A stretch of DNA of 61,908 nt, the filler included, from Nitrospinota bacterium (GTDB lineage Bacteria; JAUXIQ01), in assembly GCA_030620925.1 (NCBI GenBank). It is 10 parts of 10 records of this genome, joined end to end, with 100 filler letters (N's around TTAATTAATTAA, not from the genome) between each part and the next. Parts side by side here need not be neighbours in the genome. Positions count along the whole stretch, not along the records: positions 52,935 to 58,024 come from JAUXIQ010000184.1; 9 more parts are not named here. The stretch is one strand, 5' to 3'. Positions 1 through 61,908 of this stretch are shown here, one piece after another. Made by a program: the position numbers and the translations under genes. The first letter of the stretch is position 1. The number at the start of each line of letters is the position of its first letter. The notes beneath the pieces were generated by a model. The model did not search any database. It saw nothing but the letters and a program-made list of their open reading frames with translations, and was not told the origin of the DNA.

Positions 1-7
1 GAACCGG

Positions 8-655
8 CTACCTCTTCATGGAGAAGATGAGCTTATAGGTGTCTATGTGGGCGTCCTGGAAGAGGGGCCTCACCTCTTCCGTGCGGCCGTAGTTTCTGGC
101 TTCTTCCCAGGCATCGGTCTCCATGATCTCCGGTGAATCCATATCGTATAGTGCCAGGTAGGGCGGCGCCCCTTCAACGGCTTTGAAACGGCGGGCGCAA
201 TGGACGCCCTCCACTCCCACCAGGGCCGGGACGTGCTCTTCGTCGTACCAGGCGTTGAACAGCTCATCGTGTTCGGGGGCTATTCCCAGGCGCACCGCCA
301 GCAGATACTCCGCGTCTTGCTGCGGAGGCGTGCCCGCCTCAAAGATTTCCTGATAAATGTTGCGGACGGTGTTCAAAAAGTGGGGCCTGAGCTTCAGTGT
401 TCCTTCGCTCTCCCGGCTGGAGATTTCCTTGTAGGCGTCGCTCTGAATTACAGAAGGCTCTTCCATCTCGTAGACCGCCAGGTACGTTGGGTGGCCGTCG
501 ACGCAAAGGTAGCGCCGGGCGGCGATGAATCCCTGCACTTCGTTGATCCGTTCGGGGATGTGCTCTTCGTTGTACCAGGTGTTGAACTCTTCGTCCATGG
601 CGGGGTTTATATCCGTCCAGACGCTTATCAGGCCGTTACCTCTTTCCTTTGACAT
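8..655 (-). CDS. Tandem EthD/DUF4286-like dimeric alpha/beta-barrel protein
   Basis: Two repeated domains with the 'FNxWYxEEH(I/V)P...V.G...ARR(Y/F)...YLA.Y' signature; AGGAGG RBS upstream. Confidence 0.75.
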   Translation of the reverse strand: MSKERGNGLISVWTDINPAMDEEFNTWYNEEHIPERINEVQGFIAARRYLCVDGHPTYLAVYEMEEPSVIQSDAYKEISSRESEGTLKLRPHFLNTVRNIYQEIFEAGTPPQQDAEYLLAVRLGIAPEHDELFNAWYDEEHVPALVGVEGVHCARRFKAVEGAPPYLALYDMDSPEIMETDAWEEARNYGRTEEVRPLFQDAHIDTYKLIFSMKR

Positions 656-737
656 TTTGCCACCTCCTGTTTTCGGTATGCAGGTTTTGCTTAACTTGAT
701 TAGGAAAAAATGATTGAACAGAAACTATTTCGTAAAA

Positions 738-1745
738 TCAAGAGGAGGCTGCCGCCGCGGCCTCCGTGAGTGCGTGTTTCACCAGGACGGGTACCATCAT
801 GCGCCGGTATTCGGGCGTTCCGGCGGTGTTGGCCTGGGGATGCACCGACGCCCGAGCGACCTGAGCCACTTCCTCGAGCGCGGCCTGTTCGGGCGCCTTT
901 CCGGCAAGCATCTCTCCCGCGCCTTCCACCTCTACCGGCGCAGAACCCACCGCATTGAGCACCACCTTGAAACCTTGGGGTGCGGAACCGAAAGCCCCGT
1001 CGCTCATGGTCACCCTCGCAGCCACGCCCATGATGGGGAAATCCACCTCCTCCCGCAGCCGCAGCTTTACATACGCCACCCCGCTACCGGCGGCGGGCGG
1101 GGGAACGCTTATCTCGGAAAGAAACTCATGAGGCTCCACTGCGTTGGGACGCAGGCCGTCACCCGTGAAAAGCTCACCCAGGGAGATGACCCTCTCGCCC
1201 CCCCCGCTCATCAATTTCACCTCAGCCCCCATAGCCATAAGGATGGGGGCCGTATCCCCGGAATAGACGGCGAAGCAGCGTTTGCTGCCTTCCACCACGT
1301 GGCAGACCTCTCCCCCCGTCTTGTGGCAGGGCGGCCGCGACTGGCGCCAGTAGTCCGACTGGTTGTAGTACCAGCACCTGGTGTCCAGGCAGAGGTTGCC
1401 ACCCAGGGTGGCAATATTACGGACCTGAACGGAGCCCACCTTGCGCGCCGCCGCCTCAAGGGCGGGGTATTTATCTTTTATGGGTGGAGATTGGGTCAGC
1501 GAAGCCAGGGTAACCGCGGCGCCCATGCGAAGGCCGGTTTTCTCGTCGTAATCCACCGCGTCCAACCCGGTGACGGATGAGAGACTGATGAGGTGTTCTG
1601 GGGTGCTAAGCCTCTGCTTCATGGAGATCAGCAGGTCCGTACCGCCGGCTATGAGTCGAGCGGCGTCCCCGTATTCAGACAGCAGAGAGGCCGTTTCGCC
1701 CGCCGAAGCGGGAGCATGGTATTCAAACCTCGGCATTCTGCGCAT
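738..1745 (-). CDS. hcrB: FAD-binding subunit of an XDH-family molybdoenzyme, 4-hydroxybenzoyl-CoA reductase beta-like, with [4Fe-4S] insertion
   Basis: AGGTDL and ATLGGNL motifs plus the Cys-rich insertion CLDTRCWYYNQSDYWR...C.K.GG.VCHVV...RC typical of HcrB. Confidence 0.75.
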   Translation of the reverse strand: MRRMPRFEYHAPASAGETASLLSEYGDAARLIAGGTDLLISMKQRLSTPEHLISLSSVTGLDAVDYDEKTGLRMGAAVTLASLTQSPPIKDKYPALEAAARKVGSVQVRNIATLGGNLCLDTRCWYYNQSDYWRQSRPPCHKTGGEVCHVVEGSKRCFAVYSGDTAPILMAMGAEVKLMSGGGERVISLGELFTGDGLRPNAVEPHEFLSEISVPPPAAGSGVAYVKLRLREEVDFPIMGVAARVTMSDGAFGSAPQGFKVVLNAVGSAPVEVEGAGEMLAGKAPEQAALEEVAQVARASVHPQANTAGTPEYRRMMVPVLVKHALTEAAAAASS

Positions 1746-1977
1746 CAGCTCCCCCTTTCATCTTCCAGTAGAACCTGGACTCAACAATAATATTATTTAC
1801 CCTGAGATGTTCAAGTGTGCCTGAACATCTGTAAATACTCATTTTCACCCTCTCCCGGCCTCCCTATGCCTGCCCCGCGGTGGACGGGATAAAGGGGAGG
1901 AGATCAAAAAACTTCTAACTCCTGGAAGAACTTTACAAGGTATTATAACCAGTAAAAGTAAAGCATGAAACTTACTA

Positions 1978-4269
1978 TTATTCTTCGTTTTCCTTTTCGA
2001 GAGCTTTTAGTATCTTTTCAGGGGTTACGGGAAGGGTTTTAACCATCACCCCCAGGGCGTCGTAAACGGCGTTGGTTATCGCGGGCACGGTAGAGACCTG
2101 GACACCCTCACCCGATTCCTTGGCCCCAAAGGGCCCCACCGGGTCGATGGTCTCCACCGCCTCCGACTCGATGTCGGGCATATCCACGGCGGAGGGTAGC
2201 TTGTATTCCATGAACGAAGGATTGCTGGCCTGGCCGGTGTCCTTCCCCTTGATCTTGTCTTCCAGAAGCGCTTGTCCCAGGCCTCCGCAGACGGAGCCTT
2301 CAAGCTGCCCTTCCACATGCATGGGATTGATGGCCCGGCCACAGTCGTGCAGCACCTTCATGCGCGTGACCGTGATCTTGCCCGTATCCGTATCCACCTC
2401 GACTTCCGCCGCCTGCGCCCCGAAGCTGTAAGTGGCTGACATGTTGCCCTCGCCTGTCTCGTAGTTTGGCACCTCGAGTTCCGGAGCGAAATAGCCCCTG
2501 CCCATGATGGTCCTGCCCGTCCCTGAGTAGCATGCCGACTTCACCAGCTTGGTAAAAGGCATATTCTTTTCCGGGTCGTCCCTGACGAAGACCTGCTCAT
2601 TGCGGAAAACGAGCTCCTCCGGATGCGCACCCAACAGCTCGGCTCCCACTTCGGCCAACTGTTTCCGGGCGTCGTCGGCGGCTATCCACACGGCGTTACC
2701 GGATACGAAGGTTACTCTGCTGCCGAAGGTGCCGGGGTCGAGGGGGGTAACCTCGGAGTCGGGCATCACCAGCCGGACCTTATCCAGCCCCAGGCCGAGC
2801 ACCTCGGCGGCTATCTGTGAGAGACAACTGTCCGAGCCCTGCCCGGAGTCCGTGGCGCCGGTGAGGACGGATATGGCGCCGTCCTCATGGACTTTCACCA
2901 TCGCCCCCGCCGTGTTGTGTCCCGCCACCCGCGGCCCCGAGACGAACCCGTAAGCCCCGAATCCGATGCCGCGCTTTTTGTTGGGCGGCAGTTCTCCCCA
3001 CTCTTCGCGCCATTTCTTTATCTCGCCCGCTTTCTGGAGGCACTCGGTGAGGCCGCAACTGGTAATCCTGAACCCGTTGACCGTGTTATCCCCCGGCTGC
3101 AGGGCGTTCTTGAGCCGTATATCCAGTGGGTCTATGTCCAGCTCCCGGGCGATCATATCCAATTGCGACTCCGCCGCATAGCGCACCTGGGGGACGCCGT
3201 GCCCCCGCTGGGCACAGCAGACCTGGTTATTGGTATAGACCCGATAGCCGTCGTATTCTAGGTTGGGCACCCGGTAGGGCAGCGCCAGGACGGAGCCCAT
3301 GAGGTACCTTGTCATGCGGCCGATGCTGATATAAGCCCCTCCGTTGGCGACGATGCGGCACTTGATGGCCATGATGGTGCCGTCCTTACCGACGCCTGTC
3401 TTTATGTCCATAATGGTTGGATTGCGCTGCCGCCCGGCGGAGAGCACCTCTTCCTGGCCGTAGACGATCTTCACCGGTTTGCCCGTTTTCATGGAAAGGA
3501 GAGCGGCGGTGAAATCCAGCGAGAACATCTCGTTCTTACCCCCGAAGCCGCCGCCTATGAAAGGCTGCACGATGCGGACTTTGCTCAGCTCCAGGCCCAG
3601 GGCGCGGGGCATGTTGCGGTAGGTAAAATAGGGGCTCTGTTTGGAGCCCCAGAAGGTGATCTTGCCCGTGGAGTCGTAGGTCGCCAGCGCTGCGTGAGGC
3701 TCCAGGAAAGCATGGCAGACGGGCTGCGTCTCGAACCGGTCTTCGCGAACGCAGTCCGATCGCCTGAAACCGGCCTCCACGTCCCCGAAACGCATGGTGG
3801 ACTTGCAGGCGATATTGTTCGCCGCATGCTCATGAAGCAGGGGAGCGCCTTCTTCCATGGCCTCCAGTGGATCGAAAACCGCCGGCAGTAACTCGTATTC
3901 CACGTCGATCAGTTGCAGCGCCTCTTCAGCCGTATCCTCGTCTACCGCGGCCACCGCGGCAACCTCGTCGCCCACGAAGCGGACCTTTTCCGTTGCCAGG
4001 AAGGGTTCGTCTCCCTTGCCCAAAATGAGGTCCCCGTAGCGGTAGCCCAAAGTATCTTTGGCGGTGACCACCGCCTTCACCCCTTGCAGCCTCTCCGCCC
4101 TGCCGGTGTCGATGTTGAGAATCCTGGCATGAGGGTGCGGGCTCCTGAGCATCTTGCCATGAAGCATGCCCGGCAGTTCCATATCGGCGGCATACATCGC
4201 TTCCCCCGTGGCTTTCACCACGGCGTCCACGCGGGGCAGGCGTTTTCCCACTACGGTAAATTCTTCCAT
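1978..4269 (-). CDS. hcrA: Molybdopterin-binding large subunit, XDH family (HcrA-like)
   Basis: LRSPHPHARI, GGGFGGK, AQRGHG, GQG, GTFGSR and GAKESGE motifs; 763 aa; lies between hcrC-like and hcrB-like genes. Confidence 0.65.
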   Translation of the reverse strand: MEEFTVVGKRLPRVDAVVKATGEAMYAADMELPGMLHGKMLRSPHPHARILNIDTGRAERLQGVKAVVTAKDTLGYRYGDLILGKGDEPFLATEKVRFVGDEVAAVAAVDEDTAEEALQLIDVEYELLPAVFDPLEAMEEGAPLLHEHAANNIACKSTMRFGDVEAGFRRSDCVREDRFETQPVCHAFLEPHAALATYDSTGKITFWGSKQSPYFTYRNMPRALGLELSKVRIVQPFIGGGFGGKNEMFSLDFTAALLSMKTGKPVKIVYGQEEVLSAGRQRNPTIMDIKTGVGKDGTIMAIKCRIVANGGAYISIGRMTRYLMGSVLALPYRVPNLEYDGYRVYTNNQVCCAQRGHGVPQVRYAAESQLDMIARELDIDPLDIRLKNALQPGDNTVNGFRITSCGLTECLQKAGEIKKWREEWGELPPNKKRGIGFGAYGFVSGPRVAGHNTAGAMVKVHEDGAISVLTGATDSGQGSDSCLSQIAAEVLGLGLDKVRLVMPDSEVTPLDPGTFGSRVTFVSGNAVWIAADDARKQLAEVGAELLGAHPEELVFRNEQVFVRDDPEKNMPFTKLVKSACYSGTGRTIMGRGYFAPELEVPNYETGEGNMSATYSFGAQAAEVEVDTDTGKITVTRMKVLHDCGRAINPMHVEGQLEGSVCGGLGQALLEDKIKGKDTGQASNPSFMEYKLPSAVDMPDIESEAVETIDPVGPFGAKESGEGVQVSTVPAITNAVYDALGVMVKTLPVTPEKILKALEKENEE

Positions 4270-4281
4270 CGCTCCCCCTCC

Positions 4282-4746
4282 TCAGGCGGACTGCGCCGCC
4301 TGGATGGCCTCTATGATTTTAGCGTAGCCGGTGCACCTGCACAGGTTGCCCGATATGCCTACCCTGATTTCTTCTTTGGTGGGATTGGGATTGGAATCCA
4401 GCAGCGCCTTGGCGGTGAGAATCACCCCCGGCGTGCAGAACCCGCATTGAATGGCCCCGTGGTTGACGAACGCCTCTTGCAGGGGGTGCAGTCGGTCTTT
4501 GCTCTCGGCGAGGCCCTCTATAGTAACAATCTCCGCATCCTGGCACCTTACGGCAAGCAGCAGGCAGGAGAGCACGGCACGTCCGTCGAGTAGCACCGTG
4601 CAGGCGCCGCAGTCACCCGTGTCGCATCCTTTTTTGGTCCCCGTCAGCTTCAGTTCTTCCCGGATCACTTCCTGCAAGGTGCGCCAGGGAAATACGGCCA
4701 ACTCGTGAGTTTCACCGTTGACGTTCAAACTGATCAACTGCTTCAT
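4282..4746 (-). CDS. hcrC: 2[2Fe-2S] small subunit of an XDH-family enzyme (HcrC/CoxS-like)
   Basis: GCDTGDCGACTV, QCGFCTPG and GNLCRCTGY motifs; probable start ATG 4746 (MKQLISL). Confidence 0.7.
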   Translation of the reverse strand: MKQLISLNVNGETHELAVFPWRTLQEVIREELKLTGTKKGCDTGDCGACTVLLDGRAVLSCLLLAVRCQDAEIVTIEGLAESKDRLHPLQEAFVNHGAIQCGFCTPGVILTAKALLDSNPNPTKEEIRVGISGNLCRCTGYAKIIEAIQAAQSA

Positions 4747-4909
4747 CGCCCACCACCCCCTTTCTACGCCGTCGGTCAACCATGATGCTCGTCGGTTGTT
4801 AAGTTACTGTTAGACCCGCGAGCCCCGGCCCGCGCTCCACGCATTATACAATACAAAATCCGGTTATGTCCGCTAAAATGACGCCGCCTTTCTAATTTCC
4901 ATTTAACGG

Positions 4910-5503
4910 TCATAACTGCCCGGGGCCTGCGCCCAGTACGTTTTCCGATACTTCCTTCTCATACTGCCTGAAGTTCTCGTGAAACCGCCCTACAAGCTGC
5001 GCTGCTGTCGCATCGTACGCCGCTCCATCCTTCCATGTTCGGCGCGGACTGAGAAGCTCGGAGGGGACCCCTTCAATTGCTGCCGGCACCCGCAGGCCGA
5101 ACACAGGGTCTTCTTCCATGGGAACGTCGGCGAGCCGCCCTTCGAGCGCCGCCCGCACCATGGCCCTGGTGTGGGCTATAGCGATACGTTTCCCCACCCC
5201 GTAAGGGCCGCCTGTCCAGCCGGTGTTCACCAGCCAGCAGGTCACGTCGTGCCGCTCAATCTTCTCTCTCAGCAGGTCCGCATAGACGGTGGGCGAGAGG
5301 GCCATGAAGGGTGCACCGAAACAGGCACTGAACGTGGCTTGAGGCTCCGGGCCCATCCCTTTCTCTGTCCCCGCCACTTTGGCCGTGTAGCCGGAAAGGA
5401 AATGGTAAATGGCCTGCGGCGGGGTGAGCATCCCCAGGGGAGGTATGACCCCGAAGGCGTCCGCCGTGAGCATGATGATGTTCCGGGGATGTCCGCCCAT
5501 CCC
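4910..5503 (-). CDS. pckA: Phosphoenolpyruvate carboxykinase (ATP), C-terminal part (5' end cut by contig edge)
   Basis: [34 protein letters not shown] and LVNTGWTGG motifs. Confidence 0.95.
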
Positions 5504-5603
5504 NNNNNNNNNNNNNNNNNNNNNNNNNNNNNNNNNNNNNNNNNNNNTTAATTAATTAANNNNNNNNNNNNNNNNNNNNNNNNNNNNNNNNNNNNNNNNN
5601 NNN
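5504..5603. other. Artificial contig spacer (N44-TTAATTAATTAA-N44); same spacer at 8494-8593, 15464-15563, 20585-20684, 25833-25932, 42388-42487, 48546-48645, 52835-52934 and 58025-58124
   Basis: Identical 100-nt N blocks with a six-frame stop linker; genes are truncated at these points. Confidence 0.99.
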
Positions 5604-5960
5604 CCGATAAACCTTTTACAATCAATAGCTTAGGTCAGCCAGACCCCTCGAAAACGAGGTTGCTTGAAGCTTTAAAATACTCACTACCGAAAAACAAAGA
5701 CACGAGAAATGCTCACCACGAAGGCACAAAGAACAGAAATTATATTTGTAAGCCTTGGTGCCTTAGTGGTTAATTTTTTCACGTACTATGGTTAAATACC
5801 CTTCTATAGAATAGATGCAAAAATCCAAGGTATGTGCGGGATATCGGTTTGTTATTAATGAGTTAGGAGGGATAAAAAGTATTCTGTGGAAGGGGCAAAA
5901 CCAAGGTCGCGTTTTATAGGGGAATCGCGTAAATAGGCCGTAAATCCGCTCAGGCAGCAG
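5604..5960. repeat. Copy 1 of a conserved non-coding module (IHF-like sites, AAATCCAAGGT direct repeats)
   Basis: Shares TGCCTTAGTGGTTAATTTTTTC, TCTATAGAATAGATGC and CCAAGGTCGC blocks, at identical spacing, with 40150-40580. Confidence 0.8.
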
Positions 5961-6142
5961 CTTTTCGTCCGTCGGCTCAATTTTCCCGAAAAAGAGAGCG
6001 ATTGTGTACCTGTAGATATCAGTTACGCACAGGCGAAAACGCTCCACTGACTCCGCGCCCCGCGGGATAAAGCCAGGGTGGAAGCGGATGTTATAGTAAA
6101 GGTGAGAGGCCGTTCGCCTCTGCTCCGCGACTATCCGCATCC

Positions 6143-6295
6143 TGTCATTCTGAGCGAAGCGAAGAATCTCGCCTGCCCTGGCAAACCCGCTTTTTTATGC
6201 GCTTTTCAAATACCCCCTCCCCTTTTTCCCCTACAGTGGAACACCCCGCGGAAGGCGGGGCCAGGGGAGGGGAGATTTGTTGCTGGCAGAATCGC
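6143..6295 (+). repeat. Composite REP-like repeat (TGTCATTCTGAGCGAAGCGAAGAATCT family plus CCCTCCC/GGGAGGG palindrome)
   Basis: Homologous to 37685-37805 and 49241-49390. Confidence 0.85.
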
Positions 6296-6341
6296 TCCTT
6301 GAGATTAAATGCCATTCCTCCGTTGGGGTTGGAGAACCGGA

Positions 6342-8493
6342 TCATACCGGAGGTATATCATCAGTGATCGCCTTGAGATTCAAATGGAGGAATTCCGTAT
6401 CGCTCCTCAGCTTACGATTGGCCTCGTTGTCGGGAAGCTTGTTCAGGATTTTCAGCGCTTCCTCGCAGAAGGACATGGCTTCTTCGTTGGCGAACCTGTT
6501 CGCCGCCTTTTTGGCCGCCAGCAACAAGTATTCTACCGCCTTCTCCTGGTCGTCGCTCTGCCGGTAGTGGTGGGCCAGCTCCTCGTAATGCTCATCGAGT
6601 CGGTCTTTATACAAATCCTCCATGGCATTTCCGATCCTCTCGTGGAGTTGTCTGCGGGTCTTGATGAGCAGGCTGTGGTAGGCCACGTCCTGTATCAGAC
6701 CATGTTTGAACATATACTCCAGCTCTGGGAAGAGACTCTTCTCATATATGAATTCGAGGTTTTGCAGCTTGGCCAGATAGCTCTGAAGCTCCACTCCCAT
6801 ACCCGATATCCTGGTCAACAGCTTGAGCAGGAAATCTCTGCCTATCACCGAGGCTATCTGCACGGTCTGCTTCATATCCTGTTCGAGCCTGTCGATGCGG
6901 GCCATGATGACATCCTGGATGGTATCGGGCACGGCCATCTCGGCAGGTGTTTCCCTGAGAACATAGCCTGCTTCCGACCTGACCAGGGCCCCGCTGTCGA
7001 TTAACCAGCGAACGATCTCCTCCATGTAGAGGGGATTCCCCTCGGCCCTGCCCAGCACCAGGCTCCTCAGGTCGGCGGTTACCTCCTCTATATCCAGCAA
7101 AAAGCGCGTCAGGTCGGCGCTCTCTTCTTCTGAGAGTGGATTTAACGCTATATGTGAATAATACGATTTACCGCTCCAATTGTGGACATACCCCGGGCGA
7201 TAAGTACCCAGAAGCAGAATCCGGCTGTTGACTATCCCTTCCACCATGTAGACCAGAAATTCCTGGGAAGCCTTATCTATCCAGTGAAGATTTTCGAGGG
7301 TTATGACCAGAGGCCGGGCCTGACTCTCCCTGAGGAAAATCGCCTTCATGGCCTCGAAGGTGAGCTTCCTCCTTTCCTCCGCTCCTAACTCCTTGAGAGG
7401 GGAATCGTCCAACGGTACCGACAGCAGATCGCACAGAAAAGGGACGGTCTCCGTGAGCGCCGCGTCTAATTCCGCCATTCTGGCGCTTATCTTCTTCCGG
7501 GCCGCAAAAGCCTTGTCTCCTTCACGGATATCGAAATATTGCTTCGCTATTTCGATGAAAGGCAGGTAGGGCACCGATTGTCCGAAGGAGACGCATCGTC
7601 CTTCCAGATAAGTTGAATCCCGGTTCTCGATGGATTTCTTGAATTCAAGAATCAGGCGCGACTTGCCCACCCCTGCCTCGCCGACTACGCCCACCATCTG
7701 TCCTTGTCCCGCCCCGGCCCTGGCAAAGCATTCCGACAGGTTTTCAAGCTCCTTTCTCCTGCCGACCAATTCGACGAGCCCTCTGGCAACAGAGGCGCCG
7801 ATACGGTCATCCACCTCACCGGCCCTTAATAGCTCGTATGCTTCCAGCGGCTCTTCTTTCCCTTTGACCTCAACCGCCCCCTTGTCCTCGAATTCAAAGA
7901 AATCCCTGACTATCTTATGGGTGTTCCGGGATAATAGGACGGTTCCCGGCCCGGCCATGCTTTCTATTCTCGCTGCGGTATTTGTGGTGTCCCCGACTGC
8001 TGTATAGTCCATCCGCAGGTCGTCGCCGATGGAGCCGACGATCACCGGCCCCGAGTTAAGCCCGATTCGCATCCTGAACTCCATCCCGTAGTCCTGTTTT
8101 ATCTTCTCACCATATTCCACTACGGCCTTCTGAATCGATAATGCCGCATAACAGGCCTTTTTAGCGTGATCCTCACGGGCCAGCGGCGCGCCGAATAGGG
8201 CCATAACCCCGTCGCCGGTGAACTGGTTGATGGTCCCTTCGTACTTGTGGATTTCGTCCATGAGGATTTTGAAGCATCCATCCATTATCTGATGGGCCTC
8301 TTCGGGGTCCAGCTTCTCTGAAAGGGAAGTGAAATCGGCGACGTCGGCGAAGAGCACCGTAACCAGTTTCCGTTCCCCTTCGAGGGAGCTTCGGGTGGTG
8401 AGAATCTTTTCGGCCAGGAATTTCGGGGTGTAGGATTCGGGGTGGTCGTAATCGATGGGGGGAGATTTTTCGGGTTTGCCCATCTCGTGGCCG
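6342..8493 (-). CDS. Class III adenylate/guanylate cyclase fused to a STAND/AAA ATPase with a short TPR tail (5' end cut by contig edge)
   Basis: VTVLFAD..DFT, FTGDGVMALFGAP, RIGLNSG and GDTTN.AAR cyclase motifs; Walker A GEAGVGKS; GNPLY and YMFKH motifs. Confidence 0.9.
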
Positions 8494-8593
8494 NNNNNNN
8501 NNNNNNNNNNNNNNNNNNNNNNNNNNNNNNNNNNNNNTTAATTAATTAANNNNNNNNNNNNNNNNNNNNNNNNNNNNNNNNNNNNNNNNNNNN

Positions 8594-9426
8594 GCTTCCT
8601 CCAGCTCCCGTAAGACGTGATACCGGCCGGCGTCTTTTACCACTGCGGAAAAATGGCCCAGCGGCCCCGGCCCCTCGCCGATTTTAAGGGAGCTGCGAAG
8701 CCCCTGCGTCACGTAATCCTTGGCCTAACGCACCGCTTCCGACAGGCTCTTCCCCCGGGCCAGTCCGACGGCGATAGCCGAGGAGTAGGTGCATCCGGTG
8801 CCGTGCGTGTTCTCCGTCTTCACGCGAGGCCCCTTCATGTCCTCGAAACGTCCATCGCTGTAGAGCACGTCCACCGCCTGCCTCCTCCGCAGGTCTCCAC
8901 CGGTGACCACCACACTCTTTGGGCCCAACGCAGCGATCTTCTTTGCGGCCTTCTTCATGTCGTCCACGCTCTTTATCTTCAACCCGCTCAATACCTCGGC
9001 CTCGGCGGGGTTGGGCGTCACCACCCGTGCCAGGGGAAGGAGCTCTTTTATAAGGGCATTGACGTCCTGCTTCTTGAGGAGAGACGCGCCGGTGGCGGAG
9101 ACCATCACGGGGTCCACCACCAGTTCCGCAAGGCCGTGCTCCTTCACCTTTTTGGCCACGGCGGCGATTATGCCCCGGTTGTAGAGCATGCCCGTCTTGG
9201 CGGCGTGGGCTCCGATGTCGTTCATGACCGAATCTATCTGCTGCTCGACGAAAGCGGGGTCCACCTCGAAAACGCCCTGCACGCCCACGGTATTCTGCGC
9301 GGTGAGGGCGGTTATCACGCTGGAGCCGTACACCCCCAGGGCGGCGAACGTCTTGAGGTCCGCCTGAATGCCCGCCCCGCCTCCCGAATCGGACCCGGCA
9401 ATCGTCAGCACCTTCTTCATTTCCAT
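8594..9426 (-). CDS. thiD: Hydroxymethylpyrimidine/phosphomethylpyrimidine kinase, probably a ThiD-ThiN fusion; in-frame TAG at 8725-8727; 3' end cut by contig edge
   Basis: LTIAGSDSGGGAGIQADLKT and THGTGCT motifs; after the TAG the frame continues AKDYVTQGLRSSLKIGEGPGPLGHF...RYHVLRELEE to the contig end. Confidence 0.9.
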
Positions 9427-9493
9427 TTTGATACCTTCTCAATATAAAAATTATACCGGAAAATAATGCCTGAAAACCCCTGTTATTTTACCG

Positions 9494-10924
9494 TTAAATA
9501 GCCGACCCTATTTTCTGTATCATGCGTTCTCCATCCGCCAGAAGTCCGCTGTGCATAACCCGCAGGTAGACCTTGCGGTTGTTATCGGTGCCCGTGATAA
9601 GGTATTCCAACCTGTACCAGTAGGCCCATATACGGAAGGTCATGGCCGCCAGCAGGACTATTGAAGCCACCCACAGCAACGGCCTGCCGGGATCGTACCT
9701 GTAGCTGAGGATGGATGCCTCCCGCCATTTGGCGAGGGTCAGGGTCACCCCCTGCACCGTGAGAGGCTCCCCCTCCACCAATCTGCCCACACTGCGTTTG
9801 GTCTCCTCCCCCTTTTCATCTTCTTCGATGAGCTTCAGCTCCGCGTAAGGCACGATCTTCTCCTCGGTCCCCACCTTTTTATAAAGCGTGCCCACCCGAA
9901 GCATACCCGTCCGCAGCTTGCCCTCTATGCCGGGCACTTCGAAGGGTTCTCCGGTCTTGACCTCCAGGGTCTCTCCACTGCCGCTCACGGCCAGCGTCAA
10001 CTGCTGCCCGATATCCATCTGGTAAAAAGTTACGCCGCTGTGACGAAGCGGGTCGTTCACCTCTATTGTCTTGCGCTTGACGATCCTGCCCTTCTCATGG
10101 ACCGTCAGCCGGCTCATCCAGTCCCTGGGGAACAGCGAGCCCTCAGGCATCGTATAAGCTATCCGCTCCCCCTTAAGGTCCGTGAAAAGCGCCAGTCTGC
10201 CCGCTCCCCTGGGAGGGTAGCTGAGCCTGGGGAACTGTGTGTACTCGGTTATAAACTCCTCCAACCCTACGCTGAAGGTGTTACCGGCATCCGGCTTTAC
10301 CTCTTCCCCCCGAAGCCGGTACCATCGGGCCTCGGAAGAACGCGTGGAGACCTCCTCCCTCTCGCCCGGCAGCAGGGACAGCTCCCCTTCAAAAGCAAAA
10401 AGATAGGAAACGGCAAACCCGGCCAGAAGCACCAGTATGCCGGTGTGGAAAATCCACGAGGCCCAATGCGGATTCACGCCCTTTTCCAGAGAACAGGTGC
10501 CGGCCGAGCCCAGGAGCCTTCCCCTTCTCACCCTGAACCCCAGGCCGGTCAACCCCTGGGCCAGGGCCCTTTCGCTCAACTCATCCGCCGGCGGCAATGG
10601 CAGGGACAAAGTTTTGGGGTCTTCCCGCAAAACCTCGGCGTTGATAGACGACGCTGACATTCTCAGAAGCAGCCTGAGCCTTTCATAGGAACATATCAAC
10701 TGATTAACGAACAGAAGCGCGGCGACTATGAGGAAAAGGGGTGCGGTGAAGATGTTAAGCACGTCGATTAACTCAAACACCTTCAACAGGGCTCCGCCCT
10801 CCTCGGCGTAACCTTTCCCCTGTGGAAAGATGGTGCCTATCAAGAAGAAGGCGCACAGTATGCCCAGCAGCCAGGCGGAAGTTTTAATGGAGGCCAACTT
10901 CTTGTACAGCCAGTTTCTTCTCAT
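9494..10924 (-). CDS. resB: Cytochrome c biogenesis protein ResB/CcsB (System II)
   Basis: N-terminal 'IGTIFPQ' after TM helices, conserved His (WIFHTG), 'IEVNDPL', C-terminal 'YDPG' plus TM; next to ccsA. Confidence 0.85.
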   Translation of the reverse strand: MRRNWLYKKLASIKTSAWLLGILCAFFLIGTIFPQGKGYAEEGGALLKVFELIDVLNIFTAPLFLIVAALLFVNQLICSYERLRLLLRMSASSINAEVLREDPKTLSLPLPPADELSERALAQGLTGLGFRVRRGRLLGSAGTCSLEKGVNPHWASWIFHTGILVLLAGFAVSYLFAFEGELSLLPGEREEVSTRSSEARWYRLRGEEVKPDAGNTFSVGLEEFITEYTQFPRLSYPPRGAGRLALFTDLKGERIAYTMPEGSLFPRDWMSRLTVHEKGRIVKRKTIEVNDPLRHSGVTFYQMDIGQQLTLAVSGSGETLEVKTGEPFEVPGIEGKLRTGMLRVGTLYKKVGTEEKIVPYAELKLIEEDEKGEETKRSVGRLVEGEPLTVQGVTLTLAKWREASILSYRYDPGRPLLWVASIVLLAAMTFRIWAYWYRLEYLITGTDNNRKVYLRVMHSGLLADGERMIQKIGSAI

Positions 10925-10996
10925 GCCGGGAGTCTCTCCAACCGCAAAAAACCGAAAAGGCGCCCCTTCTCAATAATCCCGGGCGTCCGTGCAGCG

Positions 10997-11878
10997 TCAC
11001 AAGGAGTATATATGCAGGCTTTCGATGCCCAGAATTTTGGCCAGCCAGCTTACCCCGATAAAGGTCATCATCATACACCAGAAGCCCACCAGGTTCATAA
11101 CCGGCGCCACCCATTTTCTCCATTTAGGCACTGCCTGGGCATGCAGGTAGATGGCGTAGACGGTGAAGGTAATGAGGGACCAGGTCTCCTTGGGGTCCCA
11201 GGACCAGGGCCTGCCCCAGGCCTGATCCGCCCAGGCGGCCCCCGAAATTATACCGAAGGCCAGCAGGGGGAAACCGAACAATACCAGCTTGTAGGCTATC
11301 CTGTTCAAGCCCTCTATGTTTTCTTCGCTTATCCCGTAATGGACCGCCCCCCGGCGGCCGGCGAAAGGCCGGGCCAGAAGGTAGACAGCCTGGTATCCGC
11401 AGCTCACCACGAACACCGCGTAGGACACGAAGGCCAGCACCACGTGCCATAAAAACCAGGAGCTTTGCAGTGCGGGAGGCAGTGGATTAATTGCCGGGCT
11501 GCGCTTGAAAAGGGCATAGGCCATGCCCGCCACGGCCACCATGGTTATGATCGAGATGGGAGCATACAGCCTGGGCTGCCATCTTTTGACTATCAGGTAA
11601 GTGATGACAGCAGACCATGAGAACCAGGAGAGGCTCTCGTAGAGCGTCTGATAGGGGGGCCGCATGCCTTCCAGCGTGCGCATGGCGATTATGGCGGTAT
11701 GTATCAAGGCCCCCATGAACAGTAAGTGGTTGGACAGCCTGCCCGCCGAGCTCTTCGGATAAAAAAGGTGAGACACGCAGGAGACGAAGCTCGACGAGTA
11801 TAGAGCCATCACCAGGATAAACAGCTTGATCTCTATGGATATGAGGAAGGCTTCTCTGGATAAAATCTGTTCAAGCAT
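10997..11878 (-). CDS. ccsA: Cytochrome c biogenesis protein CcsA/ResC
   Basis: WWD domain GAAWADQAWGRPWSWDPKETWSLI; PALQS..WH; C-terminal SLH. Confidence 0.93.
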   Translation of the reverse strand: MLEQILSREAFLISIEIKLFILVMALYSSSFVSCVSHLFYPKSSAGRLSNHLLFMGALIHTAIIAMRTLEGMRPPYQTLYESLSWFSWSAVITYLIVKRWQPRLYAPISIITMVAVAGMAYALFKRSPAINPLPPALQSSWFLWHVVLAFVSYAVFVVSCGYQAVYLLARPFAGRRGAVHYGISEENIEGLNRIAYKLVLFGFPLLAFGIISGAAWADQAWGRPWSWDPKETWSLITFTVYAIYLHAQAVPKWRKWVAPVMNLVGFWCMMMTFIGVSWLAKILGIESLHIYSL

Positions 11879-12578
11879 CTTCAGTTAAAGTTGAGGTGTC
11901 CTTTCGGGGGCCCTTTATTCGGATGACGATTTCTCCTTCGGGAGGAATATCGTCCAGCGCGGTGAGCATGCCTTCCACCGTCCCCCGGATGAAATCCTGA
12001 ACGAAAGGCTTAAGCGGTATGGGCCGATCACCCACGTAGAGCGCGCACCGGTTACGACCGCCTTGTTTCAAGTATCGCTCTTCGATGAAACCCGCCAGGC
12101 CCTCGACGTCGTCGATATGATAGCGGGGAACGCCCGCCTCTATTTCGACGTCACTGGCCACGGCCACCAGTTTATCCTCCACGGTGCTCATAAGTTCTTT
12201 GTGTTCGGCAGACCTGAAAACTTCTATTTTCTCCTTGTCGCCCCTCTTGTAACCCTCGGTGAGAATAATGTCCACCTCTCCATCCAGGTAACCTCCCAGG
12301 GCGTCCAGGCTCTGCTCGCTGTCCACTTTTTTCATAACCGCCATCTTGGTCGAAGAGGAAATAACCACCACCCTGGCTCCCGCTTTCCCGTGACGCCAGG
12401 AATCCTTCCCCTCCTTGTCTATCTCGAAACTATGAGCATCGTGCTTTATGGTCCCCACGCTGTAACCGCGGGCGTTTAGCTCAGGGATGAGTTTCTCTAT
12501 GAGGGTGGTCTTGCCGCTGTCAGATTTTCCTACTATGGAAACGATGGGTATCATCTTAAATTCCGAAACGGATAGCAT
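11871..12578 (-). CDS. mobB: Molybdopterin-guanine dinucleotide biosynthesis protein B with C-terminal extension
   Basis: GKSDSGKTTL, IKHDAH.F.ID..GKDS and EGYK motifs. Confidence 0.9.
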   Translation of the reverse strand: MLSVSEFKMIPIVSIVGKSDSGKTTLIEKLIPELNARGYSVGTIKHDAHSFEIDKEGKDSWRHGKAGARVVVISSSTKMAVMKKVDSEQSLDALGGYLDGEVDIILTEGYKRGDKEKIEVFRSAEHKELMSTVEDKLVAVASDVEIEAGVPRYHIDDVEGLAGFIEERYLKQGGRNRCALYVGDRPIPLKPFVQDFIRGTVEGMLTALDDIPPEGEIVIRIKGPRKDTSTLTEDA

Positions 12579-12605
12579 TAAAACTCGGGCAGCTCACGGG
12601 AGGCT

Positions 12606-14054
12606 CTATTTTTTCAAGACCAGATAGCGGGCTTCATCCTGTCTTTCAACCAGGAACAGGAAGGATTCTTTTTTACTCTTCTTCATCGCTTCCCGGAATT
12701 CCTTGAGGTCTCTGACCTGCTTTTTGTTCACTTCCTTTATGACGTCGCCGCTCCTCAGGCCCGCTTTAGCGGCAGAACTGCCCGGCTCCACATCGGCCAC
12801 CAGGACACCATGGTCGTCCTCCAGCTTGAGGTTCTCCATCACCCGGGGGGTAATATCCGAGAGCGACAACCCCAGCCCCTCTTCAACCTCCCGCGCAAGG
12901 GCAATAACCCGCTCGGACATCTTACCTAAGACCACCTTAAGTTTCTGCTCCTTGCCTTCTCTAATAATGGAGACCTCGACCTCCTGCTCAATCAGGGAGT
13001 CAGCCACTATTTTTTGCAGCTCTCGAACGTCATTGACTTCCTTCCCGCCGAATCTGATTATCACGTCACCGTCCATTATCCCGGCTTTATGGGCGGGATT
13101 ATCTTCCATCACTCCAGATACCATCACGCCCCGGGGCCGATCCATTCCCTTCTCTTTGGCCATCTCCTCGGTTATGTTGGCTATGCTCACCCCCAGCCAG
13201 CCCCTGGCGTATTCCCCCTTTTCTTTCAACTGGGGCAGAATATTTTTAGCGATATTCACCGGTATGGCGAAGCCCAACCCCTGCCCCTCTGATATAACCG
13301 CGGTATTGATGCCCACCACGAAGCCCCTCATGTTGAACAGAGGGCCGCCGCTGTTGCCGGGGTTTATGGCTGCATCCGTCTGTATGAAATCGTCGTAAGG
13401 GCTGGCCCCCAGAAATCGCCCCTTTGCGCTGACTATGCCCACGGTGATGGAGTGCTCGAAGCCGAAAGGGTTCCCGATGGCGATGACCCATTCTCCGATC
13501 TGAAGTTTATCCGAGTCACCCAGCATCGCTACAGGAAGGTCCCCGTTGGCTTCGATCTTGAGGAGGGCGATGTCGGTCTTGGAATCCTCCCCTATTATCT
13601 TTGCCTCATACTCCTTCCCGTTAGAGAGCTTCACCACTATCTTTTCGGTATTCTCCACAACATGCTGGTTGGTGACTACATATCCCTTTTTGTTTACTAT
13701 AAAACCCGATCCGGCGCTGTCCGGAGGAAAACCCCTGTGCTTCCTTTTTTCAAAAAACCTTCCCCCCCTTTCCTTTTCCCTGAACGGGTCAAGAAATCCA
13801 CGGGGCGCCAAGGGGTGAGAGGCAGAGGCTTTGGTGACGCTGATGTTCACCACCGCCGGCTTGATCTTTTTGGCAAGTATAACGAAGGTGTTCAGCTTTA
13901 TATCAGTGTCAACTTTACTGTAGTTCTTACCTTCGACCCAGAACGCCTTGCCCCTGGCCTCCGAGTAGCCGGACATCCAGAGCATCAGGAGAGCACAAAT
14001 CACCCCCCCAGCTATACTCAAACGGACGATACACCTCATCCTGCGGCTGAACAC
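12606..14054 (-). CDS. HtrA/DegP(Q) serine protease with two PDZ domains
   Basis: GSGFI, TNQHVV, DIALL and INPGNSGGPL motifs; signal peptide; two PDZ domains. Confidence 0.95.
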   Translation of the reverse strand: MFSRRMRCIVRLSIAGGVICALLMLWMSGYSEARGKAFWVEGKNYSKVDTDIKLNTFVILAKKIKPAVVNISVTKASASHPLAPRGFLDPFREKERGGRFFEKRKHRGFPPDSAGSGFIVNKKGYVVTNQHVVENTEKIVVKLSNGKEYEAKIIGEDSKTDIALLKIEANGDLPVAMLGDSDKLQIGEWVIAIGNPFGFEHSITVGIVSAKGRFLGASPYDDFIQTDAAINPGNSGGPLFNMRGFVVGINTAVISEGQGLGFAIPVNIAKNILPQLKEKGEYARGWLGVSIANITEEMAKEKGMDRPRGVMVSGVMEDNPAHKAGIMDGDVIIRFGGKEVNDVRELQKIVADSLIEQEVEVSIIREGKEQKLKVVLGKMSERVIALAREVEEGLGLSLSDITPRVMENLKLEDDHGVLVADVEPGSSAAKAGLRSGDVIKEVNKKQVRDLKEFREAMKKSKKESFLFLVERQDEARYLVLKK

Positions 14055-14249
14055 TCTCGATTCTCCTTTTATCGCCTAATAAAAGAGAAAAGGGCCGGTA
14101 TAAAGCCCTCCTGTCTCAATATAATAATAATAAGGATAAAATTCTGAAATAACCGATTCTGCATAAGATAAATAAATAAAAGATGTCTATTTAATAGTAT
14201 ATTCCGCAGGTTTAAATAGCAAGCTATATGTTGCCCGCTCTCAACCGCC

Positions 14250-15437
14250 TTAAGCCAGGACTATCTCCACCTCATCCCCCCTCCTCACCCGATCCCTTCC
14301 GGGAGGTAAAACGGCCAGGGCGCTCCTTTCGTCCGGTGGGGGAAGCGCATGGGATCGCGTCGCATAATATCCCTTCTTCCCTTTTCTCACGTTGACCTGC
14401 AGATAATTGGTCACGCCCGCCCGGCCCCTGAGCGTGTTTAACATGGTGGCTTTGACCCGCAGGTTGAAGCTCCTTTCCGAGGGGCACATCACTCCCAGAG
14501 CTTCCCTGACGAAAATATGGAAACAGATGGAACCTGTCCGCGGCCCGCCGGGCAGCATGAAAAACGGAGTGCCCTTCAACAGGCCGAAGGAAAGGGTTCC
14601 TCCCGGCCAGATGGAAACCTCTTGAAAAATGGATCGTCCATTAACCGAAGTGAATGCTTCGGCGGTCAGATCGTGGATTCCTCCGCCGCTTCCCCCGGCG
14701 GTTATGGCCATATCCGCTTCAGAAGCCCTGCGCATGGCCCGGGCTATCCTCTCTTCAGAATCGGGGACGATGCCCATGTCCCACGGCATACCACCGTATT
14801 TGAGCACCAGCGAACGGAGCATTAATGCGTTTCCCGCCCGTATCTTCCCCGGAGGCGGTTTCCGACCCGGAGCCACCAGTTCGTCGCCTATCATGATTAA
14901 AGCCACCCGCGGCCTGGCATAAACTTCAACCTTCCCCACACCCAGGGAAGCCAAAAACCCCATCTCCTCGGGGCCTATGACCGCCCCCCTGCTCAATACT
15001 TTCTCACCCCTTTTAGCCTCCTCTCCCTTAACCCGCACCCCTTCGCCCTTTTTTACCGGGTGCTTTACGAGCAGTTTCTCGCCCTCGGCCTCCACGTCCT
15101 CCTGCTTGACCACTGCATCAGCCCCCGACGGAAGCGGTGCTCCGGTCATGATGCGCAGAGCCTGCTCCTTCTTGAGCGAAACCCGCGGCGTTTCCCCGGC
15201 CACCGCCGTCCCCACAACCCGCAGCTCTACTTTATCAGCTCCCGCGGCACCGCGGACGTCCACCGCTCTCACCGCATACCCGTCGAAAAATGAACAAGCA
15301 AACGGCGGGAAATCATCCGGGGCCCTGATATCGGTGGTGGGAGCGCGCCCGAGGGCCCGGTGAAGAGGGACCGTTTCCCCCGGGCCCGGTTTCAGGTTGT
15401 CCCTGATCGACTTGAGAGCAGTGCTTTCGGAAACCAT
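14250..15437 (-). CDS. moeA: Molybdopterin molybdenumtransferase (MoeA/gephyrin-like), divergent
   Basis: DGYAV, IMTGAPLP.GADAVV..E and GDEL motifs; C-terminal motifs degenerate. Confidence 0.8.
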   Translation of the reverse strand: MVSESTALKSIRDNLKPGPGETVPLHRALGRAPTTDIRAPDDFPPFACSFFDGYAVRAVDVRGAAGADKVELRVVGTAVAGETPRVSLKKEQALRIMTGAPLPSGADAVVKQEDVEAEGEKLLVKHPVKKGEGVRVKGEEAKRGEKVLSRGAVIGPEEMGFLASLGVGKVEVYARPRVALIMIGDELVAPGRKPPPGKIRAGNALMLRSLVLKYGGMPWDMGIVPDSEERIARAMRRASEADMAITAGGSGGGIHDLTAEAFTSVNGRSIFQEVSIWPGGTLSFGLLKGTPFFMLPGGPRTGSICFHIFVREALGVMCPSERSFNLRVKATMLNTLRGRAGVTNYLQVNVRKGKKGYYATRSHALPPPDERSALAVLPPGRDRVRRGDEVEIVLA

Positions 15438-15724
15438 ATACCTCAACCTTTTCGCTCAGGATANNNNNNNNNNNNNNNNNNNNNNNNNNNNNNNNNNNNN
15501 NNNNNNNTTAATTAATTAANNNNNNNNNNNNNNNNNNNNNNNNNNNNNNNNNNNNNNNNNNNNTTTTCTCAGCCGAATTCCAGAATTCAGGCTGAATTTA
15601 AGAGTAACTTTCTCAAAGGGGTTTAACTTTACAGGTAATTCCATCTATGCTATCTTAAGTGGCAGGAGTCTTCCGAAGGGATGCTCGTTATGAATACGTA
15701 GCTACTCCACATCAGGAGGCGGTA

Positions 15725-16480
15725 ATGTCGGGACATTCCAAATGGTCGAGCATCAAACATAAAAAAGCAGCGGTGGACGCCAAGCGGGGTAAACTATTCA
15801 CCAAGATTATCAAGGAAATATCCGTTGCGGCCCGCCTGGGTGGTGGAGATCAGAATTCAAACCCTCGCCTTCGTACAGCCGTGCAAAACGCAAAAGCCGC
15901 CAACATGCCTCAAGACAACATCCAGAGGGCCATCAAGAAGGGCACAGGCGAGCTCCCGGGCGTCTCTTACGAAGAGGCCAGGTTCGAGGGCTATGGCCCT
16001 GGAGGAGTAGCCATCCTGGTGGATATTCTGACCGATAACAAGAACCGCTCGGTAGCGGATATAAGGCACATATTCTCCCGCAACGGAGGGAACCTGGGAG
16101 AACCCGGCTGCGTGGCATGGATGTTCGATAAAAAGGGGTTGATCCTCATAGAAGAGGATGAGGATATAGATGAAGACGTGGTAATGGATGCGGCTATAGA
16201 GGCAGGGGCGGAAGACATAATAAAAGAGGATGATACCTTCGAAATCACCACCGAGACGGAGAAGCTGGAATCGGTCAAAAACGCCCTGGAGAAAAAGGGC
16301 CTCACCCTGTCTGTGGCCGAAGTGAGCATGGTGCCTCAGAGCACCATTAAATTAGAAGGAAAAACTGCACAGCATATCCTCAAGCTCATGGATGCACTTG
16401 AGGACCACGAAGACGTTCAGCAAGCATACGCGAACTTCGACATCCCTGACGAAGTCATGCAGGAAGCAGAGGCCCAATGA
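15725..16480 (+). CDS. yebC: YebC/PmpR family protein
   Basis: [19 protein letters not shown] and EGYGPGG motifs; GGAGG RBS. Confidence 0.95.
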
Positions 16481-16490
16481 GGGGTACCCC

Positions 16491-17015
16491 ATGCGGGTAT
16501 TAGGCATCGACCCCGGAACCATTCGCACAGGATACGGAGTTGTCTCAGACCAGGGAGAATCTCTCAAAGCATTGGATTGGGGGGTTATCAAGACCTCCTC
16601 AAGACAACCTCTCTCTCAACGACTCAAAACCATCTATCAGGAACTGAAAAAGGTCATTGAAGCGCACCAGCCCGAGGTAGTCTCCGTTGAAGATATATTT
16701 ATAGCCAAGAACGTCAAATCCGCGCTCAAGCTGGGCCATGCTCGCGGAGCGGCCATCCTGGCCGCCAGCAATATGGGAATCAGGGTAGAAGAATATACCG
16801 CCTTACAGATTAAGCAGGCCATCGTGGGATACGGTCGGGCGGAGAAAGAGCAGGTGAGCAGAATGGTCTGCACACTTCTCGGCTTATCCTCGACCATAGA
16901 AGAAAGTGATGCCGCCGACGCTCTGGCGGCCGCCATTTGCCACATCCATTCCGCGGCCATGGTGAACGTCCACCTTGCGGAAAAGACTCAAAATCGGGCG
17001 CGGAATTATAAATGA
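16491..17015 (+). CDS. ruvC: Holliday junction resolvase
   Basis: MRVLGIDPG, LGHARG, GYGRAEKEQV and DAADALA motifs. Confidence 0.95.
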   Translation: MRVLGIDPGTIRTGYGVVSDQGESLKALDWGVIKTSSRQPLSQRLKTIYQELKKVIEAHQPEVVSVEDIFIAKNVKSALKLGHARGAAILAASNMGIRVEEYTALQIKQAIVGYGRAEKEQVSRMVCTLLGLSSTIEESDAADALAAAICHIHSAAMVNVHLAEKTQNRARNYK

Positions 17016-17611
17016 TAGCCAGAATAACGGGAAAATTAGCTGAGAAAAACCCTGATAGGGCCATCGTAGACGTTAACGGCGTGGGATATCTAATTTACGT
17101 CCCCCTTTCCACATATTATCTCCTTCCCAAACCGGGACAGACGGTGACCCTTCACACCTATACCCACGTTCGGGAGGATGCCCTGGTGCTTTACGGTTTC
17201 AAGGCTCCGGACGAGCTGGAGAGCTTCCAGCTTCTTATAGGAGTTACCAATATAGGGCCTAAACTGGCGTTGAACATCCTGAGCGGAATCTCGGTTAAAG
17301 ACTTACGAAAAGCCATCGTCGACTCCGACATTGTAAAACTTCACTCGGTGCCCGGCGTGGGGCCCAAGACGGCGGAGCGTATAACCTTCGAACTGAGAGA
17401 TAAAATGGGATTCCCCGCCCTGGAGGAAGAAGCGGAGGCCGGAGCAACGCCCATGACCAGAATAGACGAGGAAGCCGTTTCAGCCCTCATCAACCTCGGA
17501 TATACGCCGCCGGTGGCGGAAAGCGCAGTGGCGCTGGCTGCAAAGTCCGCGGGAAACGGAGCAGAGCTCAAAGAGCTGATAAAGGAGTCGCTTAAAATTC
17601 TCTCCGGTTGA
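17012..17611 (+). CDS. ruvA: Holliday junction branch migration protein
   Basis: VNGVGY, HVRED...LYGF, GPKLAL and GVGPKTAERI motifs. Confidence 0.95.
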   Translation: MIARITGKLAEKNPDRAIVDVNGVGYLIYVPLSTYYLLPKPGQTVTLHTYTHVREDALVLYGFKAPDELESFQLLIGVTNIGPKLALNILSGISVKDLRKAIVDSDIVKLHSVPGVGPKTAERITFELRDKMGFPALEEEAEAGATPMTRIDEEAVSALINLGYTPPVAESAVALAAKSAGNGAELKELIKESLKILSG

Positions 17612-17695
17612 TGTTTTAACAGGAGGAAACCCGGCTTTTCGCTTCATATGAAAAGGCGTGTGTTTTCGCTTTTCCACTGGAAAAAGGGATAGGTT

Positions 17696-18745
17696 TTGGA
17701 GGAAGAAGAGAGGATAGTCAATCCTGAGCTTAAGTCCGGCGAGCTGGAATATGAAACGGGGCTCAGGCCCACCAGGTTTGCGGAATACGTGGGGCAATCC
17801 AAGGTGGTGGAAAACCTCAAGATTTTCATCACCGCCGCCAGGGAAAGGGCTGAGCCGCTGGACCACGTTCTCTTCTACGGCCCCCCCGGGCTGGGCAAGA
17901 CCACCATGGCTAACATCATGAGCGGCGAGCTGGAGGTGAACATCAAGAGCACCTCCGGGCCTGCACTGGAGCGCCCCGGCGATCTGGCGGCCATACTCAC
18001 AAACCTCAAAGACAAAGACATCTTCTTCATCGATGAGATACACCGCTTGAACCGCGTGGTGGAAGAAGTGCTCTACCCCGCCATGGAAGATTTCAAATTC
18101 GATATAGTCATTGGCAAAGGGCCCAGCGCCCGAATAATAAAGCTCGACCTGCCCAGGTTTACCCTGATAGGGGCCACCACCAGAGCCGGTTTAATCACCT
18201 CACCACTGAGGGATCGGTTCGGCGTGGTATTTCGGCTGGATTTCTACTCCGACGCGGATATAGAAACCATCATCAAAAGGTCCTCACGCATACTCAAGGT
18301 GGAGGTAGACGGTGAAGGGGCCTGTGAACTGGCTCGCCGCTCGCGGGGTACCCCGCGAGTCGCCAACAGGCTGCTCAGACGCGTGAGGGATTACGCCCAG
18401 GTTAAAGCGGACGGCGCAGTAACGGGGGACATCGTCAGGCATGCCCTGGACATGTTGGATGTGGACACCGAGGGGCTCGACACCCTGGACCGCAAACTCC
18501 TCACCACCATAATAGAGAAGTTCAACGGCGGCCCCGTGGGTATAGAAACCCTGGCAGCAGCCTTACAGGATGACAAGGAGACCCTCGAAGACGTATCCGA
18601 ACCTTTCCTGCTTCAGAAGGGGTCCCTGGACCGCACTCCCCGCGGCAGAAAAGCCACACCGCTCGCTTACAGGCATCTGGGCATCGAGTTAAAAAATTCG
18701 GAAAACCCGCCCTCCCCGGCTAAAGAACAGCAAAAGCTCTGGTAA
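17696..18745 (+). CDS. ruvB: Holliday junction branch migration helicase
   Basis: [33 protein letters not shown] and RTPRGR motifs. Confidence 0.97.
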
Positions 18746-18887
18746 CGGATATTCAGCCTGCAATCGGGCCTGAACTACGAGTCCCTCATGGAGAACCGCT
18801 GCGCTTTTCAGGCAGGGTCTTCGTGCGATTCATTGCACGGGGGTATAAATTAGAGAGAAACAGGTAACGGATAAGCGGAGTCAGGAA

Positions 18888-19112
18888 GTGGAAGGATTAA
18901 GTCCGATGGGAAAGGTGCTGGTGGTTGTGGGGCTGATAATAGTCTGCATCGGCCTGGTAATCATGTTCGGCAATAAAATTCCCCTTCTGGGGAGGCTTCC
19001 CGGAGATATACATATCCAGAAAAAAGATTTTTCCTTCTATTTCCCCATCACCACCTCTATCATAATCAGCATCATCCTGACTATTGTATTTACGCTCTTT
19101 TCGAGAAAATAG
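18888..19112 (+). CDS. DUF2905 family small membrane protein
   Basis: GRLPGDI...FYFPITT signature between two TM helices; usual position after ruvB. Confidence 0.85.
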   Translation: MEGLSPMGKVLVVVGLIIVCIGLVIMFGNKIPLLGRLPGDIHIQKKDFSFYFPITTSIIISIILTIVFTLFSRK

Positions 19113-19136
19113 CGCACATCAATCCGGTTAAGAGCC

Positions 19137-20189
19137 ATGAGACTCTCCGATTTCGATTATTACCTGCCGCCCTCACTCATCGCCCAGCATCCCGCCCCGC
19201 GGCGAGACAGCTCGCGACTGCTCGTCCTGAATCGGCGGGAAGACTCATTAACCCACGAGCGTTTCTTCGATATAGTCAAATACCTGAACGCAGGTGACGC
19301 GCTGGTGATGAACAACACTAAGGTATCGCCTTCACGCCTCGCGGGCCGCAGGGAGGATACGGGGGGGGAAACAGAGCTGCTCCTGATGTCCGAATTAAGT
19401 GAAGGAAGATGGGAGGCGCTTATTAAGCCCCATAAAAAGGGCCTCGTCGGCGCAACCATCCTGTTCGGAACAGGCGACCTGAAAGGTGAAGTGCGGGAAC
19501 TCAAAGAGGGCGGAAGGGGCATAGTCGTCTTAAGCAGTGAAGGGCCTTTAAAGAAAAAGCTCCAGGAGCATGGCAGGACACCCCTGCCCCCGTATATAAA
19601 GCGGGAAAAGGGGAAGGGAACCCTGGAAACGGAAATGATGGACAGGGAACGCTACCAGACAGTGGTCGCAAGGCACGACGGCTCAATCGCAGCCCCCACG
19701 GCCGGGCTGCATTTCTCAATCGAACTGCTCGAAAAATTGTCCGCTCAGGGCGTCAAGGTAGTCGCCGTTACCCTTCATATCGGTCCGGGGACGTTCATGC
19801 CCGTTCGCAGAGAGGACGTCCTCTCCCACAAAATGGAGGAGGAATACTTTTATTTGAGCAGTCAAAGCGCCGAGGAGATAAACAGGGTGCGGGAAGCCGG
19901 CGGCAGAGTGGTCTGTGTGGGCAGCACCGCCGCCAGAACCCTGGAGGCCTGCTCCAGAAGCGACGGCACAATTGAGCCCACGAGCGGCACCTCGAATCTT
20001 TTTATCTATCCGGGGTACGAATTCAAGGCCGTGGACGCGCTTATAACCAACTTCCACCTGCCTAAATCCACGCTCTTGTTACTCGTCTGCGCTTTCGCCG
20101 GGCGTGAACGAACGCTGTCCACTTACAAGGAAGCGGTTACCAAAGGGTATCGTTTCTACAGCTACGGCGACGCTATGATGATCATCTGA
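19137..20189 (+). CDS. queA: S-adenosylmethionine:tRNA ribosyltransferase-isomerase
   Basis: DFDY.LP..LIAQ.P, PLPPYI, AAPTAGLHF, TNFHLPKSTL and YRFYSYGDAM motifs. Confidence 0.97.
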   Translation: MRLSDFDYYLPPSLIAQHPAPRRDSSRLLVLNRREDSLTHERFFDIVKYLNAGDALVMNNTKVSPSRLAGRREDTGGETELLLMSELSEGRWEALIKPHKKGLVGATILFGTGDLKGEVRELKEGGRGIVVLSSEGPLKKKLQEHGRTPLPPYIKREKGKGTLETEMMDRERYQTVVARHDGSIAAPTAGLHFSIELLEKLSAQGVKVVAVTLHIGPGTFMPVRREDVLSHKMEEEYFYLSSQSAEEINRVREAGGRVVCVGSTAARTLEACSRSDGTIEPTSGTSNLFIYPGYEFKAVDALITNFHLPKSTLLLLVCAFAGRERTLSTYKEAVTKGYRFYSYGDAMMII

Positions 20190-20684
20190 ATCCCGCCTCT
20201 CAAAGGACAGCGATGAGCAGTGTTGATGGTCAGTGTGCCTTCTTTATAACGTTATAAAAGGTCCTCTATGACGCTCAAAGAGTTCTCACCAGAGTGATTA
20301 AGAATTCCCCATCGAGAGCACCTCCCTTTTATCGTGAATAACAACCCTTTATTATGCGGCGGGAAAACCCTGCGCGAAACCCGGACCGACCTCTTCCGGA
20401 TCAGGCCAGAGAAGAAGTTTATTCAACCTATTCAAGGGATTACACCGATAACCCGTGTATTTTGCAATTAACATTCTGCGATTTACTGTCGATATACTTA
20501 TTAAGAGAATAGAGGAAAGACGGAGCCGATTTAATACCTTTAAAACGATTAAACCATAACCGTTATTAACCGAAATGGAGAAAANNNNNNNNNNNNNNNN
20601 NNNNNNNNNNNNNNNNNNNNNNNNNNNNTTAATTAATTAANNNNNNNNNNNNNNNNNNNNNNNNNNNNNNNNNNNNNNNNNNNN

Positions 20685-21234
20685 AGATGCCATGCAAGTT
20701 GTGCAGCGCCAGGTCTTTGCGGAACGCGGCTCTTACCTCTGGAGGAAAATGGCGTGCCCGCGTCGGGTTGAGGGGATGATTTTCCAGTGCGGCGCGGCCG
20801 TCGGATTCGAACTCCCGCGCTTGCCGCTCAACGTACGGCCTCACTATTTCTTCCCATCCGGGGGGTGCCAGCGCAGACATCGAATTGGTGAACACTTGAG
20901 CTGTAACGCGTTCGGGACAATCGAGCGAGTAGCGCAGCGTGAGGGCCGCCCCGAGGGACTGCCCCACGACATACCAGCGCTCTGAGCCCACTAACCGGCG
21001 GATTCGCTCGAAATTCTCAACGTAGGAGGACGGCGAGTAGGCGGCGGGATCGGCAGGGGAAGGCGAGCGGCCGTGCCCAAGCAGCTCGACTACTACGGGC
21101 CGGTAGTGCTGAGCGAATGTTGCGAGATTCGGCGCCCACTGGGCCCGGCTGGAAAGGAGTCCGTGAACGAACAGGATAAACGGCCCATGCTCGCCGTGGA
21201 TTTCGTAGTGCAGCAACGAGTCGGACACTTTCAC
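20685..21234 (-). CDS. Alpha/beta hydrolase (MenH-like), 3' end truncated
   Basis: FVHG, GHGRS and GQSLG nucleophile elbow; start overlaps the upstream gene's stop. Confidence 0.85.
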
Positions 21235-21971
21235 CCCTTTTTCTTTACCTGCTTCGCCAGGGCGGTAATCCGCTCCCGGCTCTCGGCGCGCGCTTCGTTC
21301 AATCCCTGTGAAGTCACCTGGCCGTCCTTGAAGTAGCTGAGTATTATTTCCTCGGCAGCAACGAATTCAGCGCAAGCGTGCGGGAGTTCCGGGGCGATTT
21401 CGGCCGGTATCGTAGTCACCCCGTTACAATCGCCGTGCAGCAGGTCTCCGTGGTATACGGTGATGCCGCCGACGTGGACCGCAACCTGGAGGTCCAAAAA
21501 GTGCACGTAACCGTGCGCACAAATAGTGCCGTTGCTGAAGGCCGGAAACCCCAGCGCCCGCACCTGATCGAGGTCGCGGGCTGCGCCGCTGGTCACCAGG
21601 CCAACCGCGCCGAAGGTCTTGTACGTTGTACACATGATCTCGCCGAAAGTCGCTGCAGCCGTGGGGTCGTCGAGGTCTTGAAAAACCACCACTGCCGGCC
21701 CGGGCAGATCGCCGAAAGTTTCGATTTGTTGGTCGAAGTTGGCGTAGTCACCCCCTGCCGCCGGCTGCCCTGCCGAGCGAAACGTCGCCGTGGAGGCATA
21801 ACCCACCATCGGCGGCATCTCCGGGAAGCAGGCCTTGATGCGGCTGTCCATGTATCCGGTGTTGCGGGGCCGCACGTTGAAGACCTCGATGGCGTTGCAG
21901 ACCGTAGGGGTATCATATTGCCGCAGCAGCTCCAGGTCTTTGTCGGAAAGCGTTTTGTTGTTCACGTTCAA
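21231..21971 (-). CDS. RraA/HMG aldolase family protein
   Basis: DTPTVCNA, VGYA.T, FGEIM, G..RD and GDLLHGD.NGV motifs. Confidence 0.85.
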   Translation of the reverse strand: MNVNNKTLSDKDLELLRQYDTPTVCNAIEVFNVRPRNTGYMDSRIKACFPEMPPMVGYASTATFRSAGQPAAGGDYANFDQQIETFGDLPGPAVVVFQDLDDPTAAATFGEIMCTTYKTFGAVGLVTSGAARDLDQVRALGFPAFSNGTICAHGYVHFLDLQVAVHVGGITVYHGDLLHGDCNGVTTIPAEIAPELPHACAEFVAAEEIILSYFKDGQVTSQGLNEARAESRERITALAKQVKKKG

Positions 21972-22055
21972 ATCTCCTCTTACTGAAAATCGAGCCTCCG
22001 AACCTTCGAATCATCCCTCCGGAACCGTCGTCTGACGCACTAAACAGAAGCCATG

Positions 22056-22532
22056 CTACTCTTCAATTTCATAGCAGAAATCGCAAACGTCGTCGCCCTG
22101 CATGATGGTCTTGGGGCGAGTGAGTTTCATCCTGGGGTTAAAACCTTTCACCATGGCGAAATCACGGCCGCAAGCCAATAGATAACCGAGGTCCCTTATC
22201 CCCAATTCCTCGAACATCTTAACGTAATCGCAGCGTGTTATGTTGACTGCAAACTTAGCAGGGTTATGCTCCACAATCTCCAAATCGTGGACACCGCCTT
22301 CGGAGAATGCTTCGGATGCCTTGAGATAATGCCTGAAGCTGTTATTCCCCATGATGCGCCCCAGCTCGGCACCCGTTTCGAAAGATAAAGTTTCCAGAAC
22401 CTCCTCGGCTATCTTCAGGGTTTTTTCTTCGCCGAACTCCTTCATGAAAGCCTTTATTAAAGGACCGGCTATGCGTGCTTCGGTCTCAGTAGTTTTTAGC
22501 CCGAGCAATCTGCTCAGATCAGCGCTCATCAT
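22056..22532 (-). CDS. L-2-amino-thiazoline-4-carboxylic acid hydrolase-like (ATC hydrolase) family protein
   Basis: ITRC.Y..M...LG..DLG..L.C.RD...GFNP...L.R..TIMQG...CDF pattern. Confidence 0.8.
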   Translation of the reverse strand: MMSADLSRLLGLKTTETEARIAGPLIKAFMKEFGEEKTLKIAEEVLETLSFETGAELGRIMGNNSFRHYLKASEAFSEGGVHDLEIVEHNPAKFAVNITRCDYVKMFEELGIRDLGYLLACGRDFAMVKGFNPRMKLTRPKTIMQGDDVCDFCYEIEE

Positions 22533-22687
22533 TAACCCTCCCATCAGTTTGATGCAGTGCCTCGCTGAAACCCGACCCCCCTACGAATTTTCTGTATTAA
22601 AGCATAGTAGGCGGCTTTAATGAATAGAGAATCTTTCCTTTTCTGATTTGGATTATTCGGTTCTCATCAAGAGCACCCATAATTCTG

Positions 22688-22716
22688 TTGACAGGATAAT
22701 AGGACAAGAGTATAGT
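22688..22716 (+). promoter_or_regulatory. Sigma70-type promoter
   Basis: TTGACA (22688-22693), 17-nt spacer, TATAGT (22711-22716). Confidence 0.75.
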
Positions 22717-22767
22717 ATAGTAAATTTTTGTTGACGTTCGTTGATGAGCGTTAACCGGAAGGCGACG

Positions 22768-22807
22768 AGGTCTTCCGTGGTGAAAAATCACCCGGGGGAC
22801 CTTTTTT
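22768..22807 (+). terminator. Intrinsic terminator inside a putative attenuator leader
   Basis: 15-bp stem AGGTCTTCCG-(T)-GGTGA / TCACC-CGGGGGACCT with AAAA loop, followed by a T tract. Confidence 0.75.
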
Positions 22808-22868
22808 ATTTTTCGGCTTCCCTCAATGAAATGGAGATGCTGCCCCTGCTGCGGAAAGGAGATTTAAA

Positions 22869-23051
22869 GTGATAGAGATAGAATGTCCCCAGTGCGGCAA
22901 GAAGGTCAATAAAAAGGATTACCGTTTTCACAGAAAAATCGAGGATGCCATACTGGATTTAATGAAAAATAATCGTCCTCAATGGCTAGACGAATACGGA
23001 AGCTGCCCAAAGTGGCTGGCAAACTACAAAGCCATGTTCTGCCCCAATTAG
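22869..23051 (+). CDS. Small Cys-rich (zinc-ribbon-like) hypothetical protein
   Basis: AAGGAG RBS before GTG; CPQC...H...P.W....GSC motif. Confidence 0.65.
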   Translation: MIEIECPQCGKKVNKKDYRFHRKIEDAILDLMKNNRPQWLDEYGSCPKWLANYKAMFCPN

Positions 23052-23124
23052 TTTGCAGCCGATATATCTATTAAGCTGAAGCACTAATACGAATACTATT
23101 ATCAACTCAGGCCAAGCCCGTCTC

Positions 23125-24198
23125 TCAGGCGGTTAAAATGACGCTGCGGATGGTGGTATTTTTATCAAGCAGGTCGAGAGCGGTATTGACCCCATCCAGC
23201 GGGAACGTCCCGGTAACCAGATCATCGAGCGGCAGACGGCCCTGCAGATATAGGTCTACGAGATAGGGGAAATCGTGCGGCGGGTGCTCAGAGCCGACCA
23301 GTGACCCGCGCAAGGTGCGGTCCATGAGCAGATGGAACGGACTGAAGTTGAGCCTGTCGGCAAACGATGGCACACCGACGACTACGGTCGTCCCCCCGGG
23401 TAGTGTCGCCTTCATGGCCTTTAACATGGCATCAGTAGTCCCCACCGCTTCAATCGCAACGTCCACCCCTCCACCCATAAGTTTTTGAATATCCGACACG
23501 GGGTCTTCGGCGGTGATGGAATGCGTGGCCCCCACCCGCTCGGCGATTTCCAGCTTCGCCGGAGCGGTGTCCACGGCAATAATCTTCGCCGCCCCGGCCA
23601 GCCGCGCGCCCATCACGGCGGAAAGCCCTACCCCGCCGCAGCCGAACACGGCGACCGTCATTCCCGGCACGACTCCCGCAGTGCGCACAGCGGCGCCATA
23701 GCCCGTCATCACCCCGCATCCGATGAGGCAGACTTTGTCGAAAGGCGCTCTTGCATCGATCTTAATGGCCTGCCCCTGGTGGACCACTACACGTTCCGCG
23801 AACCCCCCGATACTCATGTAGCGGTTCAGCTCTTCTCCATTACGGGTGAGACGCCCCCCTCCCGGGCTGGGATTCATGCCGACGCACAGGTATGGTTTCC
23901 CCCGCACGCAAGCCGGGCAGTGCCCGCAGCTCGGTGTCTGGGAAACGATGACGTGATCGCCCTGTTCCACTTGAGTCACCGAGCCGCCGACGTCCTCGAC
24001 AACACCCGCTGCTTCGTGACCCAGAATAATGGGTAAGGTGACCATCTCACCGGTCATCTGCACGTTGCGGTCGCTGCGGCACACGCCGCAAGCATGAACA
24101 CGTATCAGCACGTCATCCGGCTCCAGGGCTTCAACGGTCAGCTCTTCCAAATTGACGGGATGCTTTTCCTTTTCCAGAACCACCGCTCGAGCTTTCAT
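23125..24198 (-). CDS. Zn-dependent alcohol dehydrogenase (class III-like MDR)
   Basis: CGVCRSD, GHEAAG, structural C..C..C.......C and GCGGVG motifs; probable start 24198. Confidence 0.9.
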   Translation of the reverse strand: MKARAVVLEKEKHPVNLEELTVEALEPDDVLIRVHACGVCRSDRNVQMTGEMVTLPIILGHEAAGVVEDVGGSVTQVEQGDHVIVSQTPSCGHCPACVRGKPYLCVGMNPSPGGGRLTRNGEELNRYMSIGGFAERVVVHQGQAIKIDARAPFDKVCLIGCGVMTGYGAAVRTAGVVPGMTVAVFGCGGVGLSAVMGARLAGAAKIIAVDTAPAKLEIAERVGATHSITAEDPVSDIQKLMGGGVDVAIEAVGTTDAMLKAMKATLPGGTTVVVGVPSFADRLNFSPFHLLMDRTLRGSLVGSEHPPHDFPYLVDLYLQGRLPLDDLVTGTFPLDGVNTALDLLDKNTTIRSVILTA

Positions 24199-24381
24199 CC
24201 AATAAGTCCTTTCAGGGGGCGATTCGATATATCCGTCTATATTAACCTTTGGGTTCAACCTCTACAGTACCGGCATCGGCGTCCACATGATCGAAGTTGA
24301 GCGATTAGACTGTCTCCTCGTTTCCCTTTAGTAAGATTTCCAGGGGAATCTTGTTTTTTCAAACCGGTACCCCTCAGTGTT

Positions 24382-25341
24382 CTAATAGTTATCCAGCGCT
24401 TCCATTAAGGCATTGAGATTTTCAAGAGGGGTATCGGGAGGAAGGTCGCACCCGGTACAGAAGCGCCAGTTGGGCACATCACTCATTTTGTCCAGGAGCG
24501 CTGTGGTTTCCTCCACCACCTCTTGCGGAGTGCCTGATAGCATTGTACCAATAGGATTAAGATTTCCCAGGATCAAGACATTTTTAGGGACCAGGGGCAC
24601 GATGGCGCGGATGTCCACCGCAGTATCGACGCTTATTCCACTGATCCCCGTTGCGCACATCTCTTCTATGAGGTGGGTGGAATCTCCACAGATATGCAGC
24701 AATATCGGCACCTTCATCTCTTCGACCAGCTTTTTAACAGGTGCGGCGGCGAACCTGGCGTAAGACTTGGAGTCCAGCAGGGAGGCCGTGGGGTCGCCCA
24801 CGAAAAAAGAGCTGCAACCCATCTCCAACTGGGCATTACCCAATTCAATGCCGACCCGGGTGCAGAAATCCACCAGCTCATCCACGAACTCGGGGTCGGA
24901 AACGGTGTTCATGAGGACATCTTCAAGACCTCCAAGGTTCGTAGCCAAGGTGAAAGGGGCGCCTATAGACCCCGATTTAGAGTTCTCCGGGTAACGCTCG
25001 CACATCAACCCGGCGGTCTTGAGCTGGTTGGGTAGTCTGCCGTCCTTATGGGGGTCGGGCACCTTGAGTCGGGCTAAATCTTCTCGGGTTTTAATGGGGT
25101 GGGTTTTAACAGATGCGGCCGCGTCGTCCTGGTAATATATTTCACAGCCGAGGACTTCCGCTATCGCCGATTGATCCACGAAAAAAGTGGGAACAGTACG
25201 GACGTTGTAAGTGTCCACCATGTTGGACAGAGTTCTGAAAGCCACCTCACCGTCAAGTATATTCTCTTTTATTGTAGTGTTGGATAGCCGGGTGCTCACC
25301 GCTGCCATCATGGGTGTGCCCTTTCTTCTCTTTTTACTCAT
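24382..25341 (-). CDS. Uroporphyrinogen decarboxylase superfamily, MtaA/CmuA-type methylcobamide methyltransferase-like
   Basis: AEVLGC, DGRLP, APFTLA, LHICG (Zn His/Cys), GNL.P and GCDLP..TP.EN motifs. Confidence 0.8.
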   Translation of the reverse strand: MSKKRRKGTPMMAAVSTRLSNTTIKENILDGEVAFRTLSNMVDTYNVRTVPTFFVDQSAIAEVLGCEIYYQDDAAASVKTHPIKTREDLARLKVPDPHKDGRLPNQLKTAGLMCERYPENSKSGSIGAPFTLATNLGGLEDVLMNTVSDPEFVDELVDFCTRVGIELGNAQLEMGCSSFFVGDPTASLLDSKSYARFAAAPVKKLVEEMKVPILLHICGDSTHLIEEMCATGISGISVDTAVDIRAIVPLVPKNVLILGNLNPIGTMLSGTPQEVVEETTALLDKMSDVPNWRFCTGCDLPPDTPLENLNALMEALDNY

Positions 25342-25668
25342 GGCCTTGCTCCTTGAAAGAAGAGTTGTCTGATTGCTGGTGAGAATACATGAGATTTCCT
25401 TATAGGCGGGAGATGAATTACTGTCTGCGCTGTGATGTTAATTCTCCATTAGACGTTTAACAGATTGGTACCCGCCTGTCAAGGAGGTGGTGGGCTCACC
25501 TGCCCCGCTGTTATGGTAGTTACCGGGATAAACCCGCGGTGTCTTAAGTGGGACTATCAGTTATTTACCCTTGATTTGGAACTCCGTTCAAGGTAGAACA
25601 AGTTCAGAAGCCGGCCTGATCTTTAAGCAAACTTTATGACCCCGACCAATTAAAGAGGTGTGTATATC

Positions 25669-25832
25669 ATGGATACGCTGAATGGAAAGATTGCACTGGT
25701 TACCGGATCTAGCAGGGGTATCGGAAAGGCTATAGCCATCAGGCTGGCCGAGGCCGGAGCTGATATCGCCGTCAACTTCCGGATCAATGAAGAAGAGGCC
25801 CGTGCCACCTTGGAGCAGGTTACCTCCACGGG
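25669..25832 (+). CDS. Short-chain dehydrogenase (FabG-like), N-terminal fragment
   Basis: GKIALVTGSSRGIG motif; cut by contig end. Confidence 0.85.
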
Positions 25833-25932
25833 NNNNNNNNNNNNNNNNNNNNNNNNNNNNNNNNNNNNNNNNNNNNTTAATTAATTAANNNNNNNNNNNN
25901 NNNNNNNNNNNNNNNNNNNNNNNNNNNNNNNN

Positions 25933-26063
25933 GCCGCATAGCATCCATCCCCGGAATAGAAGAATTCAACATTGGCCATAGCATAGTGGCCCGGGCAGTG
26001 TTGGTGGGCTTTGAGCGCGCCGTGCGAGAGATGATTGAAGCGATAAAGAGCGCCGAGCCGTAA
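25933..26063 (+). CDS. pdxJ: Pyridoxine 5'-phosphate synthase, C-terminal fragment (absent from ORF track)
   Basis: Translates [33 protein letters not shown]...*, the PdxJ C-terminal signature. Confidence 0.9.
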
Positions 26064-26094
26064 GAGTGATCGTTGAGGGACCCTTTTTGAGAAG

Positions 26095-27663
26095 GTGCGA
26101 ACGTTGAAAGTAGTCACCGCAGAACAGATGCGAGAGATGGATCGCCGCTCCATCGAGGATTACGACATCCCGGGAATAGTCCTCATGGAGAACGCCGGCA
26201 TTTGCGTGGTGAACGCTCTTCAAGAAAAGTTCCCACGGCTAGCCGGATGGGAAGTGTTGGTGGTATGCGGGAAAGGGAACAATGGAGGCGACGGTTTTGT
26301 TGTGGCCAAACATCTTGACAGGCTGGGGGTTGACGTGAAGACCGTCCTCCTGAGTGATGCCGACCAGTTGAAGGGGGATGCGGCCGCCAACTGCCGCATG
26401 GCGCTCAAGGCCGGCCTGACCATAGAGCAGATAACCGGCGGGGGGCAGATAAAGAGATTGGAGGAGATGCTCGATCACTGCCACCTGGTCGTGGACGCCA
26501 TCCTGGGTACGGGCATTGCAGCAGGCGTGGAGGGCTTCTTTCGTGACGTCATGCGCATGATCAACAATTCGGGAAAACCTGTAGTGGCGGTGGATATTCC
26601 TTCGGGGCTCAGCTCGGATAGTGGAGAAATACCGGGAGAGCATGTCAGGGCGCAGCTCACCGTAACTTTCGGACGCCCTAAATTGGGCCAGCTTTTATAC
26701 CCCGCCGCGCGCCATGTGGGCGAACTGGTTGTGGCGGATATCGGGATTCCCGGAGAGGTGATGGAAGACGAGGGGATAAAAGTCAACCTGTTGAATGAAG
26801 AGCTCCTGTCGGGGTATATAGCGGAAAGGGAGCCCGATTCTCACAAGGGGACCTACGGCCATCTCCTGGTGGTGGCAGGCTCCACCGGGAAAACGGGGGC
26901 GGGCATTCTGGCTGCAATTGGGGCTCTGCGCTCCGGGGCCGGCCTGGTCACCCTCGCAATTCCCGAGAGGTTTAACACCTCGATGGAGACCGCCCTCACC
27001 GAAGTGATGACTCTGCCCCTTCCCGAAACCGACCAGGGAACCATATCCGCGGAAGCGGCGCCTGTAATTAAAAAATCACTTAAAGATAAAGATGCTCTGG
27101 TAATCGGCCCCGGCCTCACCACACACCCTTCAACCCGTGATTTTCAGCTCAAGGTTCTGGAAGAATGTTCAATACCCGCTGTGGTAGACGCCGACGGCTG
27201 CAATAACTTGACCGATCGCCTGGAAGTACTTAAAAAGTGCCGGGGCCCGCTCTCGCTCACCCCTCATCCAGGAGAGATGTCTCGGATGACGGGGTACCCG
27301 GTGGCGGAAATTCAGAGGGATAGAATAAAGGCGGCCAGGGATTTTGCCGCCGCCAACAGCGTCCACCTTGCCCTCAAAGGCGCACACACTCTGGTGTGCG
27401 ACCCTGAGGGGAACATATTCATAAATTCCACGGGGAACCCTTCAATGGCAACTGCAGGGATGGGCGATGTTCTCTCAGGGATAATGGGGTCCTTTCTCGC
27501 TCAGGGGTTGTCCCCTTGCAACGCGTTGAACCTCGGCGTATACCTGCATGGCCGCTGCGGCGACATAGCTGTCGAACGAAGGGGCAGGGCCGGGATCCTT
27601 GCGGGTGACCTCCTGGATCTCATCCCTGAGGCCCTGGAAGAGCTGCTGGGAAATAGTGGCTGA
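26095..27663 (+). CDS. nnr: Bifunctional NAD(P)H-hydrate epimerase/dehydratase
   Basis: LMENAG, GKGNNGGDG, DIPSG, HKGTYG, LTPHPGE and ATAGMGDVL motifs. Confidence 0.95.
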   Translation: MRTLKVVTAEQMREMDRRSIEDYDIPGIVLMENAGICVVNALQEKFPRLAGWEVLVVCGKGNNGGDGFVVAKHLDRLGVDVKTVLLSDADQLKGDAAANCRMALKAGLTIEQITGGGQIKRLEEMLDHCHLVVDAILGTGIAAGVEGFFRDVMRMINNSGKPVVAVDIPSGLSSDSGEIPGEHVRAQLTVTFGRPKLGQLLYPAARHVGELVVADIGIPGEVMEDEGIKVNLLNEELLSGYIAEREPDSHKGTYGHLLVVAGSTGKTGAGILAAIGALRSGAGLVTLAIPERFNTSMETALTEVMTLPLPETDQGTISAEAAPVIKKSLKDKDALVIGPGLTTHPSTRDFQLKVLEECSIPAVVDADGCNNLTDRLEVLKKCRGPLSLTPHPGEMSRMTGYPVAEIQRDRIKAARDFAAANSVHLALKGAHTLVCDPEGNIFINSTGNPSMATAGMGDVLSGIMGSFLAQGLSPCNALNLGVYLHGRCGDIAVERRGRAGILAGDLLDLIPEALEELLGNSG

Positions 27664-27672
27664 GAGTAGTGA

Positions 27673-28188
27673 ATGAACGAGGAAAGCAAGCAGGGTGGGG
27701 TCGGAGATGGTTTTCTGTGCAGTACCGAAAGCCCTGAAGAAACAGTGGCTCTGGGGAGGAATCTGGGGAAGCTTCTCAAAGCGGGCGACCTCGTCTGCCT
27801 GTTCGGCGAGCTGGGGGCAGGGAAGACTTGCCTTGCCAGAGGGTTGGTGCAGGGAATGGGGGCCGTTGAACAGGCAGTCACCAGTCCATCATTCATCATG
27901 GTGAACCACTACAGGGGACGATTTCCCATATACCATATAGACCTTTATCGCCTCGATACAGTGGCAGATGCCGAGGACATCGGATTAAGGGATTACCTCT
28001 CGGATGACGGCGTGGCCCTGTTGGAGTGGGCCTCGCGGATAGAAAGCGATTTGCCTCAAGATCGACTGGACATATTTCTCTCCCATATTTCGGATACAGA
28101 GCGGGAGATCAGATTGGTTATTAGGGGGAAACGCCACCGGGATATGGCGGCGGAGATAGCCGCCGCCTGGGAAATTGATGGGATTTAA
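27673..28188 (+). CDS. tsaE: tRNA threonylcarbamoyladenosine biosynthesis ATPase
   Basis: GELGAGKT, VTSPSF, HIDLYRL and LEW motifs. Confidence 0.95.
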   Translation: MNEESKQGGVGDGFLCSTESPEETVALGRNLGKLLKAGDLVCLFGELGAGKTCLARGLVQGMGAVEQAVTSPSFIMVNHYRGRFPIYHIDLYRLDTVADAEDIGLRDYLSDDGVALLEWASRIESDLPQDRLDIFLSHISDTEREIRLVIRGKRHRDMAAEIAAAWEIDGI

Positions 28189-28317
28189 AAGAATTTATAC
28201 GAATTCTACCATTTTGGTATAATTCTTGTATAAGTTTTCTCTTTACTTTTAGGACTTCATGTGCGAGATTAGTAATGTAGGTTTACTGGCATTATCCGTA
28301 ATATACAGGAGTAGCGT

Positions 28318-28866
28318 GTGGTGAAAAAGCTCAGGATTTTTTTGTTGGTTCTTGCTCTGGGGCTGACGGGAACCATGAGCACAATGTTTTGTCTGAGCTA
28401 TTTTTCCAGAGAACTTCCTCTCCAAATTTCCACCACTTCGGTAGTTCCCGAAAATTCAATAAACAAAGTTCATCTTGTCCAGCGAGAAGTCGGAGAGCTC
28501 AAATGGATGCTCGATTCGCAGAGAGCCAATATTTTTGATGGAGAGAGCCGCGTAGACCTGGAAGGAATCGATCTGCTGATCATCACTGAAGACAAAGGCC
28601 AACTGAAGATTATCGGTGATCAGGGGATATATTCTCAGGAGAACAAAGAGTTATGGGTATCCGGTAATGTGAAGGTCATTTCCAGTGAAAATTATGTGCT
28701 CTACTCGGATGCCCTTTACTGGGATATAGAAAAAGAGACTATACGAACGAGAGGACCGGCCAGGGCCGAAGGACCGAGAAGCTCCATATCGGGCAGTGTG
28801 ATGACCATCCATGTACCGAAACAGAAAATATATATCAAAGATAATGTCAGCGCGCAGTTGAACTGA
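28318..28866 (+). CDS. lptC: LPS export ABC transporter periplasmic protein LptC-like
   Basis: Single N-terminal TM followed by a beta-jellyroll-like pattern (W.L....A, GNV.V, L.W); directly upstream of lptA. Confidence 0.7.
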   Translation: MVKKLRIFLLVLALGLTGTMSTMFCLSYFSRELPLQISTTSVVPENSINKVHLVQREVGELKWMLDSQRANIFDGESRVDLEGIDLLIITEDKGQLKIIGDQGIYSQENKELWVSGNVKVISSENYVLYSDALYWDIEKETIRTRGPARAEGPRSSISGSVMTIHVPKQKIYIKDNVSAQLN

Positions 28867-28903
28867 GTTTCAGGCTGGCAGCGGATTTATATCTGCATAT
28901 AAG

Positions 28904-29428
28904 GTGATCGGATTGAATAAACATTATTCACATATTATTACTGCCGTAGTGGGGATAGCCTTTCTCCTGGCAGTGCTTCTTTCCATTCCCGCTCTTGCAG
29001 GAGAGGAAGGAGGCGGTTCTCCGTCCAAGGATGGTGAGCCCATACGTGTTTCCTCAGATTTGATGGAATCTGAGAGCGGGACCGGCTTGGTAATTTTCAA
29101 AGGGAACGTGGTGGTCACCCGTGGTGAGCTCACCATCAAATCGGATGAGTTGCGAATCGTTAATTACCAGAGTTCCGGCGCAATGGAGAAGATGATAGCC
29201 ACTGGTAACGTAAGGTTACAGGATAAAAACCGAGTGGCGTACGCTGAAAAAGCCATATATTATAATAAAGAAGAGAAGGTGGAATTACGGGGCAATCCCC
29301 GGGTGGAGGATGGCGACAATCTTATAACCGGCGAAGTGATGGTACTTTTCCTGAGGGATGAGAAGAGCATAGTGAAGGGCAGCAAAGACACCAGAGTGAA
29401 CGTTGTCTTTCATCCCCAGGCAAAATAA
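28904..29428 (+). CDS. lptA: LPS transport periplasmic protein
   Basis: Signal peptide; PI.V.SD, FKGNVVV, ATGNV, L.GNP.V and RV.VVF OstA-like motifs. Confidence 0.88.
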   Translation: MIGLNKHYSHIITAVVGIAFLLAVLLSIPALAGEEGGGSPSKDGEPIRVSSDLMESESGTGLVIFKGNVVVTRGELTIKSDELRIVNYQSSGAMEKMIATGNVRLQDKNRVAYAEKAIYYNKEEKVELRGNPRVEDGDNLITGEVMVLFLRDEKSIVKGSKDTRVNVVFHPQAK

Positions 29429-29531
29429 GCTCAATCCGTTGGCAACGACGGGATAACGATAAATTGGTATTGATGTTGAGAATGATGTTGAAATAGCCTA
29501 TACAGGGCATTGATGGGGGTTGATACTGTAG

Positions 29532-30980
29532 ATGGAAACCAAGCTGTATCTCAGGCAAGAGCAAAGGCTGGTGATGACTCTCATGCTCCAGCAAGCCATC
29601 AAGCTTTTGCCCCTCACCAGGCTCGAACTGGTGCAGCGTATAAACCAGGAACTTACGGAAAATCCACTTTTAGAAGAGATCGATAACGCAGAGGAGACCA
29701 TCAAAAGCAGCGAGTCCGAAGAGCGTGAGGAAGAAGGCTCTGAAGACGGAACCGGAGACGAACTGGATTGGGAAAATTATATCCAGGAAAATTATGACAA
29801 TTCCTTCTCCGAGGAAGACTTACCGAACGAGAACTACTCCTTAGAAAATATCATCCGTAGCAAAATATCCCTCAACGATCATCTCTTCTCCCAACTGGTG
29901 ATAGCCACAGACGATGAGCTTCATAGGCGGATCGGGAATTTTCTGATCGGTAATATCGATGAAAAGGGTTATCTGCAGTGCGATACAGAAGAGGTGGTGA
30001 CCAGCCTCGGCGTAGGTGTCCATGAAGTAGAGAAAGTTGCAGAGTTGATACGGTCCTTCGAGCCGGCGGGGGTGGGAGCTACGAACTTGAAGGAATGTCT
30101 CCTTCTCCAGCTAAGGGCTCTTGGGAAAAGGGACTCCCTGGCGGAGAGACTTATCGAAGATCACCTGGAAAACTTGATGAACGCCGATTTCCCCTGGCTG
30201 GCCAGAAAGCTAAGAGCACCTCAGGATAAGGTTATATCCGCCATCGGCCTGATAAGGGAGCTTGAACCCCAACCAGGGCGCAAGTTCAATCCAGAGACAG
30301 CGGAATATATTTTCCCCGACGTGTTTGTGGTAAAGGTAAACGATGAATACCAGGTCATACTCAACGAAGACGACATTCCCAATCTCAAGATCAATTCGTT
30401 TTACAGAAAAATTTTAAGACAGCGTAAAAGCTGCGATCCGGAGGCCAAGCAGTTTCTTGAAGATAAATTGAAATCGGCTCTCTGGTTGATTAAAAGCATA
30501 GAACAGAGGCGTAATACCCTTTACAAGGTATCTAAGAGTATAGTCAAGTTTCAACGCAATTTTCTCGATTACGGGATAACGAATCTGAAACCTCTGGTGC
30601 TGCGAAATGTTGCCGAAGATATAGAGATGCACGAATCCACGGTTAGCCGGGTGGTTACTAATAAATATATCAACACACCGCAGGGTCTCTTCGAGCTCAA
30701 GTTCTTCTTTCACAGCGGTATCGATTCCGAGGATGGCACCACGTTGTCTTCAGTGGTAGTGAAACGGTCGCTGAAGAAGATGATAGAGCAGGAAAACGGT
30801 AAGAGACCGCTCACAGATCAGGAAATTGTGGAACGATTCAGTGGAATGAATATCAATATTGCTCGACGCACGATAGCTAAATATCGGAAAGAGCTGAACA
30901 TACAGCCTTCAGGGGGCAGGAAGCGGCTGTTCAAATTACAATCTGCCATGGGAGGGAAAAGGAGCGAGGACAGGGTTTAA
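29532..30980 (+). CDS. rpoN: RNA polymerase sigma-54 factor
   Basis: Q/L-rich region I (LQQAIKLL), ENPLLE, HESTVSR, FELKFFF and RpoN box ARRTIAKYR. Confidence 0.97.
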   Translation: METKLYLRQEQRLVMTLMLQQAIKLLPLTRLELVQRINQELTENPLLEEIDNAEETIKSSESEEREEEGSEDGTGDELDWENYIQENYDNSFSEEDLPNENYSLENIIRSKISLNDHLFSQLVIATDDELHRRIGNFLIGNIDEKGYLQCDTEEVVTSLGVGVHEVEKVAELIRSFEPAGVGATNLKECLLLQLRALGKRDSLAERLIEDHLENLMNADFPWLARKLRAPQDKVISAIGLIRELEPQPGRKFNPETAEYIFPDVFVVKVNDEYQVILNEDDIPNLKINSFYRKILRQRKSCDPEAKQFLEDKLKSALWLIKSIEQRRNTLYKVSKSIVKFQRNFLDYGITNLKPLVLRNVAEDIEMHESTVSRVVTNKYINTPQGLFELKFFFHSGIDSEDGTTLSSVVVKRSLKKMIEQENGKRPLTDQEIVERFSGMNINIARRTIAKYRKELNIQPSGGRKRLFKLQSAMGGKRSEDRV

Positions 30981-31029
30981 GTTTGGTTAAAACCTGAGGT
31001 GACCCTCAAGTTGAGATGGAGGAGGATCA

Positions 31030-31575
31030 ATGTCTCTACAGATAACGGCCAGGAATGTCGATTTGAGCGAAGACCTCAAGGAATACGTAGAAAAAAAAAT
31101 CGGTAAATTAAATAAATTTATAGACGGCACACCCGATGTTCATGTTATACTGAGAGCCGAGAAATTCAGGCAAATAGCTGAAGTTACCCTTCTGATTAAC
31201 GGGGTGACCATACACGGACAGACACAAACAAATGATATATTCACCTCACTGGATAAAGTCGCCGATAAAGTCCAGCGCCAGGTAGTTGAAGACAAACGCA
31301 GGGTCGTAGCAATAAAGAGCAGGAAGAGCCAGGAGAAGAAGGGAGTTCTGGAAGAGACGGCTTCAACGGAAGTGGATGAAGAGAACCCTTCGTCGGAAGT
31401 CATCAGGGGAAGAACTTACTCCAGGAAGCCCATGGCCCCTGAAGAAGCCCTGATGCAGATAAAAGCGCTGGGAGACGACTTCTTTTTATTCATAAACTCC
31501 CAAACCGATGAGGTGAACCTGTTTCAAAGAAGGAAAAACGGTAGATACTGGCTCATAGAGCCTGAATCGGAATAG
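31030..31575 (+). CDS. hpf: Ribosome hibernation promoting factor (long form)
   Basis: N-terminal HPF domain plus C-terminal 'KPM.PEEA..Q....DFF.F.N' domain; follows rpoN. Confidence 0.9.
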   Translation: MSLQITARNVDLSEDLKEYVEKKIGKLNKFIDGTPDVHVILRAEKFRQIAEVTLLINGVTIHGQTQTNDIFTSLDKVADKVQRQVVEDKRRVVAIKSRKSQEKKGVLEETASTEVDEENPSSEVIRGRTYSRKPMAPEEALMQIKALGDDFFLFINSQTDEVNLFQRRKNGRYWLIEPESE

Positions 31576-31662
31576 CAAACACACCTCTGGTATATCCCAG
31601 TAATAAAGTCCAGAATTAAGTTTTGTAAGAGGGCATTTTTGTGTCCCCGCGCGGAGGAAATT

Positions 31663-32835
31663 ATGGGGCAGAATAGTTATTTATTCACTTCTGAGTCGGT
31701 TACCGAAGGCCATCCGGACAAACTTGCAGACCAGATTTCAGACTCGGTTCTGGATGCCGTTTTCACCGAAGACCCTTATGGGCGCGTGGCGTGCGAGACC
31801 ATGGTCACCACCGGGATGACCTTCATAGCAGGCGAAATCACCACCAACTGCTACGTGGATATACCCAAGGTGGCCCGGGAGACCATCAAGGACGTCGGCT
31901 ACGTGGACGCCAGCTTCGGCTTCGATTACCAGACCTGCGCCATAATAACTTCCATCGATGAACAGTCGACGGACATTTCACAGGGGGTTACCGAAGGAAC
32001 GGGGCTGCATAAAGAACAGGGCGCAGGGGATCAGGGGCTCATGTTCGGCTACGCCTCCGATGAAACCGCAGAGTTGATGCCCGTTCCAATAATGCTGGCC
32101 CAGAAGATTACCATGGGTCTGGCTGAAGTGAGAAAAAATGGGGTCTTGCCCTACCTCCGGCCCGACGGCAAATCCCAGGTTACCGTGGAATACGCTGACG
32201 GGATAGCCAGGAGGGTTGATACAGTAGTAGTCGCCGCCCAGCATGCTCCCGAGGTCACCCTGGAGGAGATAACCGGGGACATCATCAGAGAAGTCGTTTC
32301 GCCGATCATTCCCCCTGAGCTCCTCGATGAAAAGAATATCGTTTATCATATCAACCCCACCGGACGTTTTGTCATCGGAGGGCCCCAGGGGGATTGCGGT
32401 CTTACCGGTAGAAAGATCATAGTGGACACTTACGGAGGTGTGGGAAGCCACGGGGGGGGATGTTTCTCCGGGAAAGACCCCACCAAGGTGGACAGGTCCG
32501 CTTCTTATATGGCCCGCTACGTGGCTAAAAACCTGGTGGCCGCCGGTGTGGCTAAAAAATGTTCCATCCAGTTGGCGTACGCTATAGGGGTGGCCGATCC
32601 TGTGTCCATCATGGTTAACACTCACGGCACAGGGCTGATCGATGAAGATAAGCTCGTGCCTCTGGTAAGGGAACATTTTTCACTTACCCCCTCCGGAATA
32701 ATCAAGACCCTGGATCTCAGGCGGCCCATTTTTAAGAAGACCGCTGCCTACGGCCATTTCGGCAGGGAAGACCCCGATTTCACGTGGGAGAAGGCAGATA
32801 AGGCCGAAGCCATCAGCAGTGATGCCGGCCTTTAG
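31663..32835 (+). CDS. metK: S-adenosylmethionine synthetase
   Basis: [30 protein letters not shown] and [11 protein letters not shown] motifs. Confidence 0.98.
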
Positions 32836-32861
32836 ACATCTTTTTGTAATTGCAGAAACAG

Positions 32862-32899
32862 GCCCTCCATGTATAAACTAAGTGGAGGGCTCAGTTTTT
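32862..32899 (+). terminator. Hairpin or possible terminator between metK and ahcY
   Basis: GCCCTCCA...TGGAGGGC inverted repeat followed by a T-rich tract. Confidence 0.45.
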
Positions 32900-32927
32900 A
32901 TTTACCGTCCGAGAAAATGGAGGAGAA

Positions 32928-34184
32928 ATGGATTATCATATTAAAGACATCGAGCTCGCCGATGAAGGGCAATTGCGGATTGAGTGGGCAAATCAGAGCA
33001 TGTCGGTGCTCAACATAATAAAAGAGCGCTTCGCTAAAGAGAAGCCTCTTAAAGGTGTTCGCATTTCCGCCTGCCTTCATGTGACCACGGAGACGGCAAG
33101 CCTCATGTCTGTGCTTAAAGCGGGAGGGGCGGAGCTGGTGCTGTGCGCCTCAAACCCTCTATCCACTCAGGACGACGTCTCGGCTTCTCTGGTCAAACAT
33201 GAAGAGATACCCGTCTTCGCCATAAAGGGGGAGGATAGGGATACCTATTACTCGCATATTCTTTCGGCCCTGGCCCGCTCGCCGGGCATCACCATGGATG
33301 ACGGAGCGGACCTGGTTTCCACCATCCACACTCAAGAGACAGCCGTCCTGGACCACATCATAGGAGGCACCGAAGAGACCACCACCGGCGTCATCCGGCT
33401 GCGCAGTATGGCCAAGCAAGAGAAGCTCAAATATCCCATTATCTCGGTGAACGACGCCAACACCAAGCATCTTTTCGACAACCGCTACGGCACCGGCCAG
33501 AGCACCATAGATGGCATAGTGCGGGCCACCAACAGGCTCATAGCCGGATCCACTTTCGTGGTCTGCGGATACGGCTGGTGCGGCCGGGGGGTTGCCATGC
33601 GGGCCCGTGGTATGGGGGCCAAGGTTGTGATCACCGAGGTGGACCCTCTCAAGGCCCTGGAAGCGGTCATGGACGGCTACGACGTAATGCCGATTGAAGA
33701 AGCCGCTCCCGAGGGTGATTTCTTCGTCACCCTTACCGGCGACATAGATGTTATCAGAGAAGAGCATTTCCTGGCCATGAAAGACGGCGCAATGGTGGCC
33801 AACTCAGGACATTTCAACGTCGAGCTCGATATCCCCGGTCTGGAAAAAATAAGCGTGAGTAAGAGAATCGTCCGACCCTCCGTGGAAGAATATAAGCTGA
33901 AAGACGGTCGCCGTATCAACCTCCTGGGGGAAGGCAGACTCATAAATCTCGCCGCTGCTGAAGGACACCCCTCGAGCGTGATGGACATGAGTTTTGCCAA
34001 CCAGGCCCTCTCCGCGGAGTATATTGTTAAGAATGGAGATTCCCTCAAACCCGACGTCTACAATGTACCCCCTGACATAGACAACCGGATAGCCATGCTC
34101 AAATTGGAATCCATGGGTGTGTTGATAGACCAGTTGACCGAAAAACAGAAAAAATACCTCGATTCCTGGGAGATAGGCACATAA
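32928..34184 (+). CDS. ahcY: Adenosylhomocysteinase
   Basis: [31 protein letters not shown] and GHPS.VMDMSF motifs. Confidence 0.97.
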
Positions 34185-34261
34185 TAAAACTGCCATAACC
34201 CGGGTTTGTGGATCAGGTTCTGAGTAGCATAGGCGGAGGCATGGGCAGTGCTGATTTGTGC

Positions 34262-34291
34262 TTGACAACCAGCAGGGTATAATAATAAAAT
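34262..34291 (+). promoter_or_regulatory. Putative sigma70 promoter of the amidase gene
   Basis: TTGACA (34262-34267), 18-nt spacer, TAAAAT (34286-34291). Confidence 0.5.
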
Positions 34292-34348
34292 TAAGTGATA
34301 AAATATTTTGGTTTCGCCATGGGCTGATATCTCTTACAGCTAAAGGAA

Positions 34349-36019
34349 TTGAGGTTGAGAGGAAAATTTAAAATATTTCTTTGCACCATTATTTCCGCAT
34401 GGATAATCCTGCCAGCCGCCTCCGTTTCCGTCAGCCGCAATGATACTGAACTTTACGAGGAAGCGATCAAATGCCGGAAGAAGTTATACGCCTCAGCATC
34501 TTTTGCCCTCAAAGAAGCCAACTGGCTGCAGTGCATAAACAGGTATAAGCTGGTCTACATACAGAATGCCAACACTCGCCTCATCGACAATATTCTCCTT
34601 GACGTAAGCAATTTGTATTTAGAGCTCTACGCTAAAACTCGAAACAAGAAATATCTCCAATCGGCGCTCAGCTCTCTGCGGGAGTTATACTACTATTACC
34701 CTGAAAGCAGGTTTGCGGCGCTGGCTACCCTTAAGGCGGGAGATATATATTTCAAGAAGCTGAAACAGTACAGCCGCGCCCATGGGGCGTACGACAGAGT
34801 TCTCAAATACTACGGGAATACCAAGCAAGCGAGAAAGGCCAGGAACCGATTAAAAGAACTGGCCTCCCACTATGAGCCGCCTAAGAAAAAGCCTAAATCC
34901 AATTCAAGATTGGTCACCGTGCGGGATGTCCGCCACTGGACTAATCCCCGCTACACCAGGGTAGTCATAGACCTGGATGCGAACGCTACTTATGAGAAAC
35001 ACGTCCTCAAGAACCCTGACCGCCTGTTTATAGACTTTCATAGTGCACGAGTCGGCGACAAACTTATCGGCCGCGCCCTCACCATTAACGATGGTCTGCT
35101 CAAGCTGGTACGGGCCGGACAGCACGACCACAAAACGGTGCGCGTGGTTCTGGATTTAGACCGCATAGACCGATACAAGATTTTTGAGCTTAAAAACCCT
35201 TTCCGCGTCGTCGTCGATGTGAGCGGCAACGGGAAGAAGAGTGGCCGTCCCGCCTTAAGCGATGAAGGCAAATCCGACCGGCAGAATGGCAAAGAAAAAT
35301 TAAGCCTGGCCCGGCAATTGGGGCTGGGTATCGAGACCATAGTCATAGACCCGGGCCACGGGGGTAAAGACCCCGGGGCCATCGGCCGTACCGGATTAAT
35401 GGAAAAGGACATTGTGCTGGATATCTCCAAAAAGCTGAAGAAGATCATTGAAGAGAATACCGGCCGAAGGGTATACCTGACCCGTTACAACGATGTCTTC
35501 CTGCCGCTGGAAGAACGCACCGCCATAGCAAACACCCGGGAGGCAGACCTCTTCGTCTCCATTCACATAAATGCCAACAAGAAGCGCAACGTGCGCGGCA
35601 TGGAGACCTACTACCTCAGTCTGGCAACTACCCAGGAAGAGCAGCAGACGGCGGCCAGGGAAAACCAGGCTTCCTATAAGAAGATCAGCGACTTGGAGGA
35701 AATTCTGAGCAGCATCATGTTGAACTCCAAGATAGACGAATCCAGGGTCCTGGCCCATAATATCCAATCCTCACTTGTCAAAGGGCTTAAAGGCAAGAAC
35801 AGAACGAGAAACCTGGGCGTCAGGAAAGCTCCCTTCTACGTCCTCATAGGCGCCCAGATGCCGAGTGTGCTGATTGAAGCCTCTTTCATCACCAATCCCA
35901 GGGAAGAGAAGCTCCTCTCATCTCCCAAATACCGCCAGGAAGTGGCCCGCCAGATATATTACGGGTTGGAGGCCTACATAAAGCAGATGAAATCGCAACA
36001 GTCAGTGGCCTCCAATTAG
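34349..36019 (+). CDS. N-acetylmuramoyl-L-alanine amidase (TPR + AMIN + Amidase_3)
   Basis: IDPGHGGKDPGA, EK, FVSIH.NA and VLIE..F.TN motifs; AMIN repeats (TRVVID, P.RL.ID, VRVVLD). Confidence 0.92.
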   Translation: MRLRGKFKIFLCTIISAWIILPAASVSVSRNDTELYEEAIKCRKKLYASASFALKEANWLQCINRYKLVYIQNANTRLIDNILLDVSNLYLELYAKTRNKKYLQSALSSLRELYYYYPESRFAALATLKAGDIYFKKLKQYSRAHGAYDRVLKYYGNTKQARKARNRLKELASHYEPPKKKPKSNSRLVTVRDVRHWTNPRYTRVVIDLDANATYEKHVLKNPDRLFIDFHSARVGDKLIGRALTINDGLLKLVRAGQHDHKTVRVVLDLDRIDRYKIFELKNPFRVVVDVSGNGKKSGRPALSDEGKSDRQNGKEKLSLARQLGLGIETIVIDPGHGGKDPGAIGRTGLMEKDIVLDISKKLKKIIEENTGRRVYLTRYNDVFLPLEERTAIANTREADLFVSIHINANKKRNVRGMETYYLSLATTQEEQQTAARENQASYKKISDLEEILSSIMLNSKIDESRVLAHNIQSSLVKGLKGKNRTRNLGVRKAPFYVLIGAQMPSVLIEASFITNPREEKLLSSPKYRQEVARQIYYGLEAYIKQMKSQQSVASN

Positions 36020-36172
36020 TTCCCTCGAGTCAATCTGTTCAAGACCTCTTGCTATTACCCCCGGTAGGACCGTAAAATAAGTGGGGTAATCCGCTTCGAC
36101 CCCATGCTCGAAGTATCAATTGTTCTCTATAGGGTATTTTCGACGCTGCCTTAACTCCGAGAGGTAATTAAA

Positions 36173-37486
36173 ATGTCTATACCCACGGTAGCCATTGTGG
36201 GCCGGCCCAACGTGGGCAAATCCACGCTTTTCAACAAGATAATAAAAAGGCGAAAGGCCATCGTTGAAAGCCATCCGGGGGTGACCCGCGACAGGAACTA
36301 CGAGCAGATCCAGTGGATGGACAGGTCGTTAATGGTAGTGGATACCGGCGGATTCGACGTGACCGAGGAAGACGACATCCTGAAGGCCGCCCGCGAGCAG
36401 CTCCGCATAGCCCTGGAAGAAGCTGACCTGATAGTTCTCGTGGTGGACGGGAGAGAAGGTCCCACCTACGGAGATCAGGTTATGGTGGATATGTTGCGTA
36501 GATCCGAACGCCCTTTCCTGGTGGGGGTGAACAAGATAGACAGCATTAAACAGGAGCCGCTGCTGGCCGAATTCTATTCCCTGGGGGTGGATCAGCTTAT
36601 TCCGCTTTCAGCCGAGCATAGCCTGGGTGTCGGAGTTCTGATGGATGCCGCGATGGAGCTGTTGCCGGAAGCCGAGGAGATGTCGGAGAAGGAAGAAGGC
36701 ACCAAAATATGTATAGTCGGGCGGCCCAACGTCGGCAAATCCTCGCTGGTTAACAAGATGATCGGTCAGGAGAGAGTGCTGGTCCATCATCGACCGGGCA
36801 CCACCAGGGATTCAATAGACACCCGGTTCAGCTATCAGGACAAGGAGTACACCATAGTAGACACCGCGGGCATACGGCGAAAAGGTCGTGTGAGTGTCAG
36901 CCTGGAGAAATATTCGGTCATAATGGCCCTCAGGAGTATCCAGCGGGTGGACGTAGCCATTCTGGTTACGGACGCCGTGGAAGGGATCACCGAACAGGAT
37001 TCCCATATCGCCGGCTACGTCGAAGAAGCGGGCAAGGGGCTCATCGTAGCCGTCAACAAGTGGGACGCCATAGAAAAAGACGACCGCACCATAGGCCGCT
37101 ATGCAGAGGAGGTGCGGGAAAAACTGAAATTCGCTCCCTATGCTCCTATCATTACTGTCTCAGCCCTCACCGGACAGCGTGTCACCAAAGTCTTTCCCTT
37201 CATCGATCAGGTGGTGGAGCGGCACCGGAAACGCATCTCCACCTCGGAGGTCAACATTATTCTGGAAAAAGCGGTGGAGAGACACCATCCGCCTCTGTAC
37301 AGGGGTAAGCCTCTGAAGTTTTACTACGCTTCCCAGGTCTCAACCAGACCGCCCACTTTTGTGATATTCACCAATTATCCGGATGGGGTCCATTTTTCCT
37401 ACAAGCGTTTCCTGGAGAACCAGTTCCGGGAGGCTCACGATTTCACCGGCACCCCCATCAGGCTTATTTTACGCAAACGCAAATGA
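36173..37486 (+). CDS. der: Ribosome biogenesis GTPase Der (EngA)
   Basis: Two GRPNVGKS G-domains; C-terminal KH-like domain (GTPIRL). Confidence 0.97.
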   Translation: MSIPTVAIVGRPNVGKSTLFNKIIKRRKAIVESHPGVTRDRNYEQIQWMDRSLMVVDTGGFDVTEEDDILKAAREQLRIALEEADLIVLVVDGREGPTYGDQVMVDMLRRSERPFLVGVNKIDSIKQEPLLAEFYSLGVDQLIPLSAEHSLGVGVLMDAAMELLPEAEEMSEKEEGTKICIVGRPNVGKSSLVNKMIGQERVLVHHRPGTTRDSIDTRFSYQDKEYTIVDTAGIRRKGRVSVSLEKYSVIMALRSIQRVDVAILVTDAVEGITEQDSHIAGYVEEAGKGLIVAVNKWDAIEKDDRTIGRYAEEVREKLKFAPYAPIITVSALTGQRVTKVFPFIDQVVERHRKRISTSEVNIILEKAVERHHPPLYRGKPLKFYYASQVSTRPPTFVIFTNYPDGVHFSYKRFLENQFREAHDFTGTPIRLILRKRK

Positions 37487-37526
37487 GCGCCGGAGCGTAT
37501 TATAAAAGGCAGGAGCTGTGTTTTAA

Positions 37527-37805
37527 GTAGGGGCGGCCGGCTGGTTCGCCCTTGCCCGATACTAGTCGCGGCAAGATGCCGCTCCTACAAGTAGGAGCGC
37601 CTTCCAGGCGCGATTGTAGGGGAAGCTTACCCTGCCCAGGGTGCGGTCCCGCGTGCCGCGGGACGCCCCTACGACGCCGCATCGTGTCATTCTGAGCGAA
37701 GCGAAGAATCTCGCCACCCCTTGCAAATCCTGCGGGTTTTATTCTGCTCCCTCCCTTTATTCCTTCTCCTCCAGGGGAGGGGATATTTATTGCTGGTAGA
37801 TTCGC
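37527..37805. repeat. Cluster of REP-like palindromes between convergent der and sucD
   Basis: GTAGGGG.../...CCCCTAC, CGCGGCAAGATGCCGCTCCTAC and TGTCATTCTGAGCGAAGCGAAGAATCT units, shared with 49020-49860. Confidence 0.85.
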
Positions 37806-37856
37806 TTTCCTCCCCCTTGACCACGCCTTCCGAAGGCTGGTCGCCCGTGTTCATTT

Positions 37857-38729
37857 TTAGTTTTTCAGGGCTTCGACCATGGTGTCGCCGATATCCGCCG
37901 GGCTGGCGACCACTCTGATCCCCGCTTCTTTGAGGGTGGCCATTTTTTCCGAGGCGGTGCCCTTGCCTCCGGAGATGATGGCTCCGGCGTGCCCCATGCG
38001 GCGGCCGGGAGGAGCCGTCTGGCCGGCGATGAAGCTGACCACCGGTATGGTCAGATTTTCCTTTATCCACGCCGCAGCGTCCTCTTCCGCAGCGCCTCCT
38101 ATCTCGCCTATCATCACCACCGCCTCCGTCTGAGGATCGTCCTTGAAAAGTTTGAGGCAGTCGATGAAGTTCGTCCCTATGATGGGGTCTCCGCCTATAC
38201 CCACGCAGGTGGATTGGCCCAGCCCCCGGGCGGTGAGTTGCGCCACCGCTTCGTAGGTGAGGGTGCCGCTGCGGGAGATCACCCCTATGCCGCCCTCCTT
38301 GTGTATGAAGCCGGGCATAATCCCCACCTTGCATTTCCCGGGGGATATTACGCCGGGGCAGTTGGGTCCTATGAGCCTGAGCGGTTTATCCTTTATGAAT
38401 TTGTAGACTTCCACCATGTCCAGGGTGGGTATGCCTTCGGTTATGCACGCGATCACTCCCGTCCCCGCATCGGCGGCTTCCATAATGGCGTCGGCGGCGA
38501 AGGGGGGAGGGACGAAGATGATGGCGGCGTTGGCCCCTTCGTTCTTCACCGCATCGGCGACGGTGTTGAACACGGGGATACCTTCTGCTTCCTGCCCGCC
38601 CTTGCCCGGTGTCACCCCGGCTACCACCTTGGTGCCGTATTCCTTGCACTGCGCCGTGTGGAAGGAGCCTTCGCTGCCCGTGATGCCCTGGACCACAAGT
38701 CTGGTATTTTCATCCACCAGTATGCTCAT
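37857..38729 (-). CDS. sucD: Succinyl-CoA synthetase alpha subunit
   Basis: [21 protein letters not shown] and RMGHAGA (phospho-His) motifs. Confidence 0.97.
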
Positions 38730-38789
38730 TAATCGAACCTCCTCTATGTCAACAAAGGGGTATTTCTCCGCCCTGAGATGAATTAATTT

Positions 38790-39947
38790 TCAATTCGTTG
38801 CGGCCACGGCTTTTTCCGCGGCGTCCTTCAGGTCCTGTGCCACAACGAAGTTCAACCCCGAGCTGTTCAGTATCTCACCGCCCTCTTTGGCGTTGGTTCC
38901 CTCCAGCCTCACCACCACCGGCATGTCCACTTTCACCTGCTTCATGGCCTCGACCACCCCCTGGGCCACCCGGTCGCACCGCACGATGCCGCCGAAGATG
39001 TTTATGAGCACACCTTTGACGTTATCGTCGGACATCAGTATGCGGAAGGCGCTGGCCACCCGCTCCACGTTGGTGCCGCCGCCCACGTCCAGGAAGTTGG
39101 CGGGTTCTCCTCCCGCCAGCTTGATGATGTCCATGGTGGCCATGGCCAGCCCGGCGCCGTTCACCATGCAGCCGATGTTGCCGTCGAGCTTTATGTAGTT
39201 GAGGTCATATTCTGAAGCCTCTATTTCCAGGGGTTCCTCTTCGTCCAGGTCTCGCAGCTCTGTCGTGTCCTTATGCCGGTAGAGGGCGTTGTCGTCGAAG
39301 TTTATCTTGGCGTCAAGCGCCAGCAGGTCTCCCCCTTCAGTGATTACCAGGGGGTTGATTTCGGCCAGGGAGCAGTCGTTCTTGACGAAAGCGTCGAACA
39401 GAGCCTGCATGAATTTTACGCCTTTCCTGGATAGATCGCCTTCCAGCCCCAGCCCGTAAGCCAGTTTCCGGGCCTGGTAGGGCCGAAGCCCAAGGCCCGG
39501 GTCGGCGACTTCGGTTATTATCTTCTCGGGCGTATCGGCGGCCACCTGCTCGATCTCCATACCGCCCGCCTCGCTGACCATCATCACCGGAGCGGCGCTG
39601 TTCCTGTCTATGACCATGCCCAGGTAAAGCTCTTTCTGAATAGCCATGCCCTCTTCCACCAGGACGGTTTTGACTTTCTGTCCTTCGGGGCCGGTCTGAT
39701 GGGTTATCAGGTTCATGCCTATGATTTCCGAGGCGTACTGCTCGGCTTCGTCCGCATTTTTGGCCAGCTTGACGCCGCCTCCTTTGCCCCTTCCGCCGGC
39801 GTGTATCTGGGCCTTGACGACCACCGTACCGCCCAGCTCTTCGGCTATTTTTCTGGCTTCTTTGGGGTCGCTGGTGACTCTGCCCCTGGGAATGGGTACG
39901 CCGTGCCTGGCCAGAATCTCCTTTGCCTGGTACTCGTGAATCTTCAT
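38790..39947 (-). CDS. sucC: Succinyl-CoA synthetase beta subunit
   Basis: [34 protein letters not shown] and [10 protein letters not shown] motifs. Confidence 0.97.
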
Positions 39948-40149
39948 TAAACGCTCCTTTCTTTACTTTTTATCCATATAAGAATTAAGGCCGGAACGGT
40001 CTAATTGAGCTAAAGTCAATGCGTCGGAGGGCAGGATGAAATATATTTATCTCATATTCTCCCTGCATTATCAACGCTTATTTATCCGCCCAGGAGGAGT
40101 TCTCACCGCGTGTTCTCTCGGCCAGCAAGGTTGCCCTACCCACCCCCTT

Positions 40150-40580
40150 GCTTAAGCAACCTCCAAGCGCTCAAAATGGTTTAGTATTCAATGGTTTACG
40201 CCGAGTGCCCATAATACCGTTAACCCCATAAAAACCCTTTAAAATTAAGGATTTAGCTTCTTCAACCCCGCAAATCCTGGGGTTGCTTCAACCATAGAGG
40301 ACTGACCACAAAGACACGAAGACCCTAAAGAATATCAGTAATTATCGGCGGAACGTCACGCGGCAGGCGTGATGCCTTAGTGGTTAATTTTTTCCGGCGG
40401 GATGGTTAAAACCCCCTCTATAGAATAGATGCGGAAATCCAAGGTCTATACGAGATAATCTTATAAAATCAATGGGTCGCGGGACAAAAAAAGACACAAT
40501 CGGAAGGAGAAAATCCAAGGTCGCATTTTTCCGGAAAAAGGGCACTATCCGCCGTAAAACCGCCTCAGAAGCGGCTCAAC
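40150..40580. repeat. Copy 2 of the conserved non-coding module
   Basis: Homologous to 5604-5960; additionally bounded by AAGCAACC (40154) / GGTTGCTT (40281) inverted repeats. Confidence 0.8.
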
Positions 40581-40676
40581 ACTCCTCTATTCCGATTTTG
40601 CCGGGTTTCGACCTTTGTGATCGTTTTTTATAAGAATTTCATTTATTAATAGGACCAGGCCCTCAACGCTTCGTCT

Positions 40677-41780
40677 TCAGTCTGATTTGGCTTCCAGAAA
40701 GTCTTTGACCGCTTTAAAAAACTGAACATTGGCTTTCTCGTAAGGGATTATGTGACTGGCTTTGGGGATTTCCACGTATTTTTTGACATCGCTGCCCAGC
40801 TCCTCTACGAGCAGTTTGTTGTCCTCCCGTGTGGCTACAGTGTCATATTCTCCGCGTATGACAAGGGTGGGTATCGTTATTTTGGAAGCATCGAACTGCG
40901 GATTGGCCCGCAGCATGTCAACTAAACGCCCCAATGGAACTAGAAAGGAGCCTTCCAGTTCATCGGATTTAGGATCAGAATCAAGCAATGCGTCTCTGAC
41001 AACTTCGAAAACACCGGGAATAAGAAGCTCATCTTTGGCGCCCAACTGGTACCAATCTCCCAAAGAGGGATTAATAGTAATCACCTTTACCGTGATGTTA
41101 AAGTAGCCTTCGTAGCCGCGATAATTCTCGGCCAATCCCAGGTTTTCGTATCCGGGAGCGAAAAGGACCAGCCTGGCCACCCTGTCCTGGTGTCGGATGG
41201 TGTAGATGGGCGCCGTTCGGGAAGCGCCCAGTGCCCAGCCCAATAGATGGACCTTCTCCACACCTCTGAGGTTCATGATGAAATCGACCACCCGCTCCAC
41301 GTCATTGATTGCAACATCAGAATGGATGGGCGCCTTGCTCTCAGGGAAATCTGAAGGCACGTCCATCGAGGGAGGCCTTGTGGATAGGCCGTATCCCTCA
41401 TAGTCCAGGGCAAACGTATCCCAGCCATGAAGGGCAAGGTAGCGCATCATCGAGCAATTCTCATGATCGAGGTCGAATGCGATGTAGCCGGGAGTGGGAT
41501 AGCCATGGAGAAAGAGTATAACCTTCCCATCCTTTGGTGCGGTCCGCTCGCGCCCGGAAAGCACCACCTCCCGCACATGGATGAGGACGTTGGGATCGAG
41601 GTTGTACTGCTCGTAGAGGGGCTCAATGCTCTTGTGATTAACGAAGTAATCGTTTCTAACGATCCCATTGGAAGAATCGGCCAGCGCTTGTGGAACAGGA
41701 GCGATGAGCACTCCGAGAATTACCAACACTGCCAGTGAGATTAAAGGCCGTCGATTTGGCTTTCTCGTTCGGCAAAGCAT
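40677..41780 (-). CDS. Secreted alpha/beta-hydrolase fold protein with Ala at the nucleophile position
   Basis: AAGGAGG RBS before ATG 41780; signal peptide; FLHG, GYGLS, GWALG, RGEYD and ASH motifs. Confidence 0.85.
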   Translation of the reverse strand: MLCRTRKPNRRPLISLAVLVILGVLIAPVPQALADSSNGIVRNDYFVNHKSIEPLYEQYNLDPNVLIHVREVVLSGRERTAPKDGKVILFLHGYPTPGYIAFDLDHENCSMMRYLALHGWDTFALDYEGYGLSTRPPSMDVPSDFPESKAPIHSDVAINDVERVVDFIMNLRGVEKVHLLGWALGASRTAPIYTIRHQDRVARLVLFAPGYENLGLAENYRGYEGYFNITVKVITINPSLGDWYQLGAKDELLIPGVFEVVRDALLDSDPKSDELEGSFLVPLGRLVDMLRANPQFDASKITIPTLVIRGEYDTVATREDNKLLVEELGSDVKKYVEIPKASHIIPYEKANVQFFKAVKDFLEAKSD

Positions 41781-41906
41781 GGCATACCTCCTTAAAGTAA
41801 AATTGTTCACCAACCATTTTGTTGGGCTGTTTAGCGCTGAATTTTAAAACATCTTCTTGCCGGGCTGTACGGTTTTTGAGGAGAAGGCTGGCTCGTCACG
41901 AAGCTG

Positions 41907-42387
41907 TTATCTGTCTATGAACACGTGTTCCTTGCCCGCCCCTGAAGCGGATCGTGAAAAATCTATAAATTTCGCCTCGTCCTCGATTAACCGTTCTATG
42001 GCTTGCGTTCCCTCCGGTGTTCCTCTCGCTCCGGCAGATTCCGCTCGATCATACCATACTTCAGCCTGACCCATAAACGGCTCCTCCATCTTACCCCTCG
42101 ATTCCCTCAATGGGTCAATAAGAGTACTGGGCACTCTGTGAACCTGCATATAGCGCTTGAGTCTGATGGCAGGGGCCACTGATCTCACCAGCGGGCCGTG
42201 GTGCATACGCCAATATAGTTGTGCTTCTTCCAGAGACAGGTCTGGCAGATTTTGCACGAAGTAGCATTGTCTTATAATCGGGCTTTCAGGCCTGGCAACA
42301 ATGTTCTCCGGGCTGGGGTTCACCTGCGGCAGCTCCATGGCCAGCCACATGGAGGAACGCGAGAAATCGATAAAATTTTTCTCATCC
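41907..42387 (-). CDS. EthD-domain protein, 5' end truncated (probably tandem domains)
   Basis: YW...HGPLV...RYMQVH...AEVW...L.EDEAKFIDFSRS; the frame is open to the contig edge with a second 'DEKNFIDFSRS'. Confidence 0.85.
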
Positions 42388-42487
42388 NNNNNNNNNNNNN
42401 NNNNNNNNNNNNNNNNNNNNNNNNNNNNNNNTTAATTAATTAANNNNNNNNNNNNNNNNNNNNNNNNNNNNNNNNNNNNNNNNNNNN

Positions 42488-42573
42488 CTTCCCGTGTGCC
42501 GCGAGTCTACCTGGTTTGAGTTTCGATCGCGGGAAGCGTCCGGGGAGGGGAAGTCAATGCCGGGTGCACGGCC
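42488..42573 (+). ncRNA. ffs: 3' part of a large (Bacillus scRNA-type) signal recognition particle RNA
   Basis: TGTGCCGC...CCTGG...GAG...GTCAA...GGTGCACGG resembles the 3' half of large bacterial SRP RNA as I recall it; canonical position directly upstream of dnaX. Confidence 0.7.
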
Positions 42574-42698
42574 CTTTATCCTCGCATGAGTAGTTCACGC
42601 CGTCTACCAGCGGCGATAAATGTATCGGGAACAGGCTATCCGACCTGTTGATTTGCCGGGTATTGAGTTGAACGGTGGTCAGAGCAGAGGGCTGCGAC

Positions 42699-44396
42699 GT
42701 GTCTTTCCAGGTAACTGCAAGACGATGGAGGCCTCAGACCTTCGATGAGGTGGTGGGACAGGAGCATGTGACCTCCACCCTCAAGAGCGCCATCGAAAAC
42801 AACCGGGTGGCCCACGCCTATCTCTTCGCCGGAACCCGCGGCGTGGGCAAGACCACCACCGCCCGCATCCTGGCCAAGGCACTCAACTGCGAGCAGGGCC
42901 CCACCATAGACCCCTGCGGGGAGTGCGCTCCCTGCGTGGAGGTCGTCGAAGGCGGCTCCATGGACGTGATAGAGATAGACGGCGCCTCCAACCGCGGCAT
43001 AGAGGAGATACGCAGCCTCAGGGAGAACGTCAAATACGCTCCCTCCAGGGGGCGTTACAAGGTATACATAATCGATGAAGTCCATATGCTGACCATCCAC
43101 GCCTTCAACGCACTGTTGAAGACTCTCGAAGAGCCGCCGCCCGAAGTCGTATTTATCCTGGCCACCACGGAAGTAGCCAAGGTTCCGGCCACCATAGTGT
43201 CTCGATGCCAGCGGTTCGACTTCAGGCTCATCCCGCAGTCTCAGATCAGCGAGCATTTGAGGGAGATCGACGGGAAGGACTCCCTGGGCGTGCCCCCGGA
43301 AGTCCTGGAGATAATAGCCCGCAGCGCCAGGGGAAGCATGCGCGACGCCCAGAGCCTTCTGGACCAGCTTGTTTCCTACTGCGGAGGGAAGATCACCGCA
43401 GAGGAAGTGATGGCCGTCCTGGGGATGGTGGATTACGATGTGCTTTCAACCTGCGTGGACGCGCTGCTGACCGGGGATGCGGCGACCCTGCTCGGGCAGG
43501 TGGAGGAGATAAGAACCAACGGAAGAGACCCCCGCCTCTTCTGCGGCCAGTTACTGCGCTACCTGCGCGACCTGGTGGTGCTGAAGGCCGGTGGCGAGGC
43601 GACCTCCCTGCCGGAAGTGCCGCCTGAGAGGCGCGAGACCATGGCCGCGCAGATTGAGCGCGTCCCTCTCAGCAGGTTTCAGCTCCTCTTCAGCCTGCTG
43701 GCAAAGGCCGAGAGCGAAATGATCGGTTCCTCTTACCCGGACCTGGTGATGGAGATGGCTCTGGTTAAGATGAGCCGGGCGGAATCCTTCATGTCGCTCG
43801 GTGATATACTGTCCAGGCTGGAAGAACTGGAGGGCAAGCTGGGGGGAGGTGGCTACGGGCCCCTCTATGAAGGCGGCGATGAGCAGGAATCGCTTCCGCT
43901 GGTGAGAGAAACTGAGGCGAGCCGCGACGAAGAGAGCGAAGAAGGGCCGCAGGCGGAGCAGATGATGGATGCGCCTCACCCCGAGGAGGACCGACCGGGC
44001 CCGGAAGACTCTAAAAAAGAGCTGTGGCAGCGTATTCTGAGCGAAGCGAAGAAGATGAACCACTTGGCGCAATACCTGGCGCAGGGGTGGCTGGCTGATG
44101 TGAGCGAAGATGCCGTGGAGATAGCTTTTCCCAGGGAGTACAGTTTTACCGCCCAGCTTCTCAAGTCTACAGGGAAGCTGTCAGACCTCCAGGAGGTGGT
44201 GTGCAGCGCGCTGGGCCGGCGGGTAAGGGTCGGTTTTGCCGACGCTGGCCCGGATATGGGAAATTTAGAGCCGGATGAAGCAGCGAAGGAGACCCACGAA
44301 CCCTGGAACCCCCTGGCGGAACCGCTTGTGAGGCATATGCTGGATATGTTCGAAGGACGCATTGTGGATGGAGGAAAGGAACAGACACCCTTTTAA
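42699..44396 (+). CDS. dnaX: DNA polymerase III subunit gamma/tau
   Basis: ARRWRPQTF, GTRGVGKTT, EIDGASN, IIDEVHML and SRCQ motifs; probable start GTG 42699. Confidence 0.97.
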   Translation: MSFQVTARRWRPQTFDEVVGQEHVTSTLKSAIENNRVAHAYLFAGTRGVGKTTTARILAKALNCEQGPTIDPCGECAPCVEVVEGGSMDVIEIDGASNRGIEEIRSLRENVKYAPSRGRYKVYIIDEVHMLTIHAFNALLKTLEEPPPEVVFILATTEVAKVPATIVSRCQRFDFRLIPQSQISEHLREIDGKDSLGVPPEVLEIIARSARGSMRDAQSLLDQLVSYCGGKITAEEVMAVLGMVDYDVLSTCVDALLTGDAATLLGQVEEIRTNGRDPRLFCGQLLRYLRDLVVLKAGGEATSLPEVPPERRETMAAQIERVPLSRFQLLFSLLAKAESEMIGSSYPDLVMEMALVKMSRAESFMSLGDILSRLEELEGKLGGGGYGPLYEGGDEQESLPLVRETEASRDEESEEGPQAEQMMDAPHPEEDRPGPEDSKKELWQRILSEAKKMNHLAQYLAQGWLADVSEDAVEIAFPREYSFTAQLLKSTGKLSDLQEVVCSALGRRVRVGFADAGPDMGNLEPDEAAKETHEPWNPLAEPLVRHMLDMFEGRIVDGGKEQTPF

Positions 44397-44466
44397 CCTT
44401 AGTCCTGTTTTTTCCAATACCGACGGGCTGGAGGGTCTATAGTTTATACCAGAGGGGAGACAGACG

Positions 44467-44781
44467 ATGTCACGCAACATGGGAAACTTGATGAAGCAGG
44501 CGCAACAGATGCAGGAAAAGCTGTTGAAGATGCAGGAGGAGCTGGCCACCAGGACAATTGAGGCAAGCGCCGGAGGAGGGATGGTAACCGTTACCGTCAA
44601 CGGGAAGAGCGAAGTGATGTCGATCAAGATAGAGAAAGAAGTAGTGGACCCTGAAGACGTGGAGATGCTCGAAGACCTGGTGGCGGCGGCGGTGAACGAG
44701 GCCCTGCGCAAGGCGCAGGAGATGATGCAGGAAGAGATGTCCAAGGTGACGGGGGGGCTTAATATCCCCGGTCTCTTCTGA
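44467..44781 (+). CDS. ybaB: YbaB/EbfC nucleoid-associated protein
   Basis: [14 protein letters not shown] and D.EMLEDL..AA.N motifs. Confidence 0.95.
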
Positions 44782-44798
44782 GTTTTCTGAAAGGCAGC

Positions 44799-45398
44799 AT
44801 GGTGAAACGCCCAAAACCCCTTTCCGTTCTTATCGAACGGTTGAACAAGCTCCCGGGCATAGGCGAGCGCTCTGCCCAGAGGATCGCTTACCATATATTA
44901 AAAACGCCCGAGAAGGATGCGGAGAAGCTCTCCCGGGCCATCATGGAAGTGAAGGAAAAGGTCATTCACTGTTCTCTCTGCTACAACCTCACCGATCAGG
45001 ACCCTTGCCAACTCTGCCAGGACCCCTCCCGCGACAAAGGAACGGTCTGCGTGATTGAGGAGCCGGGCGATATCTATTCCATTGAGAAGGCTGCCGGTTT
45101 CAAGGGCCTCTACCACGTGCTCATGGGGGCGCTTTCCCCTCTGGACGGCATCGGGCCCGAACAGCTCAGGATAGAACCCCTTGTGGAAAGAGTGAAAGAA
45201 GGAGGGGTGAAAGAAGTTATCGTGGCCACCAACCCTACACTCTCCGGTGAGGCGACGGCCATGTACCTGCTCAAGGTGCTTAAGCCCCTGGGGGTTAAGA
45301 TGACCCGCATCGCACACGGCTTGCCCGTGGGCGGGAACCTGGAGTTCGCCGACGAGGTGACCCTTGCCCGCTCCTTCCAGGGCCGCCAGGAGCTTTGA
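44799..45398 (+). CDS. recR: Recombination mediator RecR
   Basis: LPGIG, C4 zinc finger, YHVL.G.LSPLDG and TRIA.GLPVG motifs. Confidence 0.97.
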   Translation: MVKRPKPLSVLIERLNKLPGIGERSAQRIAYHILKTPEKDAEKLSRAIMEVKEKVIHCSLCYNLTDQDPCQLCQDPSRDKGTVCVIEEPGDIYSIEKAAGFKGLYHVLMGALSPLDGIGPEQLRIEPLVERVKEGGVKEVIVATNPTLSGEATAMYLLKVLKPLGVKMTRIAHGLPVGGNLEFADEVTLARSFQGRQEL

Positions 45399-45470
45399 GC
45401 CGCTGCGTTTTATTTACATACCGTTTCTTTGTCATACCTGGAAATATAAATATAAAGAGAGTCGCAGATG

Positions 45471-45556
45471 CCGGTTTGGGTGGGCAAACGGCTTGTAGGG
45501 GCGGGTTTCAAACCCACCCAACGTTTTCGAGTGTCGGTTTGGGTGGACAAACGGCG
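45471..45556. repeat. REP-like palindrome flanked by ~21-nt direct repeats
   Basis: CGGTTTGGGTGG(G/A)CAAACGGC occurs twice around GTAGGGGCGGGTTTCAAACCCACCCAAC. Confidence 0.7.
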
Positions 45557-45686
45557 GCAATGAAGATATTATGATAGGTGTTTGATTTTCAATTTCTGCG
45601 CGGTAAATTCCTGTAATGATCAAATAAATAACCTCTTACACCTGTTTCGTTCCAAGGCGACTTGCGGAGAAAAGGAGAGACACATA

Positions 45687-46685
45687 ATGGCTCAAAAGAA
45701 AAGCATTATGCCCAGGACAAACGAGCTGGGCTTTTACGAGATACGCATGGAGAGCATAGGAGGCCTGGGCGCCAACCTCGCCGGCCAGATGCTGGCCGAA
45801 GCGGGCATCCTGGGGATGGACCTGAACGGCGCCAGCTTCGCCAGCTACGGGTCGGAGAAGAAGGGCACGCCGGTGAAATCCTACATAAGATACTGCGACA
45901 CGGGGACGGAGGTGCGCACCAACAGCCCGGTCATGGAGCCCCACCTGCTGGTCATCTTCCACCCCAACCTCATCTGCCTCTTCCCTCTCACCCAGGGAGT
46001 GGGGCCTGAGAGCACAGTGGTGGTGAACACCCCTTTCAACACCAGAGAGATGAGGGATATACTCGAGCTGCACGGGGGGACCATAGGCAGCGTGGACGCA
46101 CTCAACATTTCAGTGGAGGAGAAGGTGAGGCTGAACACCCCCATGATGGGTGCCGCTACCAGGGCCACGGAGTTCCTGGACCCGGAGGCGGTAAAAGAAG
46201 TCATACGAAGCACCTTCGAGAAGCGATACCCCCAACTGGTCGAGCCCAACATAAAGGCCTTCCAGCGAGGACACGACGAGATAGAGTTCGAGACCTTCGA
46301 ACCGAACGACAAATATCCCTACCTGCCTTACGCGCAGGAACCGCCTCAACTGGGATACGAGAACACTCCCATTGGGGGGATCATCCTCAACCCGGGCAAT
46401 ACCGTGGTAAAAGACTGGAGCGGCTCCCGGCAAGGCTTCGTCCCGGTGCTGGACAAGGAGAAATGCATAGATTGCGGCCAGTGCGAGATAACCTGCCCCG
46501 ACTACTGCATGATCTTCGAGGAAGGTAAGGATAAGAAGGGAAAACCCGCCCAGGTATTAACGGGGATAAACCTGCAATACTGCAAAGGGTGCGGCAAATG
46601 CGCGGGGATTTGCCCGACAGAAGCTCTTAAGATGGAGCGGGAAGAGGAATACGAGCTCCTTACCTCCAGACTTGAAGGAAAGTAA
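45687..46685 (+). CDS. 2-oxoacid:ferredoxin oxidoreductase, fused gamma-delta subunit
   Basis: EIR.ESIGGLGA and YGSEKKG.PV motifs; two CxxCxxCxxxCP ferredoxin motifs; AAGGAG RBS before ATG 45687. Confidence 0.9.
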   Translation: MAQKKSIMPRTNELGFYEIRMESIGGLGANLAGQMLAEAGILGMDLNGASFASYGSEKKGTPVKSYIRYCDTGTEVRTNSPVMEPHLLVIFHPNLICLFPLTQGVGPESTVVVNTPFNTREMRDILELHGGTIGSVDALNISVEEKVRLNTPMMGAATRATEFLDPEAVKEVIRSTFEKRYPQLVEPNIKAFQRGHDEIEFETFEPNDKYPYLPYAQEPPQLGYENTPIGGIILNPGNTVVKDWSGSRQGFVPVLDKEKCIDCGQCEITCPDYCMIFEEGKDKKGKPAQVLTGINLQYCKGCGKCAGICPTEALKMEREEEYELLTSRLEGK

Positions 46686-46749
46686 CGATATTCAGTTAAG
46701 AATCGGCGGGCTATTGTTTTGATGTCGGCCCGTTTGACAGGAGGAATAA

Positions 46750-48545
46750 ATGGCGAAAGCGGTCGCGAAGGAAAAGCTCAAGAAGGTACCCCAGGAAACG
46801 GGTTTCCTCAACGGCAACGAGATGGTGGCCGAGGCGGGCAGAGCTATCGACTTCCACATGATGGGTTATTTCCCCATCACCCCCTCCACGCAGATAGCTG
46901 AAGAACTGGACGCCATGAAGGCCGAAGGGCTGCACGATATAAAAATGATCGCCGGCGACGGTGAACACAGCGCGGCGGGGATATGCCTGGGCGCGGCGGC
47001 GGGCGGCGGCCGGATATTGAACGCCACCTCCGCTCAAGGACTGCTATTCGCGCTGGAGCAATTGCCCAGCCAGGCGGGACTCCGCTTTCCCATGGTGCTC
47101 AACGTGATCTGCCGGACCATCAACTCGCCCTTGAACATCCTGGGCGACCACAGCGATATCATGTTCGCCCTCAACACGGGTTGGATAATATTCATGGCCA
47201 GGGACCCCCAGATGGTCTACGACTTGAATTTCGCCGCCGTCAAGCTGGGGGAGCTGCAGGATGTCCGGCTGCCGGTGATCGTGGCTTCGGACGGGTTTTT
47301 CACCAGCCACCAGAAGCGGAAGGTCAGCCTGTTCAAAGAGAGCAAGGCGCTTAAAGACTGGCTGGGAAGCTACGACGCACCTTATCATGCCCTCGACCCG
47401 ACTAACCCCATCACCATCGGACCCTACATGAACGACCCCGACCTCATAAATAACAAGAAACAGCAGGCCATGGCCATGGAGGCCGCCTATCGCCATCTGC
47501 CCCGGGTGTTGAAAGAGTTAGGCACGCTCAGCGGCAGGAGCTACCCCATCGTGGAGACTTACAGGATGGAAGACGCCGAGGCGGCGCTGTTCATCCTCAA
47601 CACCGCCTACGACACCACCCGGGACGCCGTGGACCGCATGCGCGAGAAGGGCCTCAAGGTGGGGGTGGTAGCCACCAACGTGCTGCGACCCTTCCCTTTG
47701 AAAGAGATTCAGGATGCCTTGAAAAAGGTGAAAGCCCTCTGCGTGGCTGACCGGCAGGACAGCTACGGGGCATGGGGCGGCAACATGAGCCTGGAGATCA
47801 AGGCCGCCCTCAAGGACGACCCCGCTAACAAGACGCTTGTCTTCAGCCGCATCTACGGACTCGGCGGCAAGCAGTTCTACATAACGGAGGCCGAGGAGCT
47901 TCTGGGTCAGGCCCTGAAAGTATCTCTGGAGGGGAAGATAGATGTCCCTTACGACTACCTGGGTGCAGACCCCGGAGACCCCGGCTACGTTATGGAACGG
48001 GTGATGAAACCTTTCACGGCGGAAGACCTGGATAACGGCATCACCGTGGAAAAGAACCCTGATACGGGCAAGGTGGATGTCAAAGGCATAAACATCCGTC
48101 GGCTGACGGGCATGCCCAAACGCATCGCCCCCGGCCACGGCGCCTGCCCCGGCTGCGGCATATTCCCCAGCCTTAACCTGTTCCTGAAAGGCATCAAGGG
48201 CCATGTGGTGGTCCTCTTCCAGACCGGCTGCGCGGAGATAGTGACTTCCGGATTCCCCTTCAGCGCCCACAGGATGACTTACATTCACAACCTGTTCCAG
48301 AACGGGGCCGCCACACTGAGCGGCCTGGTGGAAATGTACCGTGAGCGCAAGAAGCGGGGCGAGATACCTCAAGACATGGAGATAACTTTCGTCATGGTCA
48401 GCGGTGATGGCGGGCTGGATATCGGCATGGGTTCACTGGTGGGCGCCGCATTGCGCAACCACCCCATGATTATCCTGGAATACGACAACCAGGGATACAT
48501 GAACACCGGCGATCAGCTCTCGCAGACCACCCCCCTGGGCCATTC
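46750..48545 (+). CDS. 2-oxoacid:ferredoxin oxidoreductase, fused alpha-beta subunit, 3' end truncated
   Basis: YFPITPS, EHSA and DGF.TSH alpha motifs, then ACPGC...TGC...GDGG...DNQGYMNTG beta motifs, in one frame. Confidence 0.9.
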
Positions 48546-48645
48546 NNNNNNNNNNNNNNNNNNNNNNNNNNNNNNNNNNNNNNNNNNNNTTAATTAATTA
48601 ANNNNNNNNNNNNNNNNNNNNNNNNNNNNNNNNNNNNNNNNNNNN

Positions 48646-48993
48646 AAGGCCATCAACCCCGACCTGGTAGTGGGGCAGATCGTAGGCGGTGTGGTACAGG
48701 GGCAGGGAATCGCCCTCATGGAAAAAGTAGAGATGGAAAACGGCAGGATACTCAACTCAAACTTCCTGGATTACAAAATGGGCACCGTTCATGAAACACC
48801 CGGCCATATAATCCCGATCATCGTTGAGGAAGCCCACCAGGAAGGCCCCTACGGGGCGAAGGGAATCGGTGAAGGCGTCCTCGCCCCCACCGCGGCGGCT
48901 CTGAGCAACGCCATCTATGATGCCGTGGGGGTCAGGATTCACGATTTGCCTCTCACTCCTGAAAAGATATACTTTGCCCTCAAAAAACGGTAG
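48646..48993 (+). CDS. XDH-family molybdopterin subunit, C-terminal fragment
   Basis: AINP..V.GQI.GG..QG.G, GPYGAKGIGE, NAIYDA.G.RI..LP.TPE motifs. Confidence 0.9.
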   Translation, partial: KAINPDLVVGQIVGGVVQGQGIALMEKVEMENGRILNSNFLDYKMGTVHETPGHIIPIIVEEAHQEGPYGAKGIGEGVLAPTAAALSNAIYDAVGVRIHDLPLTPEKIYFALKKR

Positions 48994-49019
48994 CCCCCCG
49001 GACGATCCAGCGCCACGCG

Positions 49020-49860
49020 GAACAGAATTATCTCTACAACGCCTCTATCCTGTCATTCTGAATCTTGCCCTCGAGCGAAGCGAAGGGCCCGCCTTCCGCG
49101 GGACGGCTCGCCCATAACACCAATGTACCGGATAACATAACACGTAAGTTAAATATACAAGGGGCGTATTGCATACGCCTCAGTAGGGCGGGTTATATCC
49201 CGCCACACGCGGGACCGCCCCTACGCACAACACCGCATTCTGTCATTCTGAGCAAAGCGAAGAATCTCGCCTACCCTTGCAAACCCGCTTTCTTTTGCTC
49301 TTTTCAAATCCCCCCTCCCTTAATCCCCTCCATGCTTGCCCCGCCTTCCGCGGGGCCGGAGGAGAGGAGATTTATTGCTGACGGAATCGCGGCAAGATGC
49401 CGCTCCTACGACAGTGGGTAGTCCCGCTACACGCGGAACTTCCCCTACAATCCCGACATGTAGGGGCAGGGTTTGCCCTGCCCAGGGCGCGGTCCCGCCT
49501 GCCGCGGGACGCCATTACGAGAAATTGCTGGGGGCGTTGAGTGTCGTAGGGACGACCGTCACGCGGCAGGCGTGATCGCCCATGATCACCCTCCCTTAAT
49601 CCCCTCCACCCCTGCCCCGTGGCAGGCGGGGTCAAGGGAGGGTGACTCTAGTAACCTGAGTAACATGTAAAATACAACCACTCGTAGAGACAATTCATGA
49701 ATTGTCTCTACAACGTCTCTATGCTGTCATTCTGAGCAAAGCGAAGAATCTCGCCTACCCTTGCAAACCCCGCGTTCAGCAAGTAGGGGCGAATCTCGTA
49801 TTCGCCCAGGGCGATCACAAGGATCGCCCCTACGAGAAATTGCTGGGGCGTTGAGTGAGG
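49020..49860. repeat. ~850-bp mosaic of REP-like palindromes (BIME-like)
   Basis: Three TGTCATTCTG... units, several GTAGG...CCTAC units, the perfect 28-nt palindrome GTAGAGACAATTCATGAATTGTCTCTAC (49684-49711), and a repeated GAGAAATTGCTGGGG..CGTTGAGTG spacer. Confidence 0.9.
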
Positions 49861-49937
49861 GTGAATTTAATATATAAATCGCAGTACCGTCTGCTGTGGG
49901 GTTTTACAAGGGGTTTTTCAAAATGCCCTCTCACATC

Positions 49938-51113
49938 TCAGAAGCATAGAAAGGGCAGCTTGCGGGCCAGCTCTTCCAGGCTTGCAAGGTTGTGGGCGGG
50001 CATGAGATGGTGGACGTAAGGCATGGCCGCCTGCATCCCTTTGCATATAGGCTCATAATCTGGCAGACCGCACAACGGGTTGAGCCAGATGGTCCTGTAA
50101 GCGGATTGACGCAGGCGACGCATCTCACGGCCCAGCAGGTCTGCATCTCCCCTGTCCCATCCGTCGCTCACGATGATGATCACCGTGCGTGAATCTATCA
50201 TGGCGGGAGCATAGGCGGTATTAAAAGTTCGAAGGCAGCCTCCTATATCGGTGCCCCCCGACCAGTCCCTCACCTCTTTCCCCATCTGTGCGAAGGCTTC
50301 ATCTATACTGCGGTTCAGCAGCAGATATGTGATGCGCGTCAACCTGGTGCTGAACACGAAGGTCTCCACGGAAACCCGCCTGTTCTGCATGGCGTACATG
50401 AAGCGGCTGAAGAAGCGGCTGTAAGAGTCCATGGAGCCGCTGACGTCGCACAGCAAGACGATTTTTATCTTCTTGAATTTCCGCTCGCTCATGATGAGGT
50501 GCAGGGGCTCGCCGCCCTGTTTGACGATGCGCCTGAAGCTGCTCCGCAAGTCCACCATGTCTCCGCCTGCGCTGCGCCTTCTTCTGCGGCTGAGGCGGGT
50601 GCTGAGCTTCTTGGCCAGCTCATCTATGGCCCGCTGCACCTGGACCGCCTCACGGTCCATGAACAGGTCAAAGTCCTTTTCGCTGAGGATTTCAGCGGGG
50701 CTGTATTCTATGGCCTGGGGTTCCCGTTGGCGGTCTTTCTCCATGTCCAGCCGGGCATCTTCCAGAAGCCGGTCGATGACTATCTCATCATCGGAGAGCT
50801 CATCGGCTTCTCCGGTGGACGAAGCCCTCTTTCTGGCCTGGACCATGAGATTCTCGGTGCCCTCATCCGGATATTCCCAGAAGGTTTTGAAACATCTGTC
50901 GAATACCTTTATCTCGTGGTGATTGTTGGCCAGAGTGCAGCAGAGCGCCCGGTAGAAGTCGTTTCTGTTCTCAAGGCCGGTGCATGCGACTCCCTTTAAT
51001 GCGGCTAGAAGCTGGGCCATAGTTACTCCCACCCCTTCACTTCTGAGGAGGGAGGTGAAGTCGAGGATATTTTGCAGCAGATCACGGCCTTCGGATGATG
51101 CCGTCGTTTCCAT
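49938..51113 (-). CDS. CoxE-like VWA domain protein
   Basis: LCDVSGSM..YSR, E.FVF.TRLTRIT, WSGGT.IG, SDGWDRG and WLNP motifs. Confidence 0.9.
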   Translation of the reverse strand: METTASSEGRDLLQNILDFTSLLRSEGVGVTMAQLLAALKGVACTGLENRNDFYRALCCTLANNHHEIKVFDRCFKTFWEYPDEGTENLMVQARKRASSTGEADELSDDEIVIDRLLEDARLDMEKDRQREPQAIEYSPAEILSEKDFDLFMDREAVQVQRAIDELAKKLSTRLSRRRRRSAGGDMVDLRSSFRRIVKQGGEPLHLIMSERKFKKIKIVLLCDVSGSMDSYSRFFSRFMYAMQNRRVSVETFVFSTRLTRITYLLLNRSIDEAFAQMGKEVRDWSGGTDIGGCLRTFNTAYAPAMIDSRTVIIIVSDGWDRGDADLLGREMRRLRQSAYRTIWLNPLCGLPDYEPICKGMQAAMPYVHHLMPAHNLASLEELARKLPFLCF

Positions 51114-51167
51114 GGTTTATCTCTTTTTATTTCGCCGCGGCGTTGGCGAAAAGTATTCAGCCCCGAC

Positions 51168-52055
51168 TCATTCGTTTCTAGCTGCAGACAACAAGCGCTC
51201 CATATCCTGGCTCAGGAATTTGTTCATGTCTTCGTTGTTCTTGAACAGGCAGCCCAACGTAGTACGCAGTGTTTCTTCGTCCAGTCCGTCCTTGTGCAGA
51301 GAGATGAGCGCCATCGCCCAATCCAGCGTCTCCGATACCCCCGGTTTCTTGTAAAAATCTTCCTCCCGCAGAAGCTGCATGAAGTTGCATACCTGCTCCG
51401 CCAGCTTTTCTTTAATGCCGGGCACCTTGGTGTTTATTATCTTCAGCTCTTTCTCGAATGAGGGGTAGTCTATCCAATGGTAAATGCACCGTCGCCGCAG
51501 CGCGTCGTGTATTTCGCGAGTCCGGTTCGAGGTAAGGATTATGTGCGGCTGATGCCGGGCGGTGATGGTCCCTATTTCCGGGATGGTCACCTGAAAATCG
51601 GAAAGCACTTCCAGCAGAAAAGCCTCGAACTCTTCGTCGGACCTGTCTATCTCGTCAATGAGAAGGACCGGGGGCGAGCTTGCATCGGAGGTGATGGCCT
51701 CCAGCAGAGGCCTCTTCAGCAGAAACTCCTCGGAGAAGATGTCTTTCTTCACCTCCTCCTTTGATTTATGACCCAGCTCGCTGATGCGTATCTCCAGTAT
51801 CTGTCTGGGGTAATTCCACTCATAGAGCGCCGAATGGACGTCTAATCCTTCATAGCACTGGAGACGGATGAGCTGTGTGTCGTAGACCTTTGCCAGCACT
51901 TTGGCCACTTCCGTCTTTCCCACACCCGGCTCACCTTCCAGCAGCACCGGTTTCCGAATCATCTGTGCCAGGTAGAGGACGGTTGCAAGGGGCCTGTCCG
52001 TCACGTATTGGTTTTCGGTAAGCGCCTTCTCGATGGCTTCTATTGATTCGAGCAT
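51168..52055 (-). CDS. CoxD-like MoxR AAA+ ATPase
   Basis: LLEGEPGVGKT, RLQCYEGLD, LIDEIDR.DEEFEAFLLE and SNRTRE..DAL.RRC motifs. Confidence 0.92.
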   Translation of the reverse strand: MLESIEAIEKALTENQYVTDRPLATVLYLAQMIRKPVLLEGEPGVGKTEVAKVLAKVYDTQLIRLQCYEGLDVHSALYEWNYPRQILEIRISELGHKSKEEVKKDIFSEEFLLKRPLLEAITSDASSPPVLLIDEIDRSDEEFEAFLLEVLSDFQVTIPEIGTITARHQPHIILTSNRTREIHDALRRRCIYHWIDYPSFEKELKIINTKVPGIKEKLAEQVCNFMQLLREEDFYKKPGVSETLDWAMALISLHKDGLDEETLRTTLGCLFKNNEDMNKFLSQDMERLLSAARNE

Positions 52056-52321
52056 TCCGTCACCTGTAAAAGCAGAGTTGTAGATTTATCCGGCAATCAT
52101 AATGTCTGAGCTTTCTACTCCAATAGTCCGGTTAAAAAACTATAACATCGCGGCAATCGGGCCGTCCATACATTTTTACGGCCATCTCGTGCTGCCGCTA
52201 TTTAGCTCTAGCGTCATCGTTACAATCCATAATGACCTCTGAGTTGAAACTCTTGTGAGTCCCACAGAAATTATGTATAGTGAACGGGTAATAACGCTGT
52301 TCCTGGAGCCGGAGAAACGCG

Positions 52322-52834
52322 ATGACTGAACTTGATGTTGTAGGTAAATCGGTGCCCAGGGTGGATGCCCTGGACAAAGTTACCGGTGAGGCGGTCTACG
52401 CCGCGGATATAGAACTGCCGGACATGCTCTATGCCAGGATCAAGAGAAGCCCCCTCCCCCACGCCAGGATACTGAGCATAAACACGGAGAAAGCGAGCAG
52501 GCTTACGGGAGTCAAAGCGGTGCTTACCGGACGGGAAGTCGACCTCCCCCGATACGGTCAGGCCATCCGGGACAAGCAAGTATTGGCTACCGATAAGGTG
52601 CGCTACGTGGGCGACCCCGTGGCTGCGGTTTGCGCAGCGGATTCGGATACGGCGGAAGAGGCGCTGAGTCTTATAGAAATAGAGTATGAGGAGCTTCCCG
52701 CCGTCTTCGATTCCATTTCCGCCATGGCGCCTGATGCCCCCATAATCCATGAAGAGCTTGAGAGCTACGAAGCGCTATACAACTACACCCAACAGGGTAA
52801 TATGTGCGCCAGGATGCAGGTACATAAAGGGGAC
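52322..52834 (+). CDS. XDH-family molybdopterin subunit, N-terminal fragment
   Basis: VGK..PRVDA..KVTG.A.Y..D, RSP.PHARI and KVRYVGDPVAAV motifs. Confidence 0.9.
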
Positions 52835-52934
52835 NNNNNNNNNNNNNNNNNNNNNNNNNNNNNNNNNNNNNNNNNNNNTTAATTAATTAANNNNNNNNNN
52901 NNNNNNNNNNNNNNNNNNNNNNNNNNNNNNNNNN

Positions 52935-53712
52935 AAGGGTCGCCGGGGAAGATGAGGTCTGCGTTAAGATAATAGACGGAGCGTCCCCACTTTTTTTCCA
53001 GCAGGATACCGGCCGAAAAGTCCCACTCGCCGCTCCCGAAAGCTTTATCTTTATCGCCGGTGGGGATTTTCACCGCTCCCCGGACGCTGACCGCCGGAAA
53101 CCCGCCTTCCTTCACCAGCAACCGTTTGAGCCAGATAGACAAATCGCCCAGGCCGAAAACGTCTTCCCGGCCGGAGAGGAACGTCTGCCCTCCCTTGCTC
53201 AACCGGTAATCGAACTGGAATCCGGGCCGCTCCACCCTCAACCCTCGCTCCACGCCGGCAATCATCTCCAGGTCGAGTATGATATCGTCCATGAACCCGC
53301 GCCAGGTGTAGTAGAAAGGCAGTTCTATGCCCAGCTCGAGTCCGTTCCCGGCGCCGTAAACCAGGGTATAGGCGCTGCGGATGAACTCCATGTCGATTAC
53401 GACGTCTATATCGCCCGCGGTCTCTTCGTGGAGGACGTTTGACATGGCGATATCCAACCTTATCTCGTAATTGCCCCAGGGGAGAGGGATTGCCCTATCG
53501 GCAGGGGGTTGGAGGAAGAGCAGTTGTATGGGCTGTTGGTTTTTCCAGGGGAAAGGCCCCGGGTCGAAGTTCAGGCTCCGCCCCATCACGCTCGCTTGAG
53601 CGGTTGCGGAGAGGAGCGCGAGGGTGACGACTGCTATGAGCAATCCCCCGAGTATGGCTGATCGGCCGGACGTAAAGCTTTGCCCCGTTTTGCGCTGCCT
53701 GCGGTTATTCAA
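52935..53712 (-). CDS. Probable outer-membrane beta-barrel protein (DUF3187-like), 3' end truncated
   Basis: Signal peptide; GP...NQ.P; alternating beta strands; G.GD and K.PTG.....FGSG..D motifs. Confidence 0.6.
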
Positions 53713-53930
53713 ATAGATGCACCTATTCGGAAAAGGTCAAGACGTTCCTGCTTTTCTAAAGGATGGAAACGGGTTTTGCAAGGGAAAACTCGATTGATAC
53801 CGCTCGCTTCGATGAGGATACGGCTCCCTTGGGACACGCTGCGCGGCTGCAACTATCTGTTCCCAAAGGTTTATATTAAGGGTATAATGGCTCGTCTCTA
53901 TTCCGTTCATTTTTTGCAGGGAGGATAGAA

Positions 53931-55097
53931 ATGGCTGATACTAAATACGACGTGGTGGTGGTCGGCTGCGGGCCGGCGGGCTCGATGGCGGGCCGGTCGG
54001 CCGTCTTGAACGGCGCGAGCGTTCTTATCATCGAAAAAAAGAGCGCTATCGGTATCCCTAACCATTGTAATGAGTGTATAGCGGCGCCGCATCTATGGGA
54101 GGAACGGCTCGGCTTCAAGCTCAATCCCAGCGTCTATTCGCAGCGTATCACCAAATTCACCATCGTGGCGCCGTCGGGAGAGATGGCTCCGCCCCTGGAG
54201 AACGACTGCATCATGGTGGAACGCAACATTTTCGACCGCGCCCTGGCGGAGGAGGCCGTCCGCGCCGGTGCCCGCATCATGTTGAACACCAGGGTGGTGG
54301 ACGTTGTGAAAGAAGGGGATGCGGTAACCGGCGTGATGGTCCAGCGGGGAGACGTCAAAGAGAAGATAGGCGCGGGAGTTGTCATCGGTTGCGACGCCAA
54401 TAATATAGTGGCCCAGGCGGCGGGTATCCAGGGGCCGTATAACCCCAGCCATTGGTTGGTGAAGGAGTTTGCGGGTGTTAAGGGGCAGGACCCGGAGACC
54501 TGTTACACTTATATGAGCCCGCGGTTCGCCCCTGAGCTGCATGCGCCGCACATGCCCAAAGGGCCGGACACGGCGAACCTCTCGGTGGGTATACCCCAGG
54601 GCCACGACCTGACGCTAACAGATGCTTACGACGAGCTGATGAAACATCCCACGGTGAAAGAATTTTTCGGGGACGCAAGCCCGGTACGTATCTCCGGGGG
54701 GACGGCTCCCGGCGGCGGGTTGTGGCAGAAACCTTACGGTAACGGCGTGATGCTGGCCGGGGACGCAGCGGGACAAATGTGGGAAGCCAACGGCGGCGGC
54801 ATAAACCCGGCCATGATGGCGGGACATTTCGGGGGCGAAGTGGCGGCTAAAGCGGTGCAGCAGGGGGATACTTCGGAGGCGGTGCTGGCGGCTTATCATG
54901 AGAAATATCTCTCCACTATCGGTAAAACCAACGCCATCCAGCATGAGGCCAAGGAACTGTTGGACCGGGCTATCGTCTCGGATGAGCTCATCGAACGGGC
55001 GGTGACGGAGATAGGTAAAGAACTGGTGGGGCTGTATACCTACGCCCGCGGTTATACGGACGTAGTTCGAGACTGGCTTGAAGAGCAAAAAGCATGA
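53931..55097 (+). CDS. Geranylgeranyl reductase family FAD-dependent oxidoreductase
   Basis: DVVVVG.GPAG, EKK..IG.P..C.E, R..FD..LA..A...G and GDAAG......GGGI..A motifs. Confidence 0.85.
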   Translation: MADTKYDVVVVGCGPAGSMAGRSAVLNGASVLIIEKKSAIGIPNHCNECIAAPHLWEERLGFKLNPSVYSQRITKFTIVAPSGEMAPPLENDCIMVERNIFDRALAEEAVRAGARIMLNTRVVDVVKEGDAVTGVMVQRGDVKEKIGAGVVIGCDANNIVAQAAGIQGPYNPSHWLVKEFAGVKGQDPETCYTYMSPRFAPELHAPHMPKGPDTANLSVGIPQGHDLTLTDAYDELMKHPTVKEFFGDASPVRISGGTAPGGGLWQKPYGNGVMLAGDAAGQMWEANGGGINPAMMAGHFGGEVAAKAVQQGDTSEAVLAAYHEKYLSTIGKTNAIQHEAKELLDRAIVSDELIERAVTEIGKELVGLYTYARGYTDVVRDWLEEQKA

Positions 55098-55311
55098 GCA
55101 GGGGTGTAAGGCTGCAAGCCCCTGAAGGAAATATTTACTAACCCCGCCAATGGCGGTGATAGGCGAGTGTCCAGGGGGAACCGTTTTACAAAAGGGTTCC
55201 CACAGAGGGAGTTTGCGATAGAGGCTCAAAAAGCCTTCCTCAACGTTTTCCTCTTGACTGAAAGCACCCTGGACGATAGCCTGTATAGGCTTGTCGGAGA
55301 AAGGGAACACC

Positions 55312-55869
55312 ATGTATGAATACCGGGTACACGGACGAGGGGGACAAGGCGCCGTCGTGGGTTGCAAAGTTGCGGGCCTGGCGGCATCGCTTCAGGGTAT
55401 GCACGCCCTATCGCTGCCTCATTACGGGTTTGAGAGGCGTGGAGCGCCGGTTACCGTCTTCCTGCGTTTCAGCGATAGCCCGATAACCAACAGCAGCCGG
55501 GTCGACAACCCCGACGGTATCGTGGTGCTGGACCCCAAACTGTTGCAGCTTAAACAGTTGATAGTTCCCGGGTTGAAAAAAGGTGGCGTGGCCGTGCTCA
55601 ACACCAGGAAACCACCGCAAGAGATCGACCTGGAGGTTCCGTTATCGCGAGTGGCCACCGTTGACGCTACGGAAATAGCTCTCAGCACCATCGGCCGGCC
55701 CATCACCAATACCGCCATACTGGGCGCTTTCTGCGCCACCACGGACATACTGAAACTGGACTTCATCATCGAGGCCATAACCCGCCTGATGCCCGGCGCC
55801 AACCTTGACAAAAACCTGGAGGCCGTACGTATGGCCCACCAGAATACTGTAATAGAGCAGAGGGAATGA
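55312..55869 (+). CDS. 2-oxoacid:ferredoxin oxidoreductase gamma subunit (PorC/PadE-like)
   Basis: HGRGGQGAV, YG.ERRGAPV and NTA.LGA motifs. Confidence 0.9.
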   Translation: MYEYRVHGRGGQGAVVGCKVAGLAASLQGMHALSLPHYGFERRGAPVTVFLRFSDSPITNSSRVDNPDGIVVLDPKLLQLKQLIVPGLKKGGVAVLNTRKPPQEIDLEVPLSRVATVDATEIALSTIGRPITNTAILGAFCATTDILKLDFIIEAITRLMPGANLDKNLEAVRMAHQNTVIEQRE

Positions 55870-56156
55870 TAATGAGAGATGAAAAGCTCCCGACGGGGAT
55901 AGGCATACCGCTCACCGATGAGCTGATGCGGCAGGAAGTCGAGAGGTTGATGACCTGGTCGTGGCGCGTGTTCCGGCCCGAAGTGGACATGAGCAAATGC
56001 AAGATGTGCGGCATCTGCATCGAGTTCTGTCCGGAAGGGAACATGATCGAATACCAGGAACGCCTCTGCATCGATTACGAGATATGCAAAGGGTGCGGCG
56101 TCTGCGCCACGGAATGCCCCCATAAGGCCATCGACATGGTGCGGGAGGAGGACTGA
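55866..56156 (+). CDS. 2-oxoacid:ferredoxin oxidoreductase delta subunit, 2[4Fe-4S] (PorD/PadF-like)
   Basis: WR..RP..D..KC..C..C...CP and IDY..CKGCGVC..ECP motifs. Confidence 0.92.
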   Translation: MIMRDEKLPTGIGIPLTDELMRQEVERLMTWSWRVFRPEVDMSKCKMCGICIEFCPEGNMIEYQERLCIDYEICKGCGVCATECPHKAIDMVREED

Positions 56157-56158
56157 CC

Positions 56159-57370
56159 ATGGCTTCCAGAGCTCAAACCGCCGCCAGCCGGGAGACGGAA
56201 CAGACCGTTGATTTCCTCACCGGTAACGAAGCGGCGGCGCTTGCGGCGAAGATGGCCCGGGTGCAGGTCATCAGCGCTTATCCCATCACCCCCCAGACAA
56301 CCATAGTGGAAAAACTCGCTGAATATATCGCCAACGGCGACCTGGAAGCTCCCTGTATCAACGTGGAGGGGGAACACTCCTGCATGGCCGCCATATACGG
56401 GGCTTCCCTGACAGGCGCCCGCACCTTCACCGCCAGCAGCGGCCAGGGCATCGCCTACATGCACGAACAACTGTTCACCGTGCACAGCCAACGCCTGCCG
56501 GTGGTCATGGCCGTACCCAACCGCAACCTGGCCGCACATATTCTCTGCGACCACGGTGACACCATGGCCCAGAGCACTACGGGTTGGATGCAACTCTTCG
56601 CCGAGAACCAGCAGGAAGTATTGGATACCATCCTGCAGGCTTACAAGATAGCCGAGGATAAACGCGTGCTGATGCCTATAATGGTCTGTTACGATGGTTT
56701 CATAACCTCTCATACCGGCGCCACGATGAAAGTCCCCAGCCAGGAAGAAGTGGACAGTTTCCTCCCCTCCCGCGTAAACTACTACGATCAGGTGAACCCC
56801 GATGATCCGCTCGTTCTGCAGATTTTTCGCTACGATGTGATGCAGTTCGAGCGCGAGCACGATGAGGCACTGCAGGCGGCCAAAACCGTAATAGCCGAGG
56901 TCAACCGTGAGTACGATGAAATATTCGGCCGCACTTACGGGGACGGGCTGGTGGAGACTGTTCAGTGCGAAGACGCCGAAGCGGTGATTCTCACCTCCCA
57001 CTCCAGCGCGGGAATCGCCCGCACCGTGGTGGATGAGCTGCGGGGAGAAGGCGAGCGTATAGGGCTCATCAGGCTGCGCTCTTTCATTCCCTTCCCTCAG
57101 GAACGGATGCGCGACCTGCTGCCCGGTTTCAAGGCGGTGGCCGTGCTGGAGCGTAACGAGACACACGGCTCCGGCTGCGGCGAAATATACAAAGAGCTGC
57201 GGAGCGCGGCCTACGATCTCGATTCCAGGCCCAGGATACTCGATTTCATCGGCGGCCTGGGCGGAGCGGATATCACCATAGATCATGTGAGAAGCGTAGC
57301 CCGCGCCGCCCTCGAGGCGGCCAAAACGGGCAGCGTGGAGAAACAGGTAACCTGGCTCGACAAGCTTTGA
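56159..57370 (+). CDS. 2-oxoacid:ferredoxin oxidoreductase alpha subunit (PorA/PadG-like)
   Basis: GNEAAA, AYPITPQT, EGEHS, DGF.TSH and GLGG.DI motifs. Confidence 0.92.
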   Translation: MASRAQTAASRETEQTVDFLTGNEAAALAAKMARVQVISAYPITPQTTIVEKLAEYIANGDLEAPCINVEGEHSCMAAIYGASLTGARTFTASSGQGIAYMHEQLFTVHSQRLPVVMAVPNRNLAAHILCDHGDTMAQSTTGWMQLFAENQQEVLDTILQAYKIAEDKRVLMPIMVCYDGFITSHTGATMKVPSQEEVDSFLPSRVNYYDQVNPDDPLVLQIFRYDVMQFEREHDEALQAAKTVIAEVNREYDEIFGRTYGDGLVETVQCEDAEAVILTSHSSAGIARTVVDELRGEGERIGLIRLRSFIPFPQERMRDLLPGFKAVAVLERNETHGSGCGEIYKELRSAAYDLDSRPRILDFIGGLGGADITIDHVRSVARAALEAAKTGSVEKQVTWLDKL

Positions 57371-57421
57371 GTCCTTTTCGGGCGGGATGAACCCTGCCCC
57401 TATATCAAAAGGGTATTCCTT

Positions 57422-58024
57422 ATGGAACAGGAACCGACGTTTCAAGATTTCTACGGCAACCGGCTGACCATACCCCCCACGGTAGCCTGTCAGGGCTGCA
57501 CTGAAGTGCTCATAGGGCGGCAGGTCATAGAGACCATGGGTAAAGGGGTCTCCGTGATTTTTCCACCGTCCTGAGTGCCCTGGACCGGTCTGACCCGAGT
57601 CCCCTTGCGGTCGGCGATTTTCGGTTCCGCCGCCGCAGCCGCTTCAGGAGTGGTTGAGGGATACCGGGCCACCGGTCGGGACGACGTGACCGTCGTCGTG
57701 ATCGCAGGAGACGGGGGAACGCACGATATCGGGCTGCAATCCCTTTCGGGGGCGGCCGAGCGGGGCGATTCCTTCATCTGGATTTGCCAGAACAACGAGG
57801 CTTACATGAATACCGGCGGCCAGCGCAGCGGCGCCACGCCCAAATGGGCGCGCACGACCAACACGCCGGTGGGTAGCGTCATCAAGGGGAAACCTCAATG
57901 GGGTAAAGACATGATAGCCATCATGGAGGCCCATGATCTCCCATACATAGCCCAGGCCTCAGTTTCCCACATGAAAGATTTCAAGCGAAAAATCAAGAAG
58001 GCACACCAGATTACGGGCCGGGAA
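57422..58024 (+). CDS. 2-oxoacid:ferredoxin oxidoreductase beta subunit (PorB/PadI-like) with in-frame TGA at 57572-57574 (candidate Sec); 3' end truncated
   Basis: From ATG 57422: MEQEPTFQDFYGNRLTIPPTVACQGCTEVLIGRQVIETMGKGVSVIFPPS*VPWTG..., continuing in frame into the GDGG...NNEAYMNTG TPP motif. Confidence 0.9.
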
Positions 58025-58124
58025 NNNNNNNNNNNNNNNNNNNNNNNNNNNNNNNNNNNNNNNNNNNNTTAATTAATTAANNNNNNNNNNNNNNNNNNNN
58101 NNNNNNNNNNNNNNNNNNNNNNNN

Positions 58125-59037
58125 CCAGATAGACCCTGGCGACCGTATCCCCATCCACTTTCACCATTACCTCCACTTCGGTACCAGGGTCGCGGATAGC
58201 ATTAAACACTTCGCTCACCTCGGATTCGTTCTCCACCACTATCTTCACTCTGCTGGGGCCTCCTTCATCAGGTAGCCGGTAGCGGAACATGGCGAAGGAA
58301 CCGGTATAGACCGAGGAACCCTTTACTTCTCGCGAAAGGGAGAGCTCCACCTTATTCCCTTTTGAAACTTGGTATCCGGCCCGGGGGTTCTGCTTTATTA
58401 CTACGCCGGGAGGGAAACCCTTATATTCGCTGTAGTTGATTTTACCTATCTCGACATCCATTTCTTCCAAGAGCGCGGCTACTTCTTTGATATCCTTGCC
58501 CACTAGATCGGGCATTATATAGCTTTTCGGTTTAGCGCCCGCGCTTACCAGGAGGCCGATACGGCCTCCCTTTTCCAGCGTGGGGCCGGGCTGGGGAGTC
58601 TGAGCGATTACTGTGTCTTTGGGGTTAGACTCATCGTAGACCGTGGACACCCTGTGGAGCTTTAATCCTCTCTGTTTGATGGCCATCCTTGCCTCTCTCA
58701 AAGAATGACCGGTCAGCGCTGGGATAGTCATCTTTTTTTTGCCAAGGCTGAGAACGACCTTGATGTTCTTCTTCTTTTTAACCTTACTTCCATATTTTGG
58801 TTCCTGGGAAATGACGTAGTTTTCATCCACCGTGGGACTATATTCCTGACCCACCACAACCATGTTCAATTGGAGCTCGTTTAATGTTCTTAGCGCGGTT
58901 ACACTTTCCATCCCCGCCACCTGGGGGACATAAACCTCTCTGGCGGTAAAAACCACGTTCAACAGTATAAGTCCGCTCAGCACTCCAGCGCCGATAATAA
59001 CCAAAAAAATTATAATGTAATTGACTACACGTTGCAA
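58125..59037 (-). CDS. PASTA domain-containing membrane protein (three PASTA repeats, no kinase), 3' end truncated
   Basis: N-terminal TM followed by three 'P.(V/L).G....A...L......VI.Q.P..G......I.L..S' repeats. Confidence 0.88.
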
Positions 59038-59041
59038 CTCA

Positions 59042-60397
59042 CTAACCCTTCCGGCTGCGCTTCATCCTGACAGCGAAAAAACCGTCTAAATCTTCTCTAT
59101 GAGGAAAGGTGAAGAAAAAGCCTTCGGGAGTAACCAATTTTCTTGCCTCCGGAGGCAAGAAGTCCCCTGCGGCTTCCACCCGGAATTCCGGGTGTGTGGA
59201 TAAAAAGCTTTTTACTACATCCTGGTTTTCTTCAGGTTCCACGGTGCAGGTGCTGTAAACCATTACACCCTCCGGTTTGACATGGCGGCACGCGTTTTCC
59301 AGTATCTCCAGCTGAAGTGCCTGGAGGCGAACAAGGTCTTCTTTTTTCCTCCTCCACTTTATTTCCGGATGTCTATGCAGCACCCCCAGGTCTGAACAGG
59401 GGGCGTCGACTAATACGGCATCGAAAAATCCGGTTAGTTTCAATTCCACCGAAGAATCGATAACCACAGGATATATTATATCTATTCCCAACCGCTGACA
59501 ATTTCCCATCAGCATGGATAGGCGACGATGGTTAATATCCAGGGCTACAACCAGTCCGCGGTTGCGCATGGCTTCAGCTGCGAACGAGGCTTTGCCTCCC
59601 AGGCCCGCACAGCAGTCCAAAACTCTCATCCCTTCCAGGGGAGTAAGCAGTTGTGCGGCCAGCATAGAGGCTTCGTCTTGTACCTGGAGGCAGCCCCTCT
59701 GAAAAGCATCCAGTTCAGCCGGTGCACCGCATCCATATATCTTCATGCCCATTCCCGCATATTTGCAGGGGACAACCTTTACCCCTTCAACCTCCAGGTC
59801 TTCTGCAAGTTCGTTCGGCGTAGTCCGCAGCCTGTTGGCTCTGACTGTGAGTGGTGGAATTTGGTTATTGGCTTCGCAGATAGCCATGGTCTCATCCACC
59901 CCGTACTTAGCTATCCACCTTTCGACCAGCCACTCCGGATGAGAATAGTTGACGGCTACATATTTAAGAGCCGACCCGGAGAGCGAGGGATATTTGATAT
60001 TATCCCTCGCTCTGCTGATGCTTCGTAGGACCCCGTTAACCAGGGCGGCGATTCCCCTGTGGCCGTAGCGATGAGCCAGTTTTACACATTCGTCCAGAGC
60101 GGCCCACGGCGGGACCCTGTCGAGAAAAAGTAACTGGTACGCCCCCATTCTTAAGATGTTCAGTATTCTGGGGTTGAGCTTTTCCAGTTCGCCCTTGTAG
60201 AACTGTCTCAGGATATGGTCTAATTTCAGCCGCCATCTCAAGACTCCGTAGCACAACTCCATGGCCAGAGCTTTTTCTCGAAAATCCTCCTCTATCGCTT
60301 GCTGTTCGCGATGTAAAGTGATATCCGCTTTGTACCCTTCAGTTTCTACCTTGTAGAGCGTTTCTAAAGCCACAGTACGGGCTGTTTTCTCTGCCAT
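59042..60397 (-). CDS. rsmB: 16S rRNA m5C967 methyltransferase
   Basis: NusB-like N-terminus; YSHPEWL, VQDEASM, DAPCS.LG and YSTCT...EEN motifs. Confidence 0.95.
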   Translation of the reverse strand: MAEKTARTVALETLYKVETEGYKADITLHREQQAIEEDFREKALAMELCYGVLRWRLKLDHILRQFYKGELEKLNPRILNILRMGAYQLLFLDRVPPWAALDECVKLAHRYGHRGIAALVNGVLRSISRARDNIKYPSLSGSALKYVAVNYSHPEWLVERWIAKYGVDETMAICEANNQIPPLTVRANRLRTTPNELAEDLEVEGVKVVPCKYAGMGMKIYGCGAPAELDAFQRGCLQVQDEASMLAAQLLTPLEGMRVLDCCAGLGGKASFAAEAMRNRGLVVALDINHRRLSMLMGNCQRLGIDIIYPVVIDSSVELKLTGFFDAVLVDAPCSDLGVLHRHPEIKWRRKKEDLVRLQALQLEILENACRHVKPEGVMVYSTCTVEPEENQDVVKSFLSTHPEFRVEAAGDFLPPEARKLVTPEGFFFTFPHREDLDGFFAVRMKRSRKG

Positions 60398-60424
60398 GTC
60401 GGGCTGTATCCAGGTTATGCGTCA

Positions 60425-61354
60425 CTATTTGAAGCGGGTTCCCGGTTTGAGAACATTTCCTTGAATGAAATCGTTCACCGGCATCCGCTTACGGTTTTCC
60501 AGTTGCACCTCCTTGATGCGCAGCCTCCCCTTTCCCGTTTGCACCAACAGCCCTTCTTTATCTATTTCTATGATGGTCCCCGGTTCCGGGCCCAGGTTTC
60601 CGTCCACTGGCTCTGTTTTCCAAATTTTGATCGTTTGACCCTGATAGCGGGTGAAGGCGCCGGGCCAGGGGTTTGTCCCCCGCACCAGGTTGTGAATTTC
60701 CCGGCAACTCTTGTACCAGTCTATATCGGCGATTTCTTTTGTTAATTTCGGTGCAAAGGTAGCAGCGGTATGGTCTTGAGGAATCGGTGAAAGCCGGCCT
60801 TCCTCTATCCCTTCCAGGGTTCTGGCCAACAGCTCGGCGGCCATTGGAGCCATTTTTTCGGAGAGGGTCTCAGCAGTATCGTTTGGTTCTATAGGAGCCT
60901 CTTCCTGAAGGAGAATGTCCCCTGCGTCCATCTCGCTGTTCATGAGCATCGTGGTGTTGCCGGTTACCGTGTCTCCGTTTATGACTGCCCAGTTCATGGG
61001 AGCGGCGCCTCTGTAGCTGGGGAGAAGAGAGGTATGGACATTGATTGCCCCGTATTCTGGAATTTTAAGGAGGTCGTCGGGCAGCAATTGTCCATAAGAG
61101 ACAACGCAGATAGCCCCTGGCTCCAGGGCTTTAACCTCCTGAACGAATCCTTCATCCCTTGCCTTTTGAGGTTGGAGCACTAGCAACCCCCACTTCAACG
61201 CGACCTCTTTAACCGGAGGGGGTATTATTTTACGACCCCTCCCTTTAGGCTTGTCCGGTTGAGTAACCACTCCTACAACATCATGCTTCTTATCCAGGAG
61301 TATTTTCAGGGAAGGAACCGCAAATTGCGGTGTCCCCATGAACACGATTTTCAT
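60425..61354 (-). CDS. fmt: Methionyl-tRNA formyltransferase
   Basis: FMGTP.FA, VVTQPDKP.GRG, NVH.SLLP.YRGAAP and MDAGD motifs. Confidence 0.97.
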   Translation of the reverse strand: MKIVFMGTPQFAVPSLKILLDKKHDVVGVVTQPDKPKGRGRKIIPPPVKEVALKWGLLVLQPQKARDEGFVQEVKALEPGAICVVSYGQLLPDDLLKIPEYGAINVHTSLLPSYRGAAPMNWAVINGDTVTGNTTMLMNSEMDAGDILLQEEAPIEPNDTAETLSEKMAPMAAELLARTLEGIEEGRLSPIPQDHTAATFAPKLTKEIADIDWYKSCREIHNLVRGTNPWPGAFTRYQGQTIKIWKTEPVDGNLGPEPGTIIEIDKEGLLVQTGKGRLRIKEVQLENRKRMPVNDFIQGNVLKPGTRFK

Positions 61355-61398
61355 TTTTCTGCCGGGCCATTCGGGCCATTATATATCAGAAAAGTGGA

Positions 61399-61908
61399 TT
61401 AATCGGTCTCCATCTCAGACTTCATCTTTTTATATTCTCTTTTCAGCTGCTCTTTCTTTATCTTTCCCAGTCTATCCCAGTAGAGCGAACCGTTAAGATG
61501 GTCGATTTCGTGCTGAAAGACCCGCGCCATGAGACCTTCAGCTTCTATTTCCACCTCCTCTCCCTGGAGGTTGATTCCGCTGATCGTTACTTTCTCAAAC
61601 CTTTCCAACTCGGCCGCCACCCACGGCACGCTCAGACACCCCTCCTCCATCAGGGAGCTGCCTGATTGTGAAACTATTTCCGGATTAAGCAGAACTAAAA
61701 CTGCATCGGGGTCTTCACCAACCGAGGTATCGATTACAATAACTTGTAATGAAATCCCGATCTGAGGAGCAGCCAGTCCCACGCCAGGGGCTGAATGCAT
61801 GGTTTCTATCATGTCATCGACCAGGTGTCTCATTTCTCCATCTATCTCTGTTACAGGTTCGGCTTTTTTCCTGAGAACGGTCTCGGGAAATCTTTTAATC
61901 TCTCTAAC
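61399..61908 (-). CDS. def: Peptide deformylase (start lies just beyond the window end)
   Basis: GVGLAAPQIG, EGCLS and QHEIDHL motifs; frame open to the window edge (LEIKRFPETVLRKKA...). Confidence 0.96.
   Translation of the reverse strand, partial: VREIKRFPETVLRKKAEPVTEIDGEMRHLVDDMIETMHSAPGVGLAAPQIGISLQVIVIDTSVGEDPDAVLVLLNPEIVSQSGSSLMEEGCLSVPWVAAELERFEKVTISGINLQGEEVEIEAEGLMARVFQHEIDHLNGSLYWDRLGKIKKEQLKREYKKMKSEMETD

Follow-up and report, generated by a model that had tools for sequence, protein, structure and literature searches.

Organization of the OFOR locus

The window, that is, the whole stretch of 61,908 nucleotides analysed here, is a chain of contigs from a metagenome-assembled genome (MAG) joined by nine artificial linkers of the type N...TTAATTAATTAA...N, and the gene of interest lies on the contig at positions 52935–58024. 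On the plus strand of this contig, four genes in the order gamma-delta-alpha-beta were assigned to a 2-oxoacid:ferredoxin oxidoreductase (OFOR) operon. The gamma subunit (PorC/KorC type; 55291–55869) matched PF01558 with an E-value of 4e-37 and TIGR02175 at 181.6 bits, which is above the cut-off. The delta subunit (55866–56156), a ferredoxin with two [4Fe-4S] clusters, matched Fer4 families and TIGR02179, again above the cut-off (83.6 bits). The alpha subunit (56159–57370) matched PF01855 and PF17147, and its score with PorA_Arch was 415 bits, below the cut-off of 550; its gene ends in an ordinary TGA stop. The upstream neighbour of the operon, on the same strand, is a gene for an FAD-dependent oxidoreductase of the geranylgeranyl-reductase family (53931–55097), assigned by Pfam FAD_binding_3 and other families and, at 145 bits against a cut-off of 158.8, by NCBIfam TIGR02032.

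The identical gene order was found in L001, a contig from a MAG that bears the label uncultured Nitrospinota; it was the one close relative retrieved when prokaryotes were scanned with a single genome for each species. The genome of L001, termed G001 (3.1 Mb, fragmented), is close to that of the window's organism, with 90% identity for SucC and 79% identity between the product of the alpha subunit gene (PorA) and its orthologue in G001.

The first 201 codons of the beta subunit gene (PorB/VorB type) occupy 57422–58024 on the plus strand, as identified by the reading frame, Pfam, the orthologue in L001, and PDB matches. The frame opens with ATG at 57422 and reads VACQGC...VSVIFPPS up to a TGA codon at 57572–57574 (codon 51); past this codon (VPWTGLTR...GDGGTHDIG...CQNNEAYMNTG) it stays open and free of frameshifts as far as 58024. 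The mechanical ORF list opens this gene only at GTG 57575. Hence, the preliminary description was right in placing the true start at ATG 57422, ahead of the listed ORF, and in describing a single in-frame TGA with an uninterrupted frame into the GDGG/NEAYMNTG region. Because an artificial linker begins at 58025 (58025–58124), the end of the porB-like frame at 58024 is a truncation and not decay; the full-length orthologues have 301 residues, and the copy in the window is cut by the contig end.

Two motifs characterize the beta subunit. CQGC at 57488–57499 (plus strand) provides C23 and C26, which correspond to the first two Cys ligands of a [4Fe-4S] cluster and are invariant columns among 114 aligned sequences. 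The thiamine pyrophosphate (TPP)-binding motif GDGG...NNEAYMNTG at 57707–57817 (plus strand) belongs to a TPP domain matching PF02775 (1e-17), with GDGG at residues 96–99 and NN at residues 124–125; its columns are likewise invariant in the 114 sequences (G98/D99/G100...N127 in L001 numbering). Judged by its sequence, the product of 57422–58024 is a member of the 2-oxoacid:ferredoxin oxidoreductase beta superfamily. With the substrate-specific NCBIfam models, the best scores were 297.7 bits for VorB and 292.7 bits for PorB; since both are below the cut-offs of 405, the assignment stops at a PorB/VorB-like subunit. A second OFOR with CPGC...QTGC at equal spacing, mentioned in the preliminary description, is indeed present in the window and starts at 48145.

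Conservation of the in-frame TGA codon

The presence of the TGA in independent data was investigated. At least part of the stretch was contained in 20 public runs, which came from 15 studies and are metagenomes of the marine sediment, cold seep, and marine types; no RNA-type run was among these 20. Four runs from four studies were compared over the region 57300–58024. Contigs of all four cross 57572–57574, and the codon read as TGA in the preliminary description was unchanged in every one of them; eight variable positions were observed elsewhere in the region. One contig crossing the codon was taken per run (X1 record 1, X2 record 8, X5 record 16, and X6 record 19).

The beta subunit of L001 is 86% identical to that of the window over residues 1–201. 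Its sequence at this site is SVIFPPS*VPWTG, the stop being a TGA in the identical column, and the rest of its 301-codon frame is open. In the protein databases, the four closest proteins (96, 87, 88, and 85% identical) cover just 62–75% of the query, and their first residue is either the one directly following the TGA column (M/VPWTG...) or is encoded by an ATG further downstream. Proteins at 65% identity and lower are full-length and carry PPSCGAW or PASCGGW. When the 50-residue N-terminal piece was used as the query, all four matches stopped at ...IFPPS, as did four further members of the same clusters, giving 8/8 N-terminal fragments at 79–98% identity. One N-terminal piece of a TGA form carries the name XapX-like. 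Another member of the clusters with the N-terminal pieces, P0125 (392 residues), was unrelated and was rejected as a clustering artefact. Matching "longest contig" values (3505, 3749, 5968, and 8244) suggest that the N- and C-terminal pieces lie on common contigs. The identity of the stop as TGA was seen at the DNA level in two diverged lineages, the window and L001, together with strain variants, and the other lineages are known as proteins; a metagenome scan for further DNA lineages yielded Cys forms only, all at 61% identity or less.

To place the TGA column within the protein family, the L001 protein, with its TGA written as C, was aligned with 113 of the 120 best matches, all of which are full-length. 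Left out were the four proteins whose start lies behind the TGA, together with P0024, P0029, and P0076, which are short; these three short proteins also have Cys in the TGA column, as judged by eye. Cys is invariant at just four positions of the 114-sequence alignment, C23, C26, C53 (the TGA column), and C216, and the TGA column is Cys in 113/113 full-length homologues. Thus, the alternation of TGA and Cys at this column, raised in the preliminary description, was found: TGA in L001 and Cys in every full-length homologue aligned. These results showed that the TGA at 57572–57574 is real and conserved across the clade.

The beta subunit matched the chains of two enzymes in the PDB, pyruvate:ferredoxin oxidoreductase (PFOR) 9bt4_C (E 8e-57) and oxalate oxidoreductase 5c4i_C (E 4e-45). 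In both chains, the residue aligned to the TGA column is the Cys of "ptgC"; in the PFOR of D. africanus, 1b0p, whose cluster ligands we take to be residues 812, 815, 840, and 1071, it is the third Cys, the one that follows CxxC. According to passages in two published papers, the beta subunit has four conserved Cys residues, including a CX2C motif, which are believed to be the ligands of the third [4Fe-4S] cluster (PMC4058850; PMC10052474). The four invariant Cys columns match these four ligands described for PorB. The TGA therefore falls exactly on the third Cys ligand, as the preliminary description had proposed, in a column that is invariant in the homologues and aligned with Cys in the three solved structures. 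In the window, C23 and C26 are present, the third position is the TGA, and the fourth lies beyond the contig end; the fourth Cys (NTCPTGW) was found in the orthologue of L001 and in the continuation past the contig end read from the run contigs (at 58023). The four-Cys cluster feature of the PorB/VorB type would be complete in the window only if the TGA is read as selenocysteine (Sec).

Comparison of the window with L001 indicated strong constraint on both parts of the gene. Upstream of the TGA (50 codons), dS was 0.75 and dN/dS 0.08; downstream (149 codons), the values were 0.98 and 0.066, respectively. Amino acids have been kept on both sides while synonymous sites have far diverged (overall dS about 0.9). 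Because dN/dS is 0.07–0.08 on either side of the TGA, a decaying gene was excluded: each of the two parts is translated and is required. A maximum-likelihood tree was constructed from 36 rows, comprising seven TGA/split forms and 29 Cys forms chosen among the best matches. All seven TGA/split forms fell into one clade (support 100/99) with four sublineages, and its sister was P0003, a Cys form from a Tectomicrobia MAG. Since the TGA forms make up a single clade next to a Cys form, the tree fits one Cys-to-TGA change that has probably been kept since.

Selenocysteine genes and RNA structure around the TGA codon

We searched G001 for the genes of the Sec pathway. selA (614 bits) and selB (393 bits) were found side by side, and selD (213 bits) carries an in-frame TGA of its own at the canonical GGG*ACK site; all sel genes scored over the cut-offs. 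tRNA-Sec was not found in this fragmented genome: the RF01852 matches were tRNA-Trp, tRNA-Ser, and other ordinary tRNAs according to ARAGORN. No tRNA was located beside selA, selB, or selD of G001, and none in the window. Hence, of the Sec genes named in the preliminary description, selA, selB, and selD were recovered in this relative and tRNA-Sec was not. In a search of G001 for other selenoproteins, the FdhA model gave 23 sub-threshold molybdopterin matches, none with an internal stop, and FlpD gave no match. In the BSepDB paper, MAGs that carry the label Nitrospinota (GTDB UBA8248) are grouped with the bacteria that have the most selenoprotein genes (48–54).

Within the window, TGA terminates 15 of the 35 ORFs of at least 250 aa, among them the alpha subunit gene. 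A codon-usage-filtered scan of the window for other selenoprotein genes gave no convincing candidate, although the scan is insensitive and misses porB itself at its thresholds. Two further in-frame TGAs with long open flanks, at 4284 and 38792 (both on the minus strand), were rejected because they are gene junctions, between the small and large subunits of the xanthine-dehydrogenase family and between SucC and SucD.

Next to the TGA, two hairpins had been put forward in the preliminary description as candidates for a SECIS element. The first (57582–57602, plus strand) has 7 bp with a bulged A and the loop UCUGAC, and its dG in the window is −8.7; in L001, which lacks one of the pairs, folding is confined to the upper 4 bp (−4.3 kcal/mol). 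The second (57595–57624, plus strand) presents a GGUCG loop at +38 with a dG of −6.8 in the window; in L001, the lower stem is kept through a change from A-U to G-U, and the upper stem and the GGUCG loop are destroyed by amino-acid changes. Both hairpins exist in the window, but neither is conserved as one structure, and the SECIS role assigned to them was not supported in the form proposed.

The folding energies were compared with those of synonymous-codon controls. For +10 to +39, the observed energy was reached by 305/1500 controls in the window and by 1029/1500 in L001. As a positive control, we examined in the same way the hairpin of selD in G001, which has 7 bp and presents a GGAC loop at +24; just 36/1500 codon randomisations reached its energy. 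Local folding after the TGA is thus no better than in synonymous-codon controls. The z-scores from dinucleotide shuffling ranged from −1.37 to +1.59. The SECIS families of Rfam gave no match in the window, L001, or L028; this result is uninformative because the known selD site also escapes Rfam. The weak point of the Sec reading is that there is no convincing canonical SECIS hairpin for the TGA of porB.

A larger structure was proposed by RNAalifold from 135 nt of two sequences, the window and L001. In the consensus, a 20-bp helix is formed between 57579–57605 and 57657–57679 (both on the plus strand) and is followed by a perfect 7-bp hairpin at 57680–57697 (plus strand), whose sole substitution relative to L001 lies in the loop. 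All three substitutions in the 5′ arm are at unpaired positions, and the 3′ arm is part of a stretch of 14 degenerate codons without change, the longest of its kind, a length attained in 376/20000 shuffles. The arm-to-arm duplex energies were −33.0 and −36.5 kcal/mol, whereas six genes of the Cys form, including four near-identical ones, gave −15.6 to −21.9. Against the helix, the energies of the long-range duplex were attained by 133 and 61 of 1500 codon-randomised controls, and those of the 57680–57697 hairpin by 39 and 30 of 1500. Derived from two sequences, the long-range helix is only suggestive. It may be that Sec insertion is directed by this structure of about 100 nt, in which 57579–57605 would pair with 57657–57679 some 80 nt on, ahead of the hairpin at 57680–57697, instead of by a canonical short hairpin; we regard this possibility as rather unlikely. 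If it is true, the structure would be a new bacterial SECIS architecture, serving a natural selenolate-ligated [4Fe-4S] cluster next to TPP.

Readings of codon 51 and comparison with known systems

In this bacterium of marine sediment and in its relatives, a conserved in-frame TGA occupies the Fe-S-binding Cys position of other PorB-type subunits, and the enzyme is therefore most likely an undescribed selenoprotein. We hold with good confidence that the beta subunit belongs to a genuine selenoprotein OFOR with Sec at codon 51. The preliminary description had proposed Sec at the third Cys ligand, and the proposal gained support from the TGA in L001, the N-terminal fragments that all stop at this column, the Cys in all aligned full-length homologues, the selection on both sides, and the selA, selB, and selD genes of G001. 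The mechanism that we propose is as follows. The beta subunit would function in a four-subunit gamma-delta-alpha-beta OFOR, and the TGA at codon 51 would be translated as Sec after decoding by SelB and tRNA-Sec. Sec51 would replace the third of the four Cys residues holding the [4Fe-4S] cluster of the beta subunit, so that three thiolates and one selenolate would ligate the cluster, the latter through a putative selenolate-iron bond. The selenolate-ligated cluster would then accept electrons from the TPP-bound intermediate. As a speculation, the selenolate may tune the potential of the cluster or its sensitivity to oxidants, or may confer resistance to, or repair after, oxidation, by analogy with what has been argued for [NiFeSe] hydrogenases.

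The main rival to the Sec reading is a conserved split gene with a GTG restart. In such a gene, the TGA would be a true stop releasing a 50-residue CxxC peptide, translation would restart at GTG 57575 to give a TPP-binding chain of about 250 residues, and the two pieces would assemble with the cluster held by three Cys and another ligand. A GTG does follow the TGA directly in both DNA sequences, gene callers yield exactly these two products, purifying selection on either side of the TGA is equally compatible with two chains, and no clear SECIS was found. However, this reading requires that, out of about 300 columns, chance placed the break on one of just four with an invariant Cys and thereby removed a ligand. 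No Shine-Dalgarno-like purine run lies ahead of GTG 57575, and a Val in this place is no evidence of a start codon. None of the 113 aligned full-length homologues is split, and the Sec pathway genes are present in the relative G001. On this evidence we consider a split gene improbable.

The UGA could also be recoded to a standard residue. A SelB-like factor can deliver Cys with a Cys-accepting selC-like tRNA, and such a system, or low-level near-cognate read-through, would place an ordinary amino acid at codon 51. The column needs a Cys-like ligand, and neither tRNA-Sec nor a canonical SECIS was found (the former in G001), all of which would agree with insertion of Cys. Against this, selA and the Sec-containing selD of G001 serve selenocysteine synthesis, Trp or Arg would probably be non-functional as a cluster ligand, and there was no sign of a second recoding system. 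Recoding to a standard residue is therefore very improbable.

The single in-frame stop, with homologues annotated as intact, might at first be taken for a pseudogene, a private nonsense mutation, or a sequencing error. The same codon in contigs of four studies and in an orthologue at a dS of about 0.9, the low dN/dS on both sides, and the stop column shared by all eight N-terminal fragments, with the TGA forms making up one clade of four sublineages, refute this for practical purposes. Finally, reading TGA as a sense codon throughout the organism (genetic code 4 or 25) has nothing beyond the single codon in its favour and was excluded because TGA is the ordinary stop of 15 of the 35 long ORFs in the window, the alpha subunit gene just upstream included, and because the other long-flanked in-frame TGAs are junctions of adjacent genes.

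OFORs are central to anaerobic carbon metabolism and CO2 fixation, and electrons of the TPP radical intermediate pass first to the cluster of their beta subunit. If codon 51 is Sec, a natural exchange of Se for S at one ligand of this cluster would show how ligand chemistry sets potential, electron-transfer rate, and oxygen sensitivity, and the selenolate would offer a 77Se spectroscopic handle on the cluster. For selenium biology, a TPP enzyme of core metabolism would join a list dominated by thiol-redox proteins, with a firmly conserved Sec codon that has no obvious SECIS. For annotation, genes that are now split into a "hypothetical" of about 50 residues and a truncated "thiamine pyrophosphate-dependent enzyme" would be united.

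We then compared the proposed selenoprotein with those described so far. Neither an OFOR nor a TPP enzyme occurs in a 2026 review (PMC13188914), be it in the text or among the 119 families and subfamilies of prokaryotic selenoproteins in its table; the sole match to "pyruv" there is a reference title on proline reductase. The terms pyruvate, oxoacid, ferredoxin, thiamine, Fe-S, and iron-sulfur are all absent from the main texts of the deep-Sep and BSepDB papers. A full-text literature search, covering the main texts of openly accessible papers and judged from listings and abstracts, retrieved no description of a Sec-containing OFOR. The Sec-containing OFOR beta subunit is thus most likely a new selenoprotein family, whereas Sec at predicted Fe-S sites has itself been predicted before.

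In HdrA of Methanococcus, according to a 2026 cryo-EM report (PMC13518236), Sec197 belongs to a Cys-Sec pair between a cluster and FAD and is not described as a cluster ligand. HdrA is comparable as an Fe-S flavoprotein of low-potential electron transfer that contains Sec, but, unlike the Sec proposed in the OFOR, its Sec is placed beside the cluster in that description. The HgcB, Fe-S-domain, and 2Fe-2S-binding selenoprotein families have Sec at or next to predicted Fe-S sites, as deduced from Cys homologues (PMC13188914). They resemble the present case in having Sec near predicted Fe-S sites; they include neither a TPP enzyme nor an OFOR.

Replacement of a metal-binding Cys by Sec is also found in FdhA, with Sec on Mo/W, and in [NiFeSe] hydrogenase, with Sec on Ni. 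In these enzymes, as in the OFOR studied here, the Cys homologues are the majority and the Sec forms are a small clade in Sec-rich anaerobes. Their sites are catalytic Mo/W or Ni, whereas the proposed site here is a [4Fe-4S] electron-transfer cluster, and no canonical SECIS was detected for it. The closest counterparts of the enzyme are PorGDAB/VorGDAB and the solved chains 9bt4_C and 5c4i_C. The gamma-delta-alpha-beta order of PorGDAB/VorGDAB, the TPP motif, and the CxxC...x24...C...C pattern are all shared, and the beta subunit aligns with the solved chains over their full length; the difference is that the codon for the third ligand is Cys in PorGDAB/VorGDAB and TGA here.

Hairpin in the coding region and the selD control

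A perfect 7-bp inverted repeat was identified at 57680-57697, within the coding region of the 2-oxoacid:ferredoxin oxidoreductase (OFOR) beta subunit, where it falls on Asp-Asp and Val-Val codons. The sole difference between the repeat of the window and that of the TGA-carrying orthologue was located in the loop, and the energy of the hairpin was seldom matched by synonymous-codon controls. The hairpin of selD from G001, the related uncultured Nitrospinota genome, served as the positive control for the SECIS tests (contig L028, about 1530-1565). This selD reads GGG*ACKIG with an in-frame UGA and is itself a selenoprotein. Its hairpin is clean, 7 bp long, and has its GGAC loop at a distance of 24 nt from the U of the UGA; an Rfam search gave no match to this control hairpin.

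Annotation, depth and contig joins

The N-terminal piece of the orthologue (P0127, 52 residues, L001 1908-2066) is named "xanthosine utilization system XapX-like protein" in one source. This name is evidently a mis-annotation of the TGA-split gene. Contig depth was several-fold higher at 57775-57849. The rise comes from contigs of many other organisms that align to the conserved TPP-motif region (NNEAYMNTG), and is no signal of copy number. The ten contigs of the window are connected by nine linkers of artificial sequence, each with runs of N on either side of TTAATTAATTAA, at 5504-5603, 8494-8593, 15464-15563, 20585-20684, 25833-25932, 42388-42487, 48546-48645, 52835-52934 and 58025-58124. 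Gene order across them is meaningless, and any ORF touching a linker is cut there.

Two adjacent gene pairs, at 1978-4779 (-) and 37857-39947 (-), share one frame with a TGA alone between the genes. One pair encodes the [2Fe-2S] small subunit and the molybdopterin large subunit of the xanthine dehydrogenase family, and the other SucC and SucD. TGA read-through was rejected for both, as they are ordinary junctions of two genes each.

Comparison with other OFORs

Many OFOR paralogues were found in G001, spread over many contigs, and only one of its OFORs contains the TGA. Besides the orthologue, five more alpha-like matches were obtained below 1e-50, and three beta-like genes lacking internal stops were 43-44% identical to the query. 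In the second OFOR gene of the window (46750-48597, + strand, a 615-aa ORF), the column of the proposed selenocysteine is occupied by an ordinary Cys (QTGC).
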